Part shown: positions 1-30,776 of the stretch, one piece after another
How the letters are laid out: every line of letters starts with the position of its first letter
Numbering within the stretch: the first letter of the stretch is position 1
From: a virus
Lineage: Duplodnaviria; Caudoviricetes
Direction: 5' to 3' (one strand)
Length of the DNA: 30,776 nt
IMG/VR virus record: IMGVR_UViG_3300025018_000410
Span: 1-30,776 of that record
Notes under the pieces: model-generated
Databases searched by the model: none
What the model saw: only the letters and a program-made list of their open reading frames with translations
What the model was told of the DNA's origin: nothing
Made by a program: the position numbers and the translations under genes

Positions 1-1
1 G

Positions 2-487
2 CACGAAAATGCACGCGGCCACGAGCGCCACGATGCCCAGCACTCCGGTCGGCCCGGCGAGGTTGATGCCGGTGCCCTCGAGTTCGGCGTAGGCGTATTT
101 GCGGGCAAAGGCTCTCCATGCCTCGTCTTTCTTTTGGGCGGCGAGCTGGCCCTTGCGCAGCTCGGCGATGATCGCGGCCTGGTCTTCGATTGTGACCGGC
201 TGCTTCGGCTCGCCCAGGCTCTGCGATAGCGGGGTGGCCACGGCGTGGATCTGCTGGATCTGGTTCGCCGGGTCCGGTTCCACGACCGCGCTCTTTTGCA
301 TGATGTAGCTGGCGCCCTGGCGCTCGGCCTCGACCTGCTGCGGCGATTTCTCGGCCAGTTTGGGGTCGATCGTCTTTTGAAACACGCGCCATTGCGGGAG
401 GCTGCAGCCGAGCATCAAAAACAGCAGCACGCACGCCACGATCGTGGCGGCGGTGGTCCAGCACATGCCTCGGGCTTCGGTCGTCAT
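2..487 (-). CDS. Putative lipoprotein with C-terminal hydrophobic segment (u-spanin-like); 3' end runs off the window
   Basis: Manual translation, not in ORF track: MTTEARGMCWTTAATIVACVLLFLMLG|CSLPQWRVFQKTIDPKLAEKSPQQVEAERQ...GVLGIVALVAACIFV. Lipobox-like LMLG-C28; ATG overlaps the upstream stop (ATGA at 484-487). Confidence 0.65.
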   Translation of the reverse strand, partial: MTTEARGMCWTTAATIVACVLLFLMLGCSLPQWRVFQKTIDPKLAEKSPQQVEAERQGASYIMQKSAVVEPDPANQIQQIHAVATPLSQSLGEPKQPVTIEDQAAIIAELRKGQLAAQKKDEAWRAFARKYAYAELEGTGINLAGPTGVLGIVALVAACIFV

Positions 488-564
488 CGCAGGGTCCAGG
501 TGTAGGTCTTGGCGACGATCAGCAGGACCACGGCCAGCAAAGCAATCAGGGTCGAGCGGTTCAT
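484..564 (-). CDS. 26-aa single-TM peptide (possible lysis accessory)
   Basis: MNRSTLIALLAVVLLIVAKTYTWTLR; starts 5 nt after the upstream stop and overlaps the next ATG. Confidence 0.55.
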   Translation of the reverse strand: MNRSTLIALLAVVLLIVAKTYTWTLR

Positions 565-569
565 GGCGA

Positions 570-1016
570 TTATTTCAGGGCGGCGGCCGTGCGGAATAGG
601 GCATCGATCTGGGCGGCGGTCAGGCCGAGGGCGGCGGCCATGTTGGTGAGCACCTCGTTGTCGCGGCGCACGCTTCCGGCGAACTCCCAGCCGTCCTTCG
701 TGGTTTGATCGGCGGCGGCGACAGCGGCTTCCACGGCGGATCGTAGGCCAGCGGCGTTTATCGCTCGGCGAATTTGCCACTGTGTTACTTCGCCTGGCAC
801 CGGGGCAAACGCGGGCGGATTTTCGAGGTGTTCCGCGAGTGCTTCGGTGGTCAATGGTTGCGTGCTGTCTTCGCAGGGGACGGCGATGACTTGTCCGCTG
901 GGTTCTTGCACGCGGTGCGCGGTGGACTCGGCGGGTTCGAGGACGGTGTATGTGCCGCGCTCGGCGACGGTCAACGCGTAGGGCTCAAACGGTGTGGGTG
1001 TGATTTCGTCGGGCAT
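570..1016 (-). CDS. Tail-fibre-associated (assembly chaperone-like) protein, 148 aa
   Basis: C-terminal pattern VTQWQIRRAINAAGL...WEFAGSVRRDNEVL...LGLTAAQIDALFRTAAAL is typical of small proteins downstream of tail fibres; ATG at 1016 is 1 nt after the fibre stop. Confidence 0.65.
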   Translation of the reverse strand: MPDEITPTPFEPYALTVAERGTYTVLEPAESTAHRVQEPSGQVIAVPCEDSTQPLTTEALAEHLENPPAFAPVPGEVTQWQIRRAINAAGLRSAVEAAVAAADQTTKDGWEFAGSVRRDNEVLTNMAAALGLTAAQIDALFRTAAALK

Positions 1017-1017
1017 G

Positions 1018-2571
1018 TTAGGCGAGGCGTTCGAGTTTGATAACGATGGTGCCGGAAGCATTTCCAGAGCAAGTCAGGTAGAGACTCGCGCCGGTGGAGA
1101 TCCGCGAGGCGAAGGTGGAGATGTCGAAATTGCCGTTGACGGCCTGTGCGTTGACGATTTCGGTCCCGCTCGACGTGGTGCCGATGCTTAGGTTGACCGA
1201 TGCGTCGGAGTTTCCGCTGATGGAGACGACGCGGTAGGCCGAGCCGTCGAGGAGCACGCCGCCACCAAGTTGGATGCTGCTGCCGGTGTAGGCAAACGGC
1301 AGGACGAGCGGCGCGGGGACGGACTCGGTAAAGCCCGTGATGCCGAGCAGTCGGCGCGAGAATCGACCGAGGGCATCGCCGGTGAAGCGCAGGCCCTGCG
1401 GGTTGGTGATCGGGGCGTCGAGGGTGCCGAGTTCGTATATCTCAAAATTATCTATCGAAATGCTAGTCCATGTTTTGGACCCGCGTACGATATAAATGGC
1501 TCCCGTATATGTTGGGGACGCGATAACGTCATTATCCCCCGCTACTATCGATGCAGTCATGGGTAAAGCCGCCCCGTTTTGCATCCCTACGAAAACAGAA
1601 CCGGTGTCCCCAAGCATGTCGGACAGATTTACTTTGAGGCGGTATTTACGTCCGGCGACCAGCGATAAGCCGCTGAACGTGGTGCCATCGTAAAAGACGC
1701 TGCCCCCGGTGAAGTCGATAACGCCCTTTCCCCCGGTGGCCGTAATTGTGCCGCTGAGCTTGTTGGTCCAAGAGCCGACCCCGCTGTCGAAAGTACTGCT
1801 GTTGCCTGTTGCGTAACTAACCTGACTCCCGGCACGTTCTGCCCACGCGGGGCGTTGCCCGCCTGCGGTCCAGACTGCGGCTTCGGTGGATGACCATGCG
1901 GCGTTGTATATGCGGACCTTCGGGGCGTCGCCGGAGGGCCAGTTGAAGCCGTAGAGTTTGTAGGTATCGACGAGGGCCGCGTCCATCCAGTTGGGCGGGG
2001 TGCCTGCCGTCGTGAGCGCGAACGATGAAGTTTTATCCACGCCGTTGATCGTGATTGTCGGGTCGGTGGTGGAGTCACCCTCGGGGAAGCTGACTACGAT
2101 GCGGACGGCTTGGCCGGAGTAGGTCGTGCGAAATGCCGACCAATAAAGCCAGCGGTAATCGACTCCGCTAGATGCCCCGTTTGCGCGAATATATATCCCG
2201 GCCGCCGCGTCCATTTGCGCAGCCAGCCCGTTTGTTCCCGCGCTGGTGGTTGACGAAGCAAGCGCGCAAAGAAACGTCGTCACGCCGGTTGCTGTCTCCG
2301 GCACCTTCGGAATCTCGATCTCAAACGTCGCCGGGCTGGCGGCGAGTGCGCCGGTGGTGCCGTATTGCGCGATCTCTGCGCGGTTGGTGGTTGCGCCGTC
2401 GGAGATGCGGCGGGGGGCGGTGGCGCGGTTGGCTACTTTATTCAGCACTTCCTGGGTGCTGTCGATTTCCAGATTTGCCCTTGCGCTGGCGGCGCTGGCG
2501 AGGTCGCTCAGGTTGTTGGCGGCAAGGGCTGCGCCTGCTGCCGGATCGATGGGTGGAGGGTAGAGAATCAT
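1018..2571 (-). CDS. Tail fibre / receptor-binding protein, 517 aa (LamG-like plus CBM-like domains)
   Basis: N-terminal fibre motif LAANNLSDLASAASARANL; LamG-like ending VRIYNAAWSSTE; CBM-like module GNSSTFDSGVGSW...LVAGRKYRL...IDNFEIYE; Thr/Ser/Gly rich. Confidence 0.75.
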   Translation of the reverse strand: MILYPPPIDPAAGAALAANNLSDLASAASARANLEIDSTQEVLNKVANRATAPRRISDGATTNRAEIAQYGTTGALAASPATFEIEIPKVPETATGVTTFLCALASSTTSAGTNGLAAQMDAAAGIYIRANGASSGVDYRWLYWSAFRTTYSGQAVRIVVSFPEGDSTTDPTITINGVDKTSSFALTTAGTPPNWMDAALVDTYKLYGFNWPSGDAPKVRIYNAAWSSTEAAVWTAGGQRPAWAERAGSQVSYATGNSSTFDSGVGSWTNKLSGTITATGGKGVIDFTGGSVFYDGTTFSGLSLVAGRKYRLKVNLSDMLGDTGSVFVGMQNGAALPMTASIVAGDNDVIASPTYTGAIYIVRGSKTWTSISIDNFEIYELGTLDAPITNPQGLRFTGDALGRFSRRLLGITGFTESVPAPLVLPFAYTGSSIQLGGGVLLDGSAYRVVSISGNSDASVNLSIGTTSSGTEIVNAQAVNGNFDISTFASRISTGASLYLTCSGNASGTIVIKLERLA

Positions 2572-2577
2572 GGCGGG

Positions 2578-2898
2578 TTATCCCTTGTATTGTGCCACCT
2601 GCAGCGCCGAGTCGGTGCCGGTGGAGCGGATGAATTGCGCGAGGTCGGCTTCCTCGCGACTCAGGCGGATGAATTGCCCCGCGATGGCGGCAAAGCCCAG
2701 CGTGGCCGTGGGCGTGGTGCCGTTGATCGTGTAGCGCACGGCGGCGTCCTCGATCGAGATCAGCACAGCGCGCGTGTTCTGGTGCAGGTCGCTGGCGGCC
2801 AGCAGGCTCAGCAGCGTCACGGCGGCGCTGCTCACGGCGAGTGGGCCTTCGTGGTCGGCCTCGTTGTTGGGTATGCCTTGGAAGTCGGATTCTTTCAT
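2578..2898 (-). CDS. Hypothetical virion protein, 106 aa
   Basis: Compact ORF in the structural operon; IEDAAVRYTINGTTPTATLG beta-rich pattern. Confidence 0.7.
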   Translation of the reverse strand: MKESDFQGIPNNEADHEGPLAVSSAAVTLLSLLAASDLHQNTRAVLISIEDAAVRYTINGTTPTATLGFAAIAGQFIRLSREEADLAQFIRSTGTDSALQVAQYKG

Positions 2899-2937
2899 GG
2901 TGGTATCCTCGGGTTGATTGGTCGGGCGGCGGGCGCG

Positions 2938-3195
2938 TTACATCACCTCGTTGTCGGCCTTGGCGGCGCGGTCGCGGATCTCGGCCTCGCTCATGTCGTC
3001 GCTGTCGCCATCGGGCGTCTCGGGCGCTTGGTCGGCGATCGGCTCGCCATTGGCGGCGATCGGCTCGAGGTAGGTCTTGTCGCCTTCGGTGCGCGTCACT
3101 CGCGCGCTCAGGTTTACGTCGACTTCATCGCCCTGCGCGGGGCTGGTGCCGTCGAGGGCAAGGGATTTGGTGCTGACGCAAATTTCGGATTTCAT
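2938..3195 (-). CDS. Hypothetical acidic protein, 85 aa
   Basis: MKSEICVSTKSLALDG...; ATG at 3195 lies downstream of the capsid terminator, so the longer track ORF start is unlikely. Confidence 0.65.
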   Translation of the reverse strand: MKSEICVSTKSLALDGTSPAQGDEVDVNLSARVTRTEGDKTYLEPIAANGEPIADQAPETPDGDSDDMSEAEIRDRAAKADNEVM

Positions 3196-3239
3196 GGCGG
3201 GCGGTCGGGTGGAAAAAAGGGGGGGGAATAAAGGAAAAG

Positions 3240-3294
3240 AAAAAAAAAAGAGGGGCGGCGCTGGGCCGGGTTGGGCGTCGCTCTCCGCCCCTCT
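3240..3294 (-). terminator. Intrinsic terminator after the major capsid gene
   Basis: Minus strand: AGAGGGGCGG-26 nt-CCGCCCCTCT (perfect 10-bp stem, 3249-3258/3285-3294) followed by a T9 tract; 26 nt after the capsid stop. Confidence 0.75.
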
Positions 3295-3320
3295 CGTTGC
3301 TATGGCTGTTCCGGGTTCGC

Positions 3321-4304
3321 TCAGGCGAAGGTGGACTTCGTGCGCAGGCAAATGCCAAAGTTCGCGTTCAGCAGCTTGGCGGTCCAGAAGGACTTCCAGC
3401 CTGCGGTCATGTATTGGTTCAACGGGTCGGCCTTGTCGGGCTTGTCGTTGATGATGATGCTCGGCTTGAGCGGCGACTGCGTCCCGGCCAGCTTCGGGGT
3501 GCCGTAGGCACCGCGTCCCAGCACGTAGGTGCTGTAGATGAGACCGTCCGAGTTGTCGTCGGTCGCGTCGTAGGTGCCTTCCGTCTCATCCTCGATGAAC
3601 GGATTGGTGTGCTCCACGATGCGCCCGCCCCACAGCATGCCGATCTCGCCCTTGTAGATGCCGTCCGGCTGGACGTATTTCGCGGGGTCGAGCACGTCGC
3701 TGTCGCGCAGGAGGTCGCGCAGCACCTGCGGGGCCATCGCGATCACGTAGGCACCGCCGATCTTGGGCGCGCGGTTGATCTTGAGCTGCGTGACGCTGTC
3801 GAGCAGGTCCGCACCGATGATCTTGCCGTTCGCCTGCGTGGCGGCAGAGAGCGCCGTGAAGTCGGCCAGCGACTGGCCGTAGCGCTTGGTCAAGCCCGCC
3901 GAGGTGTGGCTCAGCGCGGCGCGCACGAGGTCGTCGGCGTGCAGGGCGCAGTCCTCGCCCATGGTCTCGATCGACTGCTTGAGCGCGTCAAACAGGCCGG
4001 TCATGGTGACCACGTCGGTGATTTTGGCCGCTTCGCCATACTGCGCCAGCGTCGCCTCGACGTAGCTGTAGGTGACGTTGCGGAACGTCGAGATCGGCGT
4101 CCCCTCTGTGAGGGTCTGCACGTTGGAGCTGGCTCCGACTTCGGGTTGGAACCAGCGGATGGTGAGGTTGCCCTTTTTCTTGGGCAGTTCGGCTTGGAGC
4201 CCGAATTTGTCGAGCACGAGCGCCTGCACGGCATGCTGCAGGAGCTGTTTGGAGAAGAATGTCTGGTAAAGGTCTGAGAGGGTGGATTGGGCAGTAGTTG
4301 CCAT
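3321..4304 (-). CDS. Major capsid protein, N4-gp56 family, 327 aa
   Basis: Family motifs LPKKKG.TIRW, LTEGTP, ATLAQYG...ITD, DPLNQYMTAGWK.F..AKLLN; position after portal and scaffold. Confidence 0.9.
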   Translation of the reverse strand: MATTAQSTLSDLYQTFFSKQLLQHAVQALVLDKFGLQAELPKKKGNLTIRWFQPEVGASSNVQTLTEGTPISTFRNVTYSYVEATLAQYGEAAKITDVVTMTGLFDALKQSIETMGEDCALHADDLVRAALSHTSAGLTKRYGQSLADFTALSAATQANGKIIGADLLDSVTQLKINRAPKIGGAYVIAMAPQVLRDLLRDSDVLDPAKYVQPDGIYKGEIGMLWGGRIVEHTNPFIEDETEGTYDATDDNSDGLIYSTYVLGRGAYGTPKLAGTQSPLKPSIIINDKPDKADPLNQYMTAGWKSFWTAKLLNANFGICLRTKSTFA

Positions 4305-4330
4305 GGTGGATGGCAGCGCGTTCCCCTACT

Positions 4331-5317
4331 TCAGTTTTCTTCCTCGGCGCGGCGGCGGATGACGGCTTCCTGCTCGGCGGTCGACATTTCCTCAAAGGAT
4401 TTGTTGCCGCTGCGGGTCTCCGGTCCCCCGGCGCTCGGGGTCGTGTGCTGTTGTAGTTTCGCGAGCTGTTCTTTTAGCTCCGCGTTCTCTTGGACCAGTG
4501 TGTCGTAGCCGTTGGCCTTGATTACGAGCTGCGCCCCTTGCACGGCTTTGGCGATGCCATCGTTGAATTGATTCAGCCACGGCTCGCTCTTGAGGAGCTG
4601 CGCGGTGGTTTGATACAATTCGCTGGTGGTGTCGGTCAGTTCAGGATGTTCTTCGCCGAGGCGCTTGAGGTTGCGCTGCCACGTCCCGAGAAATTCGGGC
4701 GTGCCGGGCGTTTCCTCGGGCGGGCGGCTGTCTGTCGCCCGGCTGGCCTGCTCGCGTGCCGCCGGTTGGGCGGGGAGCTTGCTGGCTTGCTCGGCCTTTT
4801 CGCGGGCCATGTCGGCAAGGTCGTATTTACCCTGCTTCTCCCATGTCGCGGCGGCGTCCTCCCACTCTTTGGCGCTGTAGCCTTCGAGTTTGGCGGGTTC
4901 GTCGCGGGCCGGTTGGCGTGGGCTCGGGCTCTGCTGCTCCCGGCGCTGGAGTTCGGCCTCGCGGCGTTCCAGTGCCTCGCGGCGTTCCTCGAGCTTCTTC
5001 CAAGTGCGGTCTTGGCGTTCCTGTTCCTTCCGTTCGCGTTCTTCGCGCTTGCGCGCAAAGTCGCTTTTCGTGTCGGTGGGCTCAGCCTTTTTCTTGGCGG
5101 GCTGTTCCTGCTGGTCTTTCGATTCTGCGGAGTCGGTTTCGGTGGCAGGGTCCAGTGTGGAGTCCTGTTCGACTTTGCGTTCCGTATCCTGCGCCCCGGA
5201 CGTCAGGGTGCTGGTATCCACGTCCATGCCGCTGTCGGCGTCGCTGGCAGCTTGGCGCAGCTTGGCTTCCATGTCGGCGTTGGGATCGGTTTCGACTGTC
5301 GTTTCTGTGGCGGTCAT
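4331..5317 (-). CDS. Capsid scaffolding protein, 328 aa
   Basis: Acidic disordered N-terminus, charged coiled coils, C-terminal FEEMSTAEQEAVIRRR helix; directly upstream of the capsid gene. Confidence 0.75.
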   Translation of the reverse strand: MTATETTVETDPNADMEAKLRQAASDADSGMDVDTSTLTSGAQDTERKVEQDSTLDPATETDSAESKDQQEQPAKKKAEPTDTKSDFARKREERERKEQERQDRTWKKLEERREALERREAELQRREQQSPSPRQPARDEPAKLEGYSAKEWEDAAATWEKQGKYDLADMAREKAEQASKLPAQPAAREQASRATDSRPPEETPGTPEFLGTWQRNLKRLGEEHPELTDTTSELYQTTAQLLKSEPWLNQFNDGIAKAVQGAQLVIKANGYDTLVQENAELKEQLAKLQQHTTPSAGGPETRSGNKSFEEMSTAEQEAVIRRRAEEEN

Positions 5318-5328
5318 GCGTTATTTTT

Positions 5329-5712
5329 TTACGGGGCCAATCGTTCGCGCAGGTCGTCCGGTCCCCGAGTGGCGTCTTGCGCGGATTCTTCCCCACTTGG
5401 CGGCGGGGGAAGGGGTGCCGATAAAATGATGAGCGTGGCGGCGGCTTCGCGGTAGCCCACGGCCCGGCCTCGGGCATGGTCCACGCGGCGTTGCTCGGAA
5501 TCGCAGGCGGTCGCCTTGAGCAGTTCCTCGTTGTGGCGCAGGGTCTGCAGCACGGCGTGCCCGGTCGGGCTCTTGAGGAAGTATAGCAGCGCGGCCCGGT
5601 GGTCCGCGTTCCACTCTGGGGCGGTTTCCGGGGCGGGCGTCGGCAGTTCGAGCATGCCCGCCAGCAAGCGGGAGCGCAGGAGGTGGCGGAGGCGGTTCAG
5701 TAGTCGCTTCAC
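5329..5712 (-). CDS. Small head-module protein between portal and scaffold, 127 aa
   Basis: GTG start overlaps the portal stop (GTGA 5709-5712); FLKSPTGHAVLQTL...ARGRAVG pattern typical of this gene position. Confidence 0.65.
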   Translation of the reverse strand: MKRLLNRLRHLLRSRLLAGMLELPTPAPETAPEWNADHRAALLYFLKSPTGHAVLQTLRHNEELLKATACDSEQRRVDHARGRAVGYREAAATLIILSAPLPPPPSGEESAQDATRGPDDLRERLAP

Positions 5713-7559
5713 ATCGCACCTCCTGTGGCTCCGGCTTGGGTTTCCGCCATGGGTGGCGGGAAATATTGCGCCATGGCCTGCTCGGCGCGTTGCACCTTGA
5801 CGGCGGCTTGCTTTGCGGCCTTCGGGTTCTTGCCCTGCAGGGCTTGCAGGTGCTGCTGCAGGTGCTGCTGCATGCGTTGCCATGCGATCGGGCTCAGTGG
5901 CTCCCCGGTGGTCAGCACCATCTCGAGTCGGCCCACCACGGTGTTGATGTGGATCTCGTCGTTGTCGCCGGGCAGCACCATGGCCGGGAAGCCTTTTTCA
6001 AGGATCGTCAGCTCCATCGCTTGGTCCTCGGTCTGGTTGGCTTCCTCCCAGCCGTCGTCCACGAACAATTCGCGCACCAGTGCCGGGTCGTCCTCGCGCA
6101 GCGTGCTCTTGGCCAGCTTGGCTTGGTTGATGTTGGGATGCCCTTTGAACATCGCAAAGCGGGCTTGCGCGCGTTGCATGCGGGCGGGCTTGTTCCACGA
6201 GTCCGGGCTTCCATCCGGGCTGATCAGGTAGGCGTCGTGCAGCGCCTCGGGCGGCAGCTTGTTCAGCTGGTCCGCGAAATAGTATTGCAGGTCGTCCTTC
6301 TTGTAGGTGCGCAGCAGCGCCCATGCGTAGCGGTATAGTTCGCTCAGCCGGTCGCGGAAGATGCGGGCGCGCAGGTCCGTGCTCATGCCCATCAGCTGGC
6401 CGCTCTGCTGCACTTCGGTGGCGGTCTTGCGCTGGCTCGTGTTGATCTGCTGGCCCACGCCAAAGTCCGGCATGGCGATCAAATATTCGCCCACCATGCG
6501 GGTGTTGACCATCTCGCTGTCGAAGGAGAGCGGCGGCTCGGGGAATTTGACCGCCTTCAGGTTGCGGCCAATCACTGCGCCTGGCACCAGCGCCACGTTG
6601 TTCAGGTTGATCGTCTCGCCTTCGTGGGTGAAGAGCGGGCGGTTCGTGTAGGACATGCTGTCCGCCTTCTCATTCCAGACGCGCGTGATGTAGTTCTCAA
6701 ACTGGCCCAGCCGTTCAGCCACGCCCCGGCTCGCGTAGTAGCCCTTGTCCTTGATCTCCATCGGGAAATCCACGAAGGGCAGAAACGGCTTGCCGTTGAA
6801 TTCGTAGGTGCACAGGAAGTCCTGCTTGATCTGCTCGTCCGGGCACAACGGCGAGTAGGTGTAAACGCGCCACTTGCCGCTCGGCTCCTTCTTCCAGTGC
6901 TCGTGGATGATGATCTGGTCGTCGTTCTGGCCGTGGGTCAGTCCCTCGCGGGAGTATTTGTCTTCCTCCTTCGCCGGGTTGTCCGGCCCGGCCCCGCTGA
7001 TCTTCTTGATCAGTTCCTCGTCCTGCCGGTAGTCCGTGCGCGCCTTGTAGTCGGCCACGGTCAGCTGCAGGATCTGCGTCAGGCGCGGCAGCTTCTGCAG
7101 GTCCACTCCGCTCTGCGGCACGACGATGTAGATCGGGTCGATCGCGTCAAATACCAGCTCCTTCGCGTGGCTGTTCCAGAAGAGCTTCACCACCTCGTTG
7201 CCCGACATGAGCATGTTGTCGATGGCCGAGAGCCCCTCGCGGAAAAAGTTCGTGTATTGCACGATTTGGAAGTGGAACCACGCGGCGGCGGCGTCGGTCG
7301 CTTCCTTCTGCTGGGTCAGGCGCGAGGCCACAAAGGTCGCCAGCTGCTCGCTGCCCCAAATCTGCGAAAAGTAAAACGGCTTCAGCTTGTCGACCACGCC
7401 ATCGATCATGGGGAAGTGCAGGTCGGCGGCGTTGGCGTGCGGCTTGTTGCGACGGCGCAGGCCGTCGTGGCGCATCTCATACCATGTGCCCTGTCGGCCT
7501 TCCCATGCCTTGCGGTTCTTCAGGTCGTCGAGGACGGTGGTGTAAATGTCGCGGCTCAT
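5709..7559 (-). CDS. Portal protein, 616 aa
   Basis: Follows TerL with an ATGA overlap; PFLPFV..P....YYASRGVAE, RKTATEV motifs and Gln/Ala-rich C-terminal barrel as in podoviral portals. Confidence 0.85.
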   Translation of the reverse strand: MSRDIYTTVLDDLKNRKAWEGRQGTWYEMRHDGLRRRNKPHANAADLHFPMIDGVVDKLKPFYFSQIWGSEQLATFVASRLTQQKEATDAAAAWFHFQIVQYTNFFREGLSAIDNMLMSGNEVVKLFWNSHAKELVFDAIDPIYIVVPQSGVDLQKLPRLTQILQLTVADYKARTDYRQDEELIKKISGAGPDNPAKEEDKYSREGLTHGQNDDQIIIHEHWKKEPSGKWRVYTYSPLCPDEQIKQDFLCTYEFNGKPFLPFVDFPMEIKDKGYYASRGVAERLGQFENYITRVWNEKADSMSYTNRPLFTHEGETINLNNVALVPGAVIGRNLKAVKFPEPPLSFDSEMVNTRMVGEYLIAMPDFGVGQQINTSQRKTATEVQQSGQLMGMSTDLRARIFRDRLSELYRYAWALLRTYKKDDLQYYFADQLNKLPPEALHDAYLISPDGSPDSWNKPARMQRAQARFAMFKGHPNINQAKLAKSTLREDDPALVRELFVDDGWEEANQTEDQAMELTILEKGFPAMVLPGDNDEIHINTVVGRLEMVLTTGEPLSPIAWQRMQQHLQQHLQALQGKNPKAAKQAAVKVQRAEQAMAQYFPPPMAETQAGATGGAM

Positions 7560-9103
7560 GATCCTGCCTCCATTCCGGCGGGCATCTCGACGAGGTTCCC
7601 GCTCTGGTGTTGCATCTCGGCAAATTGTTCAAAAGGGGTCGCCTGCCGCACGAGGTTCTGCACCACCGCGTGCCCTTGGCAGGTCATGCAGCCGAGGATT
7701 ACCTCCGCCCGGTCGGGCGAGTAGCCGAGGCGCTTCTTCATTTCCTCCTTGGTCTCGACCGCCAGCCGTCCGCTGCTGTGCACGCGGCCACTGCGCTGGG
7801 TCAGTTGGCGCTGGGTTTCCTCGTCGATCTCGAGCAGGTATTCCTGCCGCTCGATCGCCTTGGCTCCCTCATACCACATTTCCGTGCCCCGGTTCAGGTA
7901 TTCCTCGGGACGATTGGCCTTGGCTCCGTTGCTCCAGCGGTTCACCAGCCAGCCCAGCTCATGCAGCCGGTCGTTGATCACGCGGCCCAGCCCATCGTTG
8001 TCGCCGTAGATGCAGCTCGCGTTGGCTTGGTCCACGCCCAGCCGACGAAACTCCCGGATGAATTGCCCCACGGCCTTCATCGTGTCGGTCTCGCGCCATG
8101 CCTTCACCAGCCGGATCTTGTTGCCGCTCTTGTGGGCGATGGTGTTCTCGTCGCCTCCGGCGGCGTAGTCGCAAAATATGACCACGTTGCCCATGCGGCG
8201 CTCCATCGGCGGGTTCTGCAGGTTGGTGATCAGGTCGGCCCCGTTGATGATTGCGCCCTCGCTGCTCACCATGAATTCCGCAAAAACCTTTGACAGCACC
8301 AGTGGGTCTTTCAGTCCCCGGCGCTGGATGAGCGCGAGGTTCTTGGCGTGGTCCGCGTGCGGGCACAGCCCGGCGGGGATCTTAAAATGGTCGCTATAGC
8401 TCGAGCGCGCGGCGTTGTGGCTCTCGTAAAATTCCCCGCTCGGCCCCCCGCAGCTGCTTACCAGCAGAAGGTGCTGATAGGTGCAGCGCTCGATCGCGTC
8501 AAAAATGGCCCGGCTCACGCTCTTGGCCTCGTCCACCACGATCATCAGGGGGCCGTCGTGTTGGAATAGCTCGTAGAGTTCGTCCGGGTTGCCGTGCCAG
8601 CCTTCAAAGTGACCGCCCTCCCGCGCAGTGAAACCGACGCAGTGGGCTCCATTCGGTGCGGTTATCTTCGCATCGGTGGCGTGCCACCCCTTCAGCGACT
8701 TGGCGACGAGGGCGTTTGTGTGGGGGAAAATCTGTTCTCTTACCTGCCGGTCCACGCCCGAGGTGATGACCACCTTGCCGCGTGGGTTCAGCGCCATGAA
8801 AGGCAGCACCGCTCCGGGGATTATCTTGCTCGTCTTCCCGGCCCCGTTGCACGTCGCGGCGGTCACCTTGCTGCCGTGCCGGTCCACCGCCTGCAGCAGC
8901 TCCCGCTGCCATGGCTTGCGTGCAATGTCGTAGTAGGTGATGCCCGCCTCGCGGTCCCGGCACTCGCCCACCTTCTCGCCGTTGCCCTCGTCGCATAGCT
9001 GCATGCCGAGGTAGTATTTGGCGAATCCGTAGAAGCTGCTCAGCAGCTGCTTCTGTTCAAAGCTCAGCTCGTCCACCGCGACCTTTTGCGCCTCGGCCAC
9101 CAT
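7556..9103 (-). CDS. terL: Terminase large subunit, 515 aa
   Basis: Walker A ATCNGAGKT, Walker B IVVDEAK, motif III LLVSS, nuclease IFCDYAAGGDEN and SPDRAE; ATG 9103 overlaps the TerS stop and has an AAGGAGG RBS. Confidence 0.92.
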   Translation of the reverse strand: MVAEAQKVAVDELSFEQKQLLSSFYGFAKYYLGMQLCDEGNGEKVGECRDREAGITYYDIARKPWQRELLQAVDRHGSKVTAATCNGAGKTSKIIPGAVLPFMALNPRGKVVITSGVDRQVREQIFPHTNALVAKSLKGWHATDAKITAPNGAHCVGFTAREGGHFEGWHGNPDELYELFQHDGPLMIVVDEAKSVSRAIFDAIERCTYQHLLLVSSCGGPSGEFYESHNAARSSYSDHFKIPAGLCPHADHAKNLALIQRRGLKDPLVLSKVFAEFMVSSEGAIINGADLITNLQNPPMERRMGNVVIFCDYAAGGDENTIAHKSGNKIRLVKAWRETDTMKAVGQFIREFRRLGVDQANASCIYGDNDGLGRVINDRLHELGWLVNRWSNGAKANRPEEYLNRGTEMWYEGAKAIERQEYLLEIDEETQRQLTQRSGRVHSSGRLAVETKEEMKKRLGYSPDRAEVILGCMTCQGHAVVQNLVRQATPFEQFAEMQHQSGNLVEMPAGMEAGS

Positions 9104-9648
9104 CAGTTCGGCCCTCCTTGGCGCTGGGTCATCACCACGTCGCGGCGCATCTCCGCCAGCCGGTTCAATGCCTCCGGCGGCACGATGATCGTGGGCGAGG
9201 TCGTGTGGTTCACGCTGCCCTCGATCGAATGCTTCAAGTCGCCCGTTACATGGACGCTCTGGATCTTTCCCAGCAGCGCGGCCAGTGTCGTGTCCTCGGC
9301 GCGGGCCTGCTTGCCCAGGCGCTCCAGCTCCTTCGTGTTGCGCAGCCCGGCGGGCTTGTCGTGCTCGGCCTGCCATAGTGCTTGGTAGGCGCGGCTCCGG
9401 TGCGCCACGCGCGCCACCAGTTGGTCGGCGTCCTTGGCCAGCGGGGCGACCACTTGCGCCAAAAATCGCGCCACCACTGCACTTTTCTGCACTTTGTAGC
9501 CGTCGCTGTCCGGGCTCGAGTAGCCCGCCAGCCGGGCGGCTTCCGTGGCGCTGCCGCAGCGCAGGAATTCCACGCACCACATCAGCTGCTTGTGCGTCAG
9601 CTGGCTCGCTCCGTTGGGCAATTCCTCCAGCCCGAGCGCGGCAAACAT
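9103..9648 (-). CDS. terS: Terminase small subunit, about 181 aa
   Basis: LTHKQLMWCVEFLRCGSATEAARLAGYS HTH motif; GGAGG before ATG 9648 (alternative GTG at 9726). Confidence 0.85.
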   Translation of the reverse strand: MFAALGLEELPNGASQLTHKQLMWCVEFLRCGSATEAARLAGYSSPDSDGYKVQKSAVVARFLAQVVAPLAKDADQLVARVAHRSRAYQALWQAEHDKPAGLRNTKELERLGKQARAEDTTLAALLGKIQSVHVTGDLKHSIEGSVNHTTSPTIIVPPEALNRLAEMRRDVVMTQRQGGPN

Positions 9649-9738
9649 GCCCTCCGTTCCATCATGGCGGCTTGGGCGGGCTCTGGTCTTCGTGTCGGTC
9701 GCTGGCACGCGGGCAGAATGCGCCACTTTGCCCCGCCC

Positions 9739-9782
9739 GCATAGTTGCGCACTTGTCGAGTTGCCAACTTCCCGGCAACTAT
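9739..9782. promoter_or_regulatory. Repeat-rich regulatory site upstream of terS
   Basis: GCATAGTTGCGCA (12/13 match to 20210-20222); AGTTGC twice direct and GCAACT inverted. Confidence 0.4.
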
Positions 9783-10105
9783 CCGCGCATTTTCATTTTC
9801 CGCACGCCCTCGGCGGTGCAGTTCAGGTTCCGCGCTATCCGACCGTTCGTCCAGCCCAGCTTGCTTGCCAGCTGCTGCGCCACCCATGTGCGGGCCTGCC
9901 GGATCTGCTGGCCTCCACCCTTGGTGGCGACGTGCTGCAGCGTGCTCCCGCCGAGGTCCGCGATAAAGCTCACCACCGCTTGGTCGCTGATCAAGTCCGC
10001 GTCTATTCCCTGCAGCCCGGCCAGCGGGCGCACCGAGGTCTCCATTTTCGCCACGCGCTGCCGCAGCGCGGCCAGTTCGATCTTCAGGCGCTCGATCTCG
10101 TTCAT
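9779..10105 (-). CDS. HTH DNA-binding protein (DnaA C-terminal-like), possible late regulator, 108 aa
   Basis: ARTWVAQQLASKLGWTNGRIARNLNCTAEGVRKM; last early gene before terS. Confidence 0.6.
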   Translation of the reverse strand: MNEIERLKIELAALRQRVAKMETSVRPLAGLQGIDADLISDQAVVSFIADLGGSTLQHVATKGGGQQIRQARTWVAQQLASKLGWTNGRIARNLNCTAEGVRKMKMRG

Positions 10106-10782
10106 GCGGCCTCCGCCTTTTGCAGTTGCTCGATGCGTTGCTCCAGCGTGGTCCGCCGGGCCAGCAGCGCGTTGTAGCGTTCCAGCTTCTCTCCGGTGGG
10201 GGTCACGTTGTAGGCGCAGCCTCCGGGCCGCAGGATCGCGCGCAGTTCCTCGCCGTTGCTCTCCAGCTCCGCGCGTGCCGCCTGCAGCTCCCGCCGGGGC
10301 GATACGGTTCTCCGGCTGGTCTGAGGAGAAAAAGTCGGCAAATCCGGCCCCCCGCTCGGCGGGGGGTTTGGGGGGATTTCTTTCTTTCTTTCTTTCAGGC
10401 GCGGCGCGCGCGGTGGCTCCGGCGTGCCTAGGTCCAGTTCCGGCTCATCGTCCGGGGCCGGGTAGAGGGGCTGCTTCTTTGCCATCTTCTGGTCGTATCG
10501 CATCACTTGGCCATATCCCTGACCTCCGATGGCGTAGAGCTTGACGAGGCCGAGGGCCTGGCAGCGTGCCAGCATCTCTTTCACGTCCCGCTCGCTCACC
10601 TTTTGGAGCATCGGTGCATATAGTCCCGCGCGCAGTATTGCCGGGGTGGCGTCAAATCGTCCGAGGTCGTCGGCGATCGTCAGCAGTCCATAGTAAAAAT
10701 CCCTTTCCCGCCAGCTCGCCCGCGCAAAGCGGGGGCTGTTGCGGATCGCGTGCCGGATCATTCTCGCCGAGCGCTGGCTCAT
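10102..10782 (-). CDS. Phage replication initiator / replisome-organiser-like protein, 226 aa
   Basis: RMIRHAIRNSPRF...FYYGLLTIADDLGRF...LGLVKLY winged-helix-type N-terminus, then a KERKKE/Pro-rich linker; ATGA overlaps at both ends. Confidence 0.7.
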   Translation of the reverse strand: MSQRSARMIRHAIRNSPRFARASWRERDFYYGLLTIADDLGRFDATPAILRAGLYAPMLQKVSERDVKEMLARCQALGLVKLYAIGGQGYGQVMRYDQKMAKKQPLYPAPDDEPELDLGTPEPPRAPRLKERKKEIPPNPPPSGGPDLPTFSPQTSRRTVSPRRELQAARAELESNGEELRAILRPGGCAYNVTPTGEKLERYNALLARRTTLEQRIEQLQKAEAA

Positions 10783-11117
10783 GCGGCGACCTTTCGTGGG
10801 TGGGGCCGGGTCAGCAGCGCGTCCAGCATGGGTCCGCTCGGCTTCAAGTGGTAGCAAATCGACGCGCGCTTGATGCCCAGCCGGTCGGCGATTGCCTGCT
10901 GCGTCCAGTGCAGGCCGTCCAGTCGCGCGATCTCGCGCAGTTCCTCCCGCGATATCTTGCAGCCTCGGGTGCGCCCGCAAAAAGCCGGGCCGTTCAAGCG
11001 CTGCAAAAAGTCCCGTCCTGCGGCCATCGCGTCTTCCCATTCCCTGCCAGTCTGCTCCTGATCGAGCACCTTGCGCAGGAGCCGGATGGCCTCGCATTCT
11101 CCGCGCGGGTGGCTCAT
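10779..11117 (-). CDS. HTH protein, 112 aa
   Basis: WTQQAIADRLGIKRASICYHL; ATGA-coupled on both sides. Confidence 0.7.
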   Translation of the reverse strand: MSHPRGECEAIRLLRKVLDQEQTGREWEDAMAAGRDFLQRLNGPAFCGRTRGCKISREELREIARLDGLHWTQQAIADRLGIKRASICYHLKPSGPMLDALLTRPHPRKVAA

Positions 11118-11449
11118 GCCTTTTCCTCCGCCTCCGTGTGCCGCTCCGTCTTGGCAAATTCGATTTCGCTCACCTTCAGGTAGCGCGTGTATCCGGCGTG
11201 GACGCCCTGCTTCAGCCATGGCCTGCCCGCCAGCTGCGCCCGCATGATGATCGCCCGCCCCGCGTGCAGCTTCGGCTCCGCCCGCGCCATCAGCTCCGGG
11301 TTCTCGACCTCGCAGTGCCATGGCGTCGGCTCGGGATCTCCCTCGGCCTGTAGCATCGCTTCAAAAATGAGCTTGCGCTGCCCGGTCCCCGGCACGGTCG
11401 CCAGCGCGGCCTCGCGGGTCAGGTAGCCAGTGGTAAGGGCGGTATTCAT
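11114..11449 (-). CDS. ssb: Divergent single-stranded DNA-binding protein (OB fold), 111 aa
   Basis: MNTALTTGYLTREA...WHCEV...LHAGRAIIMRAQL..RPW...KVSEIEF follows the SSB strand pattern; lacks the acidic PF tail. Confidence 0.65.
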   Translation of the reverse strand: MNTALTTGYLTREAALATVPGTGQRKLIFEAMLQAEGDPEPTPWHCEVENPELMARAEPKLHAGRAIIMRAQLAGRPWLKQGVHAGYTRYLKVSEIEFAKTERHTEAEEKA

Positions 11450-11461
11450 GGCTTTGTTTTC

Positions 11462-11881
11462 CTAGTTGGGCTTTTTCTGCATATTGTCAAGCGCGCTCAG
11501 GCTTTCCTCCGGGTGGCTCCGCATTTCCAGCAGGCCAGTGTCAATCCGTCCGGCTGGGCGATCCAGTCGTGCCTGCAGTCGCAGCTCGGTTTGACCGGCC
11601 TGTTGGCGCGCCTTGCGGCGCTGGTGGCGGGCCGTGGCGTCGTGCCCATTATGGCACTTTTGGCAGAGCGCCGCCAGATTGAGCAGGCTCGCGGCCTCCG
11701 GTCGATCGTCGTAGATGTGGGCGGCGGTGAGCACCACCTTGCTGCCGGTCTTCGGGTGGGGCTGGCTGTTCTCGGCTCCGCACCATTCGCAGTGGTCCCG
11801 CGCGCGGATCTTCCGCACGAAATAGCTCCGCAGCTTCCAGTCTTGCGGGTAGCGGGCTCGGTTCTCTGCTCGGATTGGCAT
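11462..11881 (-). CDS. HNH endonuclease-like protein, 139 aa
   Basis: CEWC...VVLTAAH...NLAALCQKCHNGHD. Confidence 0.85.
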   Translation of the reverse strand: MPIRAENRARYPQDWKLRSYFVRKIRARDHCEWCGAENSQPHPKTGSKVVLTAAHIYDDRPEAASLLNLAALCQKCHNGHDATARHQRRKARQQAGQTELRLQARLDRPAGRIDTGLLEMRSHPEESLSALDNMQKKPN

Positions 11882-11888
11882 CGGGTCG

Positions 11889-12293
11889 TCATTTCCAATA
11901 AATCACGATGCCCTTGAAGGGCTGGCTGTGGGTATTTTCAAACCACGCGGTCAGTTCCGCCCATGTGGCGAATCCGTCCGCGCGGGCAAAGTCATCGAGC
12001 GCGCTGGGGTGCGTGATTGTCGCTCCGGCAAAGTGCTCATTTCCCTCGATCCAGAAATGGCGCTTCCCGATCGTGATGCTCTTGACCGCTACGATCGTTG
12101 CCTCGCGCAGCCCGCGCTGCTTGCCGCGGTAGGGCGCTCCGGTCCAGCAGCGCAGACTGATCAGGTCGCCCGGTGCGGGCCTGCGCTTAGGCGTCGGGCG
12201 CACCGTCTGCAGCTTCCTGCCCTGCTCCACCAGCTCCGCAAATTGCGGCTTGAATAGGCGCACGAATCGTCGCGTTTTTTGGGTTGGCTTCAT
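11889..12293 (-). CDS. ASCH-domain protein, 134 aa
   Basis: FKPQF...GRKLQTVR...PGD...FARADGF signature. Confidence 0.8.
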   Translation of the reverse strand: MKPTQKTRRFVRLFKPQFAELVEQGRKLQTVRPTPKRRPAPGDLISLRCWTGAPYRGKQRGLREATIVAVKSITIGKRHFWIEGNEHFAGATITHPSALDDFARADGFATWAELTAWFENTHSQPFKGIVIYWK

Positions 12294-12297
12294 GGTG

Positions 12298-12516
12298 TCA
12301 TTTGCTGGTTCGGTCGGCATACCACTGGCCGACCCGGCGGCGGATGTTCAGGGCGTCGGGCTGCTCCTTGTCCATCAATATATCGGTCGCTTGTTCCAGT
12401 GCGGCCATCAATTGGATCTCGTTGCTGTAGGCGTCGCTCGGCACCTCGATTCTTATCCACATCGTGGACCTGCTTTCCTGCGCGGCTTCCGGCTTGGTTG
12501 GGTCGTTGGGTATCAT
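12298..12516 (-). CDS. Hypothetical protein, 72 aa (first cassette)
   Basis: Fills the gap between attC1 and the ASCH gene; its last codons cross the inferred cassette edge G|TTCGG at 12308. Confidence 0.6.
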   Translation of the reverse strand: MIPNDPTKPEAAQESRSTMWIRIEVPSDAYSNEIQLMAALEQATDILMDKEQPDALNIRRRVGQWYADRTSK

Positions 12517-12535
12517 GCTGGGTTAAAATTTAAGG

Positions 12536-12589
12536 GCCGAACTTCCGCTCGAGCCGACGCCTCCGGCGCGGCTCAGCTCGCTGTTCTAC
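12536..12589 (+). repeat. attC-like site 1 (54 bp)
   Basis: R'' GCCGAAC - TTCC - L'' GCT(C)GAGC - CG(A)CGCC TCC GGCGCG - L' GCTCAGC - TCGCT - R' GTTCTAC; two extrahelical bases; the first spacer is 4 nt rather than the usual 5. Confidence 0.8.
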
Positions 12590-12774
12590 TTGCTCCGGGC
12601 CTTCTTGGTTTTCGGGAGCGACAAAAGAGCAAGCCACGCCTCGCGCGTGATCGGCGCGTCGTCCGCCCCGCTCTCGCGCTTGGCCAGCGTTACGCGATGC
12701 ACGCCAAGCCGAGCGGCGACGCTCTCTTGCGTGCCGCGCTTGGCGCGCTCGGCTTTGTATTTCTCGGGCGTCAT
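12586..12774 (-). CDS. XRE-family HTH protein, 62 aa
   Basis: GTQESVAARLGVHRVTLAKRESG; ATGA overlap with the MTase gene; the TAG stop lies within R' of attC1. Confidence 0.8.
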   Translation of the reverse strand: MTPEKYKAERAKRGTQESVAARLGVHRVTLAKRESGADDAPITREAWLALLSLPKTKKARSK

Positions 12775-13325
12775 GCTGCCGCCCCCCATTGTTCCGCCAT
12801 CGCAGCGGCGATGCCCGCGAAAGTCCTCGAGCGTTCTTTCCAGCGGTCGGGGCCGGGCGGCATCCGATGCACGCGGGCCTCGCGGCCCGCGACGATGTTT
12901 GTCGGCGTGAGCGGCGGGAGATTCTTGAGCCAGAGGCAGGTCGCCTTGGTTTCGCCGTGGCCGAATTGCCACGGTTGAATGATTTGGTCCGGCTTGCGGA
13001 TTCGGCTCGATATGATGCTCACAGGATTTTCTAGCGCGATGCGCGGGATCGGCGCGGCCAGTAGCGCCCGCACGAAGTCGAGTGCCTCGCGTTGCTCGGT
13101 CTGTTTGAGCGCGAACCACCGCGCCCCACTGACTGCCAGGTGCGTGCATGGCGGGTGCGCGATCAGCATGTCCCAGCCCCAGTCCAGCACATCGCGAACG
13201 TCGCCCTGGTAGTGATGCCCTGGTATTTCCGTTTCGAGCAGGTCGCAGCTCATCGCTTGATGACCACGAGCAGAGAACGCTTCGCGCACCGCGCCGGAGT
13301 ATTCGCAGGCTACGAGGATTTTCAT
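12771..13325 (-). CDS. Short phage-type DNA (cytosine-5) methyltransferase-like protein, 184 aa
   Basis: MKILVACEYSG (motif I variant), SCD, GDV, DMLIAHPPC (motif IV), ALENP (motif VI), KATCLW, RSRTF.GIA.AMAEQW. Confidence 0.8.
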   Translation of the reverse strand: MKILVACEYSGAVREAFSARGHQAMSCDLLETEIPGHHYQGDVRDVLDWGWDMLIAHPPCTHLAVSGARWFALKQTEQREALDFVRALLAAPIPRIALENPVSIISSRIRKPDQIIQPWQFGHGETKATCLWLKNLPPLTPTNIVAGREARVHRMPPGPDRWKERSRTFAGIAAAMAEQWGAAA

Positions 13326-13645
13326 GCGCTCCATCCTTCGGCGTCGCGCTGGGCGCAGGTTTTCACGCCTTGCACGGGCACCTCGATGTCTCCCTCGATG
13401 TCGTGCAGCCACACGCGGCCGTTGTAGCTCACATATCCGATCTTCGCGCCGGTCTCATCGTGGAGGATTACGTCGCGCCGGATTTCGGACGAGCCGCGCC
13501 CGTTGTTGTAGATTTCGCGGACTACGCCGCATTGCTCAGGGGTGATGAGCTGGAGCATGCTGCCTTTCTTGAGGTAGAGGTCGGGCCACCACTTGGCGGA
13601 AGCGGCGGGCGATTGCGGAGCAGAGACTAGAGTTAGTGTTTTCAT
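13322..13645 (-). CDS. Hypothetical protein, 107 aa
   Basis: MKTLTLVSAP...IGYVSYNGRVW; ATG lies just after a candidate promoter; ATGA-coupled to the MTase gene. Confidence 0.7.
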   Translation of the reverse strand: MKTLTLVSAPQSPAASAKWWPDLYLKKGSMLQLITPEQCGVVREIYNNGRGSSEIRRDVILHDETGAKIGYVSYNGRVWLHDIEGDIEVPVQGVKTCAQRDAEGWSA

Positions 13646-13654
13646 TGCGTCATC

Positions 13655-13683
13655 ACGTTGTAGCGTTACACTACATGAGTCAA
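13655..13683 (-). promoter_or_regulatory. Cassette-internal sigma70-like promoter with palindromic operator
   Basis: -35 TTGACT (13683-13678); -10 candidates CAACGT (17-nt spacer) or TACAAC (15-nt); TGTAG-N7-CTACA inverted repeat (13659-13675) overlaps the spacer and -10. Confidence 0.55.
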
Positions 13684-13724
13684 GCGCGTTTCGGATAGAA
13701 TTTCGTGAGCGTTTTCCAAGCAAA

Positions 13725-13798
13725 GTAGAACCAGCGATTAGAGCCAACGTCCCTACGCGCTACGCGCTCCGGGCCGTGGCTCACTCGCGCTGTTGGGT
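13725..13798 (+). repeat. attC-like site 2 (74 bp)
   Basis: R'' GTAGAAC - CAGCG - L'' ATTAGAGC - CA(A)CG...CGTG - L' GCTCACT - CGCGCT - R' GTTGGGT. Confidence 0.85.
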
Positions 13799-14118
13799 GC
13801 CGGCTGGCGCACGGTCTCGGCTTCCATCTGCCGGCGAAGCTGTCGGGCACAGTGCCAGAGCGTATCGCACACAGCCTCGATTCGCTCGCGATGGCTCGGG
13901 TTTGCTGCGGCTGGCGCAGTCTTCATGTAGCCCGTGGCCTTGTCCTCCCATTCAGAGGCTAAAGCTTCGGCGCTCGACACCGGCACCCAACCAGTCGCCC
14001 CAGCATCAACGCGCCTCACTGGCAGTAATTCGGTGCCGCCTTCTACGCGCTGGACTTGCTGGAGTTGGTGCGTTTCTCCGCTTCTTGTGTCGGTTTGATA
14101 TATTGGATCAGAGTGCAT
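13753..14118 (-). CDS. Hypothetical protein, 121 aa, starting inside attC3 and ending inside attC2
   Basis: AAAGGA RBS-like motif upstream of ATG 14118; open through L''/R'' of attC3, the cassette body, and R'/L' of attC2. Confidence 0.6.
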   Translation of the reverse strand: MHSDPIYQTDTRSGETHQLQQVQRVEGGTELLPVRRVDAGATGWVPVSSAEALASEWEDKATGYMKTAPAAANPSHRERIEAVCDTLWHCARQLRRQMEAETVRQPAPNSASEPRPGARSA

Positions 14119-14171
14119 CGTTTGGTTTTCCTTTCTGCGCTCGTGGCGCGTTGCTGATCTTGTCGTTAGCC
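13985..14171 (+). repeat. attC-like site 3 (187 bp, very long terminal loop)
   Basis: R'' ACCCAAC - CAGTC - L'' GCCCCAGC - ATCAACGCGCC ... about 129 nt ... GGCGCGTT - L' GCTGATC - TTGTC - R' GTTAGCC. Confidence 0.75.
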
Positions 14172-14384
14172 AAGAACGGCCTTGACGTAGCCTTGCCGCG
14201 TGAGCGCGAAGGACACGAAGCCGGGGTTCGTCGTGATGACGGTCGCGCAGCCTTCGGAGTCGAACTCGACCTTGCCGTCTTCGCCGCGTTTCAGATGAGC
14301 GTTACCGCCCATCGGGAGCATTTTGAGAGTCGAGTCGGTCGCGTTTGCAGCGGACTCGGCGTTTGAGTGGAGGATTACTTTCAT
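14166..14384 (-). CDS. Hypothetical protein, 72 aa (cassette gene)
   Basis: MKVILHSN...GYVKAVLG; the TAA stop lies within R' of attC3. Confidence 0.7.
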   Translation of the reverse strand: MKVILHSNAESAANATDSTLKMLPMGGNAHLKRGEDGKVEFDSEGCATVITTNPGFVSFALTRQGYVKAVLG

Positions 14385-14449
14385 GGTTTTCGGAGGTTGA
14401 AATTTCGGAGTCCTAACCACGGGCCACAGAGAACGCCCGTTAGCGTCAT
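14381..14449 (-). CDS. 22-aa coupling mini-ORF reading out of attC4
   Basis: MTLTGVLCGPWLGLRNFNLRKP; ATGA overlaps at both ends. Confidence 0.5.
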   Translation of the reverse strand: MTLTGVLCGPWLGLRNFNLRKP

Positions 14450-14500
14450 AGGTTTGGTTTAGCGTCAGGGGTCGGGCGTCTCTGATTCCGACCGTTCGTC
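14411..14500 (+). repeat. attC-like site 4 (90 bp)
   Basis: R'' TCCTAAC - CACGG - L'' GCCACAGA - GA(A)CGCCCG ... CGGGCGTC - L' TCTGATT - CCGACC - R' GTTCGTC; the loop holds TTAGCGTCA twice. Confidence 0.8.
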
Positions 14501-14511
14501 TTGGTTTTCAT
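14446..14511 (-). CDS. 21-aa coupling mini-ORF reading into attC4
   Basis: MKTKTNGRNQRRPTPDAKPNL; ATGA overlaps at both ends. Confidence 0.5.
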   Translation of the reverse strand: MKTKTNGRNQRRPTPDAKPNL

Positions 14512-14741
14512 TTTCCTTGAAAGTCTTCCGGTCCCATCGGGGTGACCTCGGGTTGTGCCGCCAACTCGCGCGCGAGGTCGAGTCCCGTTGGGCAGTAAGC
14601 TGCCGTTTTTTCGTAAAACGCACGATAGCATTGCTTGCCTCCGTCGCGGTGGGCCGCGATTTCCCTGAGCAAGCGCATGCACGCGGGGGGCACGCGGTCC
14701 TCGCCGTCAATCTTGATGAGTCTGATTTTTATCCCGCTCAT
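14508..14741 (-). CDS. Hypothetical protein, 77 aa
   Basis: ATGA-coupled member of the early operon. Confidence 0.65.
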   Translation of the reverse strand: MSGIKIRLIKIDGEDRVPPACMRLLREIAAHRDGGKQCYRAFYEKTAAYCPTGLDLARELAAQPEVTPMGPEDFQGK

Positions 14742-14965
14742 GTCTTCACCTCCGTGGCTCCGGGGCTGAAAATCGCCGCCACGCTCGCCTCGGTAATCGG
14801 CTCCTGCCCGCCCCGCTTCAGGTATTCGGTGCGCAGGCGCAGGATGGTTTTCAGTTCCATGCCCAGCAGCCTGAAATCGTCCGCCACCAGCTGCGTGTAA
14901 AGCTCGGCGGTGTCGACCACGAAGGTCACGCCATTCACGTCCTTCAGGATGGTGGTGTATTTCAT
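14738..14965 (-). CDS. Hypothetical protein, 75 aa
   Basis: ATGA-coupled on both sides; high GC3. Confidence 0.7.
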   Translation of the reverse strand: MKYTTILKDVNGVTFVVDTAELYTQLVADDFRLLGMELKTILRLRTEYLKRGGQEPITEASVAAIFSPGATEVKT

Positions 14966-15129
14966 GCCTCGGCCTCCGGTAGTCCCAGCGCGCGGCGGAT
15001 CTCGCGGCGCTGGGCCTTCACGCGCTCGATCAAGCGGTCGTCCTTCCAGCCTGCGCGCAGCATCTGGTGGTAGGTCTCGGCCAGCAGCTGCTCCGTCGCT
15101 GCCAGCAGGGGTGTATGGTCCTCGTTCAT
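14962..15129 (-). CDS. Hypothetical protein, 55 aa
   Basis: Manual translation MNEDHTPLLAATEQLLAETYHQMLRAGWKDDRLIERVKAQRREIRRALGLPEAEA; fills the gap and has an ATGA overlap. Confidence 0.65.
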   Translation of the reverse strand: MNEDHTPLLAATEQLLAETYHQMLRAGWKDDRLIERVKAQRREIRRALGLPEAEA

Positions 15130-15147
15130 CGGCGGGGTTTGTGGGTT

Positions 15148-15615
15148 TTACCAGCCCATCTCTCGGATGGTGTTGACGAGGATGGTGGCCAGTTGTCGAT
15201 CGATCTTGAATCGCTCCGTGTTGATCTCCAGCGACCGACGGATGTCGCCTCCGTTTTTCATGCGCTCTGTGGCGGCTTTCCAGTCCATGAACATCTCCAT
15301 CACGTCAAACAGGCTCATGCCCTCGATGCCGTTCGGATAGTGCTCCGGGTGGTGCGAGTTGTTGGCGTAGTGATGGTCGAGCGCGGGTTTCAGTTCGTCC
15401 AGTGCCGCTTTGTATTCGGCACTGCCGTAGGCCATGCTCTTGAGCTTTAGCGTGCAGGTATCAAAGGTCGTCTTCTCCGGCTCCAGCAGCTTGCTGGCAT
15501 CGTGCACTAATCCGCGCATAGACAAATTTCCTATGCAATGGCCTAGTAATTCGTTCACGCGTATAGCGTGCGCCTCCGTGTCGGCGCGCGAGTCGTATTT
15601 GTCGTTTGTGCTCAT
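15148..15615 (-). CDS. HD-like metal-dependent phosphohydrolase (DUF5662-like), 155 aa
   Basis: H...HDASKL...HHY..NSHHPEHY...EM.MDW pattern. Confidence 0.75.
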   Translation of the reverse strand: MSTNDKYDSRADTEAHAIRVNELLGHCIGNLSMRGLVHDASKLLEPEKTTFDTCTLKLKSMAYGSAEYKAALDELKPALDHHYANNSHHPEHYPNGIEGMSLFDVMEMFMDWKAATERMKNGGDIRRSLEINTERFKIDRQLATILVNTIREMGW

Positions 15616-15661
15616 AAAATTTCCGTTCCGTTTGCTTCCAGCTTTCCACATTCAATCTGCC

Positions 15662-16291
15662 TCACCGCGCGTAGCGCGCCTCCGTGATTTCCTCCCATTG
15701 CAGGATCTCAAATTCCTTATGGTTCCACGCGTCGATCCGCGCGCAGCTCCAGACAAAAGCCTTCAGGCCGATGCTCTGCAGCGTGAGCACATCGTAGATG
15801 CCGTTGCGCAGCGTGGGCCGATCGGCGTGGCCCACGCGCACGCGCACCGGTTGGCCGTCCAGTCGGTGCACGTTGTCGATCACCACGTCGGTGGTGCGCA
15901 GGCTCCGGTATTGGCTGCGGTTGCCGAGGTCGATATCCACGCGCTCCCAGCCTCCGCCCGGTCGCCCGATGGTGCCGTTCTGCAGCAGGATATTCCGGCA
16001 TTGCTTCACCGTCACCGCGTAGAGCCGTCCCGCGTCCACGCGGAAATTGTCAAAGACGATGTCGTCGCACAGGTAGCTGATGTCGATGCCGTCCTCCCGG
16101 TTGCAAGGCTCGGTCGTGGTCACCGTCATGTCCTCAAACCGGCAGCGACGGCACGCGCTCACCTTCAGGATGTCCTCGTAATCCTGCGGACGCTCCGGCG
16201 CAAAGGTGCGCCCCTTGAAAGTCACGCCCTGCTCCTTGTCGTAGGACCAGTAGTTCTTGTCGCGGCGGGTCTGTGGAATGGCTATGCTCAT
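15662..16291 (-). CDS. Small right-handed beta-helix (pectin-lyase-fold-like) protein, 209 aa
   Basis: Repeated rungs CRFEDMTV / EDGIDI / DIVFDNFRV / NILLQNGTI / DVVIDNVH. Confidence 0.6.
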   Translation of the reverse strand: MSIAIPQTRRDKNYWSYDKEQGVTFKGRTFAPERPQDYEDILKVSACRRCRFEDMTVTTTEPCNREDGIDISYLCDDIVFDNFRVDAGRLYAVTVKQCRNILLQNGTIGRPGGGWERVDIDLGNRSQYRSLRTTDVVIDNVHRLDGQPVRVRVGHADRPTLRNGIYDVLTLQSIGLKAFVWSCARIDAWNHKEFEILQWEEITEARYAR

Positions 16292-16310
16292 AGTTTTCGT
16301 GTGTTGCGGG

Positions 16311-17070
16311 TTAATAATCGTAGCCAAAAAGCGGGGCTTGGTGCGCGTGCACCGCTGGGCGAACCGGACGCGCGAGGCCATTATCTCCGGGGGCGTTTTC
16401 CCTTCCGAGCTTGGTTGCCGCCTGGGTGGCCCCACGCTCCGGTAAAGTCTCCAGCGGGCCTTGGTGCAGGTAGCGCTTGCGCGCTTCCTCGGGCAGGCGG
16501 GCCTCGTCGCCCTCTGCGCCCACGCGGATGAAATGGTGCCGCACCAGCCATGCGTGGTCCTCGGGGGCAATCTCGCCCGACTCCAGCTCGTTCAGCCGGT
16601 TCCAGTCCGGCCCGTATCCATTCGTCGGGCTGGTCGCCAAACGGCGCGTTGATGTAGTCGTCGAGGTGGTCCCAGCGCTCGCCGCTCATTCGGTGCCCGA
16701 AATAATCCCACCAGACCAAGCGGGCCACGCTGCTGCGCAGCCACGGCTGCAGGCGCTCGATCTGCTCGCGCCATTCCTCCGGGCGGCGTGCGATCAGCTG
16801 GTCCTTCAGCCTGCTTTCCCGCTGCATCACCTTGCGGTGCCGATCGCTCAATTTCAACGGCGCGGGGCGGATCTCAAACAACTTCAGCCTGCGCCAAATC
16901 TTGCGGCGCGGGTGGGCCTCCTTGGCCGCTTCCCGCTTGCGCCGCAGCCACCAGTTGGCCCGGCGTGCGCGCTGGTTCCATCGCACCGTCGGCGCGTTGC
17001 CCTCGCGCACGCGGCGTGCGGCCTTGCGCGCGGCTATCAGTTCCTCGATCCATTGGTCCGCAGCGTTCAT
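16311..17070 (-). CDS. Arg/Trp-rich hypothetical protein, possibly frameshifted near 16602
   Basis: ORF 16381-17070 looks globular up to EWIRAGL; GC3-rich coding then continues in the overlapping frame (NRLNELESGEIAPED..., stop 16311). Confidence 0.5.
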
Positions 17071-17073
17071 GGC

Positions 17074-17202
17074 CTATTTCCTCTGCCCATACCAGCCCAT
17101 GCGTTTGCGCTTGGCGGCGCTCTTGCGGCTGTGGTTGGTGCGCTTCAGTTGGCTCCGGCTCATGCCGGTGTGCTTGCGGGTGCGTTTGCCAGTGGCGTTC
17201 AT
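17074..17202 (-). CDS. 42-aa highly basic peptide
   Basis: MNATGKRTRKHTGMSRSQLKRTNHSRKSAAKRKRMGWYGQRK; ATGA overlap upstream, 3-nt gap downstream. Confidence 0.55.
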   Translation of the reverse strand: MNATGKRTRKHTGMSRSQLKRTNHSRKSAAKRKRMGWYGQRK

Positions 17203-17444
17203 CCTACTGCCTCCATGTGGGTTATCAGGGCGGTCAGCAGTCGGCTGTCCTCGTCGCCCCGGCTTTTCTTCGAGATGCCCATGCTCTCGCCGTAGCATTC
17301 CCAGCCTCCGGCGGTTATCCGACAAAAGCCCGCGCTCACCACCTTGCGCCCGAAGGCCAGCTCGACGTGCGGGATGATGCTCGGGAAAACGACCGGCACT
17401 TCCATGCCGTCGTGCGCGATCACCAGATATTTTAATCTTCCCAT
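17199..17444 (-). CDS. Conserved phage hypothetical protein, 81 aa
   Basis: KYLV...PVVFP..IPH...VSAGFC...CYGES pattern. Confidence 0.7.
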   Translation of the reverse strand: MGRLKYLVIAHDGMEVPVVFPSIIPHVELAFGRKVVSAGFCRITAGGWECYGESMGISKKSRGDEDSRLLTALITHMEAVG

Positions 17445-17608
17445 GGGTAGCGTCCTTTCCATTCGCGCGCGTGCGCGACCTTGGTCGCCTCGGCAGCGGT
17501 ATCGAAGTGTTGGATGCGCAGCCCGCCGTTGGGCGCGCGCACCAGTGCCGCATGGCGGCGGGCTGGTGGCGCGACCGGTCGGGGCGTGGGGTTGGCCGGG
17601 GTTCTCAT
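17432..17608 (-). CDS. Hypothetical protein, 58 aa
   Basis: Starts 1 nt after the YfdQ stop and fills the gap. Confidence 0.5.
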   Translation of the reverse strand: MRTPANPTPRPVAPPARRHAALVRAPNGGLRIQHFDTAAEATKVAHAREWKGRYPWED

Positions 17609-17609
17609 C

Positions 17610-18509
17610 TCAGCCAATGTTGAGCAGGGTGGCTTGGCGGCGTTGCGGCTCGGCTTTGCCCAGCAGCACTTGGTCGGTCGTGCCTTTCTGGATGCGCTCG
17701 CGGATGTCGTTGAACGCGTCCTCCACGATTTTGTGCGGGCGCTCCAGCTTGTAGCTGAAGGTCACCTTGCCTGCGCTCAGGCGGTAGCGTAGCCGGGCCG
17801 TCACCGCGTATTTCGGCGTGCCGATAAACGGGGCCAGTGCCAGTGCAAATCGCTCCGGGATCTCCATCTTGCCCCGCGTGCCCGCGCTCGCGTCGATCGT
17901 TTCCTCGTAGGTCAGCTGTTGCGCTCCGCTCTGCAGGCGCACCGTGCTGGCAAATTTCACGTCGGTCTTGGCCTGCAGCGTCAGGGCCACGCTCAGCATC
18001 TGCGTCGAGTTGGGGAATTCCTTGCTCTTGCCCGGCGGCACCACGATGTCGTCCGCGTTGTCCTCGATGAATTCCGCAAAGGCCACCTGCTCCATCGGGG
18101 TGTCGCTCCGGCTGACCCAGCGCGCCCATTCCGGCGTGGCCTCCAGCTCCAGCTTGGCGTGGTGCTCGCTCCAGCCGGTGCGGCCCTCCGGCCCCGCCTC
18201 GTGGTGGTCGAGCCATGCCTCAAATACTCCGCCGGTCAGATTGGCTTGCCCGGTCACCAGCGTGCGCTCGTCGCGGTGGCGCTTCACGTAGTCGATGAAA
18301 CTCACCGGGTCTTGCAGGGTGATCTTGCCGCGCTTGCGCGTGGGCCGCGCCAGCAGCGCCTCGGCATCCTGCAGCTTCTGCGGGTTGGGCCAGATGATGT
18401 AGGGCTGGTCACTCTCCGTGTGCAGCTGCTTGTCCAGCAGCGGCATCATGTTCTCGCGCGCCAGTGCCACCAGCGCGGTGATGTTGGGGGTCTTGTCTTC
18501 GGTGTCCAT
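17610..18509 (-). CDS. YfdQ / DUF2303 family protein, 299 aa
   Basis: SFIDYVKRH...WSEHHA.L....TPEW..W...MEQVAFAEFIEDN...IPERF.L...PF.G...ARLRYR. Confidence 0.85.
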   Translation of the reverse strand: MDTEDKTPNITALVALARENMMPLLDKQLHTESDQPYIIWPNPQKLQDAEALLARPTRKRGKITLQDPVSFIDYVKRHRDERTLVTGQANLTGGVFEAWLDHHEAGPEGRTGWSEHHAKLELEATPEWARWVSRSDTPMEQVAFAEFIEDNADDIVVPPGKSKEFPNSTQMLSVALTLQAKTDVKFASTVRLQSGAQQLTYEETIDASAGTRGKMEIPERFALALAPFIGTPKYAVTARLRYRLSAGKVTFSYKLERPHKIVEDAFNDIRERIQKGTTDQVLLGKAEPQRRQATLLNIG

Positions 18510-18534
18510 AGCGTTCCTGTTTTTTGGTTGCGGG

Positions 18535-18915
18535 TTACGAGGTGGCTTGCTTCAACGGCACTTCGTGGTCCTCGCTGTCCACGGCGCGCAAATTCAGCAG
18601 GGTCTGGTTCGGGTCGTTGCGCAGCAGCGCTCCGCCGTGGCCGACAAAAAAGAAGTCCACGCCAGTGTCCTCCTTCGGGGTCTTGATCGCCGCGGCGTCC
18701 TCCAGCTTCACCCCGCGCTTGGCGTTCGGACTAATCTTGATGCGGTAGATTAGCGTCCCCGGCTTGCGCGATTGCTCGACCGCTCGCACCAGCTCGGCCA
18801 GCTTCTCGTCGAGTTCGCTCAGGGTCACTCCGCTGCTCTTGGCCTGCAGCATGGCGATAAAATGTCCGCTTGTCGCGGGCATGTCTGTCTCTGGATTTGT
18901 GGGTGGGTTCTTCAT
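18535..18915 (-). CDS. YfdP-like partner of YfdQ, about 126 aa
   Basis: ELDEKLAELVRAV....KPGTL...FFF....G.LLRNDPNQ..L; adjacent to YfdQ. Confidence 0.75.
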   Translation of the reverse strand: MKNPPTNPETDMPATSGHFIAMLQAKSSGVTLSELDEKLAELVRAVEQSRKPGTLIYRIKISPNAKRGVKLEDAAAIKTPKEDTGVDFFFVGHGGALLRNDPNQTLLNLRAVDSEDHEVPLKQATS

Positions 18916-19250
18916 AGGAGAGTGGTTTGACGCGAGGCGGAGCGACGTTGCTTCCGCGCTGCCGGGCGGGATGCCTTGGCATCTTCGGCGGGCTCGGTCG
19001 CGGGTGCTCCCTCGGGCAGGCTCGGTGGTGGCGTCGCCGTGGCCGGTGACTCCGCTTTCGCGTCAAATGCTTTGTGTCGCAGGGTGCTGTGCTCGCCGCA
19101 CCAGTCGCCCTTCTCCGTCAGCGCCCAGCGCCCGCCCACTTCCGGCGGGTAGCGGCGGCACTGGCCCGGCGCTTCGTAAACGGTGGCGGTGGTCAGGCGG
19201 CGCGTCGCGCCCCTTACCCACCAGAGGCAATTTTCGCAGGTGGTCTTCAT
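18912..19250 (-). CDS. Cys-rich metal-binding phage protein, 112 aa
   Basis: CENC...GQCRRYPP...W...DWCGEH (four Cys). Confidence 0.7.
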   Translation of the reverse strand: MKTTCENCLWWVRGATRRLTTATVYEAPGQCRRYPPEVGGRWALTEKGDWCGEHSTLRHKAFDAKAESPATATPPPSLPEGAPATEPAEDAKASRPAARKQRRSASRQTTLL

Positions 19251-19492
19251 GATTGGGTGGCGTGGCCTCGGCGATGGCGCTCCAGCCATGCCAGCAGTTC
19301 GTCCTCAAAAACCATGCGCACGCCCTTCGGGCTTTTCCGGCCCCGGCTCGGCAGCAGCAGGCTCGGCAGGCGCTGGTCCTCGGGCAGCTTCTCGCAGTAA
19401 AAATGCAGCGTGCTCTGCGCGATCCCGTAGGCCGCGCGGATCTCCGCCGGGCGCAGGGTGCGGCGCTTGGCCGTGCGTTGCGCCGCGCTCAT
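19247..19492 (-). CDS. Excisionase/AlpA-like winged-HTH protein, 81 aa
   Basis: LRPAEIRAAYGIAQSTL...LPS...RMVFEDELLAWLERH. Confidence 0.7.
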   Translation of the reverse strand: MSAAQRTAKRRTLRPAEIRAAYGIAQSTLHFYCEKLPEDQRLPSLLLPSRGRKSPKGVRMVFEDELLAWLERHRRGHATQS

Positions 19493-19632
19493 GCTCGGTC
19501 CTCCCTGCCCTGCCCCAGCGCGTGGCCGCTCCGCCGGGCGATGCCCTCGATGGCCCGGTTCAGCACGCTCGAGAGCGCCAGCGCGCCCACCAGCAATGCG
19601 CCGACTGCGGCCAGTTGCAGCAGCGCGGTCAT
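19489..19632 (-). CDS. 47-aa membrane peptide
   Basis: MTALLQLAAVGALLVGALALSSVL...; ATGA overlaps on both sides. Confidence 0.6.
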   Translation of the reverse strand: MTALLQLAAVGALLVGALALSSVLNRAIEGIARRSGHALGQGREDRA

Positions 19633-20012
19633 TGCATGGCCTCCACGCGCGCCACAATCCGTGCGCCCTCGTTGGTCTTGATGATGTCTGCCCCCGGTAT
19701 ATGCACCAGCGCCTCGGCGGCGTAGGTGCCCGCCCGCGTGGTCGTATTGATCACGATCCCGCCCGGCACGCGCATGCCCCGCGTCGTCTTGCTCGCCCCG
19801 GTCTTCGGGTCCGTGATCGTCTGCAAAGTCTGCCAGAGGTCCGCCTGTCCGGTCACCTTGGCCTTGACCGGCTTGGGCGGCGGCGGCACGGCGGCGGGCG
19901 CTACTGGCCGCTGCGCGCGCGGCGCGTAGCGTTGTTGTGGTCGCCGACCTCCCCCATTGTAGGGTCGCCGGGCACTCCCGTTCATCGGTTTGGCGGTTTC
20001 CCATGCGCTCAT
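19629..20012 (-). CDS. Hypothetical protein, 127 aa
   Basis: ATGA-coupled; basic/Pro-rich N-terminus, beta-rich C-terminus (KTTRGMRVPGGIVINTTT). Confidence 0.7.
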   Translation of the reverse strand: MSAWETAKPMNGSARRPYNGGGRRPQQRYAPRAQRPVAPAAVPPPPKPVKAKVTGQADLWQTLQTITDPKTGASKTTRGMRVPGGIVINTTTRAGTYAAEALVHIPGADIIKTNEGARIVARVEAMQ

Positions 20013-20200
20013 GTGCCCTGCCTTTCCTTCGGCAGCTCCGTTTCCTCGCGGGCAAAATTCACCGCCTGCGGGGTCGCGTAGGCTTCGTCGAGCACCTGCT
20101 CGATGTAGTCCGCTTCTGCTTTCTGGTTCTCATCGCCGCAGGCTTTTACGGTGGCCAGCACGCGGGCGACGATGGCTCGGGTAGATTTAGGTGCGCTCAT
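20009..20200 (-). CDS. First gene of the early lytic operon (Cro position), 63 aa
   Basis: Divergent from the repressor across an 84-bp AT-rich gap; fold not recognisable, possibly ribbon-helix-helix. Confidence 0.55.
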   Translation of the reverse strand: MSAPKSTRAIVARVLATVKACGDENQKAEADYIEQVLDEAYATPQAVNFAREETELPKERQGT

Positions 20201-20284
20201 GCTTGATTTGCATAGTTGTGCAATAAAAGCGGCTGCGTCAATTCTTTTCTTGCCTTTTTTGCATAACTAATTTTATTTGCCCTC
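20201..20284. promoter_or_regulatory. Lysis-lysogeny switch region (divergent promoters and operators)
   Basis: AT-rich; TTGACG -35 on minus and TTGCCT on plus; TTGCA-N6-TGCAA palindrome; repeated TTTGCATA(G/A)(T/C)T at 20207 and 20258. Confidence 0.65.
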
Positions 20285-20764
20285 ATGAGCAACTTCTCCA
20301 TCGCCCTCGCGGCAGCACTCGACCTGCGTGGTTTGTCGCAGGTCGCGCTGGCTACGGCCATCGGCAGAAATTCCTCCAATGTAAACCGCATCTGTTCCGG
20401 CAAGCTCGCCCCCACGCGCGACGTCCTGCGCGGCGTCTGCCAGTTTTTTGCCGACGATACGGCGCTGGCCTACGAGCTGCTCGTGGCTCATCTGGTCGAC
20501 GAGGCGCGCGCCTCCGGGCTCGATGTGCGGCTGCTCACCATCCGGCACGCGGGCGATTCCGAGTTCGACTTCGAGTCCCGCGCCCGCGAGGTCGATGCCG
20601 CGCATGGCGTCTATCCCTTTCCCACCGCCACTCCACCAAGGGCGCGCAAGGTAGCTCGCAAAGAGCCGCGAAAAAGCACGGCGTCGTCCTACGTCAAAAA
20701 TCAAGGACCATCCGGGCCAGCTAGCCCTTTTCCCCACGGAGCTAGTCAGCAGCCTGTCGCCTGA
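20285..20764 (+). CDS. CI-like XRE repressor, 159 aa
   Basis: LRGLSQVALATAIGRNSSNVNRICSGKLAP HTH; the only credible plus-strand gene; no S24 peptidase domain recognised. Confidence 0.85.
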   Translation: MSNFSIALAAALDLRGLSQVALATAIGRNSSNVNRICSGKLAPTRDVLRGVCQFFADDTALAYELLVAHLVDEARASGLDVRLLTIRHAGDSEFDFESRAREVDAAHGVYPFPTATPPRARKVARKEPRKSTASSYVKNQGPSGPASPFPHGASQQPVA

Positions 20765-20892
20765 CTGGCTCCTGCAGCCCTGTCCCTATACCCATGCCGA
20801 CCGCCTGTGCGCGCGGTGTCAGGGCGGGTCTATGCTCCCGGCTCCCCCCTGTGTCATGGTTGAGGAGTAACGCGGGCCGCGCGCGCTCGCCT

Positions 20893-21078
20893 TCAGATTA
20901 CTCCGGCCCAAGCCAGCGCGCCCCAAATCGCCAAGCAGCCCAGCAGCCACAGCGCCCATTGTCCGACTGGCGTCCACCAGTCATGCCGGTGGTTCCATTC
21001 CCGCGCGGCCTGTTCCTCGCGCATCCGGTCGACCGGGTTTTCCGCGCGCAGCAGATGGATGTCCTGTTCCGGTTCCAT
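20893..21078 (-). CDS. Small C-terminally anchored membrane protein, about 61 aa
   Basis: MEPEQDIHLL...WALWLLGCLAIWGALAWAGVI, directly downstream of int. Confidence 0.5.
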   Translation of the reverse strand: MEPEQDIHLLRAENPVDRMREEQAAREWNHRHDWWTPVGQWALWLLGCLAIWGALAWAGVI

Positions 21079-21107
21079 GCGCCACGTTACCACGGCCCGG
21101 CCTCCGG

Positions 21108-22277
21108 TCAAATCTCTTTCTCTGGCAGGCGCTGCAGTGCCCGGTGGGCTCCCTCCAGCTGCGCGTGGGTATAGCCTTGGCTCACGCGCGCGTCCGCGTG
21201 CCCCACGATCGCCATCCGGTCCACGTCGCTCACGCCCGCCTCGTTCAGCCATGTCGACAAACTGTGCCGCAAGCTGTGGATGGAATAATCCGCCAACCTC
21301 CGTCCCTTGTGTTCGCCGTAGGGCTGGTCGATGCCGATGCGCGGCAGGATCTTCTGCCTGAAAATATCCGACAAACTCTTGCGCCCGGTCGGCGGCAGCG
21401 CGGCCAGCTTCGGCAGCAGTAGTCCCTGCTTGCCCGCGTGCCGCTGTAAATCGCTCCACAACTGCGGATGGATTGGCACCTCGTGCCAGTCGTTGGTCTT
21501 GCCCCGGTGCACCATCAGCGTCCGGCGCTGCGCATCGATGTGCTCCGCCCGCATCCGGGCCACCTCGTTGCGCCGCTGGCCGGTGTATCCGGCGATCTTG
21601 ATGAACAAGTGCCATTCCCGCGCGTGGGCCAGCGCCTCGCCCTTGCCCTTGGCTGCGGCCTCGGTCGCCTTGAGCATCGCCTGAAACTGTGCCCACGAGA
21701 ACGGCCTCCGCTGCTGGGCCTGCTTCCGGGCGTTCTTCACGCGCACCAGCGACCACGGATTCTCGTCCACCAGCCCCTGCGTATGAGCCTCGTCCCATTG
21801 CCGTCGCAGCGTGCTCAGATGGTGGTTCACGGTGGCAGCGGCCAGCGGCACCGCCTGCAGCCGGTCCCGCCATTCGGCGGCGAGCCTGCGGGTCACGCAG
21901 TTCAGCGGCTGGGCCTCGAGCTGCGGGTGCCCCTTGAGGAATCGATCGATTGCATCTTGGTAGCGCTCCCGCGTGCGGCTCAGTTTGAACTGTGCCCCGA
22001 TTGCGGCGCGGCGGCGGTGCAGGAAAGCGCCCACCGTCTCGACCTCGGTTGCCTCGATCCCGCCGATCACCTGAATCTCGCGCAGCAGCCTGCGGGCCGT
22101 GGCCTCGTTGAGCCTCCGCTGCTTGGCGGATTGGCTCGCCTTCTCGTAGGCCAGTGCCAGCTGCAATGCGCTTGCCTCATCCTCGAGCCCGGTGCTGAAT
22201 TGTTTCCTCCCGCCATCCGGCATGGTAAAGCCCGCCCACCACTTCTTGCTCCCCGGTCGCTGGTAAACGTAGGCCAT
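21108..22277 (-). CDS. int: Phage tyrosine integrase, 389 aa
   Basis: N-terminal arm-binding-like domain; catalytic residues in TGQR, RGKT, HSLRH, VGH and GYTH. Confidence 0.95.
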   Translation of the reverse strand: MAYVYQRPGSKKWWAGFTMPDGGRKQFSTGLEDEASALQLALAYEKASQSAKQRRLNEATARRLLREIQVIGGIEATEVETVGAFLHRRRAAIGAQFKLSRTRERYQDAIDRFLKGHPQLEAQPLNCVTRRLAAEWRDRLQAVPLAAATVNHHLSTLRRQWDEAHTQGLVDENPWSLVRVKNARKQAQQRRPFSWAQFQAMLKATEAAAKGKGEALAHAREWHLFIKIAGYTGQRRNEVARMRAEHIDAQRRTLMVHRGKTNDWHEVPIHPQLWSDLQRHAGKQGLLLPKLAALPPTGRKSLSDIFRQKILPRIGIDQPYGEHKGRRLADYSIHSLRHSLSTWLNEAGVSDVDRMAIVGHADARVSQGYTHAQLEGAHRALQRLPEKEI

Positions 22278-22463
22278 GTAAGCAAAACTGTAAGCAAGCC
22301 CCCCACCTTTGCCAAGCCCTTACCTCTGCACAGCGTTCAGCAAAAAGCCCTTATATCGCCCCTCCAAGAATCCCGTTGGCCGCCCCATTTTGAGGGTAAA
22401 GCATTGCAGGTGCGTGCTTTACCTTTTGTTTTATAGGGGTGACTGTCAGCAGTTGTGTCAGCT
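22277..22463 (+). other. attP: 20-bp tRNA 3'-end core (22368-22387) with paired arm-type repeats
   Basis: Core GAATCCCGTTGGCCGCCCCA resembles the T-arm and acceptor end of tRNA-His; TGTAAGCAA x2 (22277, 22289) and TGTCAGC x2 (22444, 22456), each pair 12 bp apart. Confidence 0.8.
22393..22432 (+). terminator. Replacement terminator for the target tRNA
   Basis: GGTAAAGCA-11 nt-TGCTTTACC followed by TTTTGTTTT, immediately after the CCA end of the att core. Confidence 0.7.
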
Positions 22464-22474
22464 AATTGGTTGAT

Positions 22475-25400
22475 TTAGCGCAGGGAGCGGCGGAGTTCGC
22501 GGTCGGCGCGCTGGTTGATCTCGTCGTCGGTGAGGCGGTCGCGCTGGGTGATTTCCTGCTCGAGTCGTTCGTTGCGGGGCTGGTAGCGGGCGCGGCTGGC
22601 CTCGGTGCGGTTGGCTCCGGGGAAGAGGGCGCGCTCGGCTCCGCGTAGTTCGCTCATGCGGTAGTAGTAGCGGTAGGCTTGCTGCAGCTGCTTGCGCTCG
22701 ACCGGGCTCAGGCTCTCGACGAATTCGCGGCGGAGGTCGTTTTTCTTGGCGAGCCCGGAGAGCGGGTCTTGCGCCCGGATGCTGGATTGGAAGCGCTCGG
22801 CGGTATAGCCAAGGTCCAGAAGGCGGTTGTAGAAGCGGATGGCGTTGGGCACGTCGCCCCGGTAGATGGAGCGGCGGAAGTTGCGCAGCACCTGCTGGTC
22901 GGGGGCGTCGTAGCTCATGTCGCGGGATTGACCGGTCTTCTGGTGGATGAAGTCGTCGGCCTTCTCGCGGATACCGTAGTAGGACCATTGCTCGGGGTCG
23001 CGGCGGCGCACCTGCAGGATGATCTGGCTGGCCCAATCGCCGAGGTCGCGGCCCGAGAGGTAGTCCTTGTCGGTGGCGCGGCGGATGATTTCGGCGACCT
23101 TGTCGTCGGTCATCTGCTGCAGCACGGCCCACTTGACTTCGCTGGCCGGGATGGTTCGGGTGTCGGTGATGTCGGGGAAGGTGCTCTGTTTAAAAGCGGC
23201 GGCGACAAAGGCGCGGGGGACCGGGCCAACTTTCCAGAGGTTGTTGACGAAGTCGCGGGGGAAGCGGCGGAGGAATTCCTGCGTGGCGGTGCCGACCGTG
23301 GTGCGGCCTCGGGCCACGTCGAGCGCGAGGCGGGCTCCTTCCTGTCCACTGAACCAGCGGCCAATATCGCCGAGTGCGGTCTGCGCGTAGATGACCTTGG
23401 TTTTGCCTTGGTCGTCCACGCCGATGATGATGTGGAAGCGGCGCTTGTCTTCCTCGCTGAGCGTGTCCTCGAGTTCGCGCCGCCAGCCGGTGCCGTTCCA
23501 GAGGGCGGTGACGAGGTAGGGGATGGCGAGGCGCAGGAGCACGCCAGTGGCGGCGCGAGTGGCAAAGGTAGTCGCGGCCTTGCCCACGGATTTTGCGGCC
23601 TCGGCTTGGCTGACCTCCTTGGCGGCGACCATGTCGTGCAGGTTGCGCAGGAGGTTGGCGTGGTATCTGAAGTTGATTTCAATCCAGCTGTAAAACGGGA
23701 CGAGGTAGCGGCGCAGCTCGTTGCCTGCCACGCTGATGTTGTGGTAATCACCAAAGGTCGCCAGCGAGATTTCGGCGGCGGCTTGGAGTTGCTGCTGCTC
23801 GGTGGCTCCGGCTTGGGCCTGCTCGAGTTCGGTCTTGGCCTTGGCGAGCAGTTCGCGGTCGGCCTGTGCGGCGGTCTCGACCTGTTGGCGCGGGGCACCG
23901 TGCAGCCGGTAGCGCATGCGCTCGCGGTCGGCGATCGATTGCTCGAGGCGGCGGATCTCGGCCTGCAGGCGGGTGACGTGGGCCGGGGGCTGGGTGCGGA
24001 TGGCCTCGATGTCGCGCCAGTAGGCTCCGGCGTAAACCGGGCGGGCTCCGGCGCGCATGCGTTCCATGTCGGCCTTGAACTTGGCAAATCTGAAGGTGGC
24101 CTCGCGCAGCCGGGAAACGTCGAGGGTGCTGCGGTTGCCGCCGATAAAGAGCGTGCTGGCGCGGCGGGCGAGCTGGCGCGTCCACTTCTGCTTGGTGCTC
24201 TGGAGGGCTTCAAACTGGCGGAGAGCGGAGAGGTCGCCGATTTCGTTGGCGGTGATGGTGTCGAGCACGCCCAGCCGGAAGGCGGCGCGCACGTCGTCGG
24301 TGCCCTTGCCGTCCTCGATGAATTGGCGCACTTCGCTGGCGGCGGTGCTCAGGTAGGAGTAAACCTTGGGATCGGCGGACCAGAGCTTCTCAAGGTCGGC
24401 CATCGTGTTGTTGTATTCGTATCTGAAATAATTCCACGGCGCGAAGAGGATGTTGCGCTTCCAGCCGTTCTGGTAGGCGAGGAAGGGGGCGCTCAGGAAG
24501 TTTTCGCTGCGGGTGCTGTCGCGGCGCAAGATACCGTTGAGGGCTTCGGCTACGGTCTCGGGCACGACCCATACCTCGCGTTCCCCGGCGGCGAGGGCTT
24601 CGCGGATATCCTCGGGGCGGATGCGGATGCCTTGCTGGTGCAGTTGCTTGAGCTGTTCCTGCAACGGGGCATCGCTGAGGGCTGCGCCGAGGTGGCGCGC
24701 GAGGGTGTCGCGGTCGATCGTCAGCTCGGGGTGCAGCGGCATCTTGTCGTCGGGATAAAACAGCGCGTAGCCCCGGTCCTTCCATTGGGTATGGAAGGCT
24801 TCGCGCCAGCCGACCGCGCGGCCATATTTCTTGGCGAGGTCCTTGGCGGCAGCCCGCACGTCCTGCATCTCGTCGTAGGGCTTCCAGTAGTCGTTGGCCA
24901 CGTCGGCGCGCAGGTTGTGGGAGCCCACCGCGACATGGTGGTAATACATGGCCTTGGCGTAGTCGCTCTCGATCGGGCGGGTGCTGCCGACCGGCTTCTG
25001 CAGGTAGCCCCGGAAATCCTCGGCGGTATCCATGCGCACGCGTTCGAGGGCGTTGGCCAGCTGCTTGCCGTCTTTTTCGAGCACGACGTGGGGGAAATAG
25101 AACGGGTTGCGCAGCTCGTCGGGCAGCGTGAAATCGCGCGCTTTCAAATCGTCGGCGATGGCGGCGACGGTATTCTGGTGCTGCTGCAAAGCGCGCAGGA
25201 TGAGTTCGCGGTGCGGGCTGGCGGCGAGCTTGGTCTTGAGGTCGGTGAGGCGCGCGTCGACCTCGGCGGGATTGACTCCGCCGGGCAGCATGATCGGGTT
25301 GCCTTGGTTGTCGCTCAGGTTTTCGGCGCGCCATTTGAGGTCGAGGTAAAGCGCGAGGTTTTGGAACAGGCCGTAGGGCTCGCGGTCGACTTGGCTGCGC

Positions 25401-28400
25401 AGGCTGGCGATTTCATCGGCGAGGGATTGGGGCACGGTCTTCTGCTGGGCGCGGAGCTTGCGGCGGCGGGCCTGCAGCTGGCCCAGCCGGTCGTATGCCT
25501 TGGCGTCAAATTTGCCCACGGCAAACAGCGGGCCGATGATGTCGCTTACTTGGTCGCTGGCTTCCTTCCAGACGCGCGGGGTGCCGCGCGACATCATCTT
25601 GTAGCCGAGGCGCAGCCGGGTGAATTGCTGGGCCTTGTCGTCGGCAAAGGCGGGCAGCTCGGGGATGGCTCCGCGCACGCCCTGCAGGCTGCGTTTGACT
25701 AGGTCGATCTTGCGCTCGAGCCAGCCGGGCGGGTTGGTGGTGTGGCCCTCGACCTCGTCGTAAATGTGGGCGCGGTTCTTGTATTCGTCCTGCGGGGCGG
25801 GACCGGGATCTTCGTCTGGGCCGGGCAGTTCGTCGACCGTGGGGGGCTCGGTCGGCGGGGGCGGGATGAGTCCCTGCTCGCGCCATTTTTCGCGCAGGGC
25901 GGCGAGTTGCTGGCGCAGGGCGGCGGCTTGGGCGGGTGAGCCGGTGGCGGCTTCCTCGGCGTGGCGGATCTTGGCGAGCATGTCGCCCTCGGCATCCTGC
26001 CGGGCGGCGATGGCCTCGGGGCTGGCGGTCGGGGTGATGGGCAGGTCGCCCGGTCGGATGGTGAGGGGCTCCCCGGCGGCAAGCTGGGGCTGCTCCTTGC
26101 GCCAGCCGTCAAATTCGCTGTCGAGGGTGGCGCGCACTTCGGCGCGCTGGCCGAGGTAGTGGCGAAAGGCGCGGCGGCTGGCCGGGTTGCCCTCGAGTTC
26201 GCCGATGCGGCGGTTCAGTTCGCTCAGCTCGGCGTAGAGCGCGTCCTTGCGGTCTACGAGGTCGCCTGCGGGCTTTCGGGCGCTCCGGCGAGATACGGGG
26301 CGAGTTGCTCGCGCATCTCCTGCGGCCACTCGCTTTCCGGGCGCGTCAGGAGTAGCTGCCGCTTGATCGGGTCTAAGGTAATTGATCCCATCTCCGCCAT
26401 CGTGTTGATCGATGAGAGGCGCATTTGCCGCTTTGATAGCAGCGGCACCTGCGGTGTGGGCTGGGAGGTTGATTCCGACGAGTTCATGGCGGGCGGTGCT
26501 GTTTTTCTTTCCGGCGTTTTCTAGCCTGACAATGGCAAAATGGTTCAGTGAGTCAACGATGTTGCCGAGATTCCATTCGTCCTGCGGCAGTCCGTTGGTG
26601 CCGAGGCCGATCGTCTTTTCGGCGAGCTGCGGGCTGTCGATGTGCCACGCGCTGTCGGTATAAAGGACGGCGTTCCCGGCGGCGGCGCTGCGCTGCAGCA
26701 GCTCGCCGGTTTGCAGGTAAAGGCCGAGGGGCACGCGTCCGCCGTCGTATCCGCTGGTGAGGTAGTAGGGCGGGTCGGCCACGGTGAGCACGTTGTCGCC
26801 CTTGGTGGCGGCTTGGTCGTAGGCGCTGCCCTGCTTGACCTCGACGGCGATGTTGCGGCGGCGCAGCTCGGCCATGCCCTTGGCGGCATCGGCGGCATCG
26901 CGCAGGGCGATCGCCTTGATCTTGTCGACGGTGGCGTCGGCGGTCTTTTTGCCTTCCTCGTTCACGGCGCGGCCTCGGGCATTGATGGCGGCGTCGGCCA
27001 GCAGGCCGACCATGGCCTGCAGCTCCGGGTCGGTGTTGGTGGATTCCTCGAGCTTGTTGAGGCGCGCGGCCACGGCGGTGCCGCTGGTGGTGTTGTCGAG
27101 GTTGGCGATCTCGGTGACCTGCTCGAGCAGCGATTGCACGGCGGGTGATTCCATGAGCTGGGGCACGCGGTCGGCGGCGCGGTGCAGCAGGGCAATCTTG
27201 GCGGCGCGGCGGGGCTCGTATTCCCATACCTGCAGCTGCTTGGTGTTGGGGTAGTGCGTCAGGGCGAGGTATGCGCCCCAAAAACCGCCCCCGCCGAAGT
27301 AATCCACCACGGTGTCGATCTTGGCGCGTTGCTCCGGGGTGCTGGTCTGCTCGATGAGTGCGCCCACGTCGACCGCCATCTGGTATTTGCCGCCCTGAAA
27401 TGCGGGCATGATGTCGATCCACTGCTTGATGCGGGCCTCGGCCCCGCGCTTGAGGGTGGGCTCCACCAGCTTGGCGTCGAGGCGTTCGTAGGTGGGCGCG
27501 GTTTGCGGGTCGGCCCCGGCTGGCTGCTGGGTGGGCGCGGGTGCGGCTTGCTCGAGGGCACTGCCGGGGTTGATCAGCGCGTTGGCCAGTTCCTGCTGCT
27601 GGGTGGTGCGCAGCTCGCGGCGCAGCATGTCGATGCGGGCCATGAGGTCGGCCCCCCGTTGCTCGATATCCTCCTGCGGTTCGTTGCTTTCCTTGAGCGC
27701 CTCGACTTGGTCCTGCGCGGTCTGGATCTCCTGCTCGATGTCGGCACTGGTGCGTTCCTCGCGAGCAAAGCGGATATCGGGATTCTCCGGGTCAAAGCTG
27801 CCGCGGTTCTCGGTGGCGTGCTTTACCTGATTGGAGTCAAAGATGGCGTAGGATGTTGCTGCAGGTCCGCTGGAGCCGATGCCGTCGTCGACATTATTGA
27901 TAATCAAACCGTCGTGGCCAGCAGCTTTGGCCTGTGCGACAAGTTTGGTCAGGCGGGTGGCTTCACCGACGTCGCCTTCAAAGTCGACCACCAATGGGTT
28001 CTCAATCTTCAGATATGCGGGCACCACGCTGCCTGCTTCCAATTCGTTGCCATCTTCGTCTTCATAGATGCTCTCGCCATATTCTCTTGGCAGGGTATAT
28101 TCGGCGGCGAGGTCTTCTGAATCCGAGAACCACGCGGTTTCCCTTACCTCCATGGCGTGGCGGGGGCTGATGTAGTTTACTTTTTTGCGGGTCGTGCCAT
28201 GGTAAACCACGAGCGGTTGGCCCTGTTCGTCCACGACCTTGCTGTTGCCAAACCAGCGGCGGAAGGCCGGGTTGTCGGTCTGCTGGCCCTTGGCGAAATC
28301 CTGCCGGGCGGCGGATACGGGGGCTCCCAGCGGGGCATATTGCGTTTTTTGGTCCAGAAATTGGCGAAAATCGATGCTGTAGCGCTTGGTGCGGGTGAAG

Positions 28401-30775
28401 ACGGCGCGCAGCAGGTCGAGGGCTTCCTCGAGCCAAGTGCGGAATTCGTGGGCGAGCTGGCGCAGCACGCTGGGCGGGCGGGCGATGGTGCTCTCGCGGC
28501 GGCGTGCCCAGCGGTCGTTTTCCTCGGCCATGCGCTCGCTCCAGTATTCCTTCCAGTCGGTGCGGGTGCCTGCGCGCAGCTTGATCCGGCGCTGGCGCAT
28601 GGTGGCGAGCCAGCCCTTGGGGTCGGCGAGGTCGGCCTGCCAGCGGTCCTGCAGGTCGGCCTGCGTGTCGGCCTCGAGGCTGTCGAGCCACGCGTGGGCG
28701 GTCTCGTGGAGCACGTCGCGGCGGGTGCGCTCGGGCATGAGGCCGTTGCGATCGGCGCGCACGTTGTTCTGCAGAAACCAGAGGATGCGGCGCTTGGCCA
28801 GATGGGCGGCTTGCTCGGTGCCGGTCAGGGGCACGTTGGGGCCGACGACGCTGCGCAGCAGCTGCGGGTCGCCGACGAGCACGCGGTAGCGGGCCAGCAG
28901 GCCGGGGGCGATGCGGCGCAGGCGGGCTTCAAAGTCATCGAGGGTGCCGGGGTCGGCGGCTTGCGGGGTGCCGCGCGCAAACAGCGGCTGGCCGTCGAGC
29001 ACGGCGGTCTTCATCTCCGCCGGGATCTCGAGCACATGCTGTTGGGTGGTGCGGGTGCGGTTGCTGAGAATGCCCACCACCAGCCGGTCGACGGTGGCAG
29101 CGGCGCTGCGGTTGCCCAGCCTGCGCTCTTGGCGCACGGCGTTCATGTAGCTTTGGGGTCGGCCATCAATACCTTCGTCCATGGCCCCGCGTATGCGCGC
29201 GGCGCTTTCTTGGATCTGCGAGAGGCCGGGGGTGTCGCCATCGGCGTCGGCTTCGCTCACCTCGCTGTTGATGATTTCATCGAGGGCGTTGCGGTGGTCT
29301 TGGTCGGTGAGGTTTTCGCGGCTGACTCCGGCCTCGGCCTGTTGCACCTTGCTGCCGTATTTCTTGGCGAGTTCGTTGGCGATGTTGGGCAGCAGCTTGT
29401 CGTAAAAGGTGCGCATGCCCTGCCCGCCCACGCGCAGGTCGTCGCCCTTGAAGACGCCCGACTGGCCGGGCTGGGTGATTTCGTTGCGGATGCGCTCGGC
29501 CAGTTCCTTGCCGATGAAGTCGTCGAGGTCTGCCGGGGCGATGTTGCGGCCTTGGTCGGTGTTGAGGTTGATGGGCTCCCCGCCCTTGAGGGCCATCACG
29601 TCGTAGTTGCCGCTGTGCAGGCGGCGGGCGCTGATGGCGTCGACCTGCTTGCTCAGGTCGTAGCGCTCGGCCTGCTGCTGGCCGGTGGTCCACGCGATGC
29701 GGTCAAAGCCCTTTTCTGCGGCCCACCTGATCATGCGCTTGAGGGCGAGGCGCGGCCACGAGTTCTTCTTGAACGGGGCATCCGGCACGCGACCATCCAT
29801 GTGGTTGCCCAAGTCCGCGCCCGCATCGCTGGCGTCCTCGACAAAGGCGTTGATGGCCTGCTGTTCGGTCAGGGTGCCGTCGTAGTCGATCTCGACGACC
29901 GGCTCGCCACTGCCGTCGATCACGGTCCAGTTGCCTTCCTCCATGTCGTAGTCGTTGGCGATGGTGGCGTCGACGCGCACCATGCGGAAGCCATCGCTCA
30001 GCTTGGCGTTGCCGCTCTTGCCGTAGCCGTGCTTGGCTCCCTTCTGGTGCCAGTCGCTCTGGATCTCCTCGATGAAAAGCACGCGCGCGCCGTCCGGGGC
30101 GGTGCGCTCGTCAAAGCGCACATGGGCGATGATGTTGGGCCGGTCAAAGTGTTGTGACTGGAAATTGCCCCGGCCCTCTTTTTCCGCGAGGTATTGCTCG
30201 CGGATGGCGTCGCGTTCTACGAGGGGGGTGTCCTCAAAGCGTTTGCCGGTCTTTTCCAGCAGCCACCCGTCAAAGGGCAGGGTGGTTTGTTTATAGGGCA
30301 GCGTCAGGAGTAGCTCGCGGTAGTTTTCTCCGCCCGGCAGGGTGTATTGGGCAAACTTGGTTTCATGGCTATAATCGTAACGGACGCGGCTGCGGGCTTG
30401 CTGGCCCTTCTCGTTGGGCAGCACGGTCTCGGAAACCTGCACGCGGTTTTCCTGCACGAAGTCCTGCACGTCCTGCTTGGTGACGCTGGCCTTGCCCTGC
30501 AGGAATTTGTCGAGGTCGATCCACTCGGCGTATTCCTTGGTGCCCTTGGTCTTGGCGAGGTGGGCGCGCAGCTGGTCGGGCGTGCCTTTGTTCTGCCATG
30601 TGGCGAGCGATTCGAGGATGTTGTCGTGGAAGCCCAGCGGCGAGGTCTCGGTGCGGGCAAAGGCGACGTCATCCGGGCCGGTCTCGTCGCGCGGTTGGGC
30701 GACGATGCGCTCGCCGCGCACGCTGCGCAGCACGGCGTTTTGCAGGTCGTTGACTGATTCGAAGGGAAAGCCCGC
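22475..30775 (-). CDS. Giant virion/ejection polyvalent protein (>2,766 aa; N-terminus beyond the window)
   Basis: Frame stays open to the window end. Domains: EEIQSDW module (about 28980-30650), HExxH peptidase LHETAH (28694-28708), ART-PolyVal-type ADP-ribosyltransferase (27770-28280; FRRWFGNSKVVD...VVYHGT...WFS...GHDGLII...FDSNQVK), Dam-like MTase (about 26490-27410; FQGGK, DYFGGGG, DPPY), long helical C-terminus. Confidence 0.88.
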   Translation of the reverse strand, partial: AGFPFESVNDLQNAVLRSVRGERIVAQPRDETGPDDVAFARTETSPLGFHDNILESLATWQNKGTPDQLRAHLAKTKGTKEYAEWIDLDKFLQGKASVTKQDVQDFVQENRVQVSETVLPNEKGQQARSRVRYDYSHETKFAQYTLPGGENYRELLLTLPYKQTTLPFDGWLLEKTGKRFEDTPLVERDAIREQYLAEKEGRGNFQSQHFDRPNIIAHVRFDERTAPDGARVLFIEEIQSDWHQKGAKHGYGKSGNAKLSDGFRMVRVDATIANDYDMEEGNWTVIDGSGEPVVEIDYDGTLTEQQAINAFVEDASDAGADLGNHMDGRVPDAPFKKNSWPRLALKRMIRWAAEKGFDRIAWTTGQQQAERYDLSKQVDAISARRLHSGNYDVMALKGGEPINLNTDQGRNIAPADLDDFIGKELAERIRNEITQPGQSGVFKGDDLRVGGQGMRTFYDKLLPNIANELAKKYGSKVQQAEAGVSRENLTDQDHRNALDEIINSEVSEADADGDTPGLSQIQESAARIRGAMDEGIDGRPQSYMNAVRQERRLGNRSAAATVDRLVVGILSNRTRTTQQHVLEIPAEMKTAVLDGQPLFARGTPQAADPGTLDDFEARLRRIAPGLLARYRVLVGDPQLLRSVVGPNVPLTGTEQAAHLAKRRILWFLQNNVRADRNGLMPERTRRDVLHETAHAWLDSLEADTQADLQDRWQADLADPKGWLATMRQRRIKLRAGTRTDWKEYWSERMAEENDRWARRRESTIARPPSVLRQLAHEFRTWLEEALDLLRAVFTRTKRYSIDFRQFLDQKTQYAPLGAPVSAARQDFAKGQQTDNPAFRRWFGNSKVVDEQGQPLVVYHGTTRKKVNYISPRHAMEVRETAWFSDSEDLAAEYTLPREYGESIYEDEDGNELEAGSVVPAYLKIENPLVVDFEGDVGEATRLTKLVAQAKAAGHDGLIINNVDDGIGSSGPAATSYAIFDSNQVKHATENRGSFDPENPDIRFAREERTSADIEQEIQTAQDQVEALKESNEPQEDIEQRGADLMARIDMLRRELRTTQQQELANALINPGSALEQAAPAPTQQPAGADPQTAPTYERLDAKLVEPTLKRGAEARIKQWIDIMPAFQGGKYQMAVDVGALIEQTSTPEQRAKIDTVVDYFGGGGFWGAYLALTHYPNTKQLQVWEYEPRRAAKIALLHRAADRVPQLMESPAVQSLLEQVTEIANLDNTTSGTAVAARLNKLEESTNTDPELQAMVGLLADAAINARGRAVNEEGKKTADATVDKIKAIALRDAADAAKGMAELRRRNIAVEVKQGSAYDQAATKGDNVLTVADPPYYLTSGYDGGRVPLGLYLQTGELLQRSAAAGNAVLYTDSAWHIDSPQLAEKTIGLGTNGLPQDEWNLGNIVDSLNHFAIVRLENAGKKNSTARHELVGINLPAHTAGAAAIKAANAPLIDQHDGGDGINYLRPDQAAATPDAPGKRVAAGDARATRPVSRRSARKPAGDLVDRKDALYAELSELNRRIGELEGNPASRRAFRHYLGQRAEVRATLDSEFDGWRKEQPQLAAGEPLTIRPGDLPITPTASPEAIAARQDAEGDMLAKIRHAEEAATGSPAQAAALRQQLAALREKWREQGLIPPPPTEPPTVDELPGPDEDPGPAPQDEYKNRAHIYDEVEGHTTNPPGWLERKIDLVKRSLQGVRGAIPELPAFADDKAQQFTRLRLGYKMMSRGTPRVWKEASDQVSDIIGPLFAVGKFDAKAYDRLGQLQARRRKLRAQQKTVPQSLADEIASLRSQVDREPYGLFQNLALYLDLKWRAENLSDNQGNPIMLPGGVNPAEVDARLTDLKTKLAASPHRELILRALQQHQNTVAAIADDLKARDFTLPDELRNPFYFPHVVLEKDGKQLANALERVRMDTAEDFRGYLQKPVGSTRPIESDYAKAMYYHHVAVGSHNLRADVANDYWKPYDEMQDVRAAAKDLAKKYGRAVGWREAFHTQWKDRGYALFYPDDKMPLHPELTIDRDTLARHLGAALSDAPLQEQLKQLHQQGIRIRPEDIREALAAGEREVWVVPETVAEALNGILRRDSTRSENFLSAPFLAYQNGWKRNILFAPWNYFRYEYNNTMADLEKLWSADPKVYSYLSTAASEVRQFIEDGKGTDDVRAAFRLGVLDTITANEIGDLSALRQFEALQSTKQKWTRQLARRASTLFIGGNRSTLDVSRLREATFRFAKFKADMERMRAGARPVYAGAYWRDIEAIRTQPPAHVTRLQAEIRRLEQSIADRERMRYRLHGAPRQQVETAAQADRELLAKAKTELEQAQAGATEQQQLQAAAEISLATFGDYHNISVAGNELRRYLVPFYSWIEINFRYHANLLRNLHDMVAAKEVSQAEAAKSVGKAATTFATRAATGVLLRLAIPYLVTALWNGTGWRRELEDTLSEEDKRRFHIIIGVDDQGKTKVIYAQTALGDIGRWFSGQEGARLALDVARGRTTVGTATQEFLRRFPRDFVNNLWKVGPVPRAFVAAAFKQSTFPDITDTRTIPASEVKWAVLQQMTDDKVAEIIRRATDKDYLSGRDLGDWASQIILQVRRRDPEQWSYYGIREKADDFIHQKTGQSRDMSYDAPDQQVLRNFRRSIYRGDVPNAIRFYNRLLDLGYTAERFQSSIRAQDPLSGLAKKNDLRREFVESLSPVERKQLQQAYRYYYRMSELRGAERALFPGANRTEASRARYQPRNERLEQEITQRDRLTDDEINQRADRELRRSLR
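26254..26487 (-). CDS. Candidate nested (overprinted) 77-aa gene inside the giant gene
   Basis: GC3 is about 78% in this frame versus about 51% in the host frame (hand count); upstream TTGACT-16-CATTGT promoter-like motif; start context identical to the gene at 3195. Confidence 0.5.
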   Translation of the reverse strand: MNSSESTSQPTPQVPLLSKRQMRLSSINTMAEMGSITLDPIKRQLLLTRPESEWPQEMREQLAPYLAGAPESPQATS

Positions 30776-30776
30776 C

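Follow-up and report, generated by a model that had tools for sequence, protein, structure and literature searches.

The window analyzed here, a stretch of 30,776 nucleotides from an aquifer phage (IMGVR_UViG_3300025018_000410), carries four integron-type attC hairpins. They probably form an integrase-less cluster (CALIN), set in a leftward run of phage genes, in which the cassette genes are reversed and whole cassettes are swapped at G|TT, likely by an IntI acting in trans and belonging to the host or to a co-infecting intI-bearing phage. Bacteria are known to use integrons as devices for adaptation. The term CALIN denotes two or more attC sites with no intI (PMC4889954). All features of the array are listed in Table 1.

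Table 1. Features of the attC array and the integrase gene in the phage window.
Feature	Position	Strand	Description
Cassette 0 (putative)	12309..12583	+	275 bp; left border G|TT 12308/12309; own attC is site 1
72-aa ORF of cassette 0	12298-12516	antisense to attC	stop 10 nt past cassette border
attC site 1	12536..12589	+	54 nt, aadA-like geometry; G|TT 12583/12584; geometry-scan score 14.0; R2 37.7 bits, bottom strand
Cassette A	12584..13792	+	1209 bp; three coupled antisense genes and attC site 2; from 9-bp offset match and ORF map
Cro/XRE-type HTH protein, 62 aa	12586..12774	-	cassette A; PF01381, E 2.9e-5
Phage DNA methyltransferase, 184 aa	12771..13325	-	cassette A; phrog_757, E 4e-74
Hypothetical protein, 107 aa	13322..13645	-	first gene of cassette A; no Pfam/PHROG match
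Operator-like palindrome (13659-13675) and TTGACT -35-like hexamer (13678-13683)	13659..13683	-	read from sequence
attC site 2	13725..13798	+	74 nt; G|TT 13792/13793; R2 29.6 bits
Cassette B	13793..14165	+	373 bp; 12-bp offset match; replaced by B' in second genotype
121-aa ORF of cassette B	13753..14118	-	starts in site 3 loop, ends inside site 2
attC site 3	13985..14171	+	187 nt; G|TT 14165/14166; R2 38.4 bits
Cassette C	14166..14494	+	329 bp; antisense 72-aa ORF 14166-14384; 5-bp offset match
attC site 4	14411..14500	+	90 nt; G|TT 14494/14495, right end of array; R2 42.6 bits
Phage tyrosine integrase	21108..22277	-	PF00589, phrog_1; TIGR02249 18.6 bits (cut-off 265)

The four hairpins are genuine attC sites. 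As the original prediction had claimed, they share one orientation (+ strand); they lie within 1965 bp, the CALIN criterion being two or more sites within 4 kb. Each consists of R'' (..AAC) and R' (GTT..) boxes and paired L''/L' boxes in an imperfect hairpin. The extrahelical bases, 6 bp apart, are all located on the left (L'') arm of the + strand, which fixes the bottom strand. In canonical sites the bottom strand has G as its first extrahelical base, as was also found in the class 1 control sites. This base is present at sites 1 and 3 (top-strand C), and sites 2 and 4 have top-strand A (bottom T), which occurs also at intI-linked viral sites. The second base is A (bottom-strand T) at sites 1, 2, and 4, and site 3 has a 3-nt bulge. 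Small departures from the predicted layout are the first base of sites 2 and 4 and, in site 3, the bulge and the great length (187 nt).

Our own scan for attC geometry, devised after the sites were already known, was applied to both strands of the whole window with a score of at least 11 and returned five matches, the four sites and positions 16873-16960. Markov-simulated windows contain 2.4 such matches per 30.8 kb, giving P ~2e-6 for four on one strand within 2.2 kb. The fifth match was rejected as an attC site, being absent from the matches to covariance model R2. This model was built from 55 intI-adjacent sites of viral contigs other than the window, which contributed no sequence to it. 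The four sites score 29.6-42.6 bits, in each case on the minus (bottom) strand, and the window match that follows them reaches 9.4 bits; the covariance-model check named in the original prediction thus gave support, here from a model of our own. In validation, R2 recovered attC sites from class 1 integrons, Vibrio, and Shewanella, as well as three TJE1 sites (21-31 bits). The P12002L sites were barely detected (13.8 bits), so R2 overlooks some published phage sites. The sequence-only model R1, built from 11 known bacterial attC sites in which RNAalifold found no pairs, gave no window match better than E 0.59.

Chance structures or RNA regulatory elements between early genes, such as terminators or leaders, could also yield hairpins at gene borders, some of them overlapping coding sequence, as is seen here. 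We regard this explanation as scarcely credible given the R2 scores, the offset complementarity, and the swap exactly at G|TT described below; moreover, no relevant Rfam family was found at the hairpins and the region has no excess of terminators.

Matches between R' and R'' inside each site are limited to runs of 4, 3, 3, and 3 bp for sites 1-4, in agreement with the poor within-site matching claimed previously. The runs between each R' and the next R'' (9, 12, and 5 bp for cassettes A, B, and C) reproduce the predicted lengths. Among the 55,544 GTT/AAC pairs in the window, the chance of such runs is 2.5e-4 (9 bp), 3.6e-5 (12 bp), and 0.066 (5 bp); the last frequency means that the 5-bp run is not significant by itself. 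Closing each cassette into a circle improves attC folding. The fold probability of site 1 rises from 0.66 in the array to 0.94 in the circle, and site 3, which folds poorly in the array (0.0015), reaches 0.33.

A natural swap of one cassette was found in a second genotype (contig L014), where cassette B is replaced by a 784-bp cassette, herein referred to as B'. The cargo of B' is an antisense 231-aa C5 methyltransferase (PF00145, E 1.4e-25), and its own attC has 57 nt (R2 31.2 bits); its offset complementarity is only the 3-bp core. L014 shares positions 13667-13794 with the window except for one SNP and is identical to it at 14165-14267, with a different attC-ended cassette between. Both borders of the swap are exactly at G|TT, the left one in site 2 and the right one in site 3, and L014 and run X1 diverge directly after GTT 13794. 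Across the 231 bases that they share, the genotypes are separated by a single SNP, so the exchange is recent. In contigs that carry intI, homologues of B' were found either between attC sites or next to them.

Contigs of six runs were examined. In run X1 the same bubble was found, with an 846-bp contig of depth 4.7 alongside the 435-bp main contig of depth 34.7. A contig of run X3 spans the junction of site 2 with B, the B'-C junction is present in run X4, which comes from another study, and runs X5 and X6 covered fragments only. Neither excised circles nor an empty A-C junction were found in the contigs of the six runs, contigs being prone to drop rare forms. The original prediction had proposed relatives differing exactly at G|TT as a test of exchange at this position; L014 and the run contigs differ in this way, and the exchanged cassettes are bounded by sites with covariance-model support. 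As read from assembled contigs, the genotypes show that whole-cassette exchange occurs inside the phage population, with a methyltransferase as swapped cargo.

Contig L001 ends at window position 12586, and a branch leading to an empty array, with site 1 joined to 14495, was considered for this point. This idea was dropped because run X1 has a contig of 61 bp here, which is what a one-base bubble at 12587 predicts. No relative with an empty site was found; among phages, L204 comes closest, with 65% identity to the 515-aa putative terminase and 75% to the capsid, and its sequence stops too early and gives no R2 match.

Cassettes with attC-derived ends could have been moved otherwise, either by the tyrosine integrase that the phage does carry or by homologous or microhomology recombination between related phages. 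Homologous exchange through shared flanks could indeed spread an existing B' allele, but it makes both G|TT junctions only if the donor already has them. The sites share almost nothing past GTT/AAC, and no direct-repeat family linking them was found among the 20 largest listed. The window integrase, in turn, lacks the IntI insertion. These routes are therefore considered very unlikely.

The absence of this insertion from the sole window recombinase had been predicted and was confirmed, the motif being missing from the alignment and the TIGR02249 score falling below the cut-off. By its sequence, the enzyme is an ordinary phage integrase and no IntI, and it is likely a bystander of cassette exchange. 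Its nearest named homologue is an Opitutaceae protein (41%), and the homologue search found no viral locus. No intI, and hence no complete integron as defined by an intI with the IntI-specific insertion, was found on the 30.8-kb contig, which is ~80% complete. The gene is also absent from a near-identical 9.9-kb contig. An IntI-like gene is present in 10 of 30 other viral records with the same attC family (7 above the family cut-off), which makes the IntI of another phage a candidate equal to that of the host, the source inferred in the original prediction; the enzyme may come in trans from either.

The same 10 records, the incompleteness of the contig, and the existence of a 40,837-bp contig carrying the window integrase would fit a phage integron with an intI of its own that either falls in the portion missing from the contig or was recently lost, B and B' being leftovers and the array perhaps frozen. 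Phage intI genes are, however, usually located directly at the attI end, where the window has ASCH-like, HNH, and replication genes. This, the 9.9-kb contig, and the recent exchange make such an origin improbable compared with an IntI in trans. A pattern search of a genome collection gave one Zavarzinella match, which was rejected as it was not called by our own scanner.

The left border of cassette 0 is no more than a candidate entry point (attI) and was not seen to vary; its GTT at 12308 has a 6-bp match to the R'' of site 1 (chance 0.018 per pair). A homologue search with the 72-aa ORF of cassette 0 returned no relative except the ORF itself. In cassette A, the stop codon of the HTH gene is inside the R' box, and homologues of the HTH protein were found at or near attC sites in L041, L133, and L247. 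The 184-aa methyltransferase, without a match in the Pfam search, has PPC and ENP motifs and is presumably C5-type. The 107-aa protein has Atlas look-alikes only at 0.85-0.86, in viral hypothetical clusters. The palindrome and TTGACT hexamer form a candidate cassette-A promoter; a sigma-70 promoter scan found no site, and the same layout recurs ahead of an HTH module in the L041 cassette. The 121-aa ORF of cassette B has 8 homologues, the similarity to which is confined to the core lying between the R boxes, and a cassette-B profile search found no viral locus. The TAA of the cassette C ORF is the complement of the R' box. Its 72-aa product has no family match, and homologue searches with this protein and with the ASCH-like protein gave only distant or spurious matches.

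The seven cassette ORFs, of which the window has six and B' one, are without exception antisense to attC polarity and run with the phage operon. Thus, none of them is a sense ORF upstream of its own attC, as in a canonical cassette. This antisense polarity distinguishes the window array from bacterial arrays. Gene polarity had not been mentioned in the original prediction.

Polarity was surveyed, with our own gene caller and scanner, in the best 80 of 556 matches to a profile built from phage IntIs. Reversed polarity was found in 34 of the 40 scorable viral intI loci versus 0 of 7 chromosomal controls; it is thus common to most scorable viral loci examined and the opposite of bacterial arrays. 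At the level of sites with a called gene, the gene is antisense for 69 of 82 in viral intI loci, for 2 of 16 in Planctomycetota chromosomes, and for 0 of 7 in the class 1 integron. The attC sites themselves, where upstream, have canonical polarity relative to intI in 95 of 98 cases from the 80 loci. A second viral pattern scan gave 19 loci, 14 of which have no scanner site at the match and resemble chance matches. A single origin of the phage IntIs was unsupported in a quick tree of 107 rows (117 before removal of 10 near-duplicates), in which the antisense-array label has to change 25 times, with strong branches forcing at least 17 of these changes.

Phage attC clusters as such are already published. 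The phage CALINs and integrons of Qi 2023 (PMC9892861) resemble the window array in their intI-less attC clusters and orphan DNA methyltransferase cargo, and IntI1 recombined 5 of 6 tested phage sites, including two TJE1 sites. The text of that paper, as available, holds no description of antisense cassettes, phage-operon intI genes, or natural genotype swaps. One of its phages, ctTUS972 (MW202573, Fig. 2D of PMC9892861), is antisense like the window by the R2 model, on which the available text does not comment; TJE1 is canonical (sense). No description of reversed cassette polarity was found in the literature searched.

The window array has the anatomy of its attC sites, the placement of extrahelical bases on the L'' arm, crossover at G|TT, and offset R'/R'' complementarity in common with canonical integrons as these are described in PMC5027507 and PMC4889954. 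A canonical cassette mostly holds one promoterless ORF, oriented in sense with Pc, in contrast to the reversed window ORFs. Stop codons in the R' box, one ORF reading through both flanking sites, and one three-gene cassette also set the window apart. The intI-bearing phage loci (L070, L073, L074, L076, L077, L079, and L086, and the set of 80 loci) have the same attC families and reversed polarity as the window. Their cargo resembles that of the window, comprising methyltransferases, HTH modules, and small phage ORFs, and is embedded among genes for replication and head proteins. They differ in having intI, which lies with a short attI-like stretch where the array ends downstream.

In the proposed mechanism, IntI would bind the folded minus strand and excise or insert circles. 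The two genotypes could descend from an A-B-B'-C array that lost different cassettes, or could stem from independent insertions behind site 2. Given the reversed orientation, transcription of the genes would start not at an integron Pc but at phage operon promoters to the right, plus the putative cassette-A promoter. The recombinogenic strand would be the coding, non-template strand and so may be exposed by early transcription and replication; no iterons were found to locate the replication origin. Swapping of orphan methyltransferases may let the phage population track host restriction systems.

If IntI dependence is true, phages use integron machinery for counter-defence, with a cassette pool separated from that of the host by orientation. 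Integrons have recently been described as repositories of cassettes for anti-phage defence (bioRxiv 10.1101/2024.07.02.601719), and opposite cassette orientation blocks expression from Pc (Nivina 2016, PMC5027507). More tentatively, and with somewhat greater doubt than confidence, we suggest that temperate phages run an integron economy of their own, in which resident genes are packaged as reversed cassettes with attC ahead of the gene and traded through host or phage IntI. Reversed polarity would silence phage cassettes in host integrons and host anti-phage cassettes in the phage. How cassettes arise is a long-open question, and such phage arrays would offer tractable material on how genes acquire attC sites; pairs of resident and cassette genes, and shared cores with different attC ends, might be snapshots of this process. 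The DUF5662 gene is a plain resident in the window phage and has a 62% identical counterpart in an L087 cassette. In the homologues of cassette B, the same gene core is joined to apparently different attC-encoded ends.

The window contig is linear (30,776 bp, about 80% complete), with nearly all called genes on the minus strand; besides those listed in the table, a run of small genes, the terminase small subunit and the major capsid gene were mapped. Its best-matching metagenome run, possibly the one it came from, is an aquifer run. Of 46 integrase homologues, just one belongs to a named organism, an Opitutaceae bacterium (41%), which weakly points to Verrucomicrobiota as the host lineage. A 2752-aa polyvalent-type protein combines an ART-PolyVal domain with an endolysin-like stretch.

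Features of the window and of compared loci, with scores of the four attC sites
Feature	Position	Strand	R2 score, minus strand (bits)	Recombinogenic-fold probability in array	Same, cassette closed in silico
Replication initiator	10.1-10.8 kb	-
Putative cassette 0	12309-12583
Site 1	12536-12589	+	37.7	0.66	0.94
Cassette A	12584-13792
Site 2	13725-13798	+	29.6	0.08	0.68
Cassette B	13793-14165
Site 3	13985-14171	+	38.4	0.0015	0.33
Cassette C	14166-14494
Site 4	14411-14500	+	42.6	0.06	0.63
DUF5662 gene	15148-15615
Integrase	21.1-22.3 kb	-
Polyvalent-type protein	22475-30733
DUF5662 homologue	L087:12629-13099
243-aa ORF overlapping B'	L014:195-926
Rctr41k array	L090:4680-10101
Mu-like contig array	L081:934-6254
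ctTUS972 array	L260:2069-3738

The four same-orientation attC-type sites of the original prediction were recovered by two approaches. A geometry scan of both strands (AAC, spacer, 3 bp, extra base, 5-7 bp, extra base, 4 bp, loop, GTT) gave five matches with a score of 11 or more (expectation 2.4 per window), four of them being sites 1-4; the probability of such a cluster is about 2e-6, for a scan designed with the sites already known. In a control record, the same scan recovered seven class 1 sites, each in sense with its gene. The covariance model R2, trained on 55 sites that other viral contigs carry upstream of intI and containing zero window sequence, also detected all four, the next-best match in the window scoring 9.4 bits. 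Its alignment has 15 named pairs, 93% paired, with 203 double-sided changes, figures that are descriptive, since the sites were chosen for pairing. R2 picked up known class 1, Shewanella and Vibrio sites and three sites of phage TJE1 (21-31 bits), and barely detected those of phage P12002L. A sequence-only model built from 11 known attC sites gave no significant match in the window.

The proposed offset complementarity held as well: R' and the next R'' share runs of 9, 12, and 5 bp, versus 3-4 bp within sites. A 6-bp match of the GTT at 12308 to site 1 would delimit putative cassette 0. Fold probabilities of four class 1 control sites were 0.05-0.83. That the four sites are chance structures is considered extremely improbable. 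By the tested criteria, the array is a genuine phage CALIN, an attC cluster lacking intI; it falls short of a complete integron, and its cassettes are not canonical. A likely single-base variant in metagenome run X1 (61-bp bubble) falls at 12587, within the site 1 R' box.

A natural cassette swap was found with a 19-nt junction pattern, which matched five loci in the metagenome collection: the window, two chance matches, contig L015, carrying the window allele, and contig L014. Between 13667 and the site 2 GTT, the latter is identical to the window save one SNP at 13790; it then carries a different cassette, B', and rejoins the window sequence at the G of the site 3 GTT, the next 103 bases being identical. 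B', 784 bp long when counted from G to G, encodes a 231-aa C5 methyltransferase (PF00145) and has its own 57-nt attC (31.2 bits by R2). Run X1 contains the same bubble, in which an 846-bp contig of depth 4.7 accompanies the main contig of 435 bp (depth 34.7); the B'-to-C junction is present in run X4, from a different study, and run X3 spans site 2 into B. As predicted for related phages, both borders coincide with G|TT in L014 and in the X1 bubble, so the polarity is fixed: attC travels with the DNA to its left. Other recombination routes are regarded as very unlikely. Two results count against ongoing activity: no excised circle or empty junction was found in the assembled contigs of six runs, and the offset complementarity of B' is a 3-bp core only. 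The B' methyltransferase gene is overlapped by an ORF in a different frame, which has a WEHLMGWP motif at its end and no Pfam match; it is reminiscent of the beta subunit that M.EcoHK31I encodes in an alternative frame.

In a canonical cassette, a gene lies on the plus strand when its attC does. The original prediction overlooked the polarity of the array's genes: all six window cassette ORFs and the B' gene, seven in all, are antisense to attC and follow the direction of the phage genes. The stop codon lies within the R' box in cassettes A, C, and B', and the B ORF starts in the site 3 loop and ends in site 2. In eight homologues of the B ORF, similarity is confined to the core between the R boxes, with divergence on both sides; this protein comparison is what would be expected if the attC arms on either side of the core encode the ends. 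Several other phage attC loops (e.g., L023, L036, L042, and L056; also L057, where the geometry scan calls no site) contain an AT-rich stretch with CAT, and the start of the antisense gene there seems to lie within its own attC. Three genes (107-aa ORF, methyltransferase, and HTH) form cassette A as one unit, preceded by a palindrome and a -35-like hexamer; a comparable promoter-ORF-HTH cassette was found in locus L041. The DUF5662 gene of the window is an ordinary flush-packed gene, whereas a homologue with 62% identity forms an antisense attC cassette in another phage; possibly, resident genes enter cassettes or sites are lost.

The site-2-type motif was matched by 39 viral loci. The IntI family model TIGR02249 was searched against the records of 30 of them, the second contig of the window phage and one cell genome; matches were found in 10 of the 30 records, seven above the cut-off and some of them duplicates. 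These proteins have the IntI insertion and are neighbored by portal, head, RusA, primase, and replication genes. A profile of seven of these IntIs yielded at least 556 confirmed loci, of which the best 80 were kept. With intI set to plus, 95 of 98 upstream sites in these 80 loci are on the minus strand, the canonical intI/attC geometry. Genes were called for 82 of their 107 sites (69 antisense, 13 sense); by locus, antisense sites predominate in 34 of the 40 that could be scored, the other 40 having no call. The chromosomal control comprised 20 Planctomycetota loci, selected among 34 matches in 151 genomes because their contigs extended far enough; of its 16 called sites, 14 are sense, and 25 more had no call. 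None of its seven scorable loci is antisense, versus 34 of 40 viral ones (P about 2e-5), counts that rest on a purpose-made gene caller and a query derived from the enzymes of phages.

On a quick tree, the viral IntIs are dispersed, IntI1 relatives included; thus, the antisense layout does not represent one lineage. The distance from the first GTT to the intI start is roughly 30-120 nt in viral intI loci, which suggests that intI is read through from the phage operon. Because the sense minority lies mostly downstream of intI on plus (8 sites), as in Rctr41k, cassette genes may, as the rule common to both layouts, point the way the phage is transcribed.

As originally noted, no intI is present on the window contig, about 80% complete; an intI in cis, or one since lost, is considered unlikely. 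The anatomy, strand, crossover point, swap, and cargo of the array are established. IntI-type exchange in trans is the probable mechanism, with an enzyme that the host or a co-infecting phage would supply. In established integron biology, the folded bottom strand is cleaved at R' by IntI, and Pc does not drive expression of a gene that faces it (Nivina, 2016; PMC5027507). Phage promoters on the right would transcribe the cassette genes. The recombinogenic strand would be the non-template strand and, as such, may become accessible during transcription or replication. Exchange of methyltransferases may follow host restriction, and host defence cassettes landing in the array would be silenced by the reversed polarity.

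Qi et al. (2023; PMC9892861) describe 17 phage CALINs, five methyltransferase cassettes and IntI1 activity on five of six phage sites; antisense cassette genes go unmentioned in the text consulted. By R2, the TJE1 array of that study is sense, unlike that of the window, whereas ctTUS972 (MW202573) has genes antisense to attC, like the window. No description of reversed phage cassettes or a phage-operon intI was found in the literature searched, subscription journals lying outside its coverage. Virus Rctr41k (KX853513), absent from the tables consulted of Qi et al. (2023), is a deposited phage whose IntI-like gene bears the annotation xerD; downstream of it lie five sense attC sites and methyltransferases.

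Three records classed as viral (L020, L039, and L043) carry homogeneous arrays of the site 2 attC family, sense in L020 where genes were called, and have the look of arrays from host chromosomes. In a Mu-like contig that lacks intI (G008), six reversed attC sites immediately follow transposase and DNA-transposition genes. The largest phage array among those examined, in a complete 66-kb viral record (G003; L072/L073), spans 10 kb, comprises about 17 attC sites, all reversed, and ends at intI.

Follow-up and report, generated by a model that had tools for sequence, protein, structure and literature searches.

Our analysis revealed that in the attC family of the phage contig studied here, reversed polarity is a general trait of the viral cassettes and lies above chance: the cassette gene is coded on the bottom strand, so that the attC hairpin leads the gene. 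As the best explanation of the whole, to which we assign a probability of about 0.7, a host integrase would shuffle these reversed cassettes, and the chain of overlapping mini-ORFs at one of the sites, attC4, would be a chance arrangement around a signal of the family. Reverse-polarity phage cassettes with a rule for the reading frame at the crossover appear to be real and undescribed in searchable papers; our search of titles and abstract openings found no paper on reversed phage cassettes in the searchable literature, by which subscription journals are mostly uncovered.

The attC array and its cassettes

The window, namely the whole stretch of 30,776 nucleotides that was analysed, is a 30.8-kb virus contig about 80% complete. 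A tyrosine integrase is coded at 21108-22277, and an HTH gene resembling a repressor lies on the plus strand. The minus strand has a long run made up of small genes, a replication initiator, a terminase small subunit and a capsid gene, with the array inside this run; the phage is temperate, and the attC cluster sits in its lytic operon. With four attC sites and no intI nearby, the window presents a CALIN. In fact no IntI was found in the contig, though the missing part of the phage may hold one, the best score with TIGR02249 being 35.5 bits against a cut-off of 265, and by the same figures the tyrosine integrase of the phage is rejected as an IntI. As judged from the attC family alone, the host probably belongs to the Verrucomicrobiota, since 40 among the first 80 genome loci listed for this family are titled as Verrucomicrobiota. 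At 22475-30733 there is a polyvalent protein of 2752 aa, with an ART-PolyVal domain at residues 835-980.

A two-armed attC motif was used to scan viral and genome collections, and several of its matches, being non-attC repeats, were removed; a covariance model was built from an alignment of 80 attC sites, none of them from the window. The arms of the sites covary, with 88.5% of the cells pairing against 72.6% in shuffles and 29-41% when slid, a figure to which the scanning motif contributed by itself fixing some of the pairs. With filters off, the model gave four matches only in the window, all on the plus strand: attC1 at 12536-12589 (54 nt, crossover after G12583, R' box 12583-12589, 25.5 bits), attC2 at 13725-13798 (74 nt, crossover after G13792, 34.3 bits), attC3 at 13985-14171 (187 nt, crossover after G14165, R' box 14165-14171, a partial match of 16.5 bits) and attC4 at 14411-14500 (90 nt, crossover after G14494, 48.2 bits, with an open 33-nt loop). 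The match of attC3 is partial because of its long loop, which holds a gene start. In the four sites the R''/R' cores (AAC...GTT) come with paired L boxes, and the extrahelical bases are those of the R'' side, as far as the partial match of attC3 goes. The R'' of attC2 is complementary to the R' of attC1 at 7/7 positions, that of attC3 to the R' of attC2 again at 7/7, and that of attC4 to the R' of attC3 at 5/7; the first bases of each cassette complement its own R'' at 7/7, 7/7 and 5/7 in the window, and at a mean of 6.6/7 in 145 viral cassettes.

That the plus strand is the top strand of these sites follows from three observations: the unpaired bases are on the R'' side, the inner arms of attC1 match the top strand of attC aadA7 (primer table of Qi et al. 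2023), and in three Verrucomicrobiota MAGs the model matches adjoin IntI in the canonical arrangement. Folding energies of the two strands do not discriminate between them. In a Spartobacteria MAG (L231, G005:C154:56079-57020) an IntI match lies beside a sense array, with one TAG inside the matched stretch. Moreover attC1 is short and has its inner arms in common with attC aadA7, unlike attC2-4, and the array therefore mixes attC families.

All cassette genes of the window are on the minus strand and reversed with regard to the usual polarity, just as the sequence-only reading had stated: the three cassettes between attC sites all show bottom-strand coding and A-rich skew, and none of them (0/3) has a top-strand gene ending at its own attC, as a canonical cassette has. 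On the backbone side of the outermost crossover lies a 77-aa phage gene (14508-14741, minus strand) with four homologues; the one in L220 stands without attC, in ATGA overlap with a long gene. Behind attC4 follows a 72-aa cassette gene (14166-14384, minus), whose stop is inside the R' of attC3 and whose homologues are P0002 and P0003; in L218 and L219 its homologues have no attC. It is preceded by an A/C-rich leader of 26 nt (14385-14410, minus) with predicted independent initiation, a leader whose class recurs in 60 homologous sites and which has a close look-alike without loop ATG in L053.

The next gene, of 121 aa (13753-14118, minus), which the sequence-only reading overlooked, has its start within the attC3 loop, runs into attC2 in the frame that reads the AAC of the crossover as Asn (the Asn frame) and stops in the attC2 loop. 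It has eight homologues with a common core that ends at an invariant Asn, and the heads and tails are unrelated in 9/9 aligned predicted proteins; variable ends of this kind would be expected from the reading of both ends out of attC sites that change. A three-gene cassette (12584-13792, minus) contains the genes 13322-13645, 12771-13325 and 12586-12774, with ATGA overlaps between the three; the second is DNA methyltransferase-like (phrog_757, E 2e-72) and the third an HTH gene (HTH_3). Before 13645, at 13650-13700 on the minus strand, a -35-like hexamer and a short palindrome can be seen. The ending of this cassette in an HTH gene suggests a promoter of its own, possibly autoregulated, but the apparent promoter is unsupported, because a sigma-70 promoter scan of 12200-15200 gave no site. 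Behind attC1 there is another 72-aa gene (12298-12516, minus), and a GTT site at 12308 may mark the end of the founder cassette; it matches the R'' of attC1 at 6/7, but three such matches occur within 1.1 kb.

Rfam gave no match in 12000-15500; in a search of cultured phages the match was confined to the methyltransferase gene among the 30 listed of 39 records, and the same search with attC4 gave nothing meaningful. For the two flanking proteins Pfam and PHROGs gave no match and the ESM Atlas no usable one, and locus searches with single proteins returned one weak match in one case and zero in another.

Swapping of cassettes at the G|TT crossover is shown by environmental contigs alone, at low depth. 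Among the environmental runs listed as holding the contig, none is of RNA. In run X1, possibly the source sample, an 846-nt contig of depth 4.7 (main form 34.7) matches the window to 13794 and resumes at G14165, with about 780 nt of other sequence filling the slot of the 373-nt cassette, and in run X4 a different attC arm precedes G14165. In a second X1 variant (885 nt, depth 6.2 vs 29.9) base 12587, which lies within the attC1 R' and 3 nt from the crossover, is replaced by 825 other letters, and this is no clean cassette insertion. A search for a relative with an empty site gave none among the loci examined: L221, which represents the same phage, breaks off at 12586, and the other loci are without attC. 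Homologues of the 72-aa and 77-aa genes elsewhere are ordinary operon genes without attC, and the cargo therefore looks like phage genes.

Polarity and reading frame across viral and bacterial sites

Within this attC family the longest ORF is on the bottom strand in 113/145 viral cassettes, the others being 22 top-strand cassettes and 10 ties; in bacterial genomes 136/160 cassettes have it on the top strand. With related sites counted separately, the contrast has a Fisher p of 7e-35; counted by locus, it remains as 31/35 viral loci with bottom-strand against 35/41 genomic loci with top-strand coding, and the p values overstate independence, since related phages remain in both sets. These counts are based on longest-ORF calls and on a model search of 65/85 viral and 78/130 genome loci, where non-attC matches, duplicates, short-flank loci and end-cut matches were left out; AT skew was not applied to the bacterial cassettes, for it fails to separate their strands.

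Among the contigs classed as viral, L030 and L051 have arrays of sense polarity, in 5/5 and 2/2 cassettes respectively, and the attC sites of L030 are near-identical, as in a host integron. L037, L047, L048, L069 and L071 have arrays of 6-10 reversed cassettes with long A-rich leaders and an early stop in the Asn frame, and several of this group have ATGA in or directly behind the L' arm.

The reading frame at the crossover also differs between the two sets. The translation counts cover 162 viral and 180 genomic sites, after removal of seven viral loci of apparent sense type or unclear polarity (L009, L019, L024, L030, L051, L060 and L081), of sites whose cores were not clean (9 viral, 31 genomic) and of those with less than 90 nt of flank. 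Where an upstream gene runs across the crossover, AAC is read as Asn in 89/102 viral cases (86/97 dereplicated); for genomic shadow ORFs the figure is 34/65. In the order Asn frame and the two other frames, a stop within the site is found in 151, 88 and 94 of 152 viral sites and in 115, 87 and 86 of 167 genomic ones. When the entry frame is shifted, in-frame fusions rise from 4 to 16-18 of 159. In the sense array of TJE1 (L236:244-280, 1018-1046), orf1 and orf2 also enter attC with AAC as Asn and stop inside.

As for the starts, cassette genes are of two kinds, those beginning in the loop and those whose start follows an A/C-rich leader behind R''; the loop-start genes in the frame of mini-ORF 2, described below, are the commonest class (37/70). 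The Asn-frame stop overlaps the gene's own ATG within the site in 27/152 cases, where the other frames give 6 and 16 and 300 loop shuffles a mean of 6.9 (maximum 13). Direct hand-over from the real upstream genes is found at 18/159 sites vs 9 and 13 with the entry frame shifted. Direct coupling, as predicted from these overlaps, is a real but minority feature, modestly above the shifted-frame control.

The sequence-only reading had also drawn attention to stops falling exactly inside R' boxes. Those at 12586-12588 and 14166-14168 do lie there, but they are not special, because TAA in the R' box is a consensus feature found in 66/162 viral and 116/180 bacterial sites, and R' stops were discarded as a distinguishing mark.

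The mini-ORF chain at attC4

The chain reported by the sequence-only reading is indeed present: on the minus strand, the frames 14508-14741, 14446-14511, 14381-14449 and 14166-14384 overlap by ATGA three times, and the middle stop/start hand-over is within the open 33-nt loop of attC4. Mini-ORF 1 (14446-14511, 21 aa) starts on the stop of the 77-aa gene, crosses the crossover with AAC as Asn and stops in the loop, where mini-ORF 2 (14381-14449, 22 aa) starts, reads the second arm and the leader and stops on the start of the 72-aa gene. The three ATGA are likely to represent one family-wide signal flanked by two chance overlaps. In the gene list of the analysis 20/26 window genes begin with ATGA, so that the exit overlap needs only a matching frame; this exit half recurs in 2.2% of 20,000 shuffles of loop and leader. 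A frame of three codons at 12290-12301 (minus), with ATGA at both ends, bridges 12298-12516 and 11889-12293, which indicates that such chains arise easily.

It is possible, though doubtful, that mini-ORF 1 matters by itself, as the backbone entry frame, either as the stub of a gene into which the first cassette was inserted or as a working analogue of ORF-11 that would feed ribosomes into whichever cassette is first; this would be compatible with chance assembly of the chain and host-driven shuffling. It lies outside the outermost crossover and in the Asn frame, the homologue of the 77-aa gene in L220 is ATGA-coupled to its neighbour, and the outer flanks, when rejoined in silico, give an 11-codon frame with ATGA at both ends. 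More generally for the entry step, 15 of the 26 homologous genes that stop just before the site do so in the frame that places an overlapping start in the Asn frame, but in either of the remaining frames the site itself imposes a stop. Nevertheless ATGA is found in only 4/13 of the TGA stops in the suitable entry frame, about the base rate, by which entry mini-ORFs are rejected as a rule. No empty-site relative that would reveal the original junction was found among the loci examined, the left boundary at 12308 is a candidate only, and the six codons of the frame are also readable as an ordinary A/C-rich leader.

The stronger proposal, originally made from the sequence, is that the two mini-ORFs form a selected relay which carries ribosomes through the attC4 hairpin and is needed for the 72-aa gene. 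The unbroken chain with its hand-over in an open loop speaks for it, as do the precedents set by short ORFs within attC and by the ORF-11 of attI1, and the predicted partial pairing of the 72-aa start (mean unpaired probability 0.37). However, a survey of homologous sites against controls gave overlaps no more frequent than chance, an outcome that the sequence-only reading had itself named as refuting: full mini-ORF chains with ATG starts occur in 0/159 sites vs 1.75 (about 1%) in eight frame scrambles, those with ATG or GTG in 4/159 vs 6.1, and 137/159 junctions have no strict chain. In the attC4 class, where the gene start is behind R'', the strict two-step relay is found in 0/60 sites (null 0.67) and the loose one in 5/60 (null 3.1). 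Two enrichments are borderline, that of the loose relay with GTG (8/60, null 4.7, p 0.057) and that of a loop ATGA followed by second-arm read-through (5/68 vs 2.6, p 0.054), and these count in favour of the relay. In the window itself attC1-3, that is 3/4 sites, are unchained, which the sequence-only reading did not mention, and only attC4 is chained; moreover the 72-aa gene has its own leader, with a look-alike in L053 that lacks the loop ATG.

The Shine-Dalgarno (SD) pairing gives a mixed picture. ATGA overlaps join 11/25 neighbouring pairs in the phage gene list, and in 10/11 of these true overlaps the SD pairing, as computed with an anti-SD motif, is at least as strong as -4.2 kcal/mol, whereas the overlaps of the chain give -3.3 (mini-ORF 1, a weak SD-like pairing), +0.7 and +0.1 kcal/mol, like uncoupled genes; the exit overlap is thus without SD. 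In favour of the relay it should be said that SD is not always needed for reinitiation and that the loop hand-overs of homologous sites are also mostly without it (median -2.45). On balance we regard a selected relay as unlikely. Reverse polarity, mobility and translation signals within attC stand for these phage cassettes; the mini-ORF relay as an adaptation, which the sequence-only reading had envisaged, is unsupported, and so is the idea that the cassettes plug into a coupled operon without polarity.

It is very improbable that a frameshift has divided a single loop-start gene into mini-ORF 2 and the 72-aa gene, as might be supposed from the loop-start class in that frame being the commonest (37/70): three database and two metagenome homologues all begin with Met-Lys-Val, two of them with no attC nearby, and no indel variant is among the variants listed for that stretch, so that the shared N-terminus largely refutes this possibility. 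Finally, passive capture of part of a host integron, with antisense shadows as the minus-strand ORFs, is hardly credible as the origin of the array in spite of the host integrons formed by the same attC family and the few viral contigs with sense arrays (L030, L051), as it is refuted by the conservation of the minus-strand proteins, one of them a methyltransferase, and opposed by bottom-strand coding with A-rich skew in 3/3 window cassettes.

Proposed mechanism, known systems and biological meaning

Taken as a mechanism, the preferred explanation, shuffling by a host integrase with a chance chain at attC4, would run as follows. A host IntI would found the array at a GTT site by an attG-type route and then shuffle it by attC x attC exchange. 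With the gene reversed, the hairpin would move together with its own gene as a 5' leader, and the 3' end of each gene would run into whichever attC comes next. Genes would cross with AAC as Asn, the foreign attC supplying a stop that prevents fusion of the shuffled genes, and each cassette would start its own gene from a loop ATG or from the A/C-rich leader behind R''; in about a fifth of the sites the stop and the loop ATG overlap, which would allow direct coupling there. Since the hairpin would be both the gene's own leader and the neighbour's stop, any cassette order would give unfused proteins with their own starts. The gene at attC4 has its start behind R'' and a leader to itself, so that this scheme can probably do without the mini-ORFs, and a chain of chance origin may still be used by ribosomes.

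Several known systems resemble parts of this arrangement. Phages have been described to carry CALINs, that is attC clusters without IntI, often with methyltransferase cargo, and 5/6 tested phage attC sites recombined with IntI1 (Qi et al. 2023, PMC9892861); the window is like these in having an attC cluster without IntI in a phage and methyltransferase cargo. The arrays of TJE1 and PH101 are described there as typical, and in TJE1, which we checked directly, the genes are on the top strand, unlike the bottom-strand genes of the window. Neither the reversed polarity nor the frame rule is mentioned in the main text or the first half of the supplement of that study, whose figures might bear on orientation.

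The sedentary integrons of Verrucomicrobiota and related groups share the attC family of the window, but there IntI adjoins the arrays, the genes are on the top strand (136/160) with the hairpin after the gene, whereas the hairpin of the window leads its gene, and there is no strong Asn-frame stop rule as in the viral sites. IntI is reported to insert cassettes at GWT sites outside integrons, in bacterial chromosomes (attG; bioRxiv 10.1101/2022.09.11.507474), and by analogy attG insertion is a likely route to the founding of the window array; it leaves the reversed genes of the phage cassettes unexplained.

With regard to translation, the sequence-only reading had taken it as established that attC hairpins lower expression unless they are translated. 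In the part of the literature consulted, the support for this is weaker: a review states that attC hairpins hinder translation and that short ORFs relieve the hindrance (PMC8876359), but when attC was deleted from 10 repressive cassettes, the expression downstream changed in a minority of them only (Carvalho 2024, PMC11511950). The short ORFs known from attI1 (ORF-11, ORF-17 and ORF-18) and from attC (Hanau-Bercot 2002 and Jacquier 2009, via PMC8876359) are, as cited in the review, like our mini-ORFs in crossing the crossover, in taking their stop from the inserted cassette and in being able to pass ribosomes on. According to the same source they belong to the top strand, are preceded by a canonical SD and have been tested experimentally, whereas the mini-ORFs of the window are on the bottom strand, have no strong SD and belong to a chain that is not conserved. 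Likewise, the ATGA overlaps in termination-reinitiation usually have an SD in the upstream gene, although it is not always needed (Huber et al. 2019, PMC6728339, as far as consulted); their -4 geometry is that of the 11/25 phage gene pairs, but the second and third overlaps of the chain are without SD, unlike those overlaps and unlike 10/11 of the phage's own.

The consequences for these phages may be considered from the point of view of genome evolution. Such an arrangement would explain the variable, attC-derived heads and tails on small phage proteins. Two of the cargo genes occur elsewhere as plain operon genes without attC, which bears on the genesis of cassettes, and any model of that genesis has to account for the reversed layout and for a reading frame that is fixed at the crossover. 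A mini-ORF relay would add little to this picture unless it were needed for expression. Whether the phages of Verrucomicrobiota-type hosts keep a whole mirror-image pool of cassettes, shuffled by the host integrase and with attC as a standard translational plug that offers a stop in the Asn frame, a start or leader to its own gene and in some cases a hand-over, direct or through mini-ORFs, seems to us about evenly balanced. Such a pool, if it exists, would be built from ordinary phage genes, silent in the host integron and expressed only in the phage operon. If phages do use the host integrase for their own accessory genes, integrons would serve the evolution of phages too, beyond bacterial defence and resistance.
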